Assembly (NCBI GenBank): GCA_963796285.1
Contig: CAWCKW010000012.1
Span: forward strand, 320,001-384,000
Direction of reading: 5' to 3'
DNA from: Nitrospirota bacterium
Lineage (GTDB): Bacteria > Nitrospirota > UBA9217
DNA length: 64,000 nt
Part shown: piece after piece, positions 1-64,000 of the stretch
Layout: the number at the start of each line of letters is the position of its first letter
Position numbering within the stretch: the first letter of the stretch is position 1
Translations under genes and position numbers: made by a program
Notes under the pieces: model-generated
The model's input: only the letters and a program-made list of their open reading frames with translations
What the model was told of the DNA's origin: nothing
Databases searched by the model: none

Positions 1-1375
1 CAATCCTTGCTTTATCGTGACGGGATCACGATCGATGGTCTGTCCACTCTTGCTGAGGAGCTGGAGGCCCTCTGGGCAAAGGAGATCCTTGACCAGTATA
101 TGCAATGTTCCGGTGATCCCCTGGATGCGCTCCGTATTGCGCTTGCTGGCTCCGCACCGTTCGACGCTTTCTACCGGGATGCCGGTTGCCGTTCTGATCG
201 ATGATTTTCATTGGATGAAGGGTCTTCATCTTGAAGGTGTCCCTGATCACCGGCTGGCGTCACTTTTTCAAGAGCCGATGTCTCACAGAAAAACGCCCCA
301 TGTGATCACGGGGAACATGGCCGAGCTCCAGGAGATGGCCGTGGTGAGCGGTCTTGAGCGGATACCGGTCCCTCCGCTTGGATCCGAGGCGGCCTCGTCG
401 ATGGTCCTTGCTCTCCTGAATGCACAAGAGGCGGAGGGCAACGTGCCTCCACTTCTATTGCGTCATCTTGGCGGAAACCCGTATTACCTCGGTCGCATCG
501 TCACCAGGGCGTGCGCAAAGAACAATCCAGATGATAAGGATTTTTGGAATGCCTATATTCAGGAGATCATGGAAGGAGCACTTGCCCTCTCGTGGTTGAC
601 GGTCCTGAAGAGCTATTTCCCTGACCTGGGGCAGAGGAGAACTGCCCTCGACAATAATCTCTAAAATCTATCATACTACCGAGGCCCTGTCCTGCCAGCG
701 GATCGCGAAGGTTTTTGCGTTGACTGACGGCGAGGCGCATGGTATTCTTAATGCGCTGTATCTTGCTGGTTTTATTCGCGGAGAGTTTGGCAGCTTCAGG
801 CCAATGGACGACCGGGTGTTGCGGGACATCGTTGATGCTCTCTCCATGAGGGAGATCCTGTCGAAGTCCCCTCATGACCTGGAAATGCACTTTCTTGAAG
901 CGCTGTTACCGCAAAAGGGACAGGTTGTCCGCTTTGACATGACACTCCCGATGGCCAGAGAGGCGGAGCTCATTGTTGCCCAGAGTCTTGAGCAGATCGG
1001 CAAAAATCTTAATCTCAACCAGGATGCCATCGGTCAACTGCAAATAGCTGTTATCGAGGCTTGTATCAACGCCATTGAACACGGCAGGGGGATGGATGAT
1101 AAGATCTATGTCAGCGTTGCGGTTGATGGGGACCAGACTGGAGGTTTCGGTCGAAAGTGCCGGACAGGAGTTCATCATCCAGGAAACGGGAGAACCTTAC
1201 CGGGACCAGGAAGCTGAGAAAAAAGCAGGAAGAGGATGGGGGATAAAATTAATGAAACGCTTTGTGGATCACGTCAGGTTTGAAAAAACACACATACGGC
1301 ACAAAAATAGTGCTCGTCAAAAAGATCGAAAAGTCTGCAGGCATTCACAAGGAGGATACGGCAAACCATGAGTAA
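1..1375 (+). CDS. Partial multidomain protein ending in an anti-sigma-factor Ser/Thr kinase (RsbW/SpoIIAB-type HATPase_c) domain; N-terminal part resembles an AAA/P-loop ATPase-associated region; split by several frameshifts
   Basis: ORFs 17-664, 720-1217 and 1075-1371 join into one product. Motifs 'LIDDFH' (Walker B-like) and 'LGGNPYYL'; C-terminal 'IAVIEACINAIEHG' (N-box) and 'GRGWGIKLMKRFVDHVRF' (G2 box). The start lies upstream of the window. Confidence 0.75.
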
Positions 1376-1722
1376 TTTTACTTTGTCATCCAGATCAGAA
1401 CAGGACATAGCCGTCATGATGCCAAAAGGGTACATCAATACCATCGGTGCAGAACGAACTCGAATCGACGAGTGAAGAGTTTATTGGCCATGGATCGAAA
1501 AAGCTTGTTGTTAATTTTTCCGATGTTAAATTTATCAACACCATCGGGCTTTCCATTTTTTTAAGCATGGTGCAGAATATGCTGGAATCCAACAGCCTGC
1601 TTTGTTTCACGAATATGAAGAAGGACCATCGAGAGATGTTCGAGATGGCGGGATTGATAAAACATGTTAGGGTGTTTAAGGATGAAAAGGATGCCTTCAA
1701 TTATTTGAACGGAAGAAGTTAA
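1368..1722 (+). CDS. STAS-domain anti-sigma-factor antagonist (one frameshift near 1440)
   Basis: ATG at 1368 after GGAGG; 'PKGYIN..', 'KLVVNFSDVKFINTIGLSIF', 'EMFEMAGL' match the SpoIIAA/RsbV pattern. Confidence 0.85.
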
Positions 1723-1723
1723 G

Positions 1724-3090
1724 ATGTCGAACAGTAAGTTTCAGCTCAAGCGCTTGATGTTCAGCATTGCTTCGCTGGTCGATCTGGGACAGGAGGCAAC
1801 GTCCTCCAAGGACCTGTCGGCAAAAATGAAATCCGCACTCTATGTCATTACCGGTACGTTTTCCGTGCCGAGGGCAGCCCTATTTGTTTACCATCCCAGG
1901 CAGAGAAGTCTGGAACTTCTTGCTGGTAAGGGATATAAAGAGAGTGCCTGCCTGCAGATTAAATTATCTGTTCTGCCGCAGCATATTAAGCATTTTCATG
2001 TGAACGAGCCGCATTCCATTCATGAGATGGCCGGGGGCTCTTTTTACGAACGGAATGATCAGGTGTTTTCGAAGTTGCAGACAAGGCTCTTCATCCCGCT
2101 CTTTGCCAAAGATGAGTTTGTCGGTGCTATTGCGCTCGGCAAGAAACTCGGCCGGGAATCCTTCCGTCAGAACGAAAAAGATGTTCTCCGGGTCGTAGCG
2201 CACCAAATGGCGATAACGCTGTATAATGTGACACTTTTCGGGGAACTTACCAAGAAGGCCGCGGAAAACAAGAAACTCTATGAAAGCATGCGCCGCATTT
2301 ACCATGACACCATCCAGGCATTTTCCGCAGCCATCGACGCCAAGGATGGGTATACCAAAAGACCATTCCTATCGTGTGGCATGTTATGCCGTCGCTATTG
2401 CACGGGAGCTCGGATGGAAGAAGAAGGATGTTGAGGGCCTTTATGTCGCCGGTCTGCTCCACGATATCGGGAAGATCATCATTGACACCAAGGTCATTAA
2501 AAAGGGAGAAGGGCTTACGACCCTTGAAAAAAAGGAAATAAATAAACATCCGCAGATATCATACGATATCCTTTCAAAGATCAAGTTCCCCTGGAAGAAT
2601 ATTGAACGGTTTGTGCTGCATCATCATGAGCGGCTTGATGGAAAAGGATATCCAGATGCGCTCCGGTCAACGGAACTGAGCGACGGTGAAAAGATCCTTG
2701 CACTCGTCGATGCCTTTGATGCGATGACCACGGACCGGCCGTATCGGGACAAATTGGGGCTCGATGAAGCATTCCAGTGAAGTAATAAAATGTGGCGGAA
2801 CTCAATTTGATGAGCAGATAACGAGTACTTTTTTCAATTTACTGCTTCGAGAATTGAGCGGTGAGGTTAAAGATCTGCAGATACTCCCGCACTTGCGCAG
2901 CAACGAAACAGATCCGTCGCCACGGAACTGGGGTTGGGTCCAAGCGTCTGGCTCTACCGGCGGTTCTTGCAGGGATAAACGCGAAAGTCCAGATCCGCTA
3001 TTCTCCCGGCGCGAATCGGAGGGAGAAGATAGTGGAAAGCAGCCTCGAGGATCATGGACCAAGCCCCTGTATGTGACTAGACACAAATAG
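1724..3090 (+). CDS. GAF + HD-GYP phosphodiesterase (frameshifts near 2360 and 2775; true stop uncertain, 2900-3090)
   Basis: GAF segment 'LFIPLFAKDEFVGAIALG...VLRVVAHQMAITL'; 'AAIDAKDGYT..HSYRVA', 'LLHDIGK', 'HHHERLDGKGYP', 'DAFDAMTTDRPYR', 'GTQFD'. Confidence 0.88.
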
Positions 3091-3144
3091 TAAGCATGCC
3101 CGGTGGTACGCAGTAAATGTTCACACCGTGACAAAGGGTAAACG

Positions 3145-3180
3145 ACGCAAAAAGCGGTGATTGCTCACCGCTTTTTGCGT
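3145..3180. terminator. Intrinsic, probably bidirectional, terminator
   Basis: Perfect 16-bp stem acgcaaaaagcggtga-ttgc-tcaccgctttttgcgt with A/T tracts on both arms. Confidence 0.85.
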
Positions 3181-3507
3181 TACATGGGAATGTTTTAAGA
3201 GGCAGATTTTCTGCGGTTTATCCCGGATCTTCTATCTTTTCCACTTCTCCGTTCCACGCTCTTGTAGTGTGGATCATCTAACTTTCTTCTATTTTCAATG
3301 GATCGTCTAATCATATAATTTTAACCAGTTTCATCATATATTTTGTTGATTTGTTTCGCAGTTTTTCTGAAAGAGATAATCTGGTTTTATTATGTCAGTT
3401 TTTTATAAGCAAAAGTGCCCGTTGCGCGAATGCCAAATCAGTCCAGTATGTTGCTCTGAATGCAGTCTAAAATATTTTTATTTTCATACAGTTGAGTGAC
3501 ACTTCAC

Positions 3508-3699
3508 TTCGCTCAGGGTGATGAAAACAAGTTTTGATTCGACAGAATTATTATTGCACATGTCATGCCAATTTTACAACTAATTGATTTATAATAATAT
3601 TTTATATTACTATTTAGCAATATATGATAGTGTATTATTCCCCGACAGGTAGAAAGGGAAAGTTAATATTGCACAAAGCCATTTTTCACCCTGAGTGAA
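3508..3699. repeat. 14-bp inverted repeat pair (1 mismatch) bracketing a ~165-bp AT-rich segment
   Basis: ttcgctcagggtga (3508-3521) and tcaccctgagtgaa (3686-3699). Confidence 0.7.
3555..3570 (-). promoter_or_regulatory. sigma54-like -24/-12 element on the minus strand
   Basis: Minus strand reads TGGCAT-GACAT-GTGCA versus consensus TGGCAC-N5-TTGCA; GG/GC spacing is correct. Confidence 0.35.
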
Positions 3700-4128
3700 A
3701 CGAGAATTTCGTAATTACTCAGAAGAGGATTTGTGAAACTTCTATCGAAGTGTTATACTAATAAAGTAGTATACGGTATAGTCGTTTTACAAAAAATTTC
3801 TTTCTGTTCAGAGTGACGATGTGTGGCTTGGGGAACGACAGAAAAGATTAATTGGAGTTCGTGCAGCAGGTTTGTATGCGGCTTATTTTGCATACTACTT
3901 ATTGCTGATATTCTCTTTTTGCCCATAAACTTTAGTATCCCCCATATATACCCCATTTAGGGTATTGCAATTTGTTCATAAAAAGAGTAATAATAGACAG
4001 TTAAAAAAAACTTTGTCAGGATTTTTTACATCTATTTGAAGAGAAATTATGTATGTACTGTCCCCGTTTGAGAGCGATTACAATACAACCTTGAACCTGA
4101 CAGTATCAGACTTTACATTAAAAGAAAG

Positions 4129-4941
4129 ATGGTAAGCACAATGAAAAAAAACATATTCGTTATCGTGCTCGTACTCTTGTTTACTTCGTCGCTATGGGCA
4201 TCAGATTATCTGATCGGGGAAGGGGATACACTCATGGTCTCCGTCTGGGGCGAGAAGGACCTGACCCTCTCGGTGGTAGTCCGTCCCGATGGAAAGATCT
4301 CGATCCCCGCCGTGGGTGAAGTCATGGCCGCTAATACCACGGTAAAGGAACTTCAAACGACGCTTACCGGAAAATTCGGGAGGATCGTAAAAAACCCCAT
4401 TGTGACGGTCATGGTCACCGGGATCACGAACAATAAGGTTTATCTATACGGAGGTGGCGTCAAGTTAGGCGTATATACCCTGACCCAGCGTACGAGTCTC
4501 CTCCAGCTCTTGTGCCAAATAGAGGATGTCAGGAAGGCCGACCTGAAAAAAGCCTATGTACTCAGGAATGGGGAAAAGATCAAAGAGGATTTTACAAAAT
4601 TGTATTTCCAGGGAGACACGAGAGAAGACATCGCCATAGAATCGAACGACATCATATATATTTCGACAAATGTGAATAAGAACGTTTATGTGATGGGGGC
4701 CGTGAATACGCCGAAGTTTGTCGAGTATCGTGATGGTCTTACGGTCATGGAAGCGATCCTCGAAGCCGGAGGATTCACGAAATTCGCGAGCCCGAACGAT
4801 ACGATGATCTATCGGAAAGATGGCGCCCGTGAGATCACGATAACCGTCAAGATGAATAAACTTATCAATAACGGTGACCTCACTCAGAACGCCCGGCTTC
4901 AGCCGGGTGATTATATTGTTGTCAAGGAAAGTCTGTTTTAG
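4129..4941 (+). CDS. wza: Polysaccharide export protein (Wza/Poly_export + SLBB domains)
   Basis: Signal peptide; 'YLIGEGDTLMVSVWGEKDL...VRPDGKISIP'; 'VYVMGAVNTP...LTVMEAILEAGG...LQPGDYIVV'. Confidence 0.92.
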   Translation: MVSTMKKNIFVIVLVLLFTSSLWASDYLIGEGDTLMVSVWGEKDLTLSVVVRPDGKISIPAVGEVMAANTTVKELQTTLTGKFGRIVKNPIVTVMVTGITNNKVYLYGGGVKLGVYTLTQRTSLLQLLCQIEDVRKADLKKAYVLRNGEKIKEDFTKLYFQGDTREDIAIESNDIIYISTNVNKNVYVMGAVNTPKFVEYRDGLTVMEAILEAGGFTKFASPNDTMIYRKDGAREITITVKMNKLINNGDLTQNARLQPGDYIVVKESLF

Positions 4942-5151
4942 TTGGTACGGAATAAAATTCTTCTCGAAATGAAGAAAAATAGAGCCACAAAGGTCATCGA
5001 GCGCATACCCTGCTCTTGCGAAGCGCGGGCACAAGCAGAGAAAGACTCGCAGTAATCTCATACCGATAAGATTTTGCTTTCTATTTTTACCTCTGTGTTC
5101 GCTGTAGCAAAAGCTTGTTGGTTCCGGCTTGACCGGGTTAGGAGAACGGAC

Positions 5152-6371
5152 GTGGAACAAACTCAGGAACTGGACATTAAACGCTATCTTCACCTCATGG
5201 TGAAACGGCGTTACCTTTTTGCGATCACGGCCGCCTTCATCATTACTGCAGTGGTCATCATAAGTCATTTCATACCACCGGTTTATGAGGCCGAGACCCT
5301 CGTTTCCATCGATAAAAGCTTTTTAAACAAGTGTCCTTAAAAATATTAGCGGGCACGGAAGCGATCGATGATAAATCCGCGGCACTTTCAACGATCATGA
5401 CGAGCAGGACCATGGTTTTAAAACTGCTCAGCGATCTTGGCGTAGATATGAAGCGGATGACCGAAGCACAGGTCGAGGGCTTCATCAAGAACACGCAGAA
5501 CATGACGCAGATCAATGATTCAGCAGATCGAGCGGATCTGTAGACTTTTTCACGGTTTCTTTTCGGAACCAGGATCCTCGATTTGCGAGGGATTACGTGA
5601 ATAAAGTGGTCAGTAAGTATATTGAGACAAGCATCGGCTCCAAGAGAGAGGACTCATCCGGCGCCAACACGTTTCTCCTGGACCAGATCAACCAGCAAAA
5701 GGAGAAAGTAGGCAAACTCGATCGCGGAGATCGCAGTGCTGAAAAAAGACGAAGATATTATTCTGTATAGCAAATTACTTGAATTGCAAAAGCGGCGCGA
5801 TGATCTTCTCGTCCAGTACACGGAACATCATCCCGAGGTGCTCAAAGCGCAATCCGCGATCGAGGCGCTCAAGGCGAAATACACTATTTCACCGCAAAAA
5901 CTGGCGTACGCTGTAAATGGCGTTAACCGGCTGGCCAGCCTTGAGCACGAGCTCGAATTCAGCAAAAAGATATACGACGAATTGACAGTGGCCTATGGTA
6001 AATCCGAGTTGTCTACCCAGGCAGAGTTGCAGGACAAAGCGGGAACATTCAAGATCGTGGACCCCGCTGTCCTTCCCATCACGCCGGTCAGCCCGAACCG
6101 CATCAAGATCATCTTGCTGGGGATCGTTGCAGGGATGGCGGGCGCAGCCGGTCTTATCGTGCTCCTCGATGTCTTTGATGATTCCATTAAGAGCGTTGAT
6201 GCGATCAAGAGTTTAGGCATCCCCGTGCTTGCTATCATCCCGCATATTCAGGACCCCCATGCATTGATCAGGTCGAGGAGAAAAGATATCTGCTTCTACA
6301 CGTTATCCGGATTGTATGTCGTGCTCCTGGTCGCCGTCATAGTCCTGGAACAACTTAGATTGCTCGGTTAA
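5152..6371 (+). CDS. Polysaccharide chain-length determinant (GumC/Wzz/Wzc N-terminal half), frameshifted
   Basis: GTG at 5152; 'LDIKRYLHLMVKRRY..TM..PPVYEAETLV'; 'YTEHHPEV'; 'FKIVDPAVLPITPVSPNR..TM..DDSIKS'. Confidence 0.88.
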
Positions 6372-6635
6372 TTGCTAAAGAAGCAACTTCTTCTCAAAGG
6401 GGAAAGAAAAAAAAGGAAATGTCTTGGACAGGGTAGCGGGATCAACAGGATCGTAAAATCCGCATATCGTAATTCGATTTCATCCCGCTTGTGGCTTTAT
6501 GGCTGTTGTCCTGTCAAAAAGATTTGCTTCCGGCTTGACCGGGTAGAAAGGAAAGAATGAACGAACTTCAAAACGCGATGGAAAAGGAGATCGGCCTCAA
6601 AAAAGTGAACACCAGGAACGGCGACAGAAGCCGTT

Positions 6636-7406
6636 GTGAAAAGGGCTGCACACTTCGAACCTGGGGAGGCTAAGGGAATGACGATGCATCCAAACAATCC
6701 CTGTATCATCACACATGGGAGCCTTGACTCACCCATTAGCGAAGAGTATCGAAAACTGAAAACCGTAATTCTGCGGATGACCAAGGATGAGTTCCGGAAT
6801 ACGGTCATGGTGACCAGCTCGGTCAGCGGAGAGGGGAAAAGCCTCACGAGCGCTAACCTGGCCATCATGATGGCCAGGGAATACGGACAAACCGTGCTGC
6901 TGGTTGATTCTGACCTGCGGAGGCCTTCACTCCATGAGTATCTCGGCATGGCGCCCCACGTCGGTCTTGCCGACTGTCTTGAAGACAGGATAGATGCCGG
7001 GAGGGCCATCGTGAAGACCGGGATACAGAAACTCTCATTTATGTCGGCGGGGAAAAAAGTGGAGAATCCGGGTGAGCTCCTTACATCGCAGCGAATGAGG
7101 GAGTTTCTGCTGGAGCTGAAGCACCGATACCAGGATCGATATATTATTATTGACACACCGCCGATACTTCTGTTCGCTGAAACCCAGGCCATAAGCATGC
7201 TTGTTGACGGGGTTCTCGTCGTAGTAAAAGAGGGCGGCGCTTCTCTAAAAGGTCTCACCCAAGTGTTCGAGGTCCTGAAAGGTTCAACCGTGCTTGGTAT
7301 TGTGTATAACGAAGCAAGTACCACGGTCCTGGGTGGAAAGTATTACGACCACTATCATCACTACTACCATGAAGGTCACTTGGAGAAAAAGCAGAAGAAA
7401 CGTTGA
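6636..7406 (+). CDS. BY-kinase, polysaccharide tyrosine autokinase (CpsD/CapB type)
   Basis: 'SEEYRKLKT', Walker A 'SSVSGEGKS', 'VLLVDSDLRRP', Walker B 'IIIDTPP', C-terminal Tyr cluster. The real start may be ATG 6557 with a frameshift. Confidence 0.93.
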   Translation: MKRAAHFEPGEAKGMTMHPNNPCIITHGSLDSPISEEYRKLKTVILRMTKDEFRNTVMVTSSVSGEGKSLTSANLAIMMAREYGQTVLLVDSDLRRPSLHEYLGMAPHVGLADCLEDRIDAGRAIVKTGIQKLSFMSAGKKVENPGELLTSQRMREFLLELKHRYQDRYIIIDTPPILLFAETQAISMLVDGVLVVVKEGGASLKGLTQVFEVLKGSTVLGIVYNEASTTVLGGKYYDHYHHYYHEGHLEKKQKKR

Positions 7407-7448
7407 AAAAGGCTCAGCGGGGAGGGCGTAGAGCAATCGCTTAATTCA

Positions 7449-7953
7449 ATGATGACTGAAAACTGGTATGCGCTCCGGGTAAGATCGCGTCATGAGTTCG
7501 TTACTTCCGAAGAGCTTACGCGGAAGGACATCGAGAATTTTCTCCCGTCCGTTTCAAGAATGCGTCAATGGAAAGATAGAAAAAAAACCGTGGATTTTCC
7601 GCTCTTTCCTGGATATGTATTCGTTCACCTTGATCCGCGTCCTGGAGCATTTTTGAATGTCTTGAAGACACGCGGGTCTGTGGGTTTCGTTTCGCTGGAG
7701 CCCGGGCATCCGACCTCCGTGTCACCGGCAGAGATCGCATCTCTCAGGGCAATGCTCATGAGCGGGGAGCAGCTCGATGTCTTCCCTGCATTTAAGGAAG
7801 GAACGGCTGTGCGGGTGAAGCATGGCCCGTTGCGCGGCACGGTCGGCATCCTGGCAAAGCGGGAAGGCCGCCAGATGTTCCTTATCAATATCGACATTCT
7901 CGGCAGGAGTGTCGGCTTGAAGATCTCGCGCCGAGGATGTTGAACTGGCATGA
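7449..7953 (+). CDS. UpxY/RfaH-family transcription antiterminator (NusG paralogue); frameshift near 7930
   Basis: 'WYALRVRSRHE', 'RQWKDRKKTVDFPLFPGYVFV', KOW 'GTAVRVKHGPLRG'. Confidence 0.9.
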
Positions 7954-8232
7954 TCTTGAAGAAATAATTGCCACGGATCAACGGATTGACGGAATTTTAA
8001 AGCCTGGATCAAATTCATGAGTCACTAATTTGGTGAATTTATTGAAACCAGCAATGCGATAGTTTTTTAGTCATTCGCGTGTTACTGGGAAGCGCTCAAT
8101 GCCGGTCATTTGCAGTTATCTGTTGTTATGAAGCCGATGCCTGCATGTCCTCAATATGATCGACATGCAGTGAGAAGGTACCGCTTATTTTTTACCCCCT
8201 TGGTTACTGACTGTAACTGAGAGGGCGAAGCA

Positions 8233-9576
8233 TTGTCTAACGTATTCTACTCCTTCAGCAAACCAGCGAGAATATCTATTCATACTAAGTTGACTGAACA
8301 TGCTTTCCACCAACGCTGCCTCGCGCTGAAAAGCAGAACCGGCAACGCCCTCATTTACTTCATGGTCTGCATCCTGAGCGCGTTGTCAATGATGTCTCCC
8401 GATCGTGTCGTGGGCGCAGAATTCCGGATACAGACGGGCATTGCGCTGAGTGAGGAGTATAACGATAATATATTTCTCGTACCAGGGAAGAGGGAATATG
8501 ACTATATTACCGGGATCTCGCCCTCGATCAATATTATATATAATGTTCCTTTATGGGATTGGAAGGTTGACTATGTTTATGATTATCTTCATTATGACCG
8601 ACATCATATAACTCAGGATCAAACGCACACCCTCAATCTTACAAACCACACCAGGATCGTAGATGAATATATCTTTCTCGATATCCAGGACAAATACGCA
8701 AGGGTATCGCTCGATCCTACCAGAGACTACACTAAGGAAAGTACCTTTGTGAACCAGACAGACAGTAATTCCCTGACGGTAAACCCTTATTTCATCGTAA
8801 GGCCCACATCTCAAATGACCGTTACGACTGGATATACCTTTTCGAATATCTGGTACAAGGACCCAACCGCCATCGACCAGACAGAAGATACCGTTTATAC
8901 AGGGCTGCAGGAGGACCTGTCGCAAAGGTCTCACATGACTGCCGGTATCATGCATACTCAGAACAGGAATAGCGTTCAGGACTACACGCAGGATGATGTG
9001 TATCTTGGAGAGACATATGAGTATATAGAGAACTCCACGCTCTCGATAAGAGTAGGCAACAGTTGGTTTGACTTCAAGGGCGCAGGAAAAACCAGCCAGG
9101 TGTATTGGGATGCCAATTTCAAGCACCGTTATTCAACAATGACAGTTACTTATGAAACCGGTATGCGCTTCATCCCCGACCCTAGTCTAATAGTACGAAG
9201 AGAGGACCGCTATCTGGCAACTGTCAGTAAAGATGTCGAGAGGACTTCTCTGCTTGTTTCCGGCGGTCTGATAGAATACAGGAACATTACAAATAAACAC
9301 CTTGAAAGCTCAAGTTATCAAGTGAATGGCTCGATGAGTCATGCGATAACGACAAAATCAAAGATCATCCTCAATCTTGGTGCGCAACGCTTGAAGGATT
9401 ATCTGGTATATACAACAACGGACATATATCTTACGGGAGTGCGGTTTGAACATCTGGCCGCGGAAAATCTGACGTTGGCCCTGGATTACCGATATACCAA
9501 TGCATATTCGCCTGACGTTTACTCGAATAATTACGTTAATAACAGGTTCTTAGTTGAAATACGGATGGCCTTTTAA
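8233..9576 (+). CDS. Outer-membrane beta-barrel protein of EPS loci (TIGR03016-like); likely start near 8362
   Basis: 'SEEYNDNI', 'DYITGISPSI', alternating aromatic beta-strands, C-terminal 'NRFLVEIRMAF' ending in Phe. Confidence 0.8.
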   Translation: MSNVFYSFSKPARISIHTKLTEHAFHQRCLALKSRTGNALIYFMVCILSALSMMSPDRVVGAEFRIQTGIALSEEYNDNIFLVPGKREYDYITGISPSINIIYNVPLWDWKVDYVYDYLHYDRHHITQDQTHTLNLTNHTRIVDEYIFLDIQDKYARVSLDPTRDYTKESTFVNQTDSNSLTVNPYFIVRPTSQMTVTTGYTFSNIWYKDPTAIDQTEDTVYTGLQEDLSQRSHMTAGIMHTQNRNSVQDYTQDDVYLGETYEYIENSTLSIRVGNSWFDFKGAGKTSQVYWDANFKHRYSTMTVTYETGMRFIPDPSLIVRREDRYLATVSKDVERTSLLVSGGLIEYRNITNKHLESSSYQVNGSMSHAITTKSKIILNLGAQRLKDYLVYTTTDIYLTGVRFEHLAAENLTLALDYRYTNAYSPDVYSNNYVNNRFLVEIRMAF

Positions 9577-9818
9577 TCTTGGACACGACCACACCGCTGT
9601 TCACCGAATAACAAAGCCGATCCGTAAAACCGAACCCGGGCGAGTTAACAGTTAGATGCCAAATGACAAGCGCCAGGCTGCAGATAATACCCGTTATCGA
9701 ACGTCAATTGTCCTGAACTCGTTAGGACATATTTTTTGAGATTTGGAATGCATTTATAAGGTATAATTTGAAAATTGGGATGTTACTATAATACAATTCA
9801 GCAAGACGGAGACGTTCT

Positions 9819-10964
9819 ATGAAAACCACATTGCGAAGAAAAAAGCCTGTAATCACTCCGCTGCGTTCCGACATGTTCTGTGATGACGATTCTGTTTGCT
9901 ACATAGAAGAGTTCTTTGTCGAGTTTCTTGTATTCGAGCGAAGACGGAGCGAACGCTCAGGCAGGCCATTTCTGGTGATGACGCTCGATTTTACCGGTCT
10001 CCGCGACTTTGAGAGCAAACGGGAATCCGTCATGTGGACAATGAAGACACTGTCCGTGCTTACACGCGATACCGATATCAAGGGATGGTACAAAGATTCG
10101 GCAGTTCTGGGAGTGATCTTTACCGAAATGAACAGCCTTGAAACGGAAACTCTACAGAAAAAAATATACGCCAGCCTGCACGCCAGCCTGACGGATGAAC
10201 AGCTCAATGTCATCCGGATATCCTTTCATAGATTTCCCGACGAAGGAAAGCCAAGTAAGCCCGGTAACCCGGTAGACTTCACGTTCTATCCCGATTATCC
10301 CAAACATGAACGATCCAGAAAAAACGCCCTCAAGATGAAGCGGATCATTGATGTTGTCGGCAGTATTACGGGTATCGTGATATTTTCTCCTTTCTTCGTC
10401 CTGATCCCGATTTTGATCAAGCTCACCTCACGGGGTGCGGTGTTTTTCCGTCAGGAAAGAGTCGGACAATATGAGAAGAATTTCATGTTCTTGAAATTCA
10501 GGAGCATGTACTCCGGCAATAATGAGGCTGTGCACAAAGAGTTTGTCCACAACTTAATTCTTAAAAAGACACCATGCGACGCGGGTGATAATGGTTCCGG
10601 AAAGAAAGTGTTCAAGATCACGAACGACAAGAGGGTGACCCCGATAGGGAAAATCCTTCGAAAGACGAGTTTGGACGAATTGCCTCAGTTTATTAACGTG
10701 CTGAGAGGAGAAATGTCATTGGCGGGTCCGAGGCCGCCCATTCCGTATGAACTCGAGAAGTATGATAGTTGGCATCGTCGCCGCGTTTTAGAGATCAAGC
10801 CCGGAATAACCGGATTGTGGCAGGTCATGGGGCGGAGTTCGACATCCTTCGACGAAATGGTGCGCCTCGATCTCCAATACGCGACGAATTGGTCGCTTTG
10901 GCTGGACATTAAAATCCTGCTGAAGACACCATGGGCCATTTTTGGAGGGAAGGGTGCGTATTAA
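9819..10964 (+). CDS. Priming phosphoglycosyl (sugar) transferase with a degenerate GGDEF-like N-terminal domain
   Basis: Bac_transf motifs 'KRIIDVV', 'FFRQERVG', 'LKFRSM', 'RKTSLDELPQFINVLRGEMSLAGPRP', 'KPGITGLWQV'. Confidence 0.93.
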   Translation: MKTTLRRKKPVITPLRSDMFCDDDSVCYIEEFFVEFLVFERRRSERSGRPFLVMTLDFTGLRDFESKRESVMWTMKTLSVLTRDTDIKGWYKDSAVLGVIFTEMNSLETETLQKKIYASLHASLTDEQLNVIRISFHRFPDEGKPSKPGNPVDFTFYPDYPKHERSRKNALKMKRIIDVVGSITGIVIFSPFFVLIPILIKLTSRGAVFFRQERVGQYEKNFMFLKFRSMYSGNNEAVHKEFVHNLILKKTPCDAGDNGSGKKVFKITNDKRVTPIGKILRKTSLDELPQFINVLRGEMSLAGPRPPIPYELEKYDSWHRRRVLEIKPGITGLWQVMGRSSTSFDEMVRLDLQYATNWSLWLDIKILLKTPWAIFGGKGAY

Positions 10965-11043
10965 TGAGCAGATGGAGTAGAGAGTTGAGAGTAGTGCTTT
11001 GCTCCATGCGCTATGCTCAATGTTTATCGATCAGGAGGAATAC

Positions 11044-12049
11044 ATGATCAATATCGGCATCATCGGATACGGCTACTGGGGACCGAATATCGTGCGGAAT
11101 TTCAGCGTACTTGAGGGGGCACGGGTCGCTTCAATATGCGACGGGAACCAGCAGGCCCTGAACAGGGCGCGGAAGTCGTACCCGAACTGCGCCGTAACGC
11201 AGGATTGCAACGACATCCTGAACTCGACGGAGATCGATGCCGTGGCAGTCATCACTCCGGTATCGACCCATTTTGAACTGGCCAAAAAGGCGCTCGAAAA
11301 CGGAAAACACGTGTTCGTGGAAAAACCCTTCACCGCAACGGCGGCGCAGGCGGAGAAATTGATCGCGCTGGCGGAACGGAAGAAGCTGACCATCATGGTG
11401 GACCATACCTTCCTGTTCACCGGCGCCGTGAGAAAAGATTAAGCAGCTCATAAAAGAACAAGCTCTGGGGGAGTCTTTACTATTACGATTCGGTCAGAGT
11501 TAACCTGGGCCTCTTCCAGCATGACGTGAACGTCATATGGGATCTTGCACCCCATGATTTTGCTGTCATGGACTACATCCTCGATGAAAAGCCCTTTGCC
11601 ATCGCAGCCTGCGGAAAGGCGCATGTGAATGAGATGGAGGATACTGCTTACGTCATCGTCCACTTTAACAATAACATGATCGCCCACTTTCAACGTCAAT
11701 TGGTTGTCCCCGGTCAAGGTAAGGACCACCCGCATCGGGGGAGAGAAGAAAATGCTCGTGTGGAACGACCTGGAGCCGGATGAAAAGATCAAGATCTACG
11801 ATAAGGGAGTCGAAGTTAAGAGCACAGGAAGCGAAATACAAGATGCTTGTCAACTACCGATCGGGTGATATGTATGCACCGCGGGTTGAGCAGATCGAAG
11901 CTCTCAATGCAGAGACCGAGTATTTTGTGCATGTATAAACGCGAGTGAGAGGCCTGATCAATGATGGACATGCGGGCTTGCGTGTGGTGAAGATGCTAGA
12001 AGCCTGCAATCTTTCGATTAAGAAGAACGGTCGGGCGGTGACGGTATGA
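11044..12049 (+). CDS. Gfo/Idh/MocA NAD-dependent oxidoreductase (WbpB/WlbA-like), frameshifted
   Basis: 'IGIIGYGYWGPNIVRNF', 'GKHVFVEKP', 'MVDHTFLF', 'NVIWDLAPHD'. Confidence 0.88.
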
Positions 12050-12558
12050 AATATGTCTCCATCGCGGAGGATGTCCGGCTTGGAAAGGATGTCAAGCTTG
12101 CCAATTTTGTCAACCTGTACGGGTGTACTATTGACGACAATACCAAGATCGGGACTTTCGTCGAGGTCCAGAAGAACGCCACGATCGGGAAGAATTGCAA
12201 GATCCAGAGCCATACGTTCATCTGCGAAGGTGTGACCATCGAAGACGAAGTATTCGTCGGCCATGGGGTGACGTTCATTAATGACAAATATCCGCGCGCC
12301 ACAAGCGGCAATGGCGGCCTGCAAACCGAGGCGGACTGGAAGGTGGTCCCGACGATCGTAAAAAAAGGGGCCTCCGTCGGGTCCGGGTCCACGATCCTCT
12401 GCAATATCACTATAGGGGAGAAGGCCATTGTGGGGTCAGGCAGTGTTGTAACAAAAGACGTCCCGGCGAATACGATCGTTGCGGGAAATCCGGCAAGGAT
12501 TGTGAGGAAAATCGATAGTCAGGAGCCAGAAGTCGGGAGTCAGAAGTTGAAAAAATGA
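12046..12558 (+). CDS. Hexapeptide-repeat N-acetyltransferase (WbpD/WlbB-like)
   Basis: 'IGKNCKIQSHTFICEGVTIEDEVFVGHGVTFINDKYPRA', 'VTKDVPANTIVAGNPA'. Confidence 0.9.
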   Translation: MKYVSIAEDVRLGKDVKLANFVNLYGCTIDDNTKIGTFVEVQKNATIGKNCKIQSHTFICEGVTIEDEVFVGHGVTFINDKYPRATSGNGGLQTEADWKVVPTIVKKGASVGSGSTILCNITIGEKAIVGSGSVVTKDVPANTIVAGNPARIVRKIDSQEPEVGSQKLKK

Positions 12559-12561
12559 TCA

Positions 12562-13040
12562 TCGCGCGAAGGCGCAAAGACGCAAAGAAAGATTTGAAAA
12601 AATAATATGGATGAAAATCAGATATCGAAGGTTGCTAGTGGATTGCTGCTATAAAATTCATACAGGACTTGGGCCGGGATTATTAGAATCAGTCTATCTT
12701 GAAATTCTTTTATACGAGTTGAAGAAAGCGGGGCTAAACTGCGAGAAAGAGGTTGGTATCCCGGTGCACTATGATGAGATTAAGCTTGATCTTGGTTTTC
12801 GGGCTGATTTGATCGTGGAAAATTTAGTGATTATCGAACTGAAAGCCGTAGAAAAGTTTATGCCTGTTCATAAGAAGCAATTAACGACTTATCTCAGATT
12901 AACGCGAATGAAGCTTGGTTTGCTTGTGAATTTTAACGCCAATCTTATCAAAGATGGGATTGAGCGGGTTGTTAATGGATTATAGAACTTAACGATTCCC
13001 GGCTTATGTTGTTCTTTGTGCTCTTTGCGGCTTCGCGCGA
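12562..13040. repeat. ~28-bp imperfect inverted repeat framing the GxxExxY gene
   Basis: Left tcgcgcgaaggcgcaaagacgcaaagaa (12562-12589); right ttctttgtgctctttgcggcttcgcgcga (13012-13040); 2 mismatches and 1 gap. Confidence 0.85.
12607..12985 (+). CDS. GxxExxY protein (PD-(D/E)XK nuclease-like fold)
   Basis: 'IHTGLGPGLLESVY', 'FRADLIVENLVIIELKA', 'QLTTYL', 'GLLVNF'. ATG 12607 (MDENQIS) with a 1-bp shift. Confidence 0.93.
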
Positions 13041-13107
13041 GACAGGCCTAAGAAATTACGCTTTACCTGTCTCTCTACCTTCTACCTTCACCTAAGGAGA
13101 ATCAACT

Positions 13108-14298
13108 ATGCCGATGAAAAGATCCCTTTCCTCGATCTCATAACCCCTCATCGCGAGATGGAGGAGGAGCTTATTGCAATAGTCCGGAAATCTCTTCAGA
13201 CCGCAGGTTTTATCGGCGGCCCGATGGTAGAGAATTTCGAACGTGAGTTCGCGGCATATTGTGACACAACGTACTGCGTTGGCCTGGGGAGCGGTACCGA
13301 TGCGCTGCGCTTCGCGCTTATTGCTCTTGGAGTCGGGCAGGGTGATATGGTTATAACGGTTGCCAATACCTTTATCGCCACAACCGAGGCGATTTCCCAG
13401 GCAAATGCATCGATTGCTTTTGTAGATATTGATGAACGGACATATACCATGGACCCTGAAAAGCTCAGGGAATTCATCGAAACACAATGCACACAGGGGC
13501 CTGAAGGACGACCAATCCACCAAAAAACCGGCAAGACTGTGGCGGCAATAATTCCCGTTCATTTGTACGGCCAAATGGCTGATATGGACGCCATCATGGA
13601 AATAGCCCGAAAGCACAAACTAAAAGTGGTAGAGGATGCGTGCCAGGCGCATGGAGCAAAGTATTTCTCCAGGAAGGAAAATCGCTGGAGAACTGCCGGA
13701 TCCATCGGCCATGCTGCGGCATTCAGCTTTTATCCGGGGAAGAACCTTGGGGCATGCGGCGAAGCGGGAGCTGCTACGACGAATGATGAAGCAGTTGCTA
13801 AAGACCATCAAAATGATAAGGGATCATGGTCAGGCCCAGAAGTACTATCATGATATCGAAGGATACAATGGAAGGCTTGACGCGATCCAGGCCGGGATCC
13901 TCTCCGCCAAACTAAAGCGTCTGCCGGCCTGGACCGAGGCACGCCAAAAAGCGGCGGCCCGCTATACTGATATGTTAAAAGGAGTTGCAAACAGTGCAAC
14001 ACCTTATGAAGGCGAATGGTCAAAGGCGGTATATCACCTCTATGTGATCCGGACCGGCAAGCGGGACGAACTGAAAAAATATCTCGCGGGAGAAAATATT
14101 GATACCGGCCTTCATTATCCTGTCCCTCTTCATCAACAAAAAGCATATGCAACCATGGATTTTCATAATGGCAGTCTTGCGGTCTCTGAACGGGTGGCGG
14201 GGGAGATCATTTCTTTGCCAATGTTCCCGGGGTTGACGGAAGAACAGCAAAAAAGAGTAGTCAGCTCGATAAAGGGATTCATGGAGCATAGCGTATAG
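13108..14298 (+). CDS. DegT/DnrJ/EryC1/StrS aminotransferase (WbpE/WlbC-like), frameshifts near 13120 and 13800
   Basis: '[11 protein letters not shown]', '[12 protein letters not shown]', '[11 protein letters not shown]', '[16 protein letters not shown]', '[11 protein letters not shown]', 'ISLPMFP'. Confidence 0.92.
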
Positions 14299-14429
14299 CG
14301 CAGAGAGCAGGGAGCGGTGCGCAGAGACGCTATGCGCTGCGCTTTTGCGTTTTGCTCCGGAATGCAATGTCCAAATTCAGATTTCAGGGTTTGAGGATAT
14401 GGCAACTGACGATCGAGATTGCGCATGAA

Positions 14430-14767
14430 CTCTTCGAACTTCTCTACACACTGCCTCAGGATTGTCGTTATGTAGTATTATGAAGGAGCAACACATTGAC
14501 ATTTGGTAGAGGAAATTAGATTGGATCATAGAGAAAAGGGGTATGGTTCTTTTAATCACCCACCCCGACTATATGAATTTCAGCAAAGATCGTTGCGGGA
14601 TCGATGTGTACCAAATGGCGTTTTATAAAGAATTGCTCGATTACATAAAAAGTAAACATGAGGGGCAATATTGGCACGTGTTGCCCAAGGAAATAGGACG
14701 ATGCTGGAAAGAAAAAATGGTGAAAAATGGGCTGGAAGGCAATTCGAAAACTGAAGGTAACGCTTGA
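14430..14767 (+). pseudogene. 3' relic of a polysaccharide-deacetylase-like gene, paralogous to 27421-28344
   Basis: 'GMVLLITHPDYMNF...KHEGQYWHVLPKEI' versus 'GMALINVHPDYMKF...KYHGKYWHVLPKDI'; upstream part degenerate. Confidence 0.8.
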
Positions 14768-15921
14768 TAAAATCTTTTGAGAAACCCATTTATGTGACCA
14801 GACCCTTTTTGCCACCCTTGGAGGAGTTCCACCAGGGACTTGAGGAAATATGGGAAAACCGATGGCTTACGAACAATGGGCCCATCCTCCAGCGTTTTAC
14901 TCAGGAAATGAGCAACTTCTTTGAAACAGACAACCTCTGTCTTGTTCAATAATGGGACGCTGGCCCTTCAGATAGCCCTGCAAGGGATGGGAATCATCGG
15001 GAGAGGTCATTACAACCCCCTTTACCTTTGTGGCGACGACTCACGCGTTATATTGGAACAACATCAGACCCGTGTTCGTGGACATAGAACCCGAATACTA
15101 TACTATTGATCCTGAAAAAGTAGAGGCCGCGATCACCCCCTGGACAACAGCCATCCTGGCTGTCCACGTGTACGGCCATCCCTGCAAACGTGAATGCGCT
15201 GGCCGATATTGCGCGTCGGCACAATTTGAGGCTCATTTATGACGCAGCGCACGCTTTCGGCACGGAAGTGGGCGACAAGTCCATCGCCCATTTCGGCGAT
15301 TTGAGCATGTTCAGCTTTCACGCCACTAAATTGTTCCACTCCATAGAGGGGGGAATGCTGATTTTCCAGGAGAACGGGCTGAAAGGCATATTCGACTATC
15401 TCAAGAACTTCGGCTTCAAAAACGACGTCGAAGTGGTCATGCCCGGCACGAATGCCAAAATGAACGAAATGCAGGCCTTGATGGGCATTCAAGTTCTGAA
15501 ATATATTGATGAAATAATACTCAAGCGGTCAAAGATAACTGAATTATATCGGGCGTGCCTCAAGAAAGTCCCCGGCATTCGACTCGTGCCTGCCCTGTCT
15601 CCTGATATACGATACAATTACGCTTACCTGCCGGTCGAAGTGGATGAAAAAGAATTTGGGATGAGCCGCGATGACTTGTATGAAAGACTCAAACAATGGA
15701 ACGTTCACACTCGTCGTTATTTCTATCCATTAGTCTGCGATTACTCATGTTATCGCAGCATATCGGTGAACGATCCATTGACTGTTGCCCGCCGCGTGGC
15801 CGAGCGCATATTGACTCTCCCGATCTATGAGAGTCTGGAACTGTCCGAGGTCGAGGGCATTTGCGATATTATTCTTTCTCTTCAACAGAGGAAGGACGCT
15901 TCTTTTGATTATTCAGCATAA
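14764..15921 (+). CDS. vioA: dTDP-4-amino-4,6-dideoxyglucose transaminase (VioA-like DegT family), frameshifted
   Basis: 'IYVTRPFLPPLEEF..IWENRWLTNNGP', 'LFNNGTLALQIAL', 'IYDAAHAFG', 'FSFHATKLF', 'GTNAKMNE', 'RRYFYPL'; these closely follow VioA as I recall it. Confidence 0.8.
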
Positions 15922-15924
15922 CAT

Positions 15925-16336
15925 CCCTGGGATGGTCATGTTTCTTGGCAGGCGGGAGGGAGAAATCATTGGGGCGACCCTGGTTTTGATTCATGATCAA
16001 GTGGCCTATATTCATTTGTCCACCAATACCAGCTAAGGTTACAAGATAGGAGCTTCATATGGAATTTTCTGGAAGGCTCTCGTCTACTTATACGATCCGG
16101 GCATCCGATACGTTCATCTCGGTGGGATGGCTGGGATAAAAGAAGACCCTACCGACGGCTTGGCCCAATTCAAAAGAGGCTGGTCTAATGACCAGCGCGT
16201 CATTTATTTTGTGGCCGTGCTTTTGACCGGCAAAAGTACGAATCTATTTGTCGTCAACATCAGATCGCCGATGTTGACTATTTCCCGGCATACAGGGCAA
16301 GGTAAGCTATTAGTAGCGGTAGGGAAGTTCCTGTGA
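15925..16336 (+). pseudogene. Degraded GNAT/FemAB-like C-terminal relic
   Basis: 'EGEIIGATLVL..AYIHLS', 'YVHLGGMAG..DGLAQFKRGWS', 'YFPAYR', with stops and shifts. Confidence 0.7.
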
Positions 16337-16413
16337 AAGACTAAAATGATAGGTTCAAGATACGGTGCTATGTTTGTGGCACAGGGAAATTGAAAGAACG
16401 CGAAAAGATGAGG

Positions 16414-16680
16414 GTTTAACATGGTTTTATTCGGCGTCGGTAGCATGTTTAGTGTTAACTTGAGTTCGTCAACATGCTGGACAAGAAAGGTCACCCGGAT
16501 TGTTATCAACGCTCCGGCACAGAAGCGAGAGTATAAATGACTTCGAGTCTAGGCACCAGGAACTGAATGAACGGCCGCTGATTGCGCCTTTGGAGGATTT
16601 TGCTTCCCGGGGAGGACGAAGAGTATTTCGTTGTGCCGACCACGCCCCAAAAGGTCGTTCTTATAGAATTCGCAAATTCA
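16414..16680 (+). pseudogene. Degenerate copy of the 5' third of the acyltransferase gene at 19193
   Basis: tttaacatggttttattcggcgtcggtagcatg...gaactgaatgaacggccgctgatt...ccgaccacgccccaaaagg aligns with 19196-19450. Confidence 0.85.
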
Positions 16681-16735
16681 TAATGCGCACGATGCGTATA
16701 TTTTTCAATACGCAGTTTGTAACGAGGAGGGCAAA

Positions 16736-18356
16736 ATGAAAAGAAATTTCAGCACGAAGTTCGTATGGACCTTGAGTCTCATCGTCATGTTTTTATGGCT
16801 GGCAAGCAACGGCTGCACGAGCGCACTGCAGACACTTCAGATCCAACATCTTCAGCGCAAATTAATGTAAGCAGCCGTCAAATCGCATATGGCAATGTTG
16901 GCCTGAATAGTAGTACGGACCAGACTGATCTCGATCCAAAATACCGGATCAAGCGGCCTTAATATCGGTCAGATTGCTCAGGCAAAACCCCTGGCTCCTC
17001 CTTTCAGCATCGTGAGTGATGCTTGCTCCGGGCAGGCGGTGCAGCCGTCGGCGGAATGCAGCTTCAAAGTTCGGTTCAGTCCGACAAGCCAGGGTACTTT
17101 TACCCAGAGCTTCGACATCCCATCGGACGCTTCCAATGATAATTCCATGACAGTAGGCGTTACCGGAAGCGGAGCAGAGCCACCGCAAATTAATGTAAGC
17201 AGCCGTCAAATCTCAAACGGCAATGTTGTCCTGAATAATATTTCGGACCAGACTATCTCGATCCAAAATACCGGATCAATCAGCCTTAATATCGGTCAGA
17301 TTGCTCAGGCAAACCCCCTGGCTCCTCCTTTCAGCATCGTGAATGATGCTTGCTCCGGGCAGGCGGTGCAGCCGTCGGCGGCATGCAGCTTCAAAGTTCG
17401 GTTCGATCCGACAAGCCAGGGTACTTTTACCGACAGCTTCGACATCCCATCGGATGCAGCCAATGAAAATTCCGTGACAGTAGACGTTACGGGAAGCGGA
17501 AAAGCGCTCAGGGTCGCCATTAACCAAGTCAATACAACTAGTTGTTCGACGACGGGGGTTCTTGAGCTTATAGTCAACGTAACTGATCAAAATAATACTC
17601 CCCTGGCAGGGCTGACAGCCGGCGACTTTCAATTAAAGGAAAATGGCGTGCAGCAGACGATCTAAAGCGTTTCACAAGTTACAACGCCAGTACCAATATC
17701 AGTGGCCATGGTTCTCGATTACTCGGGAAGCGTGCAAAACCAGCTTCCGACCATTGAAGCCGCATCTATCAATTTTATAGGGTATCTGAACCCGGATGAT
17801 GAGGCTTCAATCATCAAATTTGCGCAAATGCACAACAGATGTGCAGCTTTACGAGCGATACTGCTGTTTTGATAACGGCGATAAACACCGCGCCGTCAGA
17901 ATCGGGGGAAGGAGAAACATATCTGTATGACACCCTCTGGTTTGCCGTCGAAAAAACCGCCGTGAGACTGAAACACAAAGCTATTGTTTTGGTTTCTGAC
18001 GGCTGGGACGACGGATACCTGGGCGTTCCGAACGGTTCTGTCAAAACGCTGGACGAGGTCATCGCATATGCAACGGAAAATGACGTGGCAATATACACGG
18101 TAGGTCTGGGCGACAACGTTGACGGCGGCGTCATGAACCGTCTGGCAAGCGAAACCGGAGGACAATATTATTATATTACAACTGCCAGATCAACTCTCCG
18201 GTGTTTACCAGGCCATCAGTGATATTCTTCTCGGCCAATACTCTATAAAATACGTCTCTTCCCTGCATGGCAGCAGTCCGATCATGCTGGAGATCGATGT
18301 GGTGAGCCGGCGCTGATGAGGGCGTGGGCGCATCGCAGGTTGTAGGGTGCCCCTGA
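16736..18356 (+). CDS. Putative lipoprotein with two tandem Ig-like (choice-of-anchor D/ASH-like) domains and a C-terminal vWA domain; frameshifted
   Basis: GAGGAGG RBS; 'MKRNFSTKFVWTLSLIVMFLWLASNGC' lipobox-like; repeats 'CSGQAVQPSAACSFKVRF.PTSQGTF'; vWA 'VAMVLDYSGS', 'TYLYD', 'IVLVSDG', 'IYTVGLG', 'LASETGGQYY'. Confidence 0.8.
16856..17500 (+). repeat. Intragenic tandem duplication, period ~328 bp, high identity
   Basis: cgcaaattaatgtaagcagccgtcaaatc at 16856 and 17184; downstream blocks nearly identical. Confidence 0.92.
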
Positions 18357-18559
18357 GGCGACTAAACCTTACCGTTGCATGAGAAATCGACGGGATTCGT
18401 CCTGTAACGCCTTTATCTTCCGCACTAAGTTACAGGTGTGCCTACATGCCGATCGAACTGATGAATAGGAATTTAGGGTGAGCCGCGATGATTGGTATGA
18501 TAGTCTCGAACAATGGAATGAACGTACTCGGCGTTATTTTTATCGGTCGGCTTGCGATA

Positions 18560-18715
18560 ACTCATGTTAGCGCGGTATTCCGATGAACGGTTCCTAGACT
18601 GTTGCCCGTGGAGTTGGCGAGTGCAGATTAATGCTGCCAATCCACGATAGTCTGGAATCGTCAGACATCGAGGTGAGTTGCGAGATTATCATATCTCTTC
18701 ATTCACGGAAAGGAC
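18560..18715 (+). pseudogene. Degenerate copy of the 3' end of the VioA-like gene
   Basis: actcatgttag...gactgttgccc...agtctggaa...tctcttca...aagga aligns with 15743-15897. Confidence 0.8.
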
Positions 18716-18891
18716 CGCATTCGAACAGTAAATAGATTCTGATGGCGCTTCAATTACATCCTCAGGTGTAAATAAAGGCATATGTCTGCCAAAGGATAAT
18801 GGGTGCAAGATACCCGGATGCGACCGTATATGATCGCAAGGCCTCTTGCGAAAAGTAACTGCTATCGAAAACTATCGCCCGGAGACTCGAA

Positions 18892-19090
18892 ATGATCAAT
18901 ATACTGACAACTGGCGCGTGTGGCGTCACCTCAAGAGCGCTAGCTCGAAGCTTGCGCAGGAGTACTTTCTTCGCCGATGTTCGGCTCGTCGGCACGGACA
19001 TATGTGATAATCTCTACGGGACCAGCGAAGGGCTTTTTGATAAAATTAACAAGGTCCCCCTCTGGAACAGCCCGGATTATATGCCCAAGA
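18892..19090 (+). pseudogene. N-terminal relic of an ATP-grasp-type (Rossmann-like) protein
   Basis: 'MINILTTGACG...VRLVGTDI..LYG....DKINKVP..NSPDY', then truncated. Confidence 0.55.
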
Positions 19091-19192
19091 GACATCGATG
19101 GCGTGCCGCTGTATATTGAGAATTGGCAGGACCCGCAGGTGGGGTCGGTCTCGTGACGGCTTCAGAGAAACCGGGAAAACTCAAAAAGGGCA

Positions 19193-19852
19193 ATGCTTAA
19201 TATGGTCTTATTCGGCGTTGGTAACATGCTCAGTGATGTTTATGATTGCGTTCATGCGTTGGGCAAGAAGATCACCCGGATTGTTCTCAACGCTCCGGAA
19301 CAGAAGCGCGAGCGTACAAAAGACTTTGAGACAAGGCTCCGGGAACTGAATGAACGGCCGCTGATTACGCCGTTGGAGGATTTTACTCCCCGGGAGGACG
19401 AAGGGTACTTCGTTGTTCCGACCACTCCCCAAAAGGCCGTTCTTATAGAATATCTTAAGAATAAATACCGGCTGCAGTTCTCCCAATTGATCCATCCAAC
19501 GGCATACGTTTCTCCCCGTGCAAAGATAGGACAGGGCGTCTTTATCGGCCCCATGAGCGTTATCGGCCCGGGATGTGTTCTCAAAGACCACGTTTTCGTG
19601 AACCGTGGAGTTAGCGTCGGGCATGACACCGTACTTCATGAATACGTGCGCTTGAATCCCGGCAGTAATATCGCCGGCCACGTCGAGATCCTGGCCGGAG
19701 CGATGATCGGCCTCGGCGCAAATGTAGTAGAGGAACTCGTCATCGGAAAAGGTGCTGTAGTCGCGGCCGGCGCGGTAGTGATCAACGATGTACGGGATAA
19801 AACTCTGGTCGCCGGCGTTCCGGCGGTCTTCAAGAAAACATATGAAGGCTGA
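19193..19852 (+). CDS. Sugar N/O-acyltransferase, NeuD/PglD/VioB family (left-handed beta-helix)
   Basis: 'LIHPTAYVSPRAKIGQG', 'VSVGHD', 'IGKGAVVAAGAVVINDV', 'VAGVPA'. Confidence 0.9.
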   Translation: MLNMVLFGVGNMLSDVYDCVHALGKKITRIVLNAPEQKRERTKDFETRLRELNERPLITPLEDFTPREDEGYFVVPTTPQKAVLIEYLKNKYRLQFSQLIHPTAYVSPRAKIGQGVFIGPMSVIGPGCVLKDHVFVNRGVSVGHDTVLHEYVRLNPGSNIAGHVEILAGAMIGLGANVVEELVIGKGAVVAAGAVVINDVRDKTLVAGVPAVFKKTYEG

Positions 19853-19863
19853 GTGGTTAAATC

Positions 19864-20826
19864 TTGACAATACGGGGAAGAACGAAAGGGGGAGGCAACA
19901 TAAACAACAAACTCATCATCAATTTTGCGCCGACCGGTATGATCCCGACAAAGGCAATGACGCCCCATGTACCGGTCAGTGTTTCCGAGATCGTTGAAGA
20001 CGTTCATGAAGCCTGTGAAGTGGGCATCTCCATGGTCCATCTGCATGCCAGAGACCCCCTTTCAGGCAAGCCGACGTATAAGGCGGAGATTTTCGCCGAA
20101 ATCATCGGAGGGATCCGCAAGTTCTCGCCGGAATTGATCATATGCGTGTCATTGAGCGGTCGTGATTTTACGGAATTTGAAAAAAGAGCGGAACCATTGG
20201 AGCTGGACGGAGACCTGAAACCGGACATGGGAAGCCTGACCCTGAGCTCGGTCAATTTCAACAAACAGGCTTCAATCAACGAACCGGCCATGATTCAGGC
20301 CCTGGCCTTGCGGATGAAAGAGCGGGGGATCAGCCCTGAACTCGAGGCATTTGACATCGGCATGATCAATTATGCGCGCTACCTGGAAAAGAAATCATTG
20401 ATATCGCCGCCTTATTATTTCAATCTCCTGCTGGGCAACATCGCATGCGCGCAGGCCGACCTTCTGCATGTCGGCATTATGATCAGGGACCTGCCCGAGC
20501 GGTCCTTGTGGAGCCTGGCCGGCATAGGAGACAGTCAATTACCCATGAACAGCGTGGCCATTGCGATCGGCGGGGGCGTCCGTGTTGGCCTCGAAGATAA
20601 TATTTTCTTCGACGGCCGAAGAACCAGGCTGGCGCGCAATATTGATCTGCTGAGGCGAATTCATATTATCGCCAATGACCATGATAGGCCCGTCATGACG
20701 GCGGACGAATTAAGGCGAGTATTGGATCTGGAAGAGGGGAATGGTCGATACGGCAGAAAAATAGACAGACAGGTTTCAGAGCCGAAGGTCGACGCAGGGA
20801 CCGCGTATTCGGAGAGGGTGGTTTGA
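19864..20826 (+). CDS. Beta-keto acid cleavage enzyme (BKACE/DUF849; 3-keto-5-aminohexanoate cleavage family)
   Basis: 'IINFAPTG', 'PHVP', Zn ligands 'VHLHAR', 'PDMGSL', 'PELEAFD', 'GGVRVGLEDN'. Confidence 0.93.
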   Translation: MTIRGRTKGGGNINNKLIINFAPTGMIPTKAMTPHVPVSVSEIVEDVHEACEVGISMVHLHARDPLSGKPTYKAEIFAEIIGGIRKFSPELIICVSLSGRDFTEFEKRAEPLELDGDLKPDMGSLTLSSVNFNKQASINEPAMIQALALRMKERGISPELEAFDIGMINYARYLEKKSLISPPYYFNLLLGNIACAQADLLHVGIMIRDLPERSLWSLAGIGDSQLPMNSVAIAIGGGVRVGLEDNIFFDGRRTRLARNIDLLRRIHIIANDHDRPVMTADELRRVLDLEEGNGRYGRKIDRQVSEPKVDAGTAYSERVV

Positions 20827-20877
20827 GAGACTCGATGGTCGAAGACGCCTGATTCGGGGATTAAACCTTCTCTAATT

Positions 20878-22367
20878 ATGACAGACAATCTTCAACAGAA
20901 AACACCTGGCGCCATCTCATGGAGTTTTGTCGAGGCCCTGGTGCGCAGCGGGGCGTGCAATTCGTCATCGGGATCGTTTTGGCGCGGCTGCTGTTCCCTG
21001 AGCAGTTCGGTCTGATCGGGATGCTGACGATCTTCATGGCTGTATCTCAATCATTCCTTGACAGCGGATTCGGCGCTGCCTTGATCCAGAAACGGGAAAT
21101 AACGCAAACCGACATCTGTTCCGATATTTTATTTTAATATACTGGTGGGGTTGGCAGCCGCGGGCCTGTTGTGTCTCGCCGCCCCCTGGATAGCCGCTTT
21201 TTATAAACAGCCTGTCCTGACCCCCCTGACGCGGGCGCTGTCGCTGACCATCGTGATAAATTCCTTCGGCCTGATTCAGAGCACCATCCTCACCAGACAG
21301 ATCAACTTCAAGACCCAGACCAAGGTAAGCCTGATCGCCGGCGCATTGTCGGGTATCATCGGTATTACTCTGGCCGCCGTGGATTCGGCGTATGGAGCCT
21401 GGTTATTCAGCAGATATCCAGCTCGCTTTTTTCAGACAGTTTGTCTCTGGTCTATATCAGTTCCTGGAGGCCGATCCTGATCTTCAGCTTCAACTCCCTG
21501 CGGGAAATGTTCGGTTTCGGTTCGCGCATGCTGTTTTCAGGATTGCTGAATCAGATCTTTGACAATATCTATCTCGTGGTCATCGGCAGGCTGTTTTCCG
21601 CCGCTGATCTCGGATTATTTTACACGCGCCAAGACCATGAATGATCTTCCAACGCAAACGTTGTCGGGAATGGTGGGACGGGTCACGTTTCCTGTGTTCT
21701 CCACGATCCAGGATGATCCGGCCCGACTGAAAAGAGGATTGAAAAAGGCCTTGACCATGCTGGTTCTGGTGAATTTCCCCATGATGATCGGCCTGGCGAT
21801 CATTGCCCGTCCCCTGGTGCTGGTAATGTTGACGGAAAAGTGGGCACCCTCTGTTCCTTATTTGCAGTTGCTCTGTGTGGCCGGTTTGCTGTTTCCGCTG
21901 CAACTGATGAACTTGAATGTGCTGCAGGCCCTGGGCCGGTCCGACCTTTTTTTCCGCCTGGAGATCATCAAAAAAGTCATGATCGCGATCAATATTGCCA
22001 TAACCTGGCGATGGGGCATATCCGCGATGATTTACGGCATGATCGTCAATTCGATCATCGCGTATTATTTGAACAGTTATTACAACGGCAGTTCTGATCA
22101 GTTACCCGCATCAAAGAGCAGGTGCTTGACCTGTTCCCTTACCTCATCGCGGCCTCACTGATGGGCATTGCGGTATATGCCGCCGGGTTGCTGCAGTTCT
22201 CCCACCAATGGTCCATGCTTTTAGTGCAAATTGCCACGGGAATAGTTGTTTATGTTCTCCTTTGCCGCGTATTTCGCTTGAAGGCTTTTATGGAAATATG
22301 GCAAGCGGGTTGGAATAAGATAAAGACATCAGGATTCAAGGTGTCGAGGGTTCAAGGATTCAAGTGA
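20878..22367 (+). CDS. wzx: Wzx flippase (WzxC-like lipopolysaccharide biosynthesis protein), frameshifted
   Basis: 'IVLARLLFPEQFGLIGM', 'DSGFGAALIQ', 'VGRVTFPVFSTIQDD', 'NVLQALGRSDL'. Confidence 0.88.
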
Positions 22368-22513
22368 GATGCTCGAGCATTCGGACCCCTTGAACCTGCA
22401 ACTCTCCCGTAGCTGGCTACGGGGCCACCTATTAGGTCCCTCCCCCTTGAAAACCGAGAGATAATGTTTTTATATTTAAAATAATAGAAGTCAGAGTACA
22501 TAGAGGTGAGTGC

Positions 22514-23524
22514 TTGAATAAAATTATGATTACTGGAGCGGCCGGTTTCATCGGGTTCCATCTATCGCGAAAATTGCTCGAACAAGGCGTTGAGGTGACA
22601 GGCATCGATAATTTAAACGATTATTACGATGTGAATCTCAAACGAGCACGACTGTCGGTCCTCGAAGATCGTAAGAATTTTATGTTTATGAGAGCCAACT
22701 TGTCAGACCGGCTGACCATAGATGAGCTATTTAGAAAGGGTAAATTCGATTGCGTGGTGAATTTGGCAGCCCAGCCTGGCGTTCGTTATTCCTTAAAAAA
22801 CCCTTATTCCTACATCGACAGCAACATTGTCGGGTTCACGAACATCCTGGAAGGTTGCCGACACAATCATGTCAAACATCTCGTTTTCGCCTCTTCAAGC
22901 TCGATCTACGGAACCAATGCCAAAATACCTTTTTCAGTCAGCGATAATGTGGACCACCCTGTTTCACTTTATGCCGCGTCCAAAAAAGCGAACGAGCTGA
23001 TGGCGCATACCTATGCACATTTATATGGTCTCCCGTGCACCGGCCTCAGGTTCTTTACGGTCTATGGTCCCTGGGGTCGTCCGGATATGGCCTATTTTTC
23101 CTTCACCAAAGCTATTCTGGAGGGAAAACCCATTGACGTATTCAACAACGGCGACATGAAGCGTGATTTCACCTATATCGACGACATTGTTGAAGGGGTT
23201 TTACGTGTCATGGATAAAATCCCCCAGCCAAATCCCAGCTGGGACAGGACAAAGGCCGACCCGGGATCTAGTTATGCTCCTTACAAATTGTACAACATCG
23301 GCAACAATAACCCTATTGACCTGTCGAAATTTATTGCGCTCTTGGAGTCGAATCTCGGTAAAACCGCGTTAAAAAACATGCTTCCCATGCAGCCCGGAGA
23401 CGTCCCCATTACCTATGCTGATGTTGATGATCTTATGCGCGACGTGGGTTTTAAGCCCTTGACTCCAATCGAGGAGGGCATTCAAAAGTTTGTGGTATGG
23501 TTCAAGGAGTATTACGGCTTATGA
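22514..23524 (+). CDS. NAD-dependent epimerase, UDP-glucuronate 4-epimerase family
   Basis: 'ITGAAGFIG', '[13 protein letters not shown]', '[14 protein letters not shown]', '[14 protein letters not shown]', 'MQPGDV'. Confidence 0.95.
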
Positions 23525-23594
23525 CCTGGATGAACTTTGGCACTAATAGGGAGCGTTTATCTATCACCTCGTACCCAGAGGTCGGATGTATTAA

Positions 23595-23838
23595 ATGATC
23601 GATACCCGGAAACAATAAAAACTTGAATTCCGACAAGAAGTTTTCCGAGATCCTCACCGGCTCAGTCTACGTCATCGCGGCCAGGGTAGTTGCTATCGGT
23701 CTGACCCTGGTAGCGAGTGTCATCGTCGCCCGCATCTATGGGGCCGAAGCCATGGGCACTTTGGCTGTGGTAAACTCCTTTCTTATTATAGTGACTATCT
23801 TCACTGTTCTTGGGACGAACACCTCCATCTGGCGCTGA
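23595..23838 (+). pseudogene. 5' relic of a second flippase
   Basis: 'EILTGSVYVIAARVVAIGL..IVARIYGAEAMG..VLGTNTSI', then abrupt stop. Confidence 0.75.
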
Positions 23839-24014
23839 GCTAAAACAAAAGAAGGCTATTCCAAACGATGTTGTTAAATACACCCAGAAAGAACAAGTGA
23901 ACAGAACCGTCACTAAGCCAAAGGTTTTAGGAGTCGGTAAATGAACCTGCTTCGCAAACCGGTTATGACGCTCTGCGATCTTATCGCAATCATTCAAAAT
24001 GTTAGGGGGTTACA

Positions 24015-24430
24015 ATGAAATATCGTCTTCTTGACCTGCTCTGTTGTCCCTCGTGTGGAAATCAATTAAAACTAAATTCATTTGAAGAAGGTACAAATGA
24101 ATCAGGTAATTTAGAGCAGTCAATCAAATCGCCTCGATGTAACATATATTGTGGATTGCAAAACATTTCGATAAAAGGCCATGATGCCGGCAAGGAACAG
24201 CGTAAGTTTGATTGCATAACATGTTATAAAAAAAGAAATATTGGAGGGGATATTGTCATGCACATGTGGAAACGTGTTTCCAATAAGCAGCTGCGTACCG
24301 TGCATGTTAAATGGCAACTTAGAGGCTTATCCGGAGTTTGTTGCGAAAAACAAAGATAAGCTGATAGGTTTAACAGGGGATAAGGAAAAGAATACAAAAT
24401 TATCATCACTGCAACCTCATCGTATATAAC
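24015..24430 (+). pseudogene. Trm112-like Zn-ribbon N-terminus, probably of a truncated methyltransferase
   Basis: 'LLDLLCCPSCG', 'EGILSCTCGNVFPI..VP'; no methyltransferase domain follows. Confidence 0.65.
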
Positions 24431-24601
24431 TCAAAACACGGAAAAGGAGAGAAATGGTAAAGGTTACGAAGCCTGTATCGTCTATCGTCAGAGAGTCTGC
24501 GTTCAACTACGAAAGACGTAACCTTTAAAACCGAAACAGGCATCGTTACCATTGCCGTTATCTTCTTGGTCCTGAATTGTCCGGAATAGGAGTTCCTTAA
24601 C

Positions 24602-25598
24602 ATGCCAGCGCCCCTGGTCAGCGTCAAGATGGTCACATACAACCATGCGCCTTTTATCGCGCAGGCCATCGAGGGAGTTTTGCAGCAGAAAACGAAATTT
24701 CCCTTCGAACTGGTGATAGGGGAGGACTGTTCCACCGACGGCACACGGGAGCTTGTTTTTGAGTATCAGAAAAAACACCCGGACATCATTCGAGTGGTCA
24801 CGTCGGACGAAAATGTCGGAATGAAGAAAAACGGCCTAGCGCGTTTTAGCGGCCTGTCAGGGAAAGTACATTGCTTTTTGTGAAGGCGATGATTTTTGGC
24901 ACAATCCGGACAAACTTCAAAAACAGGCGGATTACCTCGACAGCAATCCGGAATGCGGGCTGGTGTATTCCAGTTATGATGTATATCTTGTCAACCGTAA
25001 GAAAAAAATAAATGATTTCATGAAATACCGGAAGTGGAAGATACCGGAAAATCCCTCTATATCTCATCTTCTTGAAGGCAAGGGTGTGCCCTTGACCTGT
25101 ACCGTTATGATTCGACGGGATCTTTGTGAGCAGATTATTGCAGCAGATCCCTATCTCCACCGAAGCGGCCATTTTCTCATGGGTGACACCCAGCTCTGGG
25201 TGGAGATGGCAACAATGGCTCGACTGCATTATATCCCTGAGTCGCTGGCAACCTATAACATTACGGATGAATCAGCTACCAGAAGCAAGGATGTCAAAAA
25301 GGAAATACGATTCTCAATGTCAAACGCGGAACTTATGCTCTATCTTTGTAACAAGTATGATCTTCCGCAACAGTTAAAAGATAAGTTTCAAATTTACTTT
25401 GATGAATGTTCTTTAAAACTTGCTTTTCATGCAGGAAATAAGGAATTGGCTGATGAGGTGCGAATAAGGAAACAGACCTTCACGTGGGAGGAATGGCTTC
25501 TCTATTACGGTGCTAAAAAAACGACGATTCATTATCCTGCTCGTTTAGCAGTAGCATTTCGAAGATTATTTAGAAAAAAGCATAGTCAATGGATGTAA
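24602..25598 (+). CDS. GT2 glycosyltransferase (frameshift near 24845)
   Basis: 'PLVSVKMVTYNHAPFIAQAIEGVL', 'GEDCSTDGT', 'YIAFCEGDDFW', 'KLQKQ'. Confidence 0.9.
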
Positions 25599-25711
25599 TA
25601 TGGTGCAATGTTAGGGAAATCCAGCGGTTAAAAAGATTTTCCATCCGGACCTGCATTGAAGTATTTGATTTCTTCGGCCCCTGATGAGAACAGCGGAAAG
25701 GTGAATCATAG

Positions 25712-26370
25712 ATGACTTTACAAAAGAAAAAAGTTTGGATAGATTTGGACAATTCGCCCCACATCCCTTTCTTTAAGCCGATCATTGCGCAGCTCGAACA
25801 ACGTGGATACAAGGTCATTTTGACAGCCCGTGATTGTTTTCAGACTTGTGAGCTTGCCGATCTGGCGGTTTTCGTTATCAGCGGATCGGGAGTCGTTACG
25901 GTAAAAACATGGTACGAAGCTGGCCGGCCTGATCATGCGCTTTTTGCAAATGGCGTCGTTCGTATGGAGGGAGAAACCGGACCTTGCTGTATCGCATGGA
26001 TAGAAGTCGCAACACTTTTTCTTTCCTGTAGAGACTGCCGGTTGTTACAATCTTGGACCATGAGCATGCGAAATTAATGCCTCTGGAAAATGTTGTGCGC
26101 ATCGTAGTTCCCGATGTTATTCCGACAGAGGCTGTCCGCATCGCATCGGAGCGAATACTTAAATATCCGGGCATCAAGGAGGATGCCTATGTCCCGGATT
26201 CCTCGCCCAACCCGACGCTGCTCAGTGAACTCGGCATCGAAAAAGACAGATCGTAATTACCATCCGGCCGCCTGCCACGGAGGCCCATTATCGTAGTGCT
26301 GAAAGTGACGTGCTCTTCGACAAGACGATCGAGTTCTTGGCGGAGAAAAAATATATTTGCCTGACCTCTC
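25712..26370 (+). pseudogene. DUF354-family GT-B protein, degraded and truncated
   Basis: 'KVWIDLDNSPHIPFFKPII', 'TARD', 'YPGIKED', 'RPPATEAHY'; multiple shifts and no C-terminus. Confidence 0.72.
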
Positions 26371-26373
26371 ATT

Positions 26374-27417
26374 ATGAAAACCATGGAATTTAAAATTATA
26401 AATCCTCTTGAGTATCCGGGATGGGACAATCTTCTGCTGGCTTCTCGCGATTATTCCTTCTTCCATACCTCCTTTTGGGCCCGCGTTCTTCACGATTCAT
26501 ATACCTACCGTCCTTTCTATCTGACGCGCATACAGGACGGTAAACTGGACATTTTAGTGCCCATAATGGAAGTTAAAAGTTGTCTGACCGGAAATCGGGG
26601 TGTGTCCCTGCCGTTTACTGATTACTGCGAACCCATTATCCACGATACGAACACGTGGAAGGATGTTCTGAAATATTTAGAGGAGTATGGCAAGAACGCG
26701 AAATGGAACTATTTGGAACTTCGTGGAGGGGAAGCCCTGTTTGGACACGCGCCTTTTTCTGCGTCTTATTATCGTCACAGCCTAAAACTCTCCGCGGATA
26801 TTGATGCAATATATGCTCACGTGCAGAAGGGAAGAAAGAGTAATATAACGAAAGCGATACGAGAAGGAGTGACTATCACACAAAGCAACACAATCGACGC
26901 GGTCAAGACATTTTATCGGTTGCACTGCGTGACCAGAAAAAAACATGGAACGCCCCCACAACCGTTCAGCTTTTTTCAGAGGCTTTACGAACACATTATA
27001 AGCAGAGGTCATGGACAGGTTGTTCTTGCATTCTATAATGGGCAAACGATATCAGGCGCCGTCTTTCTGCATTTTGGCAATGAGGTCATCTATAAGTTCA
27101 GCGCATCAGATAGCGCATACCAGCATCTAAGGCCAAATGATCTTCTCATGTGGAATGCGATTCAGTGGTATTGCCGCAATGGCTGTAGCAGGCTCGACTT
27201 CGGTCGATCAGAACCTGAAAATGAAGGACTCAGGTATTTTAAAAAAGGATGGGGTGCGGAAGAGTATCCTGTTTTATATCACCGATACGACCTGAGAAAA
27301 GCAGCGTATGTCAGAGATTCACCGAGTTCACAGGGGTTCCATAACAAAATATTCGCCCGACTGCCAATTCCTATCTTAAAAATAGTCGGCTCTCTTTTAT
27401 ATAAACATATTGGTTAA
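26374..27417 (+). CDS. GNAT/FemAB-related acyltransferase
   Basis: 'SFFHTSFW', 'VSLPFTDYC', 'YLELRG', 'LRPNDLLMW', 'LDFGRS..NEGLRYFKKGWG'. Confidence 0.88.
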   Translation: MKTMEFKIINPLEYPGWDNLLLASRDYSFFHTSFWARVLHDSYTYRPFYLTRIQDGKLDILVPIMEVKSCLTGNRGVSLPFTDYCEPIIHDTNTWKDVLKYLEEYGKNAKWNYLELRGGEALFGHAPFSASYYRHSLKLSADIDAIYAHVQKGRKSNITKAIREGVTITQSNTIDAVKTFYRLHCVTRKKHGTPPQPFSFFQRLYEHIISRGHGQVVLAFYNGQTISGAVFLHFGNEVIYKFSASDSAYQHLRPNDLLMWNAIQWYCRNGCSRLDFGRSEPENEGLRYFKKGWGAEEYPVLYHRYDLRKAAYVRDSPSSQGFHNKIFARLPIPILKIVGSLLYKHIG

Positions 27418-27420
27418 TAA

Positions 27421-28344
27421 ATGTTCAGAAATAAACTGTATTACTTTATCAAGCCATTAATCCCGCGCCGATTGCAAATCGCCATACGCTCGAATCTCGT
27501 TTTACGCCAGAAGATCGCCTGTAAGGATGTGTGGCCGATCGATGAAAAGGCCGGCGCGCCGCCAGCCGGATGGTTAGGCTGGCCTGAAAGGAAGAAGTTT
27601 GCCCTCGTGCTGACCCATGATGTGGACACTGCCCGGGGACAGGAACGCAGCGGCAAACTCATGCGTCTTGAGGAAGAGCTCGGTTTCCGCTCATCGTTTA
27701 ATTTTGTGCCGGAACGGTATCGTGTTTCCCCTGAATTGCGCCGCAAACTGATTGAGAGAAAGTTCGAGGTCGGTGTCCACGGTCTGTATCATGACGGCAA
27801 ATACTTTGATTCGCGCGAAGAGTTTCGGAGGCGCGCAATTAAAATCAATCGCTACATCAAGGAGTGGGACGCCGTCGGCTACCGCTCGCCGTCCATGCAG
27901 CACAACCTGGAATGGTTCCATGATCTTGAGATCACGTACGATGCATCAACGTTTGATACCGATCCCTTCGAGCCTCAACCGGATGGCATGGGCACGATCT
28001 TTCCCTTCTGGGTAGCCGAGCAAAAGGGTCAAAAAGGGTATGTGGAGCTTCCTTATACGCTTCCGCAGGATTTTACCTTGTTTATCCTTATGAAAGAAAA
28101 AAGTATCGATGTCTGGAAGAAAAAATTGGAATGGATTGTGGAAAAAGGAGGGATGGCGCTCATCAATGTTCATCCTGATTATATGAAATTTGATGGCTTG
28201 AAACCGAGCTTGGAAGAATATCCGGCAGAACGCTACCAGGAATTTCTTGCTTATATAATAAGCAAGTATCATGGCAAATATTGGCATGTATTGCCCAAAG
28301 ATATCGTGAAATATTGGTTGACGACAATGCTTGAAAAAGCTTGA
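27421..28344 (+). CDS. Polysaccharide deacetylase-like protein
   Basis: 'FALVLTHDVD', 'EVGVHGLYHDG', 'GYRSP', 'VELPYTLPQD'. Confidence 0.8.
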   Translation: MFRNKLYYFIKPLIPRRLQIAIRSNLVLRQKIACKDVWPIDEKAGAPPAGWLGWPERKKFALVLTHDVDTARGQERSGKLMRLEEELGFRSSFNFVPERYRVSPELRRKLIERKFEVGVHGLYHDGKYFDSREEFRRRAIKINRYIKEWDAVGYRSPSMQHNLEWFHDLEITYDASTFDTDPFEPQPDGMGTIFPFWVAEQKGQKGYVELPYTLPQDFTLFILMKEKSIDVWKKKLEWIVEKGGMALINVHPDYMKFDGLKPSLEEYPAERYQEFLAYIISKYHGKYWHVLPKDIVKYWLTTMLEKA

Positions 28345-28391
28345 ATCCAGGCGAGAAATTAAGATCCCAGAAAACGAAGCAAATTAATACC

Positions 28392-28660
28392 ATGAGAACT
28401 TGTTTGGTTGCATACTTTTTTTATGAAACTGAATGAACCCCTTCATGGATGCTATTTTAACCGGATAGCAGTGGTAAGACTAATAAAATATCATATTTCT
28501 GGAGCGGATTTCGTATTCGGCTCAAAAGTCGAGTTTAAGCCAAGTGCAAAAAAAATCATATGTATGGGTAATAGTGCGATAAATTTGGATGAGGATAATG
28601 ACGGTCTTCTTGTTCCAGGATGTCTACCGACAAAAGAAGACATGTTCAAATATCTATAGA
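28392..28660 (+). pseudogene. Chimeric relic: 5' end of a GT4 gene joined to the 3' end of an unrelated gene
   Basis: 'MRTCLVAYFFYETE' resembles 'MRMCVIAYTFYDTD' (29862); the tail 'IICMGN...VPGCLPT' resembles DUF362-like C-termini. Confidence 0.5.
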
Positions 28661-29859
28661 ATGAATCTTATGGTAATTTCAAAGGCAAAGCTCATACCTC
28701 GAAATAACTGGGATTATGCACTATCTGACTGTGTAAATGCATCCATTGCTTCGATACGAGGAAAAAAGAGCACTACCGATGGTCATATTGGGAAAATATT
28801 CGATAGAAAACCGATTATGACCACATCAGGCAGGACATCGCTGTATGCAATTTTAAAGTCTCTCAATATTCGCCCTGGGTCGTATGTGGGTGTTCCTCTT
28901 TTTTGCTGTGATGTTGTATTTGAAGCAATAAAGAAGGCGAATCTCGTGCCGCGATTCATTGATGTAAATATGGAGGACTATAATCTATCCGTTTCTGATC
29001 TGAAGAAAAAAATGGAATCGCTTTCTGCAGTTGTAGTTGTCCATATGTTCGGAAATCCTGCCGACATGGATGCAATTCGTACCGTATGTGGGAATATACC
29101 AATTATTGAAGACTGCGCCCATTCTTTATTTAGCAAATATAAAGGCGTATATACAGGTTTGCTGGGCACGGCCTCATTTTTTTCTTTCAGATCTGGTAAA
29201 TATATTTCCGCAGGTGAAGGAAGCGCAATACTTACTGCAGACAGCGTATTAGGCGATTCTATTGAAAGACTGGTCGATTCCTTTGACCGAAGTTCAATGC
29301 GCCAAGAAATTTTGCACTGTCTGGCCACACCATCAAATCGACCCTCTATCACAGACCGTGGTATGGAGTACTTGGATATCCCATCGGGACGCGCCTCGAT
29401 AAGACATTGAATTTAACAGCCAAGTCAGGATTTACAACGGGGAAAATCAGATTAGGAGACCTTCAAATACTGAGCGATAGAATGGATACATTTCCTGCAA
29501 AAATACAGAAACAGCGAGAAAACTCATTTTACTTGCTCGATAGAATACGGATGGCAGATATTTACCTTCCCAGAGAAAATAATGAATGTTTTAGTAATTA
29601 TTATCAGTTTGCAATCAGGTTCCAACAGCCTGAGAAACGCGATGCAATTTCCGATGCACTTTTTGCCCGTGGTATAGATACAGCGCGGTATCTTAGTAAT
29701 ATCGCAGACATCGCTAAACACCGTTATAAATACGACGACGATTGCGTAAACGCGGAGCTATGTGCTCGAAGTACCCTTATCATTCCGAATCACTATACAC
29801 TTACACACCCCGATCTCGAATTTATAGTGAACAGTCTCAATAGCATGGAGTCGTTCTGA
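28661..29859 (+). CDS. DegT/DnrJ-family PLP-dependent protein (frameshift near 29330)
   Basis: 'TTSGRTSLYAIL', 'VVVVHMFGNPADM', 'IIEDCAHS', 'FSFRSGKYISAGEG'. Confidence 0.85.
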
Positions 29860-29861
29860 CG

Positions 29862-31034
29862 ATGAGAATGTGCGTAATAGCCTATACCTTTTATGATACG
29901 GACGACCGCGTCCGCCGTTATGCAGAGGCCCTTGTTGAACAAGGCCATGAAATTGACGCGATTGTCTTGCAGGACCAGAACCAGCCTTCAACGTCTGTCC
30001 TTAACGGTGTTAATATATACCGCATTCAGAAAAGAGCATTCAACGAAAAACATATCTCTAATTTTATAATCAGGATGATGTCTTTTTTCTTCAAGGGAAG
30101 TATCATCGTCTTGTTTAGGCATTTGCGGAAACCTTATAAGCTTTTTCATATACACAATGTCCCCGATTTTCTCGTTTTTATGAGTCTGATCCCCAAGCTT
30201 CTTGGGGCAAAAGTTATTCTGGACATCCATGACATCCTTCCTGAGTTATTCTGCCAGAAGTTTAATAAAAATATGAGTAGTTCCTTTGCTAAGACGCTTC
30301 TCTTTATTGAAAAAATATCAGTACTTTTCGCGGACCATGTTATTATCGCAAACGATCTTTGGAGACAGAAAATTATTAACAGGCAGAAACTTACGGCAAA
30401 TTCATGCACCACTTATATGAATTATCCGCAACTTGCCTACTTTAAGGGTGTCCAAAAAAAAAGCGATAACGGCAAACTGACTATTATCTATCCTGGCACT
30501 ATATCCCATATCCACGGTACCGACATATTGATTAGGGCCATACCGGCTATCAAAGCCAAATTCCCGGATATTGAAATAATGATCTATACACTTACAAACA
30601 ATCAGCGCTATTTTTATTATATTAAGCAGATAATAAAGGACCTTGGTGTGGAAGAGAACGTCCATTTCTTTGATACGGTCCCGGCAGAAGAACTGCACAA
30701 AATCTATTCAAGGGCTGATATAGGTGTAGTTCCAAAAAGGGCCGGGGTTTTCGCGTCCGGAGCTTTCAGCACCAAAATATTTGATTATATGGCTGCTGGT
30801 ATACCAATAGTTGCATCCAAGACTGAAATCGATGCATATTATTTTGATGATTCCATGATGGTCTTCTTTGAACCGGAAAATCACGAAGAGCTTGCCGCTC
30901 GAATCTTGGAATTGGCTGGAGATCATTCAAAGAGAGAAAGACTTGTACAAGCAGGATTAAAATATATTGCAATACATAATTGGGATGAAAAGAAAAAGGA
31001 TTATGTGACGCTGGTAAACGGGTTACTGCAGTAG
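29862..31034 (+). CDS. GT4 glycosyltransferase
   Basis: 'DDRVRRYAEAL', 'HIHNVPDFL', 'LDIHDILPE', 'STKIFDYMAAGIPIVAS'. Confidence 0.92.
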   Translation: MRMCVIAYTFYDTDDRVRRYAEALVEQGHEIDAIVLQDQNQPSTSVLNGVNIYRIQKRAFNEKHISNFIIRMMSFFFKGSIIVLFRHLRKPYKLFHIHNVPDFLVFMSLIPKLLGAKVILDIHDILPELFCQKFNKNMSSSFAKTLLFIEKISVLFADHVIIANDLWRQKIINRQKLTANSCTTYMNYPQLAYFKGVQKKSDNGKLTIIYPGTISHIHGTDILIRAIPAIKAKFPDIEIMIYTLTNNQRYFYYIKQIIKDLGVEENVHFFDTVPAEELHKIYSRADIGVVPKRAGVFASGAFSTKIFDYMAAGIPIVASKTEIDAYYFDDSMMVFFEPENHEELAARILELAGDHSKRERLVQAGLKYIAIHNWDEKKKDYVTLVNGLLQ

Positions 31035-31232
31035 CCCATCGAGATACCTTCAATCTGACGTTTGTACACCTCTATGCTGTGATAACTGTTAGAATGCGCG
31101 TTTTCATGTTTGAAAATAGATGGAAGTATGCGAATCTGAGTCCCAAGATTAATATGGATTATCGTTGTTAACTGGAAATCGGCGCACTACTGCAGAAATG
31201 TCTCGAATCCATCTATCGAGACATCAGCACAG

Positions 31233-31648
31233 TAGCCAAGGACTTTAAGGAGTTCATCCAACTGTCCGGCATGACGCACGTTCGGACATCGCCCTTCTAC
31301 CCGCAGTCGAACGGCAAACTGGAGCGATTCCACAAAACGCTCAAAGGAGAATGCATCCGTCCGAAGACGCCGCTTTCAATTGACGACGCCCGGTGGTTTG
31401 TGGTAGAGGACATCGAACATTACAATACCGTCCGGCTTCACAGCGAGACCGGCTATATCACGCCGGCGGACAAACTGAACGGCAGGGGCCAAGAGATTTT
31501 CAAAGAACGGGATCGAAAACTTGAGGCCGCCCGGGAACAGCGCCGCCTCAAGAGGCTGCAGGTAAATCAAAGAAGTGATAATCCCGGGCTATTCGGATAC
31601 CATACAACCCAACCGGCTCTATAGTCCATTTCAGACTGGGGCAAAACA
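31233..31648 (+). mobile_element. IS3-family transposase 3' remnant with right end
   Basis: 'HVRTSPFYPQSNGKLERFHKTLK', 'YNTVRLHSETGYITP'; ends gtccatttcagactggggcaaaaca, an IS3-like right terminus. Confidence 0.85.
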
Positions 31649-31921
31649 GCCACGCGTGAGGGGCCCTCTTCCTCTTCAAGACGAAAGAACACGGCAAACT
31701 ATACGGTTATCTCTATCGATCGACTATGAGCGGCGTGGCTTTTTTTCGAGTCATACTTATCGTTAGCCTCATGGCGCTGATACCAAGGAAGGCCTCGCGT
31801 GACGCGCTGAAAATATCTTTGGGCAAATGGTGTAATATATTTAGTTGGTTTCTTGTTTTTGAAGAGTGAGCGCACCGGTTAGTCCATGATCGTCCCCCCG
31901 CGTGATTGTAAGGAAAACGTT

Positions 31922-32785
31922 ATGTCTGAGAGCGAGTATGTGTTGATTACTGCCGCATATAACGAGGATGCGTATATTGGCGCAACTATCGAAGCCGTGT
32001 TAGGGCAGTCAGTGGCTCCGCGCAAATGGGTAATCGTCAGCGATGGATCTACTGATAATACTGACTCAATCATCAAGAACTATGCCGAGCGATACAACTT
32101 AATCGAATATATCCGCAGAGAAAAGACAGAAACATCTCCATGTTTTATCTCAAAGGTCTTTGCAATTCGCGCTGGGTATGCAGCAATTAAGGGCACGCCA
32201 TATGAGTTTATTGGGATACTTGACGCCGATATCACCTTCGGCGTCGACTATTACGAGCGAGTCATCAGTAAATTTCAGGAAAATACAAGACTTGGCTTAG
32301 CTGGCGGCTTCATTCATGAGTGGTTGAGAGGCGATTTCAGGAATCGGCCATCAAATTCATCGTTGTCAGTTGCAGGTGCAATTCAGCTCTTTCGTAGGGA
32401 ATGCTACGAAGCAATTGGCCGCCACATGCCTTTGCCATATGGTGGTGAGGATACGCTGTGCGAAATTCTGGCCCGCAAAAAGGGATGGACAGTGACGGCA
32501 TTTCCAGATATTATTGTGCAACATCTAAAGACAAGCGCAGCAAAACGGGGGGCACTGAAAGATGCAATCAGACAAGGTAAGATGGATTATACAATTGGGA
32601 ACCATCCTCTATTTGAATTGGCGAAATGCATAAGACGGATAAGAGAAAGGCCTTTTTTTCTGAAAGCACTATTTAGAATGTTCGGATTTATATGGTCTGC
32701 AGCAAAGAGAGAGCGCAAGGCTGTATCCGCTGAGGTAGTCAATTACGTCAGACGGGAACAATTGAAAAGATTGATACATTCATAA
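31922..32785 (+). CDS. GT2 glycosyltransferase
   Basis: 'YVLITAAYNE', 'WVIVSDGSTDNT', 'GILDADI', 'VAGAIQLFRRECY'. Confidence 0.92.
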   Translation: MSESEYVLITAAYNEDAYIGATIEAVLGQSVAPRKWVIVSDGSTDNTDSIIKNYAERYNLIEYIRREKTETSPCFISKVFAIRAGYAAIKGTPYEFIGILDADITFGVDYYERVISKFQENTRLGLAGGFIHEWLRGDFRNRPSNSSLSVAGAIQLFRRECYEAIGRHMPLPYGGEDTLCEILARKKGWTVTAFPDIIVQHLKTSAAKRGALKDAIRQGKMDYTIGNHPLFELAKCIRRIRERPFFLKALFRMFGFIWSAAKRERKAVSAEVVNYVRREQLKRLIHS

Positions 32786-32903
32786 TATAATATAGACAGC
32801 GTAATCACATGGGGCAGATAGGACGCATATGCGGACTCCATATAGAAAAGGGGGGACCGATAAAGAACAACTGATTGCCCCATTACAAATATCTATGTAA
32901 CAT

Positions 32904-32919
32904 TGTGATTTGAGTCACA
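32904..32919. promoter_or_regulatory. CRP/FNR-family binding site
   Basis: TGTGA-tttgag-TCACA, an exact CRP consensus, in an AT-rich gap ~170 bp upstream of ATG 33087. Confidence 0.6.
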
Positions 32920-33086
32920 GCCCTCTATCACATAAATATGTAATGTATATTTAATGTCAAAGAGGTTTATGTAATTCTTATCGCCATTACAGCAGGAAGC
33001 CATCTGAAAGGGTGGGAGACGCTGTAAGAGTCCCAGTTTATAGGATCAGGCAATGGGGCATGCGAACAATTGAGGAGGAATGCATC

Positions 33087-34445
33087 ATGAAATACAATTA
33101 TTCATCAACGCAAACGAAAGTTTTATTGTTCTTGGTTTTGCTTCTATCGTTGTTGTTTCTTAGAACATCGAGTGCCGATGCCGCCTCAATTCACTATGTT
33201 CGACCTGGCGCTTCAGGAAGTAATAATGGTAGTGACTGGACAAACGCATATACCAACCTTCCCACAACATTAACCCGTGGTGACACCTACTACATTGCCT
33301 CTGGAAATTATGGCAGTTCAATAAATGGGGTCAATACCGCACGAAGTGGCACGACTCCTATCTATATTAAAAAATGTCCTGCCTCAACTGATCTTGCTGA
33401 TGCTTGCCAAAGTGTTTCTGGTTGGAGCAACAGTTACGGAACCGGGCAGGCCTTTTTTAATAACACAACGGTAGACGGCAGCTCTCCTGGATATATTGAT
33501 ATTGACGGGATGACGAGCTATGGAATCAAGATAGACGTACCAGACGTCGCAAATGCAAATGGTATTTTTATAACGTCCAGCGTTGCTCCAGGATTCAAAC
33601 TAAAACACATAGAATTTACAGGACATGGGACAGAGGGCAATGCTTGGGGAGTTGCACTTGTTGGCGTGAGTGATTCAACGGGATTGCTGATTTCACACTG
33701 TTCTATCCATGGAATGAATACGCCAATATATTTTGCAGGGGTAAACAATGCAATTATAGAATACAACGATATGTATGATATTGTTGGCTTGAATCATCCT
33801 AATATGATGTGGATAGGCAACCCGGCACATGACCTTACTATACGATATAATAAATTTCATAATTATAGTGCTGAAGGTATTTTTTTAACTTACTGGAATG
33901 GTGGTACTTCCTCCTCCATGTATAATTTTTATATCTATGGTAATCTGTTTTATGATGGTTACTTCCCGACTGGAAGTGATTATCCACGGGGGATTGAACT
34001 TCGGGACGGCGATGGAACAGGTTATGGCACTTACGGGAATGTGCTTATCTATAATAACACCTGTGCTGATATGAACCTTGGTTGCGTCATTAACAATTCA
34101 GGCTCTAATGGAGGTGGTGTTGGCGCAACAGGAGAGATCAGAAACAATATAGGATACGGGGGAAATTCAGGGTTCAATGTAGGAAACATGACTAATAGCA
34201 ATAACACTGTTGTGAGTAGCAGTAGCCAATTTGTAAATTATGCAGCGAGAGATTTCCATCTTGCATCTGCTACTGCGGCCGGATATACGCTTTCTTCTCC
34301 CTATAATGCGGATATGGATGGGAATACAAGAGGCTCAGATGGTGTTTGGGATTTAGGGGCTTATGAGTACAAATCTGGCAGTTTTGCAGTCAGCGGAAGC
34401 GGAGTACGGGAGCCTGCTCCACCTAAAAATCTGTCAATACAATAA
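33087..34445 (+). CDS. Secreted right-handed beta-helix (pectin-lyase-like) protein with choice-of-anchor Q-like C-terminus
   Basis: GAGGAGG RBS; signal peptide ending 'ADA'; 'YVRPGASGSNNGSDWTNA'; Asn-ladder repeats; 'DFHL...DMDGNTR..WDLGAYEY'. Confidence 0.82.
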   Translation: MKYNYSSTQTKVLLFLVLLLSLLFLRTSSADAASIHYVRPGASGSNNGSDWTNAYTNLPTTLTRGDTYYIASGNYGSSINGVNTARSGTTPIYIKKCPASTDLADACQSVSGWSNSYGTGQAFFNNTTVDGSSPGYIDIDGMTSYGIKIDVPDVANANGIFITSSVAPGFKLKHIEFTGHGTEGNAWGVALVGVSDSTGLLISHCSIHGMNTPIYFAGVNNAIIEYNDMYDIVGLNHPNMMWIGNPAHDLTIRYNKFHNYSAEGIFLTYWNGGTSSSMYNFYIYGNLFYDGYFPTGSDYPRGIELRDGDGTGYGTYGNVLIYNNTCADMNLGCVINNSGSNGGGVGATGEIRNNIGYGGNSGFNVGNMTNSNNTVVSSSSQFVNYAARDFHLASATAAGYTLSSPYNADMDGNTRGSDGVWDLGAYEYKSGSFAVSGSGVREPAPPKNLSIQ

Positions 34446-34492
34446 ATACTCCTAGATACGGCTTGACAGCTCTTACGTATAGATAACGAGGC

Positions 34493-34533
34493 ATGCGCGG
34501 CTGGCTATAGCCAGCCGACGCATCTGTCTTTTT
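34493..34533 (+). terminator. Intrinsic terminator
   Basis: atgcgcggctggc-tata-gccagccgacgcat followed by ctgtcttttt. Confidence 0.7.
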
Positions 34534-34694
34534 ACATATGCCCCTCGATCGGTATCCTGTCCAGATAACATAGTATTTACACTACCGTAATTGATCATGA
34601 AAGCAATAGTCTTACCTACCTTCAGTGGCCGATAAGATGGACTGCATCGTCATAAATCCAGCAAGATTTCACAAGTGAGACGAGCAACAATAGC

Positions 34695-34905
34695 ATTTTT
34701 AAGAATTATGCCTCAAGAGACTTCCACCTTGCGGCTCGCTCCTACGGCAGCAGGCTATACTCTTGCCTGTCCATACAATGTTGACCCTGCCAATGTTGCC
34801 CGTGGATTGGATGGCACATGGGACATTGGTGCTTATGAGTATGTTTCAAAAAGCAGCGGCGCCATTGTAGCGCCTGCGGCGCCTGCAAATCTGATTATAT
34901 GGTAG
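34695..34905 (+). pseudogene. 3' relic of a paralogue of the beta-helix gene
   Basis: 'DFHL..AAGYTL..PYN.D....RG.DG.WD.GAYEY...PAAPANL' mirrors the C-terminus of 33087-34445. Confidence 0.85.
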
Positions 34906-34989
34906 AAAAGTCATTGCAATGTACAAGTTGTAAAAAAAATAATCATCTGAAAGGTGTTTGGGGAACTACTAAATGGCAAGCAGATACGA

Positions 34990-35220
34990 TATCTCAAGAT
35001 GTTCCCGTATGAGCCGGAGAGAAACACAATAGCAGCAAAGATGAAGATGCTGGAGGAAAAGGTTGTATACAAGTTTTGGCAACAAATCGTTGAGCCTGCA
35101 ATAGGAGACATAAAAGAGAACCAAGGTTTACGTGCATTTTCCCCCAGAGGAATTCAAGGGCAAAGACAGAGTTCAACCTGGCGTGTGCGGCAAGGAGTCT
35201 AAGTAAAATTTGGATATGTT
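34990..35220 (+). mobile_element. Degraded IS1182-like transposase C-terminal remnant
   Basis: 'AKMK...VY..QQIVEPAIGDIKENQGLRAFSPRG' resembles the IS1182 DDE C-terminal pattern. Confidence 0.55.
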
Positions 35221-35389
35221 TTGCAGAAGAAAAAAGGAGATGGGGATAAAACACAGTGGCAGGCTTGCCCCCAACCGCCTTTTCGCTTAGCCTATCAGTT
35301 TTGAACATCAGGGATAAGCCCGGTGACGTCCTTATAAACAGATATCTCTGCACTGTAGCCAATTGTCGGGAAACCTGCTTGCTGCGGGG

Positions 35390-36731
35390 AGGTTCAATGA
35401 CGTTACCAAGAAACTTGCCGAGGTCTTTTCCGTTGACGTCTCGAAGCAGCGTTTCGACTCGGTCCATATCTTTTCCAACATGCGCCATTTGGGCCGGATC
35501 GGCCTGTTCGTCAAGACCATCAAGAAGTTCCTCGTAAACCTCAAACGCCATCACAAAGACCTCTACGAAGCTTTGGACAAGGTCCTCTCCGACCGGTACA
35601 TGACCAAGCAGGGAGAAGCCGTCTTCTCGATGGTCAAGCCTTCGGAATCGACGAAGACACTTGCAAGCTTGGCTGAGGACGTTTTCACCCTTGTGGAACG
35701 TTTCAGGGGAAACGAGCCGGTCGTCACCATGACCAGCTATCAGTTCCTTGTCCGGCTGCTTAAGGAACAATGCATCCTGGAGCGTGTTGATACGCATACA
35801 ACCCAGGTCTCGGTCAAAGCGAACAAAGACGTACCTTCTGACTCTTTGCAGAATCCTTCCGACCCTGATGCCGGGTATAACGGCTATAAGGGCAAAGGCT
35901 ACCAGGTGCAGGTCGCCGAAAGCTACAGCACTTCCGAGGATGCCGACACCCTGAATTTGATCACCGGCGTGATCGTCGAACCTGCACACAAGCGCGATGC
36001 TCATGCCCTGATTCCGCTCATCGAAACCACCGCAGAGCTTGGCCTGAAGCCGAAGGAAGCCCTGGCCGATACCCTTTACGGCGGTGACGAGAACTGCCGG
36101 AAGGCGGAAGCTCTGGGTGTTGAAATCGTTTCGCCGGTCAAGGGCGCAGGACCCAAGGCCTCTTCCACTCACGGAATTCACCATGAACAGCGAGAACGAG
36201 GTAACCTCCTGCCCGGAGGGATGTGCGCCGGAAAACACCGAAAGCCAAGATGACAATCACATCGCGTTCTTCTCAAAGAGAACCTGTCGCGGCTGTTCCC
36301 GAAAGAAAACATGTCCGACGAAGCCCGGCAAAAAAGGACGCTCTCTCCGGTACGACGATAAAGCGATCCGTCTGGCCCGGCGGCGTGTGTACGAAGAATC
36401 TCCCGAGTTTCGGGACCGATACCGATTCCGTGCGGGAATCGAAGGGACCATGTCTCAGCTTGATCGATTGACTGGAATCAAGAACCTTCGCGTCCGGGGC
36501 ATGTCCGCAGTGAGCTTCGCTGCTTACTTAAAAGCGGCGGGGATCAACATCATCCGGGCGGCGGCGTATCCAAAACCGGGAAACCGAAGGGGAATCGGCT
36601 GTCACAGCCGTTTTCCTTGCTATCTTGTGCTGTCAAAGAGCGATTGCAGCGCGTTTCAGATGCGATCAGGTGTATTGCGAGCGACTTACTGGCGTCTTGA
36701 TATGTGTTTCGCGGCTCTTTATGCCGCGTGA
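35390..36731 (+). mobile_element. DDE transposase (IS1182/IS5-related), 5'-truncated, frameshift near 36165
   Basis: 'QRFDSVHIFSNM', 'SLQNPSDPDAGY', 'KGKGYQVQVAE', 'LADTLYG', Cys cluster 'CPEG..CRGC..CP', 'YRFRAGIEGTMS', 'LRVRG'. Confidence 0.85.
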
Positions 36732-36861
36732 CTTTCTAATGAAGATATATTCATAGATGATACTACAAGATATAAACAAAAATATAATGGTCATCTTCGA
36801 AATATCAAGAACTATGTTTATAATCAATAGTTGCCATTCTGAAGTAATGGAGTAAATAATT

Positions 36862-37737
36862 ATGGCCATCAAAGTTGTCACCAGAGTTACAAAGACGTAT
36901 TATAATTGTAAGTATCAGCGCTGTCGTTTTCTTATATGATACTCTGCAGAGACTCGTCCTATCATTGAGTGGGAGAAAGCCTGCGGCGCGGTGTGTTGTA
37001 CTATATTATCATGACATACCTCGTGAGCAAAGTAAGTGTTTTGCTCGGCAGATGAGCCTCCTCCATAAGTTTAGCCAGCCTATTTCGTGCAACGTCAGAC
37101 CTTCTTCGGGCGCAGGTAACGGCTATGTAATTATCACATTCGACGATGGTTTTATATCCTTTAAGGAGATCGCCCTCCCGAACTGGAGAAAAGAAGTATC
37201 CCGGCGACGATATTTATCCCGACACGGTTTATCGGTAATGTCCCCGGCTGGATGGCTAATTCAAGCGAAAGGCTTATGACCTGTGATGAGATCAGGGTCA
37301 TCTCAAAAAACCCATTAGTGACGATCGGATCGCATGGTGTAAGCCATCGGCCTTTCACAGGACTGATGCCGGAAGAAGTGAATCAGGAGTTCATGGAATC
37401 AAAGAGGGTCCTCGAATCGATTGTTGGACAGATGGTGACCTCGTTCAGCTTTCCTCATGGAGCCTTTGCTGAAGAACATCTACAAATTGCCCGAGAGGTT
37501 GGATATGCAACGATTTACTCCATCAAACCTGTATGCGCTTTTGAAAAGCCTGACGAGCATATTACGGGAAGAGTGAAGGTATATCCATCTGATTGGCCTT
37601 TGGAATTTGTTTTAAAAATAACAGGTTCATATCGATGGCTTCCTTATGTTTATCGCATAAAACGTTACTTCAATGCAGTGCTACAAAAGGCATCCTCAAG
37701 GTACTTTGTCGAACCAAACAAAGTCAACAAAAATTAA
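36862..37737 (+). CDS. Polysaccharide deacetylase (NodB homology), frameshifted
   Basis: 'VLYYH', 'ITFDDG', 'TIGSHGVSH', 'FSFPHG'. Confidence 0.88.
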
Positions 37738-37755
37738 GGGAACAGCATATTGGAG

Positions 37756-38812
37756 ATGCAAAAAAAATACATTCAAGAACTTGACAATGGGTATTACGCT
37801 GAAGTTGATCAAATCGACGAAAACGCCTGGTTTCAGGCATTGTCCCTTTTTCAGGATACAACAGTATATCAGACGTGGTCCTATGGCGCCGTACGATGGG
37901 GCGAAAAGCATTTAAGCCATATAGTGGTTAAAAAAAAATAACCATATTGTAGGACTTGCGCAAGTGACTGTTATAAAAATCCCTATGATAGGAGGCGGTA
38001 TCGCGTATGTTCCTTGGGGTCCCTTATGGAGAAAACGCGGCGATCAAGATGATTTTAGTAACTTTCAATACGTTATTCGTGTACTGAAGGAGGTTTACGT
38101 GAAGGAAAGGGGCCTTTCTCTAAGAATAGCTCCTAACGTCATAGATCAAACATTTAGATCTATGTTGGAAAGCGAACAGTTTATCTGGACCAAGAATAAC
38201 AATCGCACGTTATTACTCGACCTTTCCAGGTCACTTGAAGAGCTGAGAAAAGGATTAGACCAAAAATGGAGAAATCAGTTGAATCGCGCAGAACGGAATA
38301 ATCTCTCCATAGACGAAGGCAGCAGTACCATGCTATATCGAACTTTTTTAGACCTCCAAAAAGAAATGCGTTCACGTAAAGCGTTTGTTCCCGGTGTCGA
38401 TTATGAGGAATTCGGCAGAATTCAAGAGAACCTTTCTAATTCACAAAAAATGAGAATTGCCGTTTGTAAATCTAATGGTAAAGCAATCTCGGTTGTAGTT
38501 GTTTCAGCTCTGGGTGATACGGGAATTTATCTGTTAGGATCTACCGGCAATGAGGGACTCACGCTTAAAGGCTCCTATTTATTGCAATGGCGAATAATAC
38601 AATGGTTAAAAGAGATAGGGTGTCAATGGTATGATCTGGGCGGAATTGATCCAGATAGCAATCCAGGTGTATATCACTTTAAAGCCGGCTTGGGCGGGAA
38701 AGACATAAGCTTCATAGGACAATTTGAGCTGACACAACGACCATTGCATTCTTTCATTATTAAATCTGTTGAATTTGTAAAAAAGAGGATACGTGAAAAT
38801 GTACCTCAATGA
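37756..38812 (+). CDS. FemAB/FemX-like aminoacyl-transferase (GNAT fold); frameshift at the A-tract near 37930
   Basis: 'YQTWSYG', 'AYVPWGP', 'RTLLLDL..LDQKWRNQL', 'SYLLQW', 'YDLGGI..PGVYHFKAGLGG'. Confidence 0.85.
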
Positions 38813-39469
38813 AATGAAAATAAGATTTGTTAAATATTATCGAGAAAAAGGACTTGTCAATACTTGTTTACGTGTTCTCACACAACTTAGAAGATTATTT
38901 ACTAATAATAAGTATGTGATATTTTGTGTAGACCTAAACGCGATTACTCCTAATAATATCAATAAAAATAGCGGCATAATTGAGATCGAGTGCAAGAAAG
39001 TGATGACAGATTTAAAGGACCATGAGATGAAACAGCTGTTTATCACCCATGATCCAGAATAGTTATGAACCAGCTAAATGAGAGGTTTGTAAAAGGTGCA
39101 TGGTTGTGGCTAGTAAAATATAATGGAGAAACTGCCGGCTTTGTTTGGACAATTACGGGGCAGACTATTATGCCATATTTCATGCCTTTAGGAATCAGGG
39201 ATATTCATCTATTTGACAATGAGATGTTTCCCGCATACAGAGGGAAAGGAATAAACCCCGTGCTAATTAATCATGTTTTATATGAGCTTAAAAAACTATG
39301 CCTGACAAGAGCTTTTATTGAGACCCGTTTATGGAACGCTACTGAGATGAGGTCATTAGCAAAAACACACTTCAAAAAGATGGCTGTAGCAAGAAAGTAC
39401 GCCTTATTAGGGAAATCAATCACTTTGTGGTATTTCGAAGAAATAGAAAAGAACCTAAATCAAGTATAA
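38799..39469 (+). CDS. GNAT N-acetyltransferase (frameshift near 39060)
   Basis: 'GETAGFVW', 'FPAYRGKGI', 'N..EMRSL.K..F'. Confidence 0.75.
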
Positions 39470-39477
39470 AGGGAAGG

Positions 39478-40461
39478 ATGTATTTAACAAAATCGATGGT
39501 CGCATCTATTATTATTGTAAATTGGAATACCAAGGATATTTTGCTAAAATGCTTAGGTTCTATTAGCAAACAGGACAGAGCTATCTGTAAAGAAGTAATC
39601 GTTGTCGACAATGGTTCGACGGATGGTTCAGTGGACGCAATTCACACACATTTCCCGCAAACGATCGTTATTGAAAATTATGCGAATATAGGGTTTGCTC
39701 GAGCGAACAACGTTGGAATTAATAAGAGTACGGGGCGATATGTTTGTCTCGTGAATTCAGATGTGGAGCTGCTCGACGGTTGCTTGTTACGCTTGATCGA
39801 GTACATGGATGCCAATCCAGATATTGGTATTGCAGGCCCAAAAATCTATTACCCGGATCTTACTCTTCAAAATTCATGCAGAAAGTTTCCTACGTTATGG
39901 AATAATCTGAGCCCTGCTCTTGGATTTGACAAATTATTCAGAAATTCTCCGGCATTCTCCGGAGAACATATGCGTTATTTTACACACGACGTAAATATGA
40001 ATGTCGATTATCTGGCTGGATGTTTTCTTGTCGTGAGGAGAGAAGCACTTGAGGAAGTCGGTTTGTTGGACGAACAGTTTTTTATTTATCGAGAAGAGGT
40101 TGATTGGTGCAAGAGGTTCCATCAGCACGGCTGGAAAATATCTTTCTTTCCTAATGCCATGGCAATACATCATCATGGAGCTAGTTCCTCAAAGGACCCG
40201 AAGCGATTCGCGCTGGCGAGTCAAAAGGCCTTATTCCAATACTGGGAAAAACACCACAGCACCTTAAGCGTTATAACGATACGGTTGATTCTAATTCTAC
40301 GACACAGTCTCCGGCTCATTCTTAGAGCAGTTCTTTATTGCATACGCAAGACCAATCGGCGTAAACATGGTCAAAAGCTTAAGATGGATCTCGCCTATTT
40401 ATCCGAATTGATTCGGTTCCCGAAAATTCCAAGGCATTTTAGAATCGGTGGGCATGGCTGA
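39478..40461 (+). CDS. GT2 glycosyltransferase (rhamnosyltransferase-like)
   Basis: 'SIIIVNWN', 'VVDNGSTDGS', 'GFARANN', 'LVNSD', 'LDEQFFIYREEVDWC'. Confidence 0.92.
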   Translation: MYLTKSMVASIIIVNWNTKDILLKCLGSISKQDRAICKEVIVVDNGSTDGSVDAIHTHFPQTIVIENYANIGFARANNVGINKSTGRYVCLVNSDVELLDGCLLRLIEYMDANPDIGIAGPKIYYPDLTLQNSCRKFPTLWNNLSPALGFDKLFRNSPAFSGEHMRYFTHDVNMNVDYLAGCFLVVRREALEEVGLLDEQFFIYREEVDWCKRFHQHGWKISFFPNAMAIHHHGASSSKDPKRFALASQKALFQYWEKHHSTLSVITIRLILILRHSLRLILRAVLYCIRKTNRRKHGQKLKMDLAYLSELIRFPKIPRHFRIGGHG

Positions 40462-40512
40462 ACTTATGATAGATGGACGCGTTGTTTGTACGGAAGAGGC
40501 TGTGGAGAGAGT

Positions 40513-40621
40513 AATTAATACAAACGCACTGATAATTGTGACAAATTCAAAATAGTTGCTTCATTTAATCAATGCGTTAAGTAGTGTCAACGTATCAATT
40601 TATTCTGCGTTTGTATTAATT
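40513..40621. repeat. 109-bp element with perfect 16-bp terminal inverted repeats (MITE-like)
   Basis: aattaatacaaacgca (40513-40528) and tgcgtttgtattaatt (40606-40621). Confidence 0.75.
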
Positions 40622-40894
40622 GAGAAAAAAACGAAATTGTCTCTGAATCGGTAATGTCGCCTTTGATCTACGTATTGAACATTAGGAAGCTTCGCCTTCT
40701 GTCCATGGTGTCAAAACAGCTCACAGAAGCATGGGATCGGATAGCGCCTGCGCCAGGGCGAGTTTTCGCTTTTTCGATCAAGCTGAACAAAACTTAAACA
40801 ATAGCTTACCATACTTTCGGTGACCGATGACATGGAATGCATCGTTACCAACCTAACCAGACCCCACAATTATAATTTCCAAAAGATCGAATAG

Positions 40895-42151
40895 ATGAAT
40901 GCTTTTGCCATATTATTTCTGCTGATCAACTCGCTAGCGCTGCTAATGCTGCCGCGTCGATGGGCCCCTTTGCCCCTCCTGGTCGGAGCTTGTTACATGA
41001 CCCTTGGCCAGGGAATAGAGTTGGGATCGTTCCACTTCCCCCTCATCCGAATGTTGATAGCCGTCGGACTCGTGCGGGTGATTATACGAGGCGAGCGTTT
41101 GGTGGGTCGGATGAACAGCCTTGACTGGCTGATGATGGTATGGGCCGCCTGGGCGCTGATTAGCAGTCTCTTTCACAAAGATGCTTTTGGAGCGTTAGTA
41201 AGCCACCTCGGCCTTGTCTATAACGCGTGCGGCATTTATTTCCTTCTTCGCGTTTTCTGTCAGTCGCTGGACGACGTGGTAATGTTATGCCGCATCACGG
41301 CCATCCTTCTAATACCTCTATCCATCATGATACTTTTCGAAAAGATGACAGGTCATAACCTTTTTTCCGCATTAGGCGGTGTCTCGGAAATCTCTGAGAT
41401 TCGCGACGGTAGGATTCGTGCTCAAGGGCCTTTTGCTCATTCGATTACTCGCCGGGACGGTCGGTGCGGTATGCCTTCCGTTAATGATTGGCCTCTGGCA
41501 ACAACACCGGAAGATTGCGATTGCAGGCATTCTGGCATGTTTCTCAATGATTTTTGCATCCACTTCCAGTGGACCAATTATGAGCGCTGTAGCCGCTATT
41601 GGGGCATTGTTTATGTGGCGTTATCGCCACCGAATGCGGCTTGTCCGATGGCTTGCAGTCCTGGGTTATATCGGACTGGATCTGGTTATGAAGGCGCCGG
41701 CGTATTACCTTATAGCGCGCATCGATCTGACGGGCAGCAGCACCAGTTGGCACCGAGCATTCTTAATCGAGTCGGCCATAAACCACCTCTCTGAATGGTG
41801 GCTTGCGGGAACGGACTACACCCGCCACTGGATGCCCTTATGGCGTTCCCTGGAGCGAAAATCAAGCGGACATCACGAATCATTACCTGCAGCATGGGGG
41901 TAGATGGCGGGCTGCCTTTAATGTTGCTGTTCATAGCTATCCTGGCCAAGGGGTTTTCCTACGTTGGCCAAACGCTGCGGCAAATGCCCGAGTCGTCACC
42001 TCAGTCCCGGTTTATGGTCTGGGCACTTGGGGCGATGCTCTTTGCACACGCCGCCACGTTCATATCGGTCTCTTATTTTGACCAGTCATTTGTGTTCATT
42101 TACCTGACTCTTGCAGCTATCAGTTCAGTCCGGTATGCAGCACTGTCATGA
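40895..42151 (+). CDS. Wzy polymerase / O-antigen ligase family membrane protein, frameshifted
   Basis: About 10 TM segments; 'GRIRAQGPFAHSI', 'STSSGP', 'SWHRAFLI', 'DITNHY', 'SVSYFDQ'. Confidence 0.8.
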
Positions 42152-43567
42152 AAATCCTTGTAGCAATAGCAAACTTCGGAACGAAAAACGCAATGTACTT
42201 AGAAAAGTTACTTGATGAATATCGTTCCATGACAAGATTTGCGGTTGATATAGTAGTCTTTTCAAATATTCCAAAGGACCTTGGTCCAGATGTTGAAGTG
42301 ATCGTTGGACTTCCTACGAAAGACCCATGGTCGTTGCCGTTTGGTCATAAGGCGTTGTTTGCCGAGCGGATGCAGCAGTATGATCTGTTTATTTACTCGG
42401 AGGATGATACCCTTATAACCGAACGGAATATCGATGCTTTCGTCAAGATGACAAAGATACTCCCCGAGAAGTATATCGCCGGATTCCTTCGCTATGAGAT
42501 CTCGGAAACAGGAAGAAAATACTACAATGACTTTCATAATCGTTTCCATTGGGACCCTAATTCGGTTCTAACAATCGGCGAGTATATCTTCGCTTATTAC
42601 ACGAATGAACATTCAGCGTGTTTTATTCTGACCCAGGGCCAGCTGCAAAAGGCGATCAACTCGGGAGGCTTCCTTTTGCCGCCGAGAAAAGGGCGTTATG
42701 ACATGCTCGTTACCGCTGCCACAGACCCCTACACTCAATGTGGGTTGAAAAAGCTCATCTGTATATCTCATTTGAATGACTTCTGTGTCCATCATCTTCC
42801 TAATGTTTACATCGGCAAAATGGGGGTTGATGTCGAGTCTGCAGATCGGGAGATCGATAGGCTTAGATCACTATACGGAACGAACGTAGTTCGAGGACCC
42901 CTGTTCGATACAAACACGCAGCTCGAACACGATAGATGGGAAAAAAGGTACCATGAACCTTGTCGAAATGACATTCTTTCTCTGGTCCCGAAAGGCGTTA
43001 AACGGGTATTGTCAGTCGGCTGTTCATATGGATCGACTGAATCCGAACTGGTCAAGCAGGGGATTGACGTCGTTGGGATCCCTTTAGATTGCGTTATTCA
43101 GGTAAGCGCGGAGGCGCGAGGCATCAAAATGGTCCCCCCAAATTTCGAAGCGGCCATGGATGCACTGCGGGGAGAGGACTTTGATTGCATCCTATTCCCT
43201 GATGTTCTTCAACATTACCCCGATGCCACCTATTTACTGAGAGAATTTATGAAACTGCTCGGGAAGAATGGCTCCATTATTCTCAGTGTTCCGAATTTCA
43301 ACCACCTCTCGGTGGTGCGCAAGAGGATGCTTGGAAAACTTCTGCTTTCTAAGGTAAACCACAAACACTCCTTTGAGAAGTATAAGATCCATTTCACAAC
43401 TCGACATATGCATTGACTCATGGTTGGAAAGATGCGGGCTGAAGGTGATGCGGTCGTACCGCCAGGTTGATTCACACCGAGAACAGTTGAATCGTTTCAC
43501 CATGGGATTGTTGAAAGGTATCCTGTCGAGTAACGTTGTCGTTCTATGCAAGCGGACCACGGTCTAA
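42148..43567 (+). CDS. Putative glycosyltransferase-like domain fused to a class I SAM methyltransferase
   Basis: N-terminal 'YDLFIYSEDD' (DxD-like); C-terminal 'RVLSVGCSYG', 'FDCILFPDVLQH', 'ILSVPN', 'IHFT'. Frameshift near 43410. Confidence 0.7.
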
Positions 43568-43665
43568 TACAAAGATTATGTACGTATGATATTTACGAGC
43601 GTTTTACAGAGAAAAACAGCCGGATGCGCTGCTCCTGTTTCCTGCAAGCCAGGGGGTGGCAGGAA

Positions 43666-44608
43666 ATGACGGCGCTTGAGGCAAGAGTGGGTGTTGTGAT
43701 CCCTCTGTACAACAAGGGAACATTAGTGCGGAGGGCATTGAACTCGGTCCTTGGCCAGACCTATCAGAACTTCGAGGTAGTAGTCGTGGATGATGGCTCG
43801 ACCGACGAAGGACCGGATGTGGTCCGCGAATGTTCCGATCCGAGGGTCCGGTTGATACAACAGGCAAACGCAGGACCAGGGGCAGCCCGCAATCGGGGAG
43901 TTCAGGAGACGCGGGCGCCGTACCTTACTTTTCTCGATGCCGATGATGAGTGGATGCCTCGTTTTTTGGAAGTATACGTGGAGTGCTTAAGACGCAATCC
44001 GGACTGCGATGCTGTCATCGGTCCGACGCTGTTCGGACAGGAGAAGAAAGACCGATGTGCGGTGTGGCAACGGATGGGGATCAAAGAGGGTGTCTGGTCC
44101 CTCGGGACCGATCCAACCTGGGAAAGCCTGTCCAGCATGATGGACCTGTTCGCGACCGGACGCGCTATGTACCGTAGTCCGGCGGTCATTCGGTATGGAG
44201 GGTTCTACAGCAAGGACAAGTGCCGCTTCAGCGAAGACAAGTATCTATGGCTGCAGGTGGTATTGAACCACAGGGTTTTCATTCTTATGAAGTCGCTGTT
44301 CTGGTATCACTCGGAGGACTCTCAACTCTACCCGCCAAGCATGTATTGCAGGCCAGGGTTCATACCGCCTAGCGCTGACCGACCCGGATGGAATCCGCCG
44401 AAACTGTCCGTCCCAGTTCATGCCCATCCTTCAGAAGTACCTGTGTCATGAGGCCCTTCGGACATTGCATGAGAATGCATATACGCCGCAGGCCTCCCGG
44501 GTCATCGAGCTCATGGAAACTCTGCCTCTGAAAAGGTCCTTTCCGTGGCGATACGCCAAGGCCCGAGTCAAGACGTTACTCTATCAGTCCTTCGGGGTAA
44601 AGCGATGA
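43666..44608 (+). CDS. GT2 glycosyltransferase (frameshift near 44365)
   Basis: 'VVIPLYNK', 'VVDDGSTD', 'GPGAARNRG', 'FLDADDEW'. Confidence 0.88.
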
Positions 44609-45511
44609 TGAGACTTGTTCGATCTATGATCCGGTCCATTGTCCCGCCGGCCATTCTTCAGAAATACCGCTACCTGCGTGCGCGTGTGCTCAGTCTGGGA
44701 TTGAAGGGAGGCGGAAATCCATGTCTTGACTCCGGAAGAACGCAGGGCCAGCGCCCGTATCTCTGTGGTAGTTCCAATCCACGATGCCCCCGAGGTGACC
44801 GCCCGGTGCCTGCGCAGCCTGGAGAGAAACGGCGGTGACGCCGAGGTCATCCTGATCGACGACGGCTCAAAACTGGACCGAACACGGGAGGTGATTGATC
44901 AAGCCGTCGCCCGAAATAGCTGGGCACTGTCCCGTCATGCAACTGCCCGCGGCCACAGCCGTGCGTGTGAGCTGGGGGCGACAATGGCCCACCGGGAGTA
45001 TATTTGCTTTTTAAATTCGGACACCGTTGTGACTCCGTTCAGTTGGGCGGGTATGGTCAAGGCCCTCAAGGCAGATCCTCGAGTAGGTGTGGTGGGCCCC
45101 TCCACGAGCAATGCGAGCACACGCCAAATGATTCGGCGTGCTGAACTCTGCCACTTGTATTGGACAGATGAGCAGATCGATGAGTTTGCTTTCCGGCACA
45201 CTACCAAAAACCACGAGGCTGCCCCCGTGGACATGGAGTATGTGGGGGGGTTTGCTTTTATGGTGGCCCGATCTGCCTGGATAGAAAGCGGGGGATTTGA
45301 CCCGCGTCTTTCAAACTATGGCAACGAGGTCGACTTATGCCGGCGATTGAAGGAGCGAGGGTATCGGATACTTGTGGACGCGGTCAAGCTACATCCACCA
45401 CTTCGGAGAGAGCAGCTTTCTGCAGCATTTCACGTCCGAGGAACTGCGCCATCAGCGCGTAATGGCCACGTCGCTACATCAGCTCAAAGCCGGAATAAGC
45501 AGGCAGGATAA
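44605..45511 (+). CDS. GT2 glycosyltransferase, frameshifted
   Basis: 'ISVVVPIHD', 'LIDDGS', 'FLNSD', 'GGFD..YGNEVD', 'YIHHFGESSF'. Confidence 0.82.
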
Positions 45512-45862
45512 CCATGAATTTAAAATCAAAAGAAATCTCACACGAAGGCACCCTCGACAGAAAACATTCGAGGGCAGGCCCCGACACGAACCAACTAAGA
45601 CATATCTTCCAATATCGGCTTCAAGTGATAAATTACTTACGCTTGGCCGTTTTAGTGTGAGCGGTAATGATTCAGATTTAATACACAATTGTTTTCTTGC
45701 ACGTTATGATTTTTTATTGTCTTATTTTATAAAAAGGATTATTGCAATTAATAAGTAAATCTTTTAACATAAGCGTGCAACAGTGCAAATGCGGGGCGTG
45801 TATGCCTTGTCCCGCACACAGAGTACCCACACAACCGGGAATATCCTGAATTAAAGGAGCAC

Positions 45863-47092
45863 ATGAAGATAGCATTGGCATCGGCGGAATATCCCCCTGA
45901 AACAGGCTTCGGCGGGCTCGGGAGCTATGTCTATAAGCTGGCCCACAGCCTTACGGCCCTCGGTCATGACGTCACGGTGGTTTCCAGCGCGCTGAAGGAA
46001 ACGGACGTGGCGACCCGGAAAGACGGCCGGGTGACTGTTTATCGCATTCCGAAACCGCGCTACTCCCTGAAGGGGTTCGGTCGTTCGATCAATAATATAA
46101 TTTATAGTTTCAGGCTGCACCGGGTCCTGAAACGACTGGTTCGCGAAAAGGGAATAGAGGTCATCCAGTTTCCGGAATATCTGGGTGAGGCACTGTTTCA
46201 CAGCGTCCTGGGCCGGACCCCGTATGTTATCCGGTTTTCGACGCCCCGCTGGATGGTGGACGAATTGAACGAGGGACAGTCCCTAAAGGCTGGGCCGCGG
46301 GCCATGATCAATCATTTGATTGATATCTGGACTGAAAATACGCCGCCGCGCCGGGGCCGGGCATTCATCTTCCCCAGCCGGGACCTTATGGGCATCATGG
46401 AGCGCCGGATCGGACTGAAGGGTATTAAACGGGTGATCTATCCGGGTGTGGATGTGGAAAGGTTCAGGCCCGGTATTGATCCAGACCTGCGCCGAAAATA
46501 CGGGGTGGATGGTTCGCTCGTCGTGCTCTATGTCGGAAGGCTGGAATTCAGGAAGGGCGTCCATATTCTGGCTGAAGCGGCGTCCCGAATTGCTGATCGG
46601 TTCCCCCAGGTGCAATTTGTCTTTGTCGGATCCGATACAAAGTCCGCACTGGCCGGGGGCTCGATGCGCACCTACACCGAGCAGATCTTTCGGAACAACG
46701 GGAACGGGAAGGCGTTAAAAATCATCGATTGGGTGGGACATCAGGATATTGCCGGCATTTACGGGCTGGGGGATATCCTCGTTGTCCCGTCTCTCTACGA
46801 AAATCTCGCCAATGTCCTGCTGGAAGGTATGGCGGCCGGATTACCCATAATCACCACATCGAGCGGTGGATCGGCTGAGGTTGTAGTCCATGGGACCAAT
46901 GGGCTCGTGGTGCCGCCGGGAGATCCAGAGGCCCTGGCGGGAGCGTTATCGGACCTCTTGACGGATTCTGAAACACGGGACCGATTTTCCAGAAATAACC
47001 GGGAAAAGGCCCTGAAAGATCTGAGTCTCAGTCGGATGGCCCGTGAGTCTCTGGAAGTTTACACACAACTGTTGGGAACGAAAAGTCCTTGA
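45863..47092 (+). CDS. GT4 glycosyltransferase
   Basis: 'EYPPETGFGGLG', 'YVGRLEFRKG', 'VPSLYENLANVLLEGMAAGLP'. Confidence 0.93.
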   Translation: MKIALASAEYPPETGFGGLGSYVYKLAHSLTALGHDVTVVSSALKETDVATRKDGRVTVYRIPKPRYSLKGFGRSINNIIYSFRLHRVLKRLVREKGIEVIQFPEYLGEALFHSVLGRTPYVIRFSTPRWMVDELNEGQSLKAGPRAMINHLIDIWTENTPPRRGRAFIFPSRDLMGIMERRIGLKGIKRVIYPGVDVERFRPGIDPDLRRKYGVDGSLVVLYVGRLEFRKGVHILAEAASRIADRFPQVQFVFVGSDTKSALAGGSMRTYTEQIFRNNGNGKALKIIDWVGHQDIAGIYGLGDILVVPSLYENLANVLLEGMAAGLPIITTSSGGSAEVVVHGTNGLVVPPGDPEALAGALSDLLTDSETRDRFSRNNREKALKDLSLSRMARESLEVYTQLLGTKSP

Positions 47093-47293
47093 TGGTTTGT
47101 TTACTAACTAAGCGATCAAATTTTCTCAAAATGGAAACAAAATTCAGCCACGAAAACTCAAAGACTCAAAGAAAACACCATGAATTATGGACTTAATACG
47201 TCACTAACCCCTGTAAGATTTCTTTGTACCTGCGTGTCTTCGTGCTAAATTTAGCTTCCGGCTTGTCCCGGTTAGGGGTTGGGGGGGAGTGAA

Positions 47294-47629
47294 ATGCCGA
47301 GAGTAACATTTTTGCCGGAAGGTAAAAGCGGTGAGGTTCCGGAGGGTATCAGCCTCCTTGAGGCTGCCGGAGTGTTGGGAGTGGAGTTAAACCAGGAGTG
47401 CGGCGGTGTTTCTTCCTGTAGTACCTGTCGAGTCAAGATCGCTGAAGGTAGCGGCACAACATCCGTTCTCTCGGAAATAGAGATCGATGAACGAGAAGTC
47501 CTCGATCGTGAGCAGCTGGATGGAAATTATCGGTTGGCCTGTCAGGCAAAGGTGAGAGGGGATGTTGTGGTCGTGGTCCCTCCTCCGGTCAAGCCGCTGG
47601 CAGATAAAGCCCTTCCCGGGTCGAAATAA
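47294..47629 (+). CDS. [2Fe-2S] ferredoxin
   Basis: 'ECGGVSSCSTC...RLACQ'. Confidence 0.92.
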   Translation: MPRVTFLPEGKSGEVPEGISLLEAAGVLGVELNQECGGVSSCSTCRVKIAEGSGTTSVLSEIEIDEREVLDREQLDGNYRLACQAKVRGDVVVVVPPPVKPLADKALPGSK

Positions 47630-47815
47630 TTCATGTGATGCAAAGAATGATGAATTCGTAAAAAATTCAAGATTTGCCGCAAGATGCACAAAAACACAAA
47701 GGTAATGTCTACAAGACTGAAATTTTATCTGAGCCCTTTGTGACTTATGTGGCTAAAAATGACTTTTTACGAGATTATCATGAATACACGTATGGAGTAA
47801 ACGGAGGTTATTTGA

Positions 47816-48943
47816 ATGGATTCTGTCTGGATCAGAAGGATTGTCAACCTGCCACAACAAATAAAGGAGAGGGGTCTGGGACGCTACGCGAGTCATGTTG
47901 TCCGGCGGCTCGGCGAGGAACTGGCGCAGAACACCAATTTTACCCATGTCTTCGTCAAACCGAGCGTGGCGCATATCGAGCCGACCACCCGGTGCAATCT
48001 CAAGTGCATACATTGCGACCATACCTATTGGGACCGGACATGCCCCGACCTGACCTACGAAGGTTTCCGGCGGATCATCGATCAGATGCCCCACTTGGAC
48101 CGCGTGATCATGCACGGAATGGGGGAGCCGCTGCTCAACAAGGACATTTACCGGATGGTCGAGTATGCCTCGAAAGAACGAAAACTCAAGACGATCATGA
48201 GCAGCAACGGCATGCCGCTCGACGAGGCGAGCGCCCGGAAGTTGATCGCCAACGGTCTGCAGGTCCTGTCCCTTTCGGTGGACGGCGCGACCAGGGAGAC
48301 CTACGAGAAGATCCGGGTCCGCGGTAATTTCGACCGCTTGGTCCGGAATATCAGGCGCCTCATCGAACTCAAAAAGGAGATGAATTCCGAGACGCCCTGG
48401 ACCTACTTATCGATGGTTTGCATGAAGGACAACATCCATGAGTTTTTAAAACTGATCGAACTGGCGAAGGAGTTGGGCGTGGCCGCGGTCCAGCCCCAAT
48501 ACATGCATTTCTGGGGAAAGGACCAGGAAACAGTGGTCAGCGTCAAGGGTGTCAATATCAAGGATGAAATTCATGGGAAACAAAATCTATTCGACAACAT
48601 ACCCCGGGATGAGATGGCGGAGATCAGGCGGATGTCCAACGAAAAGGCGGCGGAACTGGGAGTCCAGTTGATCCGGCCGTTTTTCGAGTGGGAGGCAAGC
48701 GATCACACGCTTTGTCATGTGCCATGGGTTGACATTTATATTACCGCCGACGGATATGCCATCCCCTGTCCGATACAGGGGACCGACCCCCGTCTGGTAA
48801 ATTTCGGTAACCTTTTCGAAAAGTCATTCGACGAGATCTGGAACGGGGACCTCTACAAGGACTTCCGGCGACGGCTGGTATCCGACGACCCGTCGCCGAT
48901 CTGCAGGGACTGTGTCTATCGCAAACGCAGATGGACGGTTTGA
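47816..48943 (+). CDS. Radical SAM protein with SPASM/twitch domain
   Basis: 'CNLKCIHC', 'GMGEPLL', 'SVDG', C-terminal 'CHVPW..ITADG..PC...FGNL...IWNG...CRDC'. Confidence 0.93.
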   Translation: MDSVWIRRIVNLPQQIKERGLGRYASHVVRRLGEELAQNTNFTHVFVKPSVAHIEPTTRCNLKCIHCDHTYWDRTCPDLTYEGFRRIIDQMPHLDRVIMHGMGEPLLNKDIYRMVEYASKERKLKTIMSSNGMPLDEASARKLIANGLQVLSLSVDGATRETYEKIRVRGNFDRLVRNIRRLIELKKEMNSETPWTYLSMVCMKDNIHEFLKLIELAKELGVAAVQPQYMHFWGKDQETVVSVKGVNIKDEIHGKQNLFDNIPRDEMAEIRRMSNEKAAELGVQLIRPFFEWEASDHTLCHVPWVDIYITADGYAIPCPIQGTDPRLVNFGNLFEKSFDEIWNGDLYKDFRRRLVSDDPSPICRDCVYRKRRWTV

Positions 48944-48967
48944 GAATAGGGAAAGGATAACCTGGTA

Positions 48968-50506
48968 ATGCAGTCTCTTACGGCTATTAAAAACATCCTG
49001 TTCAGCCTTGCAAATAATATGATAGGCCTGCTGAGCGGTGTGGTCCTGTCCGTCATTATTGCCCGCTACCTGGGACCGAAAAATCTTGGCGCCTATCACC
49101 TCGTGCTCTGGGCGATCAGCATCGCCGTGCTGTTCGTGAATCTCGGCATTGCGATGAGCCTCCAAAAGCACGTGGCGGAATTCCAGGGCCGGAACGATCG
49201 CCGGTCCATCGCGGGTCTGATCAACTTCCTGATACGGATACGTGTCACCGTCGCGCTGGCGGTGACCTCGGTCCTGATCATTTTTTCCGGCGCTATCGCA
49301 GGTTATTTCAATTTGCCGGATGCGCGGCAGTATATCATATGGTCCGCGATTTCGATCCTTCCTTCAGCCCTTGGCGAGATATTCAGCGCGAGCCTGATCG
49401 GGATCCAGAAGTATCATTATTCAACGGTGATCAACCTCGTCGTGACACCGCTGTCGTTTGTTCTGTCGCTGTCGGCCCTGCTCGCGGGATACGGCATTAT
49501 CGGGCTGCTGGTCGTGACCGCGTTTATCAGCGTCATCGGCGTCATGGTCAACTATTGGGCCGCCAGACGCGAAGGCCTGCTGGATTGGTCGGCCCGGCTG
49601 CCCCGCGATGTGCGGTCCGGAATCGCACGGTTCAATCTCGGGGTAATAGCCATGAACTTTCTGGATGCCATCGTCTGGCAGCGTTCGGAAGTTTTCTTTC
49701 TGGGAAAGTTCCGGACTGTGCAGGAGGTGGGTTTTTATTCGCTGGCATTTGGTTTTACCACCACTACGGTCTCCTTTTTTGCCAGCGCGATAATCAATGT
49801 GCTCATCCCGATCCATTCAAAGGCCTTTGGTGCTCAGGATCCTGGCGCCATGCAGAAGATTTATCAGAAGTCGATACAATACATCGCGATGGTTTCCCTT
49901 CCCGTGGCGATCGGCGGCGCTGTGCTGGCCGATCGGTTAGTCCTCAAATTGTACGGCGCTGAATACCTGCCGGTCGCGGCGGCCATGTCGATACTCTTCC
50001 TTGCGTCGGCGGGCGGCCGGATCGGGGGCGCCTTCGCCAGCGTCATGTACAGCGCGAACATGGTGCGTATAAAAATTTATACCGCCATTATCTGGGCCAC
50101 CATCAATATTACCCTCGACCTGTTGTTGATCCCCCGTTATGGCGTGATGGGTGCGGTAATCGCCAACAGCGCCACGCAGTTAATGGGAGTATGCACCGGA
50201 CCGTTCATCATCTATTATCTTTTCCGTTTTGTTTTTCCCATCGCTGTGTTTTTAAGGGTTCTGGCCGGCGCCCTGACAATGGGCGGAGTTGTATGGCTGC
50301 TGAAGGATCTGTTTCCCGGCACGGCCGGACTGATCGCCCTTGTCGCGATCGGAGCAGTGATCTACCTCTTTGCGGTGCTCCTGTTCCGCGCGGTCTCAAC
50401 GGAAGATATCGATGTATTGAAGCGGGGCAACAAACGCCTACCGGGATTCCTCCAAGGTACCTACAGCGCCATAATGAATCTGGCGTCCCGCGTGGCGGCC
50501 CGATGA
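48968..50506 (+). CDS. wzx: Wzx/MATE-family oligosaccharide flippase
   Basis: 12-14 TM segments; 'IIARYLGP..LG', 'EVGFYSLA', 'LLLIPRYGVMGA'. Confidence 0.88.
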   Translation: MQSLTAIKNILFSLANNMIGLLSGVVLSVIIARYLGPKNLGAYHLVLWAISIAVLFVNLGIAMSLQKHVAEFQGRNDRRSIAGLINFLIRIRVTVALAVTSVLIIFSGAIAGYFNLPDARQYIIWSAISILPSALGEIFSASLIGIQKYHYSTVINLVVTPLSFVLSLSALLAGYGIIGLLVVTAFISVIGVMVNYWAARREGLLDWSARLPRDVRSGIARFNLGVIAMNFLDAIVWQRSEVFFLGKFRTVQEVGFYSLAFGFTTTTVSFFASAIINVLIPIHSKAFGAQDPGAMQKIYQKSIQYIAMVSLPVAIGGAVLADRLVLKLYGAEYLPVAAAMSILFLASAGGRIGGAFASVMYSANMVRIKIYTAIIWATINITLDLLLIPRYGVMGAVIANSATQLMGVCTGPFIIYYLFRFVFPIAVFLRVLAGALTMGGVVWLLKDLFPGTAGLIALVAIGAVIYLFAVLLFRAVSTEDIDVLKRGNKRLPGFLQGTYSAIMNLASRVAAR

Positions 50507-50567
50507 AAGACCCGGCACGTCAGGGTCGATACGCAGGTAGTCAGACGCAGTCAGATCCTTTTTGATA

Positions 50568-51542
50568 ATGATGACCAAGACCGACATCAGCATAGTCCTC
50601 TGTACTTATAACAGGGCATCAAGCCTGGCGGCAGTCCTTGAATCACTCGCCGAGCTCAAGACGGCGGATGGTCTGTCACATGAGATTCTAGTTGTGGACA
50701 ACAACTCGAGCGACAACACGCCGGACGTGATCGAGTCCGTGAGGGCTGTGCATCCCGCTCTGATCCGGCATGTGTTCGAGTCCCGGCAGGGTCTGTCCTG
50801 GGCGCGCAACAGGGGAATAGAAGAGGCCGGGGGAAGATTGATCGCCTTTACCGATGACGACATTGTCGCAGACCGGAACTGGCTGAGCGAAATTTCCCGG
50901 GCTTTGGTCACGTATCCGCACGTCGGGTTTGGAGGCCGGATCCTGCCGACATGGGATTTTACCCCGCCATCATGGTTCATTGACAGCGGGTCGTTCAGCA
51001 TGATGAAAGGGGGTATAATTGTCAGGCATGACCTTGGAGACAAGCCGCTTGAATACACGATGGATCAGCAGCCTCTGGTGGGGGCGAACATGGCGTTTCG
51101 CCGCGAGGTATTCGAACGTCACGGGCTTTTCCGGACCGATCTTGGAAAGACCGGGAAGCGCGTTTTATTCTGCGAGGACTTCGAGTTTTGCAGGCGTCTG
51201 ATCCGGGCCGGAGAGAAACTTCTGTATCTTCCCAGGGCAATCATCTATCACCCGGTCGATAAAGCGAGGATGACGAAAAACAACATCACGAACTCGTATT
51301 TTAATATCGGCCGGTCGTTCGGCCGGTGCAGCAATTATCCCGAGGACGCGGTCCGCTGGTTCGGAGTGCCGCGTCATTTCTTCAGAAAGTTCATCGGGCA
51401 GCTCATAAGGTATGTGGTAAGGCTGGGCTGCGGTCAATTTCCGAAGGCGTTCTACCATAAGCTGGAGAGCTACTGGTATCTTGGCCAGATCGTTGAGATG
51501 TTTCGTTTTCCTTTTTTCCAGAGGGGCGCTGGTAATCGTTAA
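50568..51542 (+). CDS. GT2 glycosyltransferase
   Basis: 'SIVLCTYNR', 'VVDNNSSDNT', 'GLSWARNRG', 'FTDDD', 'GANMAFR'. Confidence 0.93.
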   Translation: MMTKTDISIVLCTYNRASSLAAVLESLAELKTADGLSHEILVVDNNSSDNTPDVIESVRAVHPALIRHVFESRQGLSWARNRGIEEAGGRLIAFTDDDIVADRNWLSEISRALVTYPHVGFGGRILPTWDFTPPSWFIDSGSFSMMKGGIIVRHDLGDKPLEYTMDQQPLVGANMAFRREVFERHGLFRTDLGKTGKRVLFCEDFEFCRRLIRAGEKLLYLPRAIIYHPVDKARMTKNNITNSYFNIGRSFGRCSNYPEDAVRWFGVPRHFFRKFIGQLIRYVVRLGCGQFPKAFYHKLESYWYLGQIVEMFRFPFFQRGAGNR

Positions 51543-51765
51543 AACAACCACGGGGTAACTACAGGGAAGAAGACATTTGGCAGGATTTGGCAGGTCTTAA
51601 TCCCGGCATTTATATTGAAAAATATCTCACTACCCGGAAGGAAACGGTAAAGGAAATCAGTAGCATAAATTGAATTCAAGACTTGAATTATTTCTTTTCT
51701 CATTCTGCGGACATATATTATGGTTATAATTAAATTTCCTCTACGAAGGCGGGCATAGATATATT

Positions 51766-52431
51766 ATGAATAAACAGCTTTATACATCCGGTGAATATGT
51801 TACTCACTTTCAGCCGGATACTGATAAGAATCCATTCCGGGAAATTTATTCCGAGAAACGGGACTACCTGCTTCGCCGGATTCCCGGAAAAAACCTTCGC
51901 ATCCTCGATCTCGGCGGCGGTATGGGCAGGCTTACTATTCCACTCTCAAGCAAGCACCGGGTTACCCTTGCCGATCTTTCAATGGGAATGCTCCAACTGG
52001 CCGGTGAAAACGGGACCGGATTTGATCGCGTCAACTGCGACGCGGAGGAATTGTGTTTCAAGAATGAAAGCTTTGACTGTGTATTGAATATCGACCTGGT
52101 CCCTCACTTGGCCAGTCCAGCCAGGATGCTGTCCGAGATTCGTCGAGTGCTGAAGCCCGGCGGGATGCTTTTTATCGATGCAACCAACAGCAATCCACTC
52201 TGGGTCCTGAAGTATCCTAGTTACGTAAATCCGTTGCGGAGGCCGGTGCGATGGCTTCGCACCGTTATGGGCGACGGGATCCCGCCCGAATGGCAGGGAA
52301 AGATACATCATCTTTCCAGGAGGCGTTTTGAGCATCTGCTGGATCAGGCCGGTTTTTCTGTTTTGGAGTGGGCTTCTTTTGGTCCATTTTGGTGCCCTAA
52401 ATGGTTTCTTGCGGTCTGTACGATGCGATAA
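51766..52431 (+). CDS. Class I SAM-dependent methyltransferase
   Basis: 'ILDLGGGMG', 'ADLS', 'DAEEL.F..ESFD', 'EIRRVLKPGG'. Confidence 0.9.
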   Translation: MNKQLYTSGEYVTHFQPDTDKNPFREIYSEKRDYLLRRIPGKNLRILDLGGGMGRLTIPLSSKHRVTLADLSMGMLQLAGENGTGFDRVNCDAEELCFKNESFDCVLNIDLVPHLASPARMLSEIRRVLKPGGMLFIDATNSNPLWVLKYPSYVNPLRRPVRWLRTVMGDGIPPEWQGKIHHLSRRRFEHLLDQAGFSVLEWASFGPFWCPKWFLAVCTMR

Positions 52432-52448
52432 TGCAGTAAGGAGAATCG

Positions 52449-55400
52449 ATGGAGATGACGGACAGAAGGGACAGGTACGGGTCCTCGATAAAATATTTCG
52501 TGTTCCTCGCGGTGGCGTTAACGATACCGTATCTGTTGCCGACGAACTGCTGGCCGGTTTCGGAACCGATACAGAAGCACTCGCCTGTTAAGAGTCGTCG
52601 TGTGGACGGCGAGATCCTGGTGCGATTCAAAACCGGAGTCGGTCAGGCAGCGGCCGGGGCCATATTATCACGATACGGTTTTACGAGCATCAAAAGATAT
52701 AAGCGAGTTTCAAACCTGTATCACGTTCGTATACCCTCGGTCCTTACGGCCGATGCCGCCATCGATCTATTGCAGTCCGATCCAGATGTTGAGTACGCCG
52801 AGCCTAATTACCTCATGGAGGGCGATTCTGCCTGCAGCAGCTCGCCATGCACGCCGAATGATACATTATATTCTGACCCCGGCAATTGGGGATTTGCCAA
52901 TATCGGTGCGCCGCAGGCCTGGACGGTTACAACAGGTGATAGCAGTTTGGTCGTGGCAGTGATAGATAGCGGGATTGATTATAACCATCCTGATCTGGCC
53001 AATAATAAATGGACCAACCAGGCTGAAGCATCAGGAACTCCTGCCTTTTATGGATATAATGCTGTTGCGGATATCGGTTCTGGAGGTCTTTGCCCACCAC
53101 CGGCCAGCAGTTTTCCTATCGATGATGATACTTCGGTACTGGGCCATGGAACTCGTCTTGCCGGGATTATAGGTGCGGTTGGAAATAACAGCACCGGTAT
53201 TGCTGGGGTGAATTGGAATGTCAAACTGATGCCGATTAAGGTTCGTTGCGAACCCGATCGGCAATCAAATCTCGCTCTTTTTATTGCCGGAATGGACTAT
53301 ATGCTGACCGAGAAGCAAGCTGGTGTCAATATCCGTGTGGCCAATATGAGTGTCGGCGTCTCAACCTATAGCCAATCTCTTCAGAATATACTCGACGCGG
53401 CTCGTGATGCTGGCATTCTCTTAGTAGCCTCTGCCGGTAATTCGAGCACTAACCTTGATTTAGATTCGACCGATTTCCATTCGTATCCGTATGACAACGT
53501 GCTCTTTGTTGCGGCGACCGACCAGACCAATGCGCTTGCCGGATTTTCGGACTACGGTCAGGTCGATATCCACCTCGCCGCTCCTGGCGCCGGGATCCTC
53601 AGCACGGTGCGCAGCGTCTATACGCCGCTGTACCAGACAGATGACGGGACCTCGTACTCCACGCCGTTTGTTACCGGTGTTGCGGCGCTTCTGTCGGCCT
53701 ATGATCCGACCATTTCATACACCGGATTGAAGGCGCATATTATCAGCGCAACGACGCGGGAGGATGCGCTGGTGGGAAAGGTCGCCTCCGGTGGGCGGCT
53801 CAATGTCGCTGATGTCTTCAGCGCGCCGATCACTGATCTGAGGCCGGCAGGCTATCAGTTGGCACGCATCGAGGTAAACCATAAATATTATACAGATAGT
53901 TCGTTTACCATTACCAGCATTCCTCAAGGGTTCGACAGGCTCTGGTGGGTGAGGACGAAGAATGCCGACAATGCCAACACGGATGCGAACCATATCAATA
54001 TCGGTCTGGGCCGGGACGCCACCGTCTATGTGGCATACGACCCAAGAGCAATTTCGATCCCTGACTGGCTCAGCTCCGGCCACGGCTGGACGGATACGGG
54101 TCTCAGTATCGGCGTCTCGGATTCCGGAGCGGGCTCACTTCGGATTTATGGCAAGCCGTTTAGTAGCGGTATGGTGGTTTTGGGAGGCAATCAGGCGGCC
54201 GGTTATGTGGGACCGACCTCTGGTTCTAGTTCAAACTATGTCGTCCTCATCAGTCTCACCGGCGATACGCCGCCTTCAACCCCGGGAAACTTGCAGGCTA
54301 CAGCGGTATCTTTATCCGCAATCAATCTTTCCTGGACGGCCTCGACCGATTATACGGGTGTTGCGGGGTATACTGTTTATCGGGGAGCGGTCCCGGTTGC
54401 AACCACGCCGACCACTGGATATACGGATACTGGTCTTACTGCTTCAACGATATATACGTATAAAGTAAGCGCCTTTGATTCGGCAGGCGACGTTTCTCCT
54501 CTTTCAGACCCGGCCTCTGCTATGACCTTCTCAGATACCACACCGCCTTCCGTGCCGACCAACGTTCAGGCTGCGGTCATATCGTTCTCACAAATCGATC
54601 TTTCCTGGACGGCCTCGACAGATAATGTGGGTGTTGCGGGGTATACTGTTTACCGGGGAGGGGTCCAGGTTGCAACCACGCCGACCACTGGATATACGGA
54701 TAGCCGTCTTACTGCTTCAACGATGTATACGTATAAAGTAAGAGCCTTTGATTCGGCAGGCAACGTTTCTCCTCTGTCAGACCCGGTGTCTGCCGTGACC
54801 CTGACCCTCCCCTTAGATACCACACCGCCTTCCGTGCCGACCAACGTTCAGGCTGCGGTCATATCGTTCTCACAAATCGATCTTTCCTGGACGGCCTCGA
54901 CAGATAATGTGGGTGTTGCGGGGTATACTGTTTACCGGGGAGGGGTCCAGGTTGCAACCACGCCGACCACTGGATATACGGATAGCGGTCTTACTGCTTC
55001 AACGATGTATACGTATGAGGTGAGCGCCTATGATACGACAGGCAATGTATCTCCATTATCAGCCCCGGTCTCTGCGACGACTGGTACGGGCCTTCAATCG
55101 ACTGCGAATAACCCACCCTTTGCTCCAACCCTGGTATACCCAACAGACGGTCAGACAGGGTTAGGGACAACGGTGACATTCCAATGGAAGACATCCGCAG
55201 ACCCCGACGGAGATACGGTGACGTACCATCTGTATTACTGTCCAGATAAGAATTTCATCGGATGCAATCCCGTAGATGTGGCGTTGCTTGAGCCCAAGAA
55301 TAGTTACTACGCAGGCATGGGGGGCTCTGCTGTGCTTTTGGTATTCGGCAGCATCTGCGCAAGAGGCCTAAAACGCAGAAAGGCGCTGGCGTTGTTCCTT

Positions 55401-55592
55401 ATCGGCGTGATCATTGTCATCGGCGGAGTGCTGTCATCTTGTGGAGGCGGCGGTGGAACACAATCCACTGACGAGAAGAGCTATACAACGACAGGACTTA
55501 CTGCAGGGACGACCTACTTCTGGAAGGTCGTTGCCGATGACGGCAAAGGAGGCACCACGGCAAGCGCAGTATGGAGCTTCAGCACACAGTAG
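52449..55592 (+). CDS. S8 subtilase with propeptide, an uncharacterised beta-domain, 3 Fn3 repeats and a C-terminal domain interrupted by a TM/lipobox segment
   Basis: Catalytic 'VAVIDSG', 'GHGTRLAGII', 'ASAGN', 'GTSYSTP'; Fn3 'DTTPPSVPTN..LSWTASTDNVGVAGY'. Confidence 0.93.
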   Translation: MEMTDRRDRYGSSIKYFVFLAVALTIPYLLPTNCWPVSEPIQKHSPVKSRRVDGEILVRFKTGVGQAAAGAILSRYGFTSIKRYKRVSNLYHVRIPSVLTADAAIDLLQSDPDVEYAEPNYLMEGDSACSSSPCTPNDTLYSDPGNWGFANIGAPQAWTVTTGDSSLVVAVIDSGIDYNHPDLANNKWTNQAEASGTPAFYGYNAVADIGSGGLCPPPASSFPIDDDTSVLGHGTRLAGIIGAVGNNSTGIAGVNWNVKLMPIKVRCEPDRQSNLALFIAGMDYMLTEKQAGVNIRVANMSVGVSTYSQSLQNILDAARDAGILLVASAGNSSTNLDLDSTDFHSYPYDNVLFVAATDQTNALAGFSDYGQVDIHLAAPGAGILSTVRSVYTPLYQTDDGTSYSTPFVTGVAALLSAYDPTISYTGLKAHIISATTREDALVGKVASGGRLNVADVFSAPITDLRPAGYQLARIEVNHKYYTDSSFTITSIPQGFDRLWWVRTKNADNANTDANHINIGLGRDATVYVAYDPRAISIPDWLSSGHGWTDTGLSIGVSDSGAGSLRIYGKPFSSGMVVLGGNQAAGYVGPTSGSSSNYVVLISLTGDTPPSTPGNLQATAVSLSAINLSWTASTDYTGVAGYTVYRGAVPVATTPTTGYTDTGLTASTIYTYKVSAFDSAGDVSPLSDPASAMTFSDTTPPSVPTNVQAAVISFSQIDLSWTASTDNVGVAGYTVYRGGVQVATTPTTGYTDSRLTASTMYTYKVRAFDSAGNVSPLSDPVSAVTLTLPLDTTPPSVPTNVQAAVISFSQIDLSWTASTDNVGVAGYTVYRGGVQVATTPTTGYTDSGLTASTMYTYEVSAYDTTGNVSPLSAPVSATTGTGLQSTANNPPFAPTLVYPTDGQTGLGTTVTFQWKTSADPDGDTVTYHLYYCPDKNFIGCNPVDVALLEPKNSYYAGMGGSAVLLVFGSICARGLKRRKALALFLIGVIIVIGGVLSSCGGGGGTQSTDEKSYTTTGLTAGTTYFWKVVADDGKGGTTASAVWSFSTQ
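54264..55080 (+). repeat. Three tandem Fn3-coding repeats (~270-282 bp)
   Basis: Units begin at 54264, 54534 and 54816; units 2 and 3 are nearly identical. Confidence 0.92.
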
Positions 55593-55607
55593 GAAATCTT
55601 TGACGAG

Positions 55608-55634
55608 CAAGGGGGAACTGAAAGGTTCTCCTTG
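55608..55634 (+). terminator. Hairpin directly after the first subtilase gene, possible terminator
   Basis: caagggggaac-tgaaag-gttctccttg; the U-tract is weak. Confidence 0.45.
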
Positions 55635-55649
55635 TGCTTGTTCTCATGG

Positions 55650-55772
55650 GGAGAATCAACAGCGATGACGGACAGGAGGGACAGTTGAGGGACAGTTATG
55701 GATCCCCGATGAGATATTTCGTGTTCCTCTTCCATGTTCGTCTGCGTCCCTGCCTTACCCCGTCGAATTGCG
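55650..55772 (+). pseudogene. Degenerate copy of the subtilase 5' end
   Basis: gagaatc...gatgacggacag.agggacag...atatttcgtgttcctc aligns with 52440-52550. Confidence 0.75.
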
Positions 55773-55853
55773 ATCGAAGTGCTGAAAGCAAAGCCCTCTA
55801 TACTATAGATTATGCCGAACCGACAACAATGTCGATTTTGATTCGGCCTGTCC

Positions 55854-56118
55854 GGAGCTACCCCCCGTTTTAGTGACACTTGCAATTGGAGATTTTGACC
55901 GAACTTTCATATTTTGCTTTCCAGTTGTAATAAGTGGCGTCACTGAACCCGTACTTGCGGCAGAGGTCCGGGATCTTTATCCCTGCATCTGCCTCTTTAA
56001 GAATCTTTACGATCTGTTCTTCCGAGTACTTGCCTTGCTTCATCTTGTGCCTCCTTTTCGAGTGCTATAATTATGTCACACTCTAATCGGAAATGGCACT
56101 ATTTTCGGGGGCAGGTCC
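55854..56118 (-). mobile_element. Internally deleted IS3-family (IS407-group-like) element retaining both ends and the orfA 5' part
   Basis: Minus-strand ORF 56043-55870 'MKQGKYSEEQIVKILKEADAGIKIPDLCRKYGFSDATYYNWKAKY'; ends ggagctaccccccgttttagtgaca and (reverse complement) ggacctgcccccgaaaatagtgcca. Confidence 0.82.
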
Positions 56119-56206
56119 TCGTCACCCTATGTTTTCAGCAGAAACTTTAACGACTTATACCTGTATTATTGTCAATAATATGAGAACATATTTATGAAGG
56201 AGAGAC

Positions 56207-56968
56207 ATGTTTAAAGGAAAAAAAGTTATTGTGGTTATGCCGGCATACAATGCCGAAAAGACATTGCCCAAGACGTATGAGGAGGTAATGGAGGAGGACC
56301 TCGTCGATCTAGTGATTCTTGTCGATGACGGCAGTCAAGACAAGACTACGGAAATCGCAAAGAGTCTAAAGAATGTTAAAGTCTTTACCCATTCGACTAA
56401 CAAAGGTTATGGTGGAAATCAGAAAACATGTTACGATTTGGCTTTAAAGGAACAGGGGGACATTATCGTCATGGTCCATCCTGATTATCAGTATACACCC
56501 AAGTTGATTCCGGCCATGGTTTCGATGATTGGAAATGGTCTTTATCCTTGTGTCCTTGGATCAAGAATTTTGGGCGGATATGCACTGAAAGGTGGCATGC
56601 CAATCTGGAAGTACATTTCCAACCGTTTTCTGACTTTAGTTGAAAATATTCTAACGGGGGCAAAGCTTTCTGAATATCACACCGGATACAGGGCTTTTTC
56701 GCGCCAACTTTTAATACAGTTGCCAATAGAGCACAATTCGGACGATTTTGTGTTTGATAACCAGATGCTGGCACAGATCCTGTGGTTCGGCCATTCCATC
56801 GCCGAAGTGAGCTGTCCGACTAAATATTTTCCGGAGGCCTCATCTATCAATTTTGGTCGCAGTATCCAATACGGCTGGGGTTGTCTAAAGGTAGGATTAC
56901 AATTTCGTTTGGCGAAGATGGGTTTCATGAGTTCCAAGCTGTTTCCAAATGGAAGAAACGGGATCTAA
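56207..56968 (+). CDS. GT2, polyprenyl-phosphate glycosyltransferase (DPM1-like)
   Basis: 'VVMPAYNAEKTL', 'NKGYGGNQK', 'MVHPDYQY', 'LGSR', 'SEYHTGYRAF', 'FVFDNQ'. Confidence 0.9.
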   Translation: MFKGKKVIVVMPAYNAEKTLPKTYEEVMEEDLVDLVILVDDGSQDKTTEIAKSLKNVKVFTHSTNKGYGGNQKTCYDLALKEQGDIIVMVHPDYQYTPKLIPAMVSMIGNGLYPCVLGSRILGGYALKGGMPIWKYISNRFLTLVENILTGAKLSEYHTGYRAFSRQLLIQLPIEHNSDDFVFDNQMLAQILWFGHSIAEVSCPTKYFPEASSINFGRSIQYGWGCLKVGLQFRLAKMGFMSSKLFPNGRNGI

Positions 56969-58665
56969 TGATTATGGAAACGAAGCGTTTCTACACAATC
57001 GTCTTTGTGGTTTTGTTAACCGTAACCTTCTTATTAGTTGGAATTTATAAAATTAATGATGCGATAGATCCTTCATTTGATGATACGGGATCTTATTTGG
57101 AGGGTGCCCTATTCATTAACGAGCATGGCGGGACTTTAAATTTTATCAAACTTTGTTTGACCGGTGAATATAAGATCAGCCTCCAACATCCTCTCTATTT
57201 ATTATTTCTATCCCCTTTCGCTTCGAGGGAAATCTCCTTTTTCCCAGAGGCCAGCTTGGCTACACTGATTCTTGGATTAGTCGTTGTCTTGATTACGTTC
57301 TTTGTTGTCCGTAATCTGTTCGGAGATGTCGCAGCTAAGATCGCTTCGGTGTTATTGGCTTTTAATACAGCATACTTGGAACGATCAACCCACGTTGATT
57401 GCGAGACCCTCCTGATGATATTCTTTATATTGGCATGGTACTTAATGATCCGGGGGCTGAGTGTTAACCGATATTGGATGTGGGCCGGCGTATCGTCCGG
57501 ACTGGCTTATATGACCAAAGGACCGGAAATTCTCCTGATTCCGGTTTTTATTCTATCCTGCTTGTTTGTCTTTAAATTTAAAATACTGAAGAACAAGTAT
57601 TTTTGGTATTTTTTACTTGGGTTCCTGGTGATGGCTTCCCCGCTGATTATTAGAAATATTGTGACTTATCATGCCGTTCTTTATGATGATTACAACTCCA
57701 ATATTTTCTGGATTAATAGTCTTCGGGAGCTTTCGGACAAATATGATATTTCCTTGAATTGGCATCAGCACACTTTCTCCACCACAAAAATGCCGACCAT
57801 GCTTTCTTTTTTACAGACCCATTCTTACTACGAAGTTGCACAGAGAGCTCTAAATGGACTGATTGGCGAAACCGGACTGATGTTAAACAGCCTGAACTTA
57901 TTCTTGATCAAATCTTCTTTATGGCAGCAATTTGTCAGTCTTCTTCTGATGGTATTTTTTGTGTTTGGAATCGTGAGGGATCCAGACAAGAGGAGGGCGG
58001 TATACACAATGACAGCCATCACAATATTTTTTGTTCCGTTTTCGTGGTTTTACAAGGTCTATGCAGGCATGAGGTATCTGACACCGTTGCTGCCTCTCAT
58101 CCTGGCCTACAGCGCATTTGGGTGCAGCGAATTACTAAAAGAGATAGATCGTCACATCCCATCGGGCTATTTACGGTTCAAGACATACCGTATTGTCCCG
58201 ATTGCATTTACATTATTATTAATCGTGGTCGCCGTTTCCGCGGCCGCAACTAAAAATGTAACACCGCAAATCCATTCGATAGTTATTCCGGACGATAAAC
58301 GTGAATTGATGGACTGGTTTAAAGACAATGTGACGGAATCTGATATTGTTATTTTCCGTCCAACGGTTAGATATTGGGGGCTGCTATGGCATGCAAATTT
58401 TAAAGGTACGGTGGACATGATTTCACGTCACGATCCTTTGCCGGATATGGATATTTCGGAATTCAGGGATCTTATTAAAAGAAGAAAAATTAGTCTGATT
58501 GTTCTCCACAAGGAAAACTACCAGAGCCCACCGATATTGAGGGAATACTTTGAGTATAGCGAACGTGATGGAATGGTTGAAAAGAAGGCAATGGCGGGAT
58601 GGCACCTGGTCTATAAAAGCACGCAAAGGCCGACATCGTTTTTAATCTATAAAATCGATAGATAA
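56968..58665 (+). CDS. GT-C membrane glycosyltransferase (ArnT/PMT_2, GT39/83-like)
   Basis: 'FDDTGSY', 'HPLYLL', 'ETLL', 'GLAYMTK', 'RYLTP'; about 11 TM segments plus a periplasmic tail. Confidence 0.85.
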   Translation: MIMETKRFYTIVFVVLLTVTFLLVGIYKINDAIDPSFDDTGSYLEGALFINEHGGTLNFIKLCLTGEYKISLQHPLYLLFLSPFASREISFFPEASLATLILGLVVVLITFFVVRNLFGDVAAKIASVLLAFNTAYLERSTHVDCETLLMIFFILAWYLMIRGLSVNRYWMWAGVSSGLAYMTKGPEILLIPVFILSCLFVFKFKILKNKYFWYFLLGFLVMASPLIIRNIVTYHAVLYDDYNSNIFWINSLRELSDKYDISLNWHQHTFSTTKMPTMLSFLQTHSYYEVAQRALNGLIGETGLMLNSLNLFLIKSSLWQQFVSLLLMVFFVFGIVRDPDKRRAVYTMTAITIFFVPFSWFYKVYAGMRYLTPLLPLILAYSAFGCSELLKEIDRHIPSGYLRFKTYRIVPIAFTLLLIVVAVSAAATKNVTPQIHSIVIPDDKRELMDWFKDNVTESDIVIFRPTVRYWGLLWHANFKGTVDMISRHDPLPDMDISEFRDLIKRRKISLIVLHKENYQSPPILREYFEYSERDGMVEKKAMAGWHLVYKSTQRPTSFLIYKIDR

Positions 58666-59047
58666 TTTCTTGCTTGCGCATGTTTAAGAAAAGAGATGCT
58701 TATAAGCGGGCAATTTTGAATGTGGGCGGACTTTATTCCGTAATGGTTAGATGATTTAAACGCTAGGTGGTAATATTAGGTTCATTCGTAATAAAGTTGA
58801 AAAGCAACTACGGACTTCTGTCTCGCGCAAAGCCACCAAGCGCGCAAGGAGAAACAACGATAGGAGCTTGAGAAAAGCCACTGGCATTGGATAAGAAATT
58901 CATGTATCAAGTTCTTGTATATCTTTTTGCTTTACGGCCATCCGTCCTTTTAAAGTTAATCCTTAAAAGTGTTGGATTATTTTACATAGTGGACAATAAT
59001 AGCTACGGGGAAGCTTATATTATTATTGATATCAATAGATTGTAGTA

Positions 59048-59063
59048 TGGCATTAAATTTGCT
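59048..59063 (+). promoter_or_regulatory. sigma54 (RpoN) -24/-12 promoter
   Basis: TGGCAT-TAAAT-TTGCT, ~130 bp upstream of ATG 59192. Confidence 0.6.
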
Positions 59064-59191
59064 TAAAAATATGAGTACCATTGTTAATCCACATCTTTGA
59101 GCGAAAATGATTTTTTTCTAAAGTGATGTTGTTGTCTGTCCATGGATGGCAATAACGCAATTTCAACTGAAATACGAAAGATCCTAATATT

Positions 59192-62100
59192 ATGATAAAA
59201 ACTAAGATAGAACATAAATACAGGTTGATTTTCCTAGTTGCAATCGCAGTCATTTTTACGGAACTTTGTATCGTGTCGTTACAGGACGGTGCGGTTTGGG
59301 CCGCCTCGACCTCTAAACCCGCAAAACCCATTAAAGGTCCTCACGTCCTTAATGAGTTGCTCGTAAAGTTTAATATAGGCGTGGATTCTAATCAGGCAAA
59401 GGCCGATTTGTTAAAATACGGTTTTACGAGCATCAAAAGATATAAGCAAGTTTCAAACCTGTATCACGTTCGTATACCCTCGGTCCTTACGGCCGATGCC
59501 GCCATCGATCTCTTGCAGTCCGATCCAGATGTTGAGTACGCCGAGCCTAATTACCTCATGGAGGGCGATTCTGCCTGCAGCAGCTCGCCATGCACGCCGA
59601 ATGATACATTATATTCTGACCCCGGCAATTGGGGATTTGCCAATATCGGTGCGCCGCAGGCCTGGGCGGTTACAACAGGTGATAGCAGTTTGGTCGTGGC
59701 AGTGATAGATAGCGGGATTGATTATAACCATCCTGATCTGGCCAATAATAAATGGACCAACCAGGCTGAAGCATCAGGAACTCCTGCCTTTTATGGATAT
59801 AATGCTGTTGCGGATATCGGTTCTGGAGGTCTTTGCCCACCACCGGCCAGCAGTTTTCCTATCGATGATGATACTTCGGTACTGGGCCATGGAACTCGTC
59901 TTGCCGGGATTATAGGTGCGGTTGGAAATAACAGCACCGGTATTGCTGGGGTGAATTGGAATGTCAAACTGATGCCGATTAAGGTTCGTTGCGAACCCGA
60001 TCGGCAATCAAATCTCGCTCTTTTTATTGCCGGAATGGACTATATGCTGACCGAGAAGCAAGCTGGTGTCAATATCCGTGTGGCCAATATGAGTGTCGGC
60101 GTCTCAACCTATAGCCAATCTCTTCAGAATATACTCGACGCGGCTCGTGATGCTGGCATTCTCTTAGTAGCCTCTGCCGGTAATTCGAGCACTAACCTTG
60201 ATTTAGATTCGACCGACTTCCATTCGAATGAGTATGACAACGTGCTCTTTGTCGCCGCGACCGACCAGACCAATGCGCTTGCCGGATTTTCGAACTACGG
60301 TCAGGTCGATATTCACCTCGCCGCTCCGGGTGTCGGGATCCTCAGCACCGTCCGAAGCGTGTACAATCCCATGTATCAACCCGATGATGGAACATCCTAC
60401 TCGACCCCCATGGTTACGGGTGTCGCGGCGCTCCTGGCTTCGTCCGATCCATCCCTCACGGTTTCAGAGCTCAAGGCGCGCATCATGAGCTCCACAGTTC
60501 AGACCAACGCGCTTATGAGCAAGGTGGCCGCGGGCGGGCGTCTGAATGCCGCAGGTATTTTCAACGCGCCGATTGCCGATCTATTGCCAATGGGCTATCA
60601 ATTGGCGCGCCTCCAGGTCGGCGATAAATATCATCTGGACAGACCCTTTGTCGTTGCGTCCATCCCGCAGGGCCTGAATGGTCTCTGGTGGGTGCGCACA
60701 AAGAACAACGACAAGACTAATACATCGCCGAACTATATCCAGATTGGACTCAATCAAGCGGCGACAGTATACGTTGCGTACGATTCGCGCGTAACGGCCG
60801 ACGAGCTTCCGGACTGGTTGCGGTCGGACCAGGGTTGGTTGGACACGGGGCTGTTTATTGGAACTTCCAATAACGGTACGCCCAGTTCGTTGCACCTGTA
60901 CTCAAAGACCTTCATTCCGGGAACGGCCGTACTTGGAGGGCCTCAGGCCGTTGGTTATAACGGGCCGGTGGGCAGTTCGGGTACTAATTATGTCGTGTTG
61001 ATCAATCTTTTATCAATTACGGCTCCAACCAATTTGAATGCAACAGATCTTCCATCTGACAATGGTGGAGCCATTCAGCTGACCTGGACACCTTCGGCGA
61101 CCCCGGGGATCGTGGCGCAGCGGGTGTACCGTGCGACGACAAGCGGCGGGCCGTATACCTTGATATCGAGCTTTGCCGACAATACGACGAACGCTTACAT
61201 TGATAGTGGACTGACCAACGGGACGACCTATTATTATGTGGTTCGTTCTTCTGACGGCACACAGGAGTCGGCGAACAGCAACGAGTCATCGGCCGCACCG
61301 GTAGACAATCTTGCACCGGCGGCGCCGACCGCGCTGGCTGCGGTGGACAATCCGGGAGACAATGGCGGGGCGATCCGCTTGACCTGGAACCCCTCGGTCA
61401 GCAGTGATGTCATGTCACAAGGGATTTACCGTAGCACCACCCCGGGCGGGCCGTACACGATCATAACCAGTATTGCCAATAATACGACCAAAACCTACAC
61501 GGATAGCGGCCTGACGAACGGGATGACCTATTATTATATCGCGCGGTCTTATGACGGCACTCAGTCGTCCGCAAACAGCAATGAGGCCAGCGCCGCACCG
61601 GTGGACAATCTGGCCCCGGCGCCGCCGACATCTCTATCGGCGGTGGATAATCCGGCGGATAACGGCGGGGCGATCCGTCTGACCTGGACGCCCTCGGTAA
61701 GCCCGGATGTGACTGCGCAGCGGGTGTATCGTGCGACGACCGCGGGCGGGCCGTACACGATCATAACCAGTTTTGCCAATAATACGACCAACACCTACAC
61801 GGATAGCGGACTGACGAACGGGAAGACCTATTATTATATCGTACAGTCTTTTGACGGCACTCAATCATCCGCAAACAGCAACGAGTCGTCGGCTGTTCCC
61901 GTTGTAAATATCGCTCTGGCGGCGCCGACCGCATTAGTTGCGGCGGACAATCCGGGGGACAATGGCGGGGCGATTCGTCTAAGCTGGGGGCCATCGGGGA
62001 GTCGGACCGCAGTGGCGCAGCGGTTCTACCGTGCGACGACCAGTGGCGGGCCGTATTTCTTGGTGATGAGCTTTGCAGACAATACGACGAACAGCTATAC

Positions 62101-64000
62101 GGACATTGGGTTGACAAACGGGACAAGGTATTACTATGTGGTGCGGGCCTTTGACGGTTCGCAGGAGTCGGCGAACAGCAACGAGTCATCGGCCGCACCG
62201 GTAGACAATCTTGCACCGGCGGCGCCGACCGCGCTGGTTGCGGTGGACAATCCGGGAGACAATGGCGGGGCGACCCTCTTGACCTGGAACCCCTCGGTCA
62301 GTAGTGATGTCGTGTCACAAGGGATTTACCGTAGCACCGCCCCGGGCGGGCCATACACGATCATAACCAGTCTTGCCAATAATACGACCAAAACCTACAC
62401 GGATAGCGGCCTGACGAACGGAATGACCTATTATTATATCGCGCGGTCTTATGACGGCACTCAATCATCCGCAAACAGCAACGAGTCGTCGGCTGTTCCC
62501 GTGATAAATATCGCTCTTGTGGCGCCGGTGGGCTATCAATTGGCGCGCCTCCAGGTCGGCGATACAATATCATCTGGACAGAACCTTTATCGTTGCGTCC
62601 ATCCCGCAGGGCCTGAATGGTCTCTGGTGGGTGCGCACAAAGAACGACGACAAGACAAATACATCGCCGAACTATATCCAGATTGGACTCAATCAAGCGG
62701 CGACAGTATACGTTGCGTACGATTCGCGCGTAACGGCCGGCGAGCTTCCGGACTGGTTGCGGCCGGACCAGGGTTGGTTGGACACGGGGCTGTTTATTGG
62801 AACTTCCAATAACGGTACGCCCAGTTCGTTGCACCTGTACTCAAAGACCTTCATTCCGGGAACGGCCGTACTTGGAGGGCCTCAGGCCGTTGGTTATAAC
62901 GGGCCGGTGGGCAGTTCGGGTACTAATTATGTCGTGTTGATCAATCTTTTATCAATTACGGCTCCAACCAATTTGAATGCAACAGATCTTCCATCTGACA
63001 ATGGTGGAGCCATTCAGCTGACCTGGACACCTTCGGCGACCCCGGGGATCGTGGCGCAGCGGGTGTACCGTGCGACGACAAGCGGCGGGCCGTATACCTT
63101 GATATCGAGCTTTGCCAACAATACGACGAACACGTACATTGATAGTGGACCGACCAACGGGAAAACCTATTATTATATCTCCGCGTTGGTTGCGGCGGAC
63201 AATCCGGGGGACAATGGCGCGGCGATTTGTCTAAGCTGAGGGCTGTCGGGGAGTCCGACCGCAGTGGCGCAGCGGGTCTACCATGCGACGACCAGTGGCG
63301 GGCCATATTTCTTGGTGATGAGCTTTGCAGACAATACGACGAACAGCTATACGGACATTGGGTTGACAAACGGGACAAGGTATTACTATGTGGTGTGGGC
63401 CTTTGACGGTTCGCAGGAGTCGGCGAACAGCAACAAGGCCTCGGCCGTGCCGATCGATAATATTCCGCCCGTGATCTCGAATCTTGCGGTCACGAATATC
63501 CTGATGAAGAGCTTGACCATTACCGGATCACGGATAAACCGGCCGATTCCCAGGTCGAATACGGAACGAGCCCGGCTTACGGTCACGCAAGTGCGTTAAA
63601 CGGGACGCTTCTGACCAATCACTCCGTGGTCCTGGCCGGTCTGTCGGCTGGAACGGGCTATTTCTATCGTATAAACAGCCACGAAGCTGCCGGAAACCTT
63701 GCGATTGCCACGGGCAGTTTCACAACCCCGCGCCGTCGAATCTGAAATCGCTTCAGTCGGTAACCGTCACGCTTCCCGCAGGGGCCGCATCAATTTCGGT
63801 GACAATCAATGGCGTGGATCCGACGAAGGCCTTCTTGGAATTCGGGACGAGCTTCAACGATGCCAATCCCCAGTACTCGCATATCTCGGATCGGATCAGC
63901 CCCAATGGGACGAGTTTGGTATTTCAGTGTTATGGCGGGGCGGGGCCTCAGGCCGTGACGATCAAGTGGTATGTGGCGGAGTTTATTAGCGGAGTGACGG
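59192..64000 (+). CDS. Second S8 subtilase with Fn3 repeats; intact to ~62565, then frameshifts and a stop; continues beyond the window
   Basis: Same catalytic motifs as 52449; five 'DNPGDNGGAIRLTW..GGPY..Y.D.GLTNG.TYYY' repeats; duplicated module at 62530; purple-acid-phosphatase-type Fn3 'DSQVEYG...HSVVL.GL..GT.YFY' near 63550-63700. Confidence 0.88.
59417..60330 (+). repeat. Near-identical copy of 52674-53590 (subtilase propeptide and catalytic core)
   Basis: Offset 6743 bp; only a few substitutions are visible over the first ~800 bp. Confidence 0.95.
62530..63177 (+). repeat. Near-identical copy of 60592-61237 (uncharacterised domain plus first Fn3)
   Basis: gggctatcaattggcgcgcctccaggtcggcgata begins both copies; identity continues ~650 bp. 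Confidence 0.93.

Follow-up and report, generated by a model that had tools for sequence, protein, structure and literature searches.

The GxxExxY gene at positions 12607-12985 of the window (the whole stretch of 64,000 nucleotides that was analysed) raises the question of why a small gene with a nuclease fold should stand between two sugar-pathway genes, enclosed by an inverted repeat, and whether gene and repeats together form a mobile unit. The segment in question comprises 480 bp (12562-13040) and consists of a left arm, the GxxExxY gene and a right arm. The left arm (12562-12589, + strand) is built from three CGCAAAG-type units, contains the 8-nt units CGCAAAGA x3 and begins 3 nt past the stop codon of the upstream acetyltransferase gene; the right arm (13012-13040, - strand) is its inverted copy. 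The core arms (12562-12580 and 13022-13040) are complementary at 18 of 19 positions, and a gapped alignment joins the full arms through 26 Watson-Crick pairs and one G.U, interrupted by a single G.G mismatch and a single bulge. A chance inverted repeat was rejected, as the flank score of 41 lies above the maximum of 24 among 100 dinucleotide shuffles, and the RNA fold of 12500-13110, in which the arms pair and enclose the whole gene, is better than in all of 20 shuffles (z -3.5; 0/20 equally good). The repeat of about 28 bp that the sequence-only reading had described as tightly framing the gene is therefore confirmed, with arms of 28-29 nt.

The gene, which lies on the + strand and carries the motif of the family, matches TIGR04256 with 139.8 bits (cut-off 35) and PF13366 (PDDEXK_3) with 134 (cut-off 22). 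Its true start is the ATG at 12607; the sequenced open frame spans 12611-12985, and alignment with 11 relatives reveals an extra base near 12636 that none of them has. This base is likely a read error, since many genes of the window are frameshifted: single-base frameshifts are dense across the cluster (e.g. 10999-12030, 13108-14298 and 20919-22367), as is typical of uncorrected long-read assembly. A sigma-70 promoter belonging to the gene was rejected, prediction across 12300-13250 having returned 0 promoter-like sites.

Two host genes, both outside the element, adjoin it: a hexapeptide-repeat acetyltransferase gene upstream (12046-12558, + strand) and a DegT/DnrJ/EryC1/StrS aminotransferase gene downstream (13108-14298, + strand), the latter frameshifted here. 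The earlier description has the neighbours as WbpD-like and WbpE-like; these Wbp names are putative labels, and no NCBIfam model scored above its cut-off against either gene. The setting is a long cluster of exopolysaccharide genes, at whose head stands a gene with a NusG domain (7449-7943); a processive antiterminator of this kind could aid tolerance of hairpin insertions. Heptamer-type tracts of another repeat class flank the cassette on the outside (12517-12547 and 13074-13093), the first of which lies within the acetyltransferase ORF and extends its 3' end. This arrangement suggests an older, nested insertion at the same junction.

Strong inverted repeats were also found around GxxExxY genes elsewhere. 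We collected 28 gene copies from eight loci of plasmid records, 17 loci of a genome collection and the window, of which 27 were scored, one (L023) being excluded from scoring as its contig ends 29 nt downstream. An upstream/downstream score of at least 30, taken as a strong flanking repeat, was reached by 19 of the 27 copies but by only 6 of the 244 remaining ORFs in these loci (Fisher p 4e-18), in a comparison whose rows are partly non-independent, three pairs sharing a site, and whose control ORFs come from a crude caller. The concern raised along with the earlier reading, that GxxExxY genes might generally lack such repeats, is thereby refuted. Eight of the 27 copies score below 30, and five of the 19 owe their score to adjoining hairpin arrays rather than to a simple arm-gene-arm arrangement. 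By inspection of the flanks, 14 copies show a clear arm-gene-arm layout and three the same layout in weak form (L006, L009 and the third copy in L022). Gene-less hairpins or arrays adjoin the gene in five (L001, L018, L019, L020 and L024), direct repeats of one arm type lie on both sides in three (L005, L007 and L008), one has a hairpin upstream only (L021), and one is a remnant in which the left arm is fused to mid-gene (L025). About a third of copies depart from the simple layout, either having gene-less hairpins next to the gene or carrying one arm in direct repeat. Among 120 close homologues, over-long gene calls often start or end in peptides that, by eye, read as translated arms.

Five of the six high-scoring control genes were inspected and comprised two Y1 tyrosine-transposase genes, one of them scoring under its Pfam cut-off, one 23S_rRNA_IVP gene, one MFS gene and one EVE gene. 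The other clearly framed genes are of the known REPtron/TIRtron and IVP kinds, with different arms. The Y1 tyrosine-transposase genes (L013 14891-15469 and L020 3739-4248) possess inverted repeats of their own, and the IVP gene, which encodes a four-helix bundle, lies outside rRNA and has heptamer arms (L010 1967-2338, - strand).

Arms of the CGCAAAG type were present at all 15 genome-scan hits with at least 54% identity, over six or more host groups. The three GxxExxY copies in one Micavibrio locus each have a separate arm type, two of them being 44% and 50% identical to the middle one; given this identity and an arm type for each, they look like separate arrivals. Judged from pairwise identities, arm type follows protein similarity more than host. 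The link between arm type and protein distance is not strict, as L003 (46% identity) also has a CGCAAAG-like arm. Much longer arms of a different type (about 60 nt, 58 matching) are arrayed around a distant GxxExxY gene in L024 (9750-9920 and 10340-10540). A known RNA family was rejected for the arms, Rfam having given no match to those in the window, L015, L019, L022 and L024; its three matches overall were two tRNAs and one c-di-GMP riboswitch.

Arms were also found apart from the gene. The related solo arm that had been pointed out in the window (58821-58851, + strand, CGCAAAG type) is real: with a matrix built from other loci, leaving out the window, it scores 25.8 at 58824, and shuffles yield 0.3 hits of at least 20 per 64 kb. 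No convincing partner was found for it (fold z -0.9), and no GxxExxY remnant was seen behind it among the ORFs inspected by eye. Both the solo arm and 358 nt of AT-rich DNA lie within a separate 32-nt inverted repeat (84%; 58771-58802 and 59161-59192), which terminates at the start of a subtilase gene. Two degenerate gene-less arm pairs, both weak, occupy gene junctions at 47146-47244 (matrix 17.2 and 14.2, fold z -1.9) and at 47675-47756 (matrix 15.3, fold z -1.6), neither with an assigned strand. Further gene-less short-unit tracts or hairpins occur at cluster junctions (7965-7995, 10964-11020, 14283-14355, 22328-22405 and 51575-51605), those at 14283 and 22328 with fold z of -2.1 and -2.3; these tracts and hairpins resemble the heptamer arms that frame the IVP gene of L010. 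The window also holds IS remnants at 31271-31624, 36084-36731 and about 55880-56110 (integrase core rve_3, DDE_Tnp_1_6 and an IS3-like fragment, the last identified by eye).

Outside the window, gene-less hairpins adjoin GxxExxY copies with fold z of -2.9 to -6.0. In L022 (7968-8101), a gene-less arm copy, whose loop carries another small nested hairpin, immediately precedes a filled cassette; some 20 nt from the 3' end of fabA are duplicated there. L018 (5660-6030) shows a tandem duplication of a gene-less hairpin and the first codons of the GxxExxY gene, which is either genuine or an assembly artefact.

The abundance of gene-less hairpins and solo arms, both beside and away from the gene, is what would be expected if the arms were REP-like sequences moved by another enzyme, either a RAYT/TIRYT or a host recombination pathway, with GxxExxY riding between them as a passenger. 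Y1 tyrosine-transposase genes do occur in two of the same loci, and the GxxExxY protein is, on its sequence, a predicted nuclease only. Yet the Y1 and IVP genes of these loci have their own, different arms, a change of GxxExxY lineage is a change of arm type, and no gene other than GxxExxY was found between CGCAAAG arms in the 17 genome-scan loci. We therefore regard a passenger gene as quite unlikely.

The positions of the copies point to arrival of gene and arms together. Proteins 81-82% identical to that of the window occupy two other contexts (L009 and L010), the former a wzy/epimerase junction. Further copies lie between fabD and fabG (L003), radA and an FAD protein gene (L004), ade and a mannose-1-phosphate guanylyltransferase gene (L002), SDR and FAA hydrolase genes (L011), and an aromatic amino-acid lyase gene (hutH) and rmuC (L012 and L014), as well as after a gatB-like gene (L017) and after an aminotransferase gene (L018 and L019); the three Micavibrio copies are at the sucA/sucB, fabA/fabB and fabB/fabI junctions. 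Gene names such as fabD, sucA and rmuC are in part our reading of the Pfam domains of these host genes. The junctions are unrelated, spread over many phyla, and the neighbours have no common function. There is no preference for sugar pathways or long operons as such, housekeeping junctions being hit equally often. The earlier proposal of insertion at gene junctions of long operons consequently holds for gene junctions, many and unrelated, but not for long operons as such, and the sugar-pathway setting, which it had named, is incidental.

The copies are co-oriented with the upstream gene in 26 of 28 cases, the exceptions being L008, which is ambiguous, and the remnant L025. The first arm often begins no more than about 6 nt from the stop codon of the host gene (window, L003, L004, L011, L012, L014, L020, L022 and L023), a placement that could be explained by selection for an intact downstream ribosome-binding site.

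Several of these junctions are empty in other organisms. The fabD/fabG junction lacks gene and arms in another Sphingomonas and in Methylobacterium (L028 and L031); the radA/FAD protein junction is empty in Parabacteroides, with a 13-nt gap (L029), and holds other cargo, a DUF1847 gene, in Phocaeicola (L030). An empty junction of the wbpD-wbpE type, which the sequence-only reading had proposed to look for in relatives, exists in a distant one: the planctomycete Isosphaeraceae EP7 (L032) has the order oxidoreductase-acetyltransferase-aminotransferase with an arm-less gap of 23 nt, its three genes being 45%, 59% and 42% identical to those of the window. Since the empty junctions are without arms, the arms arrive with the gene. 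A fixed member of the sugar pathway was rejected on account of L032 and of two reordered clusters from which the GxxExxY gene is absent (L026 and L027). Taken together, these three kinds of empty junction dispose of the objection that the gene might be syntenically fixed with no empty sites.

Inspection by eye of the window, L003 and L004 showed no target-site duplication, in a comparison with empty sites of other species or genera, which are too distant for breakpoints to be placed, and no fixed target sequence was seen among the sites. A site can also persist: it is kept between relatives in three pairs (L012/L014, L015/L016 and L018/L019), from which it follows that movement is slow, and in the homologues P0010, P0014 and P0024 the upstream peptide resembles the flank in the window. 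Within the 20-kb loci no near-identical copies in one genome, and hence no sign of a recent burst, were seen. A phage-borne origin was rejected, as none of 50,697 phage records matched; among 72,556 plasmid records there were just 8 matches, all typed as non-mobilizable. Given this absence and rarity, no vehicle was seen. On this comparative sequence evidence, the arm-gene-arm unit is very probably mobile. The earlier notion of a minimal non-DDE unit residing at gene junctions finds support in the enrichment of inverted repeats, the unrelated sites and the empty, arm-less junctions.

The arms themselves carry traces of how they may be maintained. L015 and L016 hold near-identical cassettes at one site, and L015 alone has a 23-nt insertion in each arm; the insertions are at mirror positions, complementary save for one G.U, and their sequence is absent elsewhere in the 32 loci. 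As two independent mirrored insertions are implausible, we infer that one arm was copied from the other in L015. Across ten CGCAAAG-type cassettes, 88.6% of 210 cells pair. Two-sided stem changes occur in 14 cells against 7.3 +/- 2.1 in shuffled data (0/500 shuffles), with controls that are inflated by relatedness and a structure taken from the window; the number of pairs with a two-sided change, six, is not exceptional (36/500 shuffles). Eleven of 21 stem pairs are invariant, and the unit sequences are conserved while the spacers drift. Such a pattern is expected of binding sites and suggests recognition of the units by a protein.

Transition mismatches are G.U-compatible more often on the sense strand than on the opposite one (19 against 6, p 0.015), counted at 17 hand-windowed sites from which one of each same-site pair and copies without an enclosing repeat were omitted. 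This bias would be expected if the unit were an RNA-level intervening sequence. In that case the arms would act in the RNA alone, where a stem that RNase III may cut renders the insertion harmless, and the nuclease would spread the cassette by cutting empty alleles with loose specificity, in the manner of a homing endonuclease. The co-orientation of 26 of the 28 copies fits such an element, as does the layout of the 444-nt 23S intervening sequence (IVS) with its 28-bp stem, one mismatch and one bulge (PMC4990558). The sense-strand bias may nevertheless be mutational, and transcription-associated C-to-T change or pairing in single-stranded DNA would yield the same outcome. In addition, the mirrored insertion in L015 requires copying between arms at the DNA level, the conservation of the units far exceeds the needs of pairing, there is no sequence common to the target sites, and a terminator-like hairpin separates host gene and element in L019 and probably also in L018. 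We thus consider an RNA-level intervening sequence unlikely.

GxxExxY proteins form a very large family, with 19,007 clusters at 50% identity matching at E values up to 0.001. PMC3424549 places PF13366 among families whose function is unknown and notes 'multiple transfers, mixed clades'. We folded an intact homologue from L009 (82% identical) with 106 sequences, obtaining a model with pLDDT 95 and pTM 0.88. Foldseek gave no match to this model at E 0.001; its best matches were an alkaline exonuclease (3syy, 1.1e-3), Cas4 proteins (4ic1 and 4r5q) and lambda exonuclease. In a wide structure search, the top matches were nearly all PD-(D/E)xK proteins with Z of 8.1-6 (best Z 8.1, rmsd 3.3, 99 aligned), values which are middling and agree with the Pfam assignment, and a sequence search of the PDB returned no match even at E 10. 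E30, D70, E80, K82, Q94 and Y98 are each at least 90% conserved in the 106 sequences, an E...D-ExK...QxxxY pattern that we take to represent the motif residues of RecB-family nucleases. The models accordingly describe GxxExxY as a predicted PD-(D/E)xK nuclease, similar to Cas4 and lambda exonuclease, and the earlier characterisation of the family as widespread and PD-(D/E)XK-like stands. PF13366 is the only Pfam family of the gene in the window: there was no HUH/Y1 domain (PF01797) in it and, by Pfam and structure searches, no DDE transposase in the element. In double-domain proteins, in which two GxxExxY domains stand in tandem (P0123, P0124 and other hits of 250-295 aa), the second domain seemingly lacks the D and the ExK, hinting that the single-domain protein may act as a dimer.

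A family of this size could also indicate that hosts have domesticated the gene, for anti-phage defence, for DNA repair or for adjusting operon expression through the hairpin, and that ordinary rearrangement accounts for its different positions. Retention of sites between relatives is consistent with this, as is the chromosomal location, which is shared with RAYTs according to 10.1101/2021.07.10.451892, and PADLOC returned similarities to PDC-S02 (E 3e-5) and Cas4 (E 1e-3). These PADLOC matches, however, are weak and reflect the shared fold, the neighbours have no function in common, the remnants and arrays look like the decay of a selfish element, and the arms would be left unexplained. A host function therefore appears very unlikely.

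We lean slightly towards reading the segment as a minimal, selfish, hairpin-ended element without a promoter, in which the nuclease would cut at the arms cognate to it and the unit would be copied by host repair; with similarly modest confidence we name the unit's own nuclease as the mover. The cutting, the substrate and the copying route are those that we infer as follows. The element lies in the narrow space that follows a host stop codon, is oriented with host transcription and would be expressed by read-through. On the sense strand, either in the transcript or in a displaced single DNA strand, the arms would pair and loop out the gene, which is probably why essential operons tolerate the element. 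The GxxExxY protein, a predicted Cas4/RecB-like nuclease, would recognise tandem units of its own arm type and make its cut in the stem or close to it. Repair synthesis and recombination by the host would next carry a copy of the segment to another junction, or into a gene-less hairpin already present, with one arm providing the template from which the other is made. Gene-less hairpins and solo arms would arise by internal deletion, as non-autonomous derivatives.

A broader proposal is offered tentatively and with somewhat less than even confidence. GxxExxY cassettes may be a very widespread and hitherto unrecognised class of mobile elements with a single enzyme, a PD-(D/E)xK nuclease of 125 aa, whose substrate would be the tandem-unit hairpin ends of the element itself, the ends regenerating each other and gene-less hairpins spreading in trans; together with IVP and Y1 cassettes they might represent a general gene-in-stem-loop strategy for operon junctions, of which the 23S IVS would be a special case that landed in rRNA. 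We know of no insertion element with a PD-(D/E)xK nuclease fold as its sole enzyme, and if the nuclease mobilises the cassette, this fold would be added to those that serve in that role. The tie between GxxExxY and its own arm sequences already provides a candidate substrate, and with it a direct assay, for a very large family. If the nuclease does mobilise the cassette, this would also explain a class of short hairpins that abound between genes in Desulfobacterota, Nitrospirota, Bacteroidota and others. It would further provide a way of testing how intervening sequences bounded by inverted repeats originate and move, which is an old question. A 480-bp unit that is tolerated within essential operons may also find use as a tool.

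With regard to known systems, no account of repeats around GxxExxY genes was found in the literature within reach of the search, subscription papers lying mostly beyond it. The accessible portions of PMC9881135 and 10.1101/2024.02.27.582315 do not describe GxxExxY cassettes, and that of PMC8934634 mentions GxxExxY as a domain call beside a reverse transcriptase. GxxExxY shares its predicted fold and the E...D-ExK...QxxxY residue pattern with Cas4, lambda exonuclease and RecB-AddA. It differs from these nucleases in being a stand-alone protein of 128 aa with no conserved four-cysteine cluster. A CRISPR-associated Cas4 identity was rejected on the E value of about 1e-3 in PADLOC, the lack of conserved cysteines and the lack of cas genes, there being no CRISPR/cas neighbours among those examined and no cas genes in the 72 scanned ORFs of the window.

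In IS200/IS605 elements, each end forms a hairpin of its own, which is bound by the HUH enzyme. The cassette and IS200/IS605 (see also PMC6006769) are alike in being tiny and non-DDE, with structured ends; target duplication is not apparent for IS200/IS605, and by eye none was seen at the three cassette sites inspected. In contrast to the separate hairpins of IS200/IS605, the ends of the cassette pair with each other, and the element contains no Y1 motif. The likeness to the 23S IVS (S23p/IVP) is closer in dimensions, both having about 440-480 nt, an ORF of about 125 aa in the loop of an imperfect terminal stem of about 28 bp, and a sporadic distribution (PMC4990558). Nevertheless, GxxExxY cassettes occupy mRNA gene junctions and encode a nuclease fold, whereas the IVS lies in rRNA helices and encodes a four-helix bundle; the window gave no Rfam match, and the flanks are protein genes.

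REPtrons, TIRtrons and the REPIN-RAYT system are described in PMC3733652, 10.1101/2021.07.10.451892 and PMC8049555. The REPtron/TIRtron and the cassette are both small nuclease genes framed by inverted repeats (PMC3733652, 10.1101/2021.07.10.451892), and REPIN-RAYT and GxxExxY both have gene-less doublets of the same repeat, which form hairpins of about 100 nt in extragenic space. RAYT and GxxExxY also share a repeat type specific to the enzyme lineage and a near-absence from plasmids and phages. The enzyme, by comparison, is of the PD-(D/E)xK fold in GxxExxY and of the HUH/Y1 type in RAYT/TIRYT, and the arms are tandem 7-nt units as opposed to the GTAG/CGTC-tagged palindromes of REP. Moreover, RAYTs are described as staying in one extragenic space, whereas close GxxExxY relatives are found in many unrelated junctions, with some same-site pairs. 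The GxxExxY cassette works like a REPtron or TIRtron with REPINs but is not a member of that class, because an HUH/Y1 enzyme is lacking and the position of the gene is not fixed. The arms around the GxxExxY gene are a real feature, that of a nuclease cassette framed by inverted repeats and with a different enzyme from that of REPtrons and TIRtrons.

Follow-up and report, generated by a model that had tools for sequence, protein, structure and literature searches.

A candidate lipid-anchoring module of the lipo-invert type in the split terminal FnIII-like domain of an exported subtilase

Introduction

Lipoprotein signals of the PROSITE PS51257 type consist of a basic n-region, an uncharged h-region and small residues before the Cys. 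What would such a signal do near the C-terminus of a large exported enzyme? The question is raised by a subtilase gene of a Nitrospirota bacterium (GCA_963796285.1), which lies in a stretch of 64,000 nucleotides analysed here (CAWCKW010000012.1:320001-384000, referred to as the window). The initial annotation recognized an internal lipobox in the last beta-sandwich domain of this enzyme and regarded it as a candidate for a new surface-anchoring system. We analysed the module with respect to its anatomy, predicted fold, conservation, genomic context and relationship to known sorting signals.

Results

Organization of the gene and its terminal module

The gene is a single ORF at 52449..55592 on the plus strand (as are all features below) and encodes an exported S8 subtilase of 1047 aa (PF00082, 4.4e-45; PF22148, 1.7e-10; PF00041, 5.1e-29) with the split module at its end. 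A signal-like h-region at the N-terminus (12-aa hydrophobic window of 2.26) is followed by a fervidolysin-type prodomain, Peptidase_S8 (residues 166-436) and three fn3 repeats, after which comes the split terminal FnIII anchor module. The fn3 repeats are arranged in tandem at 54257..55075, with 264 nt each and 83-94% DNA identity between copies, and are a spacer that separates the enzyme from the anchor module. Just past the stop codon there is a short copy of the gene's 5' end (63 nt, 79% identity), a match too short to identify it as the remnant of a second gene.

Translation of the ORF showed that the elements and coordinates given for the module (55107..55592) in the initial annotation are all correct. 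The module begins with the N-terminal half of the terminal FnIII-like domain (residues 887-952, 55107..55304), which reads NNPPFAPTLVYP...VTFQW..SADPDGDTVTYHLYYC... and contains a DPDGD motif, the pair Cys931/Cys939 and, in the AF2 model, strands A, A', B, C and C'. Helix 1 (YYAGMGGSAVLLVFGSICA, residues 953-971, 55305..55361) follows, with a conserved Y-A-G motif and a near-invariant Gly967; its predicted orientation is outside-to-inside, that of a stop-transfer segment. The basic turn RGLKRRK (residues 972-978, 55362..55382), predicted to be cytoplasmic, doubles as the n-region of the signal-peptide-like helix 2 (ALALFLIGVIIVIGGVLSS, residues 979-997). Together with Cys998 (codon TGT, 55440-55442), helix 2 occupies 55383..55442, and its h-region ends in the lipobox L-S-S-C. 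After the Cys come a Gly5 linker, GGGGG (residues 999-1003, 55443..55457), and the C-terminal tail (residues 1004-1047 plus stop, 55458..55592), which is the end of the ORF, TQSTDEKSYTTTGLTAGTTYFWKVVADDGKGGTTASAVWSFSTQ, with the stop at 55590-55592. These 44 residues beyond the linker are strands E, F and G of the same FnIII domain in the AF2 model; they carry the invariant motifs Y.WKV..D and S..W.F, and the protein ends immediately after strand G. The cassette of helix 1, 4-5 basic residues, helix 2, L-S-S-C998 and Gly linker is thus inserted in the C'-E loop of the last FnIII, with a net length of about 62-65 aa.

Predicted fold of the split domain

The flanks of the insert had been proposed to be the halves of one domain, and the structural predictions agree with this. 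The AF2 model of the tail, built with a 31-row alignment, has a mean pLDDT of 79.9, with values above 90 outside the insert (tail residues 11-66 and 125-165) and of 50-64 inside it, where confidence in the hairpin geometry is accordingly low. A single-sequence AF2 model was discarded (mean pLDDT 58.8). Strands of the N-terminal half lie at tail residues 12-15, 20-23, 27-32, 43-49 and 60-62 (pLDDT >90), and those after the insert at 127-132, 140-148, 154-156 and 160-164 (pLDDT 96-98). VIA-align superposed model range 4..165 on the complete single FnIII domain of the solved structure 9kvu (94 aa, 2..94) with a Z of 10.4 and an rmsd of 2.1 A over 92 aligned residues. Foldseek gave a TMt of 0.75 across 165 alignment columns, with insulin-receptor chains among its matches, and PF00041 matched two stretches of the tail alone, with 33.6 bits against a cut-off of 25 and the best stretch at tail residues 125-159. 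In the predicted structure, both halves together make a seven-strand FnIII sandwich.

The gap between the N-terminal and C-terminal halves is -3 to 18 aa in four uninterrupted repeat proteins (first 40 pairs listed), whereas it is 56-82 aa in the subtilase tail. Since the conserved tail residues are also fold determinants of the uninterrupted repeats, their conservation shows domain folding, not chain cutting.

Would the two halves also associate as separate chains, by the strand complementation that had been suggested? The two-chain prediction for the N-terminal half and the post-Cys tail scored 0.51 against 0.00 for the best control, a result in the class of 'weak support', with contact agreement of at least 96% and partner pLDDT of at least 71 in the runs. 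Of 80 solved complexes, 58 passed the mark, as did 2 of 110 mismatched pairs; with scores of 0.60 or below, only 7 of the 80 passed, together with both of these mismatches. The calibration counts are only approximate (own alignment used), and a known fold that the predictor has already learned may let its halves pass.

Conservation and distribution of the module

We searched the 165-aa tail with phmmer against 1.84 billion representatives (library clustered at 50% identity) and obtained 5589 matches at E<=1e-3. Among the best 150 of these representatives (P0001 included), 52 possess the helix-basic-helix-Cys arrangement, whose Cys lies in every case 45-72 aa before the C-terminus, and in these 52 proteins it is found at the C-terminal end only, nowhere else along the chain. 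The proposal of a lipobox depends on the Cys being conserved, and it is: Cys116 (tail numbering) is invariant in the alignment of 31 sequences, and the module Cys is present in 52/52 module-bearing representatives and in 28/28 sequences from named genomes (one row shifted by one column). When 41 loci were translated, 36 of the 38 unbroken hairpin-bearing modules possessed it. Two intact variants, L032 from Methyloglobulus and L033 from Bryobacteraceae, are without the Cys and keep hairpin and tail, which argues for the hairpin alone as a possible anchor.

Other positions of the tail are conserved as well (tail numbering throughout). Y141, W143, K144, V145, D149 and S157 are invariant in the 28-row alignment. 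In the region of helix 1, Ala73 of the YAG motif is conserved in at least 90% and Gly85 is invariant in the 31-row alignment, and Gly85 reaches at least 90% in the 28-row one. Cys49 and Cys57, which correspond to Cys931 and Cys939, are either both present or both absent (8 rows of the 28-row alignment are without both); such joint presence or absence is as expected of a disulfide outside the cytoplasm, i.e. of an exported domain. Of the 39 members starting with M, 29 have a signal-like N-terminus.

The MAGs in which the module was seen bear the labels Nitrospirota, Geobacteraceae/Desulfuromonas, Gamma-, Beta- and Alphaproteobacteria, SAR324 and Spirochaetaceae. Within the phylum it is scattered, with matches in 11 of 151 genomes, and its copy number is low (1-4 matches each); no second copy besides that of the subtilase was found in the source genome. 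Among the passengers are choice-of-anchor D (18/51), V (3/51) and Q (1/51) proteins, and also relatives of families anchored by MYXO-CTERM and PEP-CTERM; the tail thus occupies the place of other sorting signals. Publicly, FnIII-type members are designated 'hypothetical', 'CSLREA domain', 'choice-of-anchor D' or 'S8 peptidase', and an anchor is named in none of the 28 source names seen. These comparisons show that the module is a conserved C-terminal feature shared by many exported passengers that are otherwise unrelated, and, judged by sequence, its arrangement in the subtilase is not due to chance.

The lipobox and the lipoprotein machinery

In the subtilase, KRRK, 19 aa and L-S-S-C make up the core of a lipoprotein signal, but the position is not N-terminal: an N-terminal signal would have its Cys among roughly the first 35 residues, and in this protein of 1047 aa it is residue 998. 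The likeness of helix 2 and the basic patch to a lipoprotein signal peptide, already pointed out in the initial annotation, extends to the family, with 72 of 79 modules matching a PS51257-like core (the two module sets may overlap). Among the modules measured, the last basic residue lies 14-21 aa upstream of the Cys, the basic stretch has a net charge of +2 to +7 (median +4), and the residue at -1 is S in 56, A in 17, G in 4 and N in 1. A Gly-rich stretch likewise follows the Cys in 12 of the N-terminal lipoprotein candidates of the same genome, as in ...LILVSCGGGG.

All three lipoprotein enzymes were found in the genome above their curated cut-offs, namely one LspA (119.5 bits), two Lgt (257 and 159.9 bits), one of which adjoins lspA, and one Lnt (366.6 bits). 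A lipobox helix in the orientation of a signal peptide is expected to be recognized by Lgt and LspA. A dedicated Lgt paralogue was considered and rejected: in the 151-genome phylum sample, two copies occur in 3 of the 11 module-positive genomes, and many module-negative relatives have 2-3.

Genomic context

A peptidase co-occurring with the module had also been envisaged, and no conserved neighbouring peptidase was found in 21 loci and the window. In fact, an all-against-all BLASTP of 539 ORFs from these loci revealed no conserved neighbour of any kind within about 6 kb of the module genes; only three clusters were present in at least four loci, namely those of the module genes, of the ORFs antisense to them and, in 4 loci, of ABC-transporter ATPases. 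The genome encodes one rhomboid protease, about 62 kb from the subtilase gene, and rhomboids are present in 14/14 control genomes. The subtilase lies in a polysaccharide locus with the PEP-CTERM system kinase PrsK about 16 kb downstream, and the genome's sole exosortase match is fragmentary and interrupted by an in-frame stop.

Relationship to the lipo-invert family

The idea that the internal lipobox is an unrecognized anchoring system does not stand, for NCBIfam (release 20.0, June 2026) already names the architecture in NF058595.1, 'invert_tail', a lipo-invert putative C-terminal anchoring domain with a cut-off of 37 bits. Against this profile the subtilase tail scored 30.6 bits with an E of 3.3e-7 (match to positions 25-96 of 113), or 30.8 bits in the genome search, which is below the cut-off. 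Of the FnIII-type homologues, 28/51 matched at E<=1e-4 and only 1/51 exceeded the cut-off (39.2 bits). Plain lipoprotein signals also give sub-threshold matches, elsewhere in the source genome and in 10 of 14 control genomes; L002 and L003, two such matches in the source genome considered as paralogues, are both ordinary N-terminal lipoprotein signals. True NF058595 members were found in 4 of 61 Acidobacteriota genomes, and none above the cut-off in the five genomes holding the FnIII type or the Cys-less variants.

In the acidobacterial tails, a beta-sandwich contains a helix, RRRR, a second helix, [AS]CGG and a short beta tail. The subtilase has the same architecture, in which the last beta-sandwich of an exported protein is split by a helix, an Arg/Lys cluster and a lipobox helix ending in [AS]-C-G-G, and a short beta tail ends the protein. 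The host domains differ: in the subtilase type the host is an FnIII-like repeat of the DPDGD/YYWKV kind, three strands of which follow the Cys, while the acidobacterial host appears to be an Ig-like domain with a tail of about two strands. A comparison by hhalign of the FnIII-type profile (A2) with the acidobacterial one (A3) aligned only the cassettes (A2 79-121 with A3 119-164; 43 columns, probability 96.7%, E 4.2e-10), although the non-alignment of the hosts is no proof of separate origin. On these profile comparisons, the subtilase module is best described as an FnIII-hosted sister variant of the lipo-invert architecture and not as a member of NF058595. No literature was found under 'lipo-invert', nor on an internal or C-terminal lipobox hairpin in titles and abstract openings, where lipidation, cleavage or localization data on members were likewise not found.

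Discussion

Proposed mechanism

The subtilase tail is probably a lipid anchor near the C-terminus, of the kind named by the database curators. We lean towards the reading that the 3' end of the gene encodes a C-terminal membrane-anchoring module with lipo-invert architecture in an FnIII-like host, including the following processing. The protease would be exported by Sec through its N-terminal signal peptide until helix 1 stops transfer and leaves the basic turn in the cytoplasm. Helix 2 would then re-export the tail, oriented as in an ordinary prolipoprotein, so that Lgt could add diacylglycerol to Cys998, LspA could cut between Ser997 and Cys998, and Lnt could acylate the new N-terminus. The resulting 50-aa lipopeptide would remain bound by strand complementation because it supplies three of the seven FnIII strands. 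Consequently, the enzyme would be kept at the membrane by the hairpin and, non-covalently, by the lipid anchor. The lipid tether looks redundant in such a scheme, since two helices still hold the passenger after the LspA cut, unless the hairpin is removed; among the neighbours in 21 loci and the window, no enzyme that would remove it was found.

Such removal is the essence of an improbable alternative, in which the LspA cut at Cys998 is followed by a cut of a membrane protease, the second protease envisaged in the initial annotation, in or before helix 1 near Y-A-G. The hairpin would then be shed, the 50-aa lipopeptide would be the sole tether, and the complex could move to the outer membrane or the surface. 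Conservation of Ala73 and Gly85 falls at the right place, but the Gly could serve helix packing alone. Domains typical of surface proteins (choice-of-anchor D/V/Q) are found in the passengers. In two beta-sandwich hosts that do not align, moreover, the Cys is followed by a short beta tail, which suggests that the split is selected. A single rhomboid protease is available in the genome; however, it lies far from the gene, all 14 control genomes possess rhomboids, and neither an enzyme nor a conserved neighbour is tied to the module in the 21 loci and the window. In the account of PMC11980579, MYXO-CTERM sorting likewise involves a lipidated Cys and an intramembrane cut before surface export.

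Somewhat less probable still is an anchor made of the hairpin alone, where the two helices hold the protease on the inner membrane, the Cys is unlipidated, the chain is uncut and the FnIII domain merely tolerates a loop insertion. A two-helix hairpin is sufficient as an anchor by itself, and L032 and L033 keep hairpin and tail without the Cys; the lack of a dedicated enzyme or conserved neighbour in the loci searched, and a second Lgt that does not track the module, are also in keeping with it. Against it stand the Cys in all module-bearing representatives and nearly all unbroken modules of named genomes, the canonical lipobox with S/A/G at -1, a suitably spaced basic patch and a Gly/Ser linker after the Cys, and the similar look of the genome's own lipoprotein candidates. 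In addition, a lipobox helix in this orientation should meet Lgt and LspA.

Mis-assembly, or accidental fusion of a C-terminally anchored protein to the start of a downstream lipoprotein gene, is hardly credible and is refuted by the conservation of the module: helix 1 with the basic patch does resemble a C-terminal anchor, helix 2 with the Cys an N-terminal lipoprotein signal, and part of the gene's 5' end is repeated after the stop, but the same in-frame arrangement ends 52 of the best 150 representatives of a library clustered at 50% identity, it occurs in MAGs of several phyla labels, and its flanks are two halves of one domain (AF2, VIA-align).

Comparison with known anchoring systems

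The lipo-invert reading places the module beside several known systems. First, as in classical bacterial lipoproteins processed by Lgt, LspA and Lnt, there are a basic n-region, an h-region of 19 aa, L-S-S-C and a Gly-rich linker in signal-peptide orientation; unlike them, a large passenger is situated N-terminal of the cleavage site, so the cut would part the passenger from the lipid. Second, LPXTG/sortase, PEP-CTERM/exosortase and GlyGly-CTERM/rhombosortase signals are tripartite: at the extreme C-terminus they combine a signature motif with a single helix and a basic cluster. Helix 1 and the basic cluster of the subtilase resemble their helix-plus-basic end and take the same site on choice-of-anchor proteins, whereas 76 aa follow helix 1 in the subtilase, and there is no signature motif. 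Searches of the tail with the PEP-CTERM, MYXO-CTERM, GlyGly-CTERM and LPXTG families of NCBIfam gave no match at E<=1.

Third, the second FnIII domain of the insulin-receptor family also has a long loop insert (the insert domain), in which the chain is cut while the pieces are held together within the domain, and it is a precedent for a split FnIII. That eukaryotic domain is cut by furin, is held by a disulfide as well and has no membrane hairpin or lipid in its insert; the two are unrelated in sequence. Fourth, MYXO-CTERM is a C-terminal tag of Sec-exported surface proteins, whose invariant Cys is proposed, in the account of PMC11980579, to be lipidated by an Lgt-like enzyme before an intramembrane cut and surface export. 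That source describes one helix with the Cys ahead of it ('inverted topology') and without a defined lipobox; MYXO-CTERM also has a dedicated CPBP protease, and its lipid remains covalently attached to the passenger. The subtilase module shares with this myxosortase system a C-terminal tag with an invariant Cys, and relatives of MYXO-CTERM passenger families bear the subtilase-type tail; compared with MYXO-CTERM as so described, its second helix returns the lipobox to the usual topology, and a dedicated protease was not found among the neighbours in 21 loci and the window.

Implications

The lipo-invert idea is already in a curated database; what is added here is an intact and clear example from a genome that encodes all of Lgt, LspA and Lnt, and the subtilase module adds evidence for a design that recurs in a second host domain. 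A bolder interpretation, which we offer with little confidence, is that the cassette is a portable element, separately inserted in the last domain of at least two non-aligning beta-sandwich families, and that each insertion leaves a short beta tail after the Cys because splitting the domain is its purpose: once the LspA cut and another one had removed the hairpin, large enzymes would be held at the surface purely by non-covalent strand complementation with a lipopeptide of about 50 aa. If this were true, the cassette would be a two-chain lipid anchor without known bacterial counterpart.

If the processing proposed for the subtilase is real, large exported enzymes would be lipid-anchored near the C-terminus by the universal lipoprotein machinery alone, through a cut domain that holds itself together. 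A sorting route would thereby be added beside sortase, exosortase, rhombosortase and myxosortase, and the annotation of the FnIII-hosted members, only one of which in 51 passes the curated HMM, would be corrected. The module would also provide a compact, portable display tag.

Architecture of the subtilase tail

The site carries a single long ORF (52449..55592, plus strand), which encodes a 1047-aa subtilase. Pfam recognizes a fervidolysin-type prodomain N-terminal of Peptidase_S8 (residues 166–436, E 4.4e-45) as well as fn3 repeats, three of which, 264 nt each (54257–55075), are 83–94% identical at the DNA level and are recent DNA duplications. The last 165 residues (nt 55095–55589, plus strand; here referred to as P0002) consist, in order and all on the plus strand, of an FnIII-like N-half (residues 887 to 952), helix 1 YYAGMGGSAVLLVFGSICA (953–971), a basic turn RGLKRRK (972–978), helix 2 ALALFLIGVIIVIGGVLSS (979–997), Cys998 (codon TGT, 55440–55442) followed by GGGGG, and a 44-residue post-linker tail closing with ...TTYFWKVVADDGKGG...VWSFSTQ before the stop codon. 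The ORF translation agrees exactly with all tail elements and coordinates of the initial annotation. A copy of the gene's ribosome-binding and start region (GGAGAATC..ATGACGGACAGRAGGGACAG..TATTTCGTGTTCCTC) lies 58 nt 3' of its stop codon (window 52440–52508 versus 55650–55729; 63 nt at 79% by blastn, to about 80 nt at 81–86%); it may be all that is left of a tandem gene copy, or it may act as a shared regulatory element.

Conservation and distribution of the module

A phmmer search with P0002 against 1.84 billion representatives gave 5589 matches at E≤1e-3 and 264 at E≤1e-30. The helix-basic-helix-Cys element is present in 52 of the best 150 representatives, the query protein counted. The cysteine, read initially as a lipidation site, is conserved in these homologues: it lies 45–72 aa before the C-terminus in 52/52, and none of the 52 has a second such element elsewhere in the protein. 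The other 98 have no hairpin; each of the four checked among them carries many FnIII-like repeats of the same type, none of them interrupted. Among 41 translated loci, 36 have the hairpin with Cys against two that have it without, one is frameshifted and two are without the insert. Sequence comparison thus indicates that the tail arrangement is neither chance nor artefact.

Modules from named genomes belong to MAGs labelled Nitrospirota/Thermodesulfovibrionia, Geobacteraceae/Desulfuromonas, Gamma-, Beta- and Alphaproteobacteria, SAR324, Spirochaetaceae and others. Judging by its nearest module relatives, the window genome is probably from a Nitrospirota. In its phylum the module was found in 11/151 sampled genomes (1–4 matches each), including 2/5 genomes of its own genus; the window genome has one copy.

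Some loci depart from the common form. In the intact copies L032:2950-3444 (Methyloglobulus MAG) and L033:5062-5541 (Bryobacteraceae MAG), the two helices, the basic turn and the FnIII tail are present but there is no Cys or lipobox (...AYLFGQSG... and ...AFYVGRTDK...); these two variants show that a hairpin can be viable without lipid. The copy in L048:6001-6497 (Nitrospirota MAG) is frameshifted downstream of the FnIII N-half and is probably a pseudogene or an assembly error. Five loci from Desulfuromonadales / Thermodesulfobacteriota MAGs (L044, L047, L074, L077 and L082) form a distant subgroup with about 60–75 aa after the Cys and additional strand-like segments upstream of the YYWKV strand, and in these the insertion point of the cassette may be an earlier loop.

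One FnIII domain in two halves

The gap between the two halves is −3 to 18 aa in uninterrupted repeats (first 40 pairs listed, from four proteins) versus 56–82 aa in the module tail, so the net insertion is about 62–65 aa. AF2 modelled P0002 poorly without an alignment (mean pLDDT 58.8) and better with a 31-row alignment (79.9). In the latter model, strands at P0002 positions 12–15, 20–23, 27–32, 43–49 and 60–62 precede the insert, helices occupy 78–87 and 97–112, and strands at 127–132, 140–148, 154–156 and 160–164 follow, which places the insertion point between strands C' and E. As had been proposed from the sequence, the flanking halves are predicted to form one domain: pLDDT exceeds 90 at residues 11–66 and 125–165 (50–64 in the insert), and the model superposes on whole single FnIII domains (9kvu versus model 4..165: Z 10.4, rmsd 2.1 Å, 92 residues aligned on chain positions 2..94; Foldseek TMt 0.75). 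The post-Cys tail would therefore be strands E, F and G.

When the halves were given as two chains (1–69 and 116–165), the prediction was marked 'weak support' with a score of 0.51 against 0.00 for the best control, at least 96% contact agreement between runs and partner pLDDT of at least 71; a predictor that has memorized a known fold can pass its halves. The mark is attained by 58/80 solved complexes and 2/110 mismatched pairs, and at scores of 0.60 or under by 7/80 solved complexes and both passing mismatches, counts that apply roughly here because a custom alignment was used.

The second helix as a predicted lipoprotein signal

We examined 79 modules (52 representatives and 27 from named loci, sets that may overlap), of which 72 fit a PS51257-like lipobox core; the tail after the Cys is 45–72 aa long. 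In the 78 modules with a script-placed Cys, the last basic residue is 14–21 aa upstream (median 17), position −1 is S in 56, A in 17, G in 4 and N in 1, and position +2 is G in 59 and S in 12. A Gly-rich stretch after the Cys also occurs in 12 N-terminal lipoprotein candidates among 232 pattern-positive ORFs of the window genome, which encodes one LspA, two Lgt and one Lnt, all above their cut-offs. Helix 2 reads, by these features, as a predicted lipoprotein signal. By the positive-inside rule RGLKRRK would be cytoplasmic, so helix 2 would be oriented like a normal signal peptide, with both FnIII halves outside. The N-half cysteines 931 and 939 (window 55239–55265, YYC.D..F.GC) are both kept or both lost (8/28 rows lack both); they likely form a disulfide, which fits an extracytoplasmic location.

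Proposed route of anchoring

We infer every step of the following route and rate the whole at slightly better than even odds. The subtilase would be exported by Sec, helix 1 would stop transfer, helix 2 would re-export the tail, Cys998 would be processed by Lgt, LspA and Lnt, and the 50-aa lipopeptide would be retained as strands E–G. This route has a weak point: as the passenger would still carry the hairpin, the lipid looks superfluous for as long as the hairpin stays in place. A second cut is possibly marked by two residues in and before helix 1 (P0002 numbering): Ala73, conserved at 90% or more within a conserved Y-A-G motif, and the invariant Gly85. Within about 6 kb of the module in 21 loci plus the window's own, no conserved neighbour was found that could be a partner for this cut. 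The one rhomboid gene lies far from the subtilase, and 14/14 control genomes also encode rhomboids. A second Lgt copy was rejected as partner, since copy number does not track the module: 2–3 copies are common in the window genome's bacterial family with or without it. The two Lgt paralogues of the window genome are at G000:C12:1496185-1497653 and G000:C3:341892-342665 (159.9 bits, adjoining lspA; 257 bits, elsewhere).

Genomic surroundings

The subtilase's neighbours are polysaccharide genes (GT2 and GT4 transferases, methyltransferases, a radical-SAM/SPASM enzyme, a flippase and a PMT_2 protein). About 16 kb downstream, an intact XrtA/PEP-CTERM system histidine kinase PrsK (512.6 bits; locus L111 7650–9716, that is C12:391650-393716) is adjoined by a partial exosortase match with an in-frame TAA (PF09721, profile 77–173 of 254; G000:C12:389626-389916). 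This fragment is the sole exosortase match in the window genome, and the PEP-CTERM sorting system at this locus may have decayed.

A paralogous S8 subtilase of 1206 aa (window 59192–62812, plus strand) has 88.4% nt identity to the first over 1335 nt of the catalytic core; its signal peptide and its five fn3-like repeats differ from those of the first, and it lacks an anchor tail. The start of its last ~100 aa repeats 'GYQLARLQVGD' from residue ~470 and then diverges, as would a duplicated segment translated in a different frame.

Passengers and relation to known anchors

The exported parts N-terminal of the module (passengers) are diverse among 51 homologues, including S8 proteases, beta-propellers and glycosidase-like proteins, with choice-of-anchor domains D (18), V (3) and Q (1). 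A crude hydropathy test scored the N-terminus as signal-like in 29/39 members starting with M. Among the passengers are relatives of MYXO-CTERM- and PEP-CTERM-anchored families, and in other lineages the same passenger domains end in other sorting signals.

The initial annotation suggested a new anchoring system; such an architecture is already catalogued by NCBIfam as NF058595, a putative C-terminal anchoring domain. NF058595.1 'invert_tail' scores 30.6 bits on the subtilase tail, under its 37-bit cut-off. Such a match alone proves little, because plain lipoprotein signals score likewise, at other sites of the window genome and in 10/14 control genomes. Matches over the cut-off occur in 4/61 Acidobacteriota genomes (up to 98 bits, up to 8 per genome), and these members share the design: an Ig-like domain, helix, RRRR, helix, [AS]CGG, ...GTPxGxYTVTVTATSG..H...LTV and stop. 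Profile–profile comparison aligned the FnIII type with them over the cassette only (43 columns, probability 96.7%, E 4.2e-10, possibly inflated by hydrophobic composition), with no alignment of the beta-sandwich parts. Among the 51 homologues, 28 match NF058595 at E≤1e-4 and one passes the cut-off. The FnIII type goes under public names such as 'hypothetical protein', 'CSLREA domain-containing', 'choice-of-anchor D' and 'S8 family serine peptidase'; 28 of 71 other proteins listed have a source name, and an anchor is mentioned in 0 of the 28. The subtilase tail is thus of the same kind as NF058595, hosted by another domain and lying outside the curated family. In both of the non-aligning hosts the split leaves a short beta tail behind the Cys, which argues that the split itself is selected and fits complementation after cleavage.

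A title-level literature search found no publication on lipo-invert or a comparable tail. The nearest published system is MYXO-CTERM/myxosortase, where an Lgt-like enzyme is proposed to lipidate an invariant Cys ahead of a single helix before this helix is cut off, in an 'inverted topology' with no lipobox (PMC11980579). In the subtilase tail, by contrast, the second helix restores normal topology. Overall, the tail is a real, conserved and clearly delimited feature, and represents a novel FnIII-hosted form of a putative C-terminal anchor that is catalogued and, as far as searched, unpublished.
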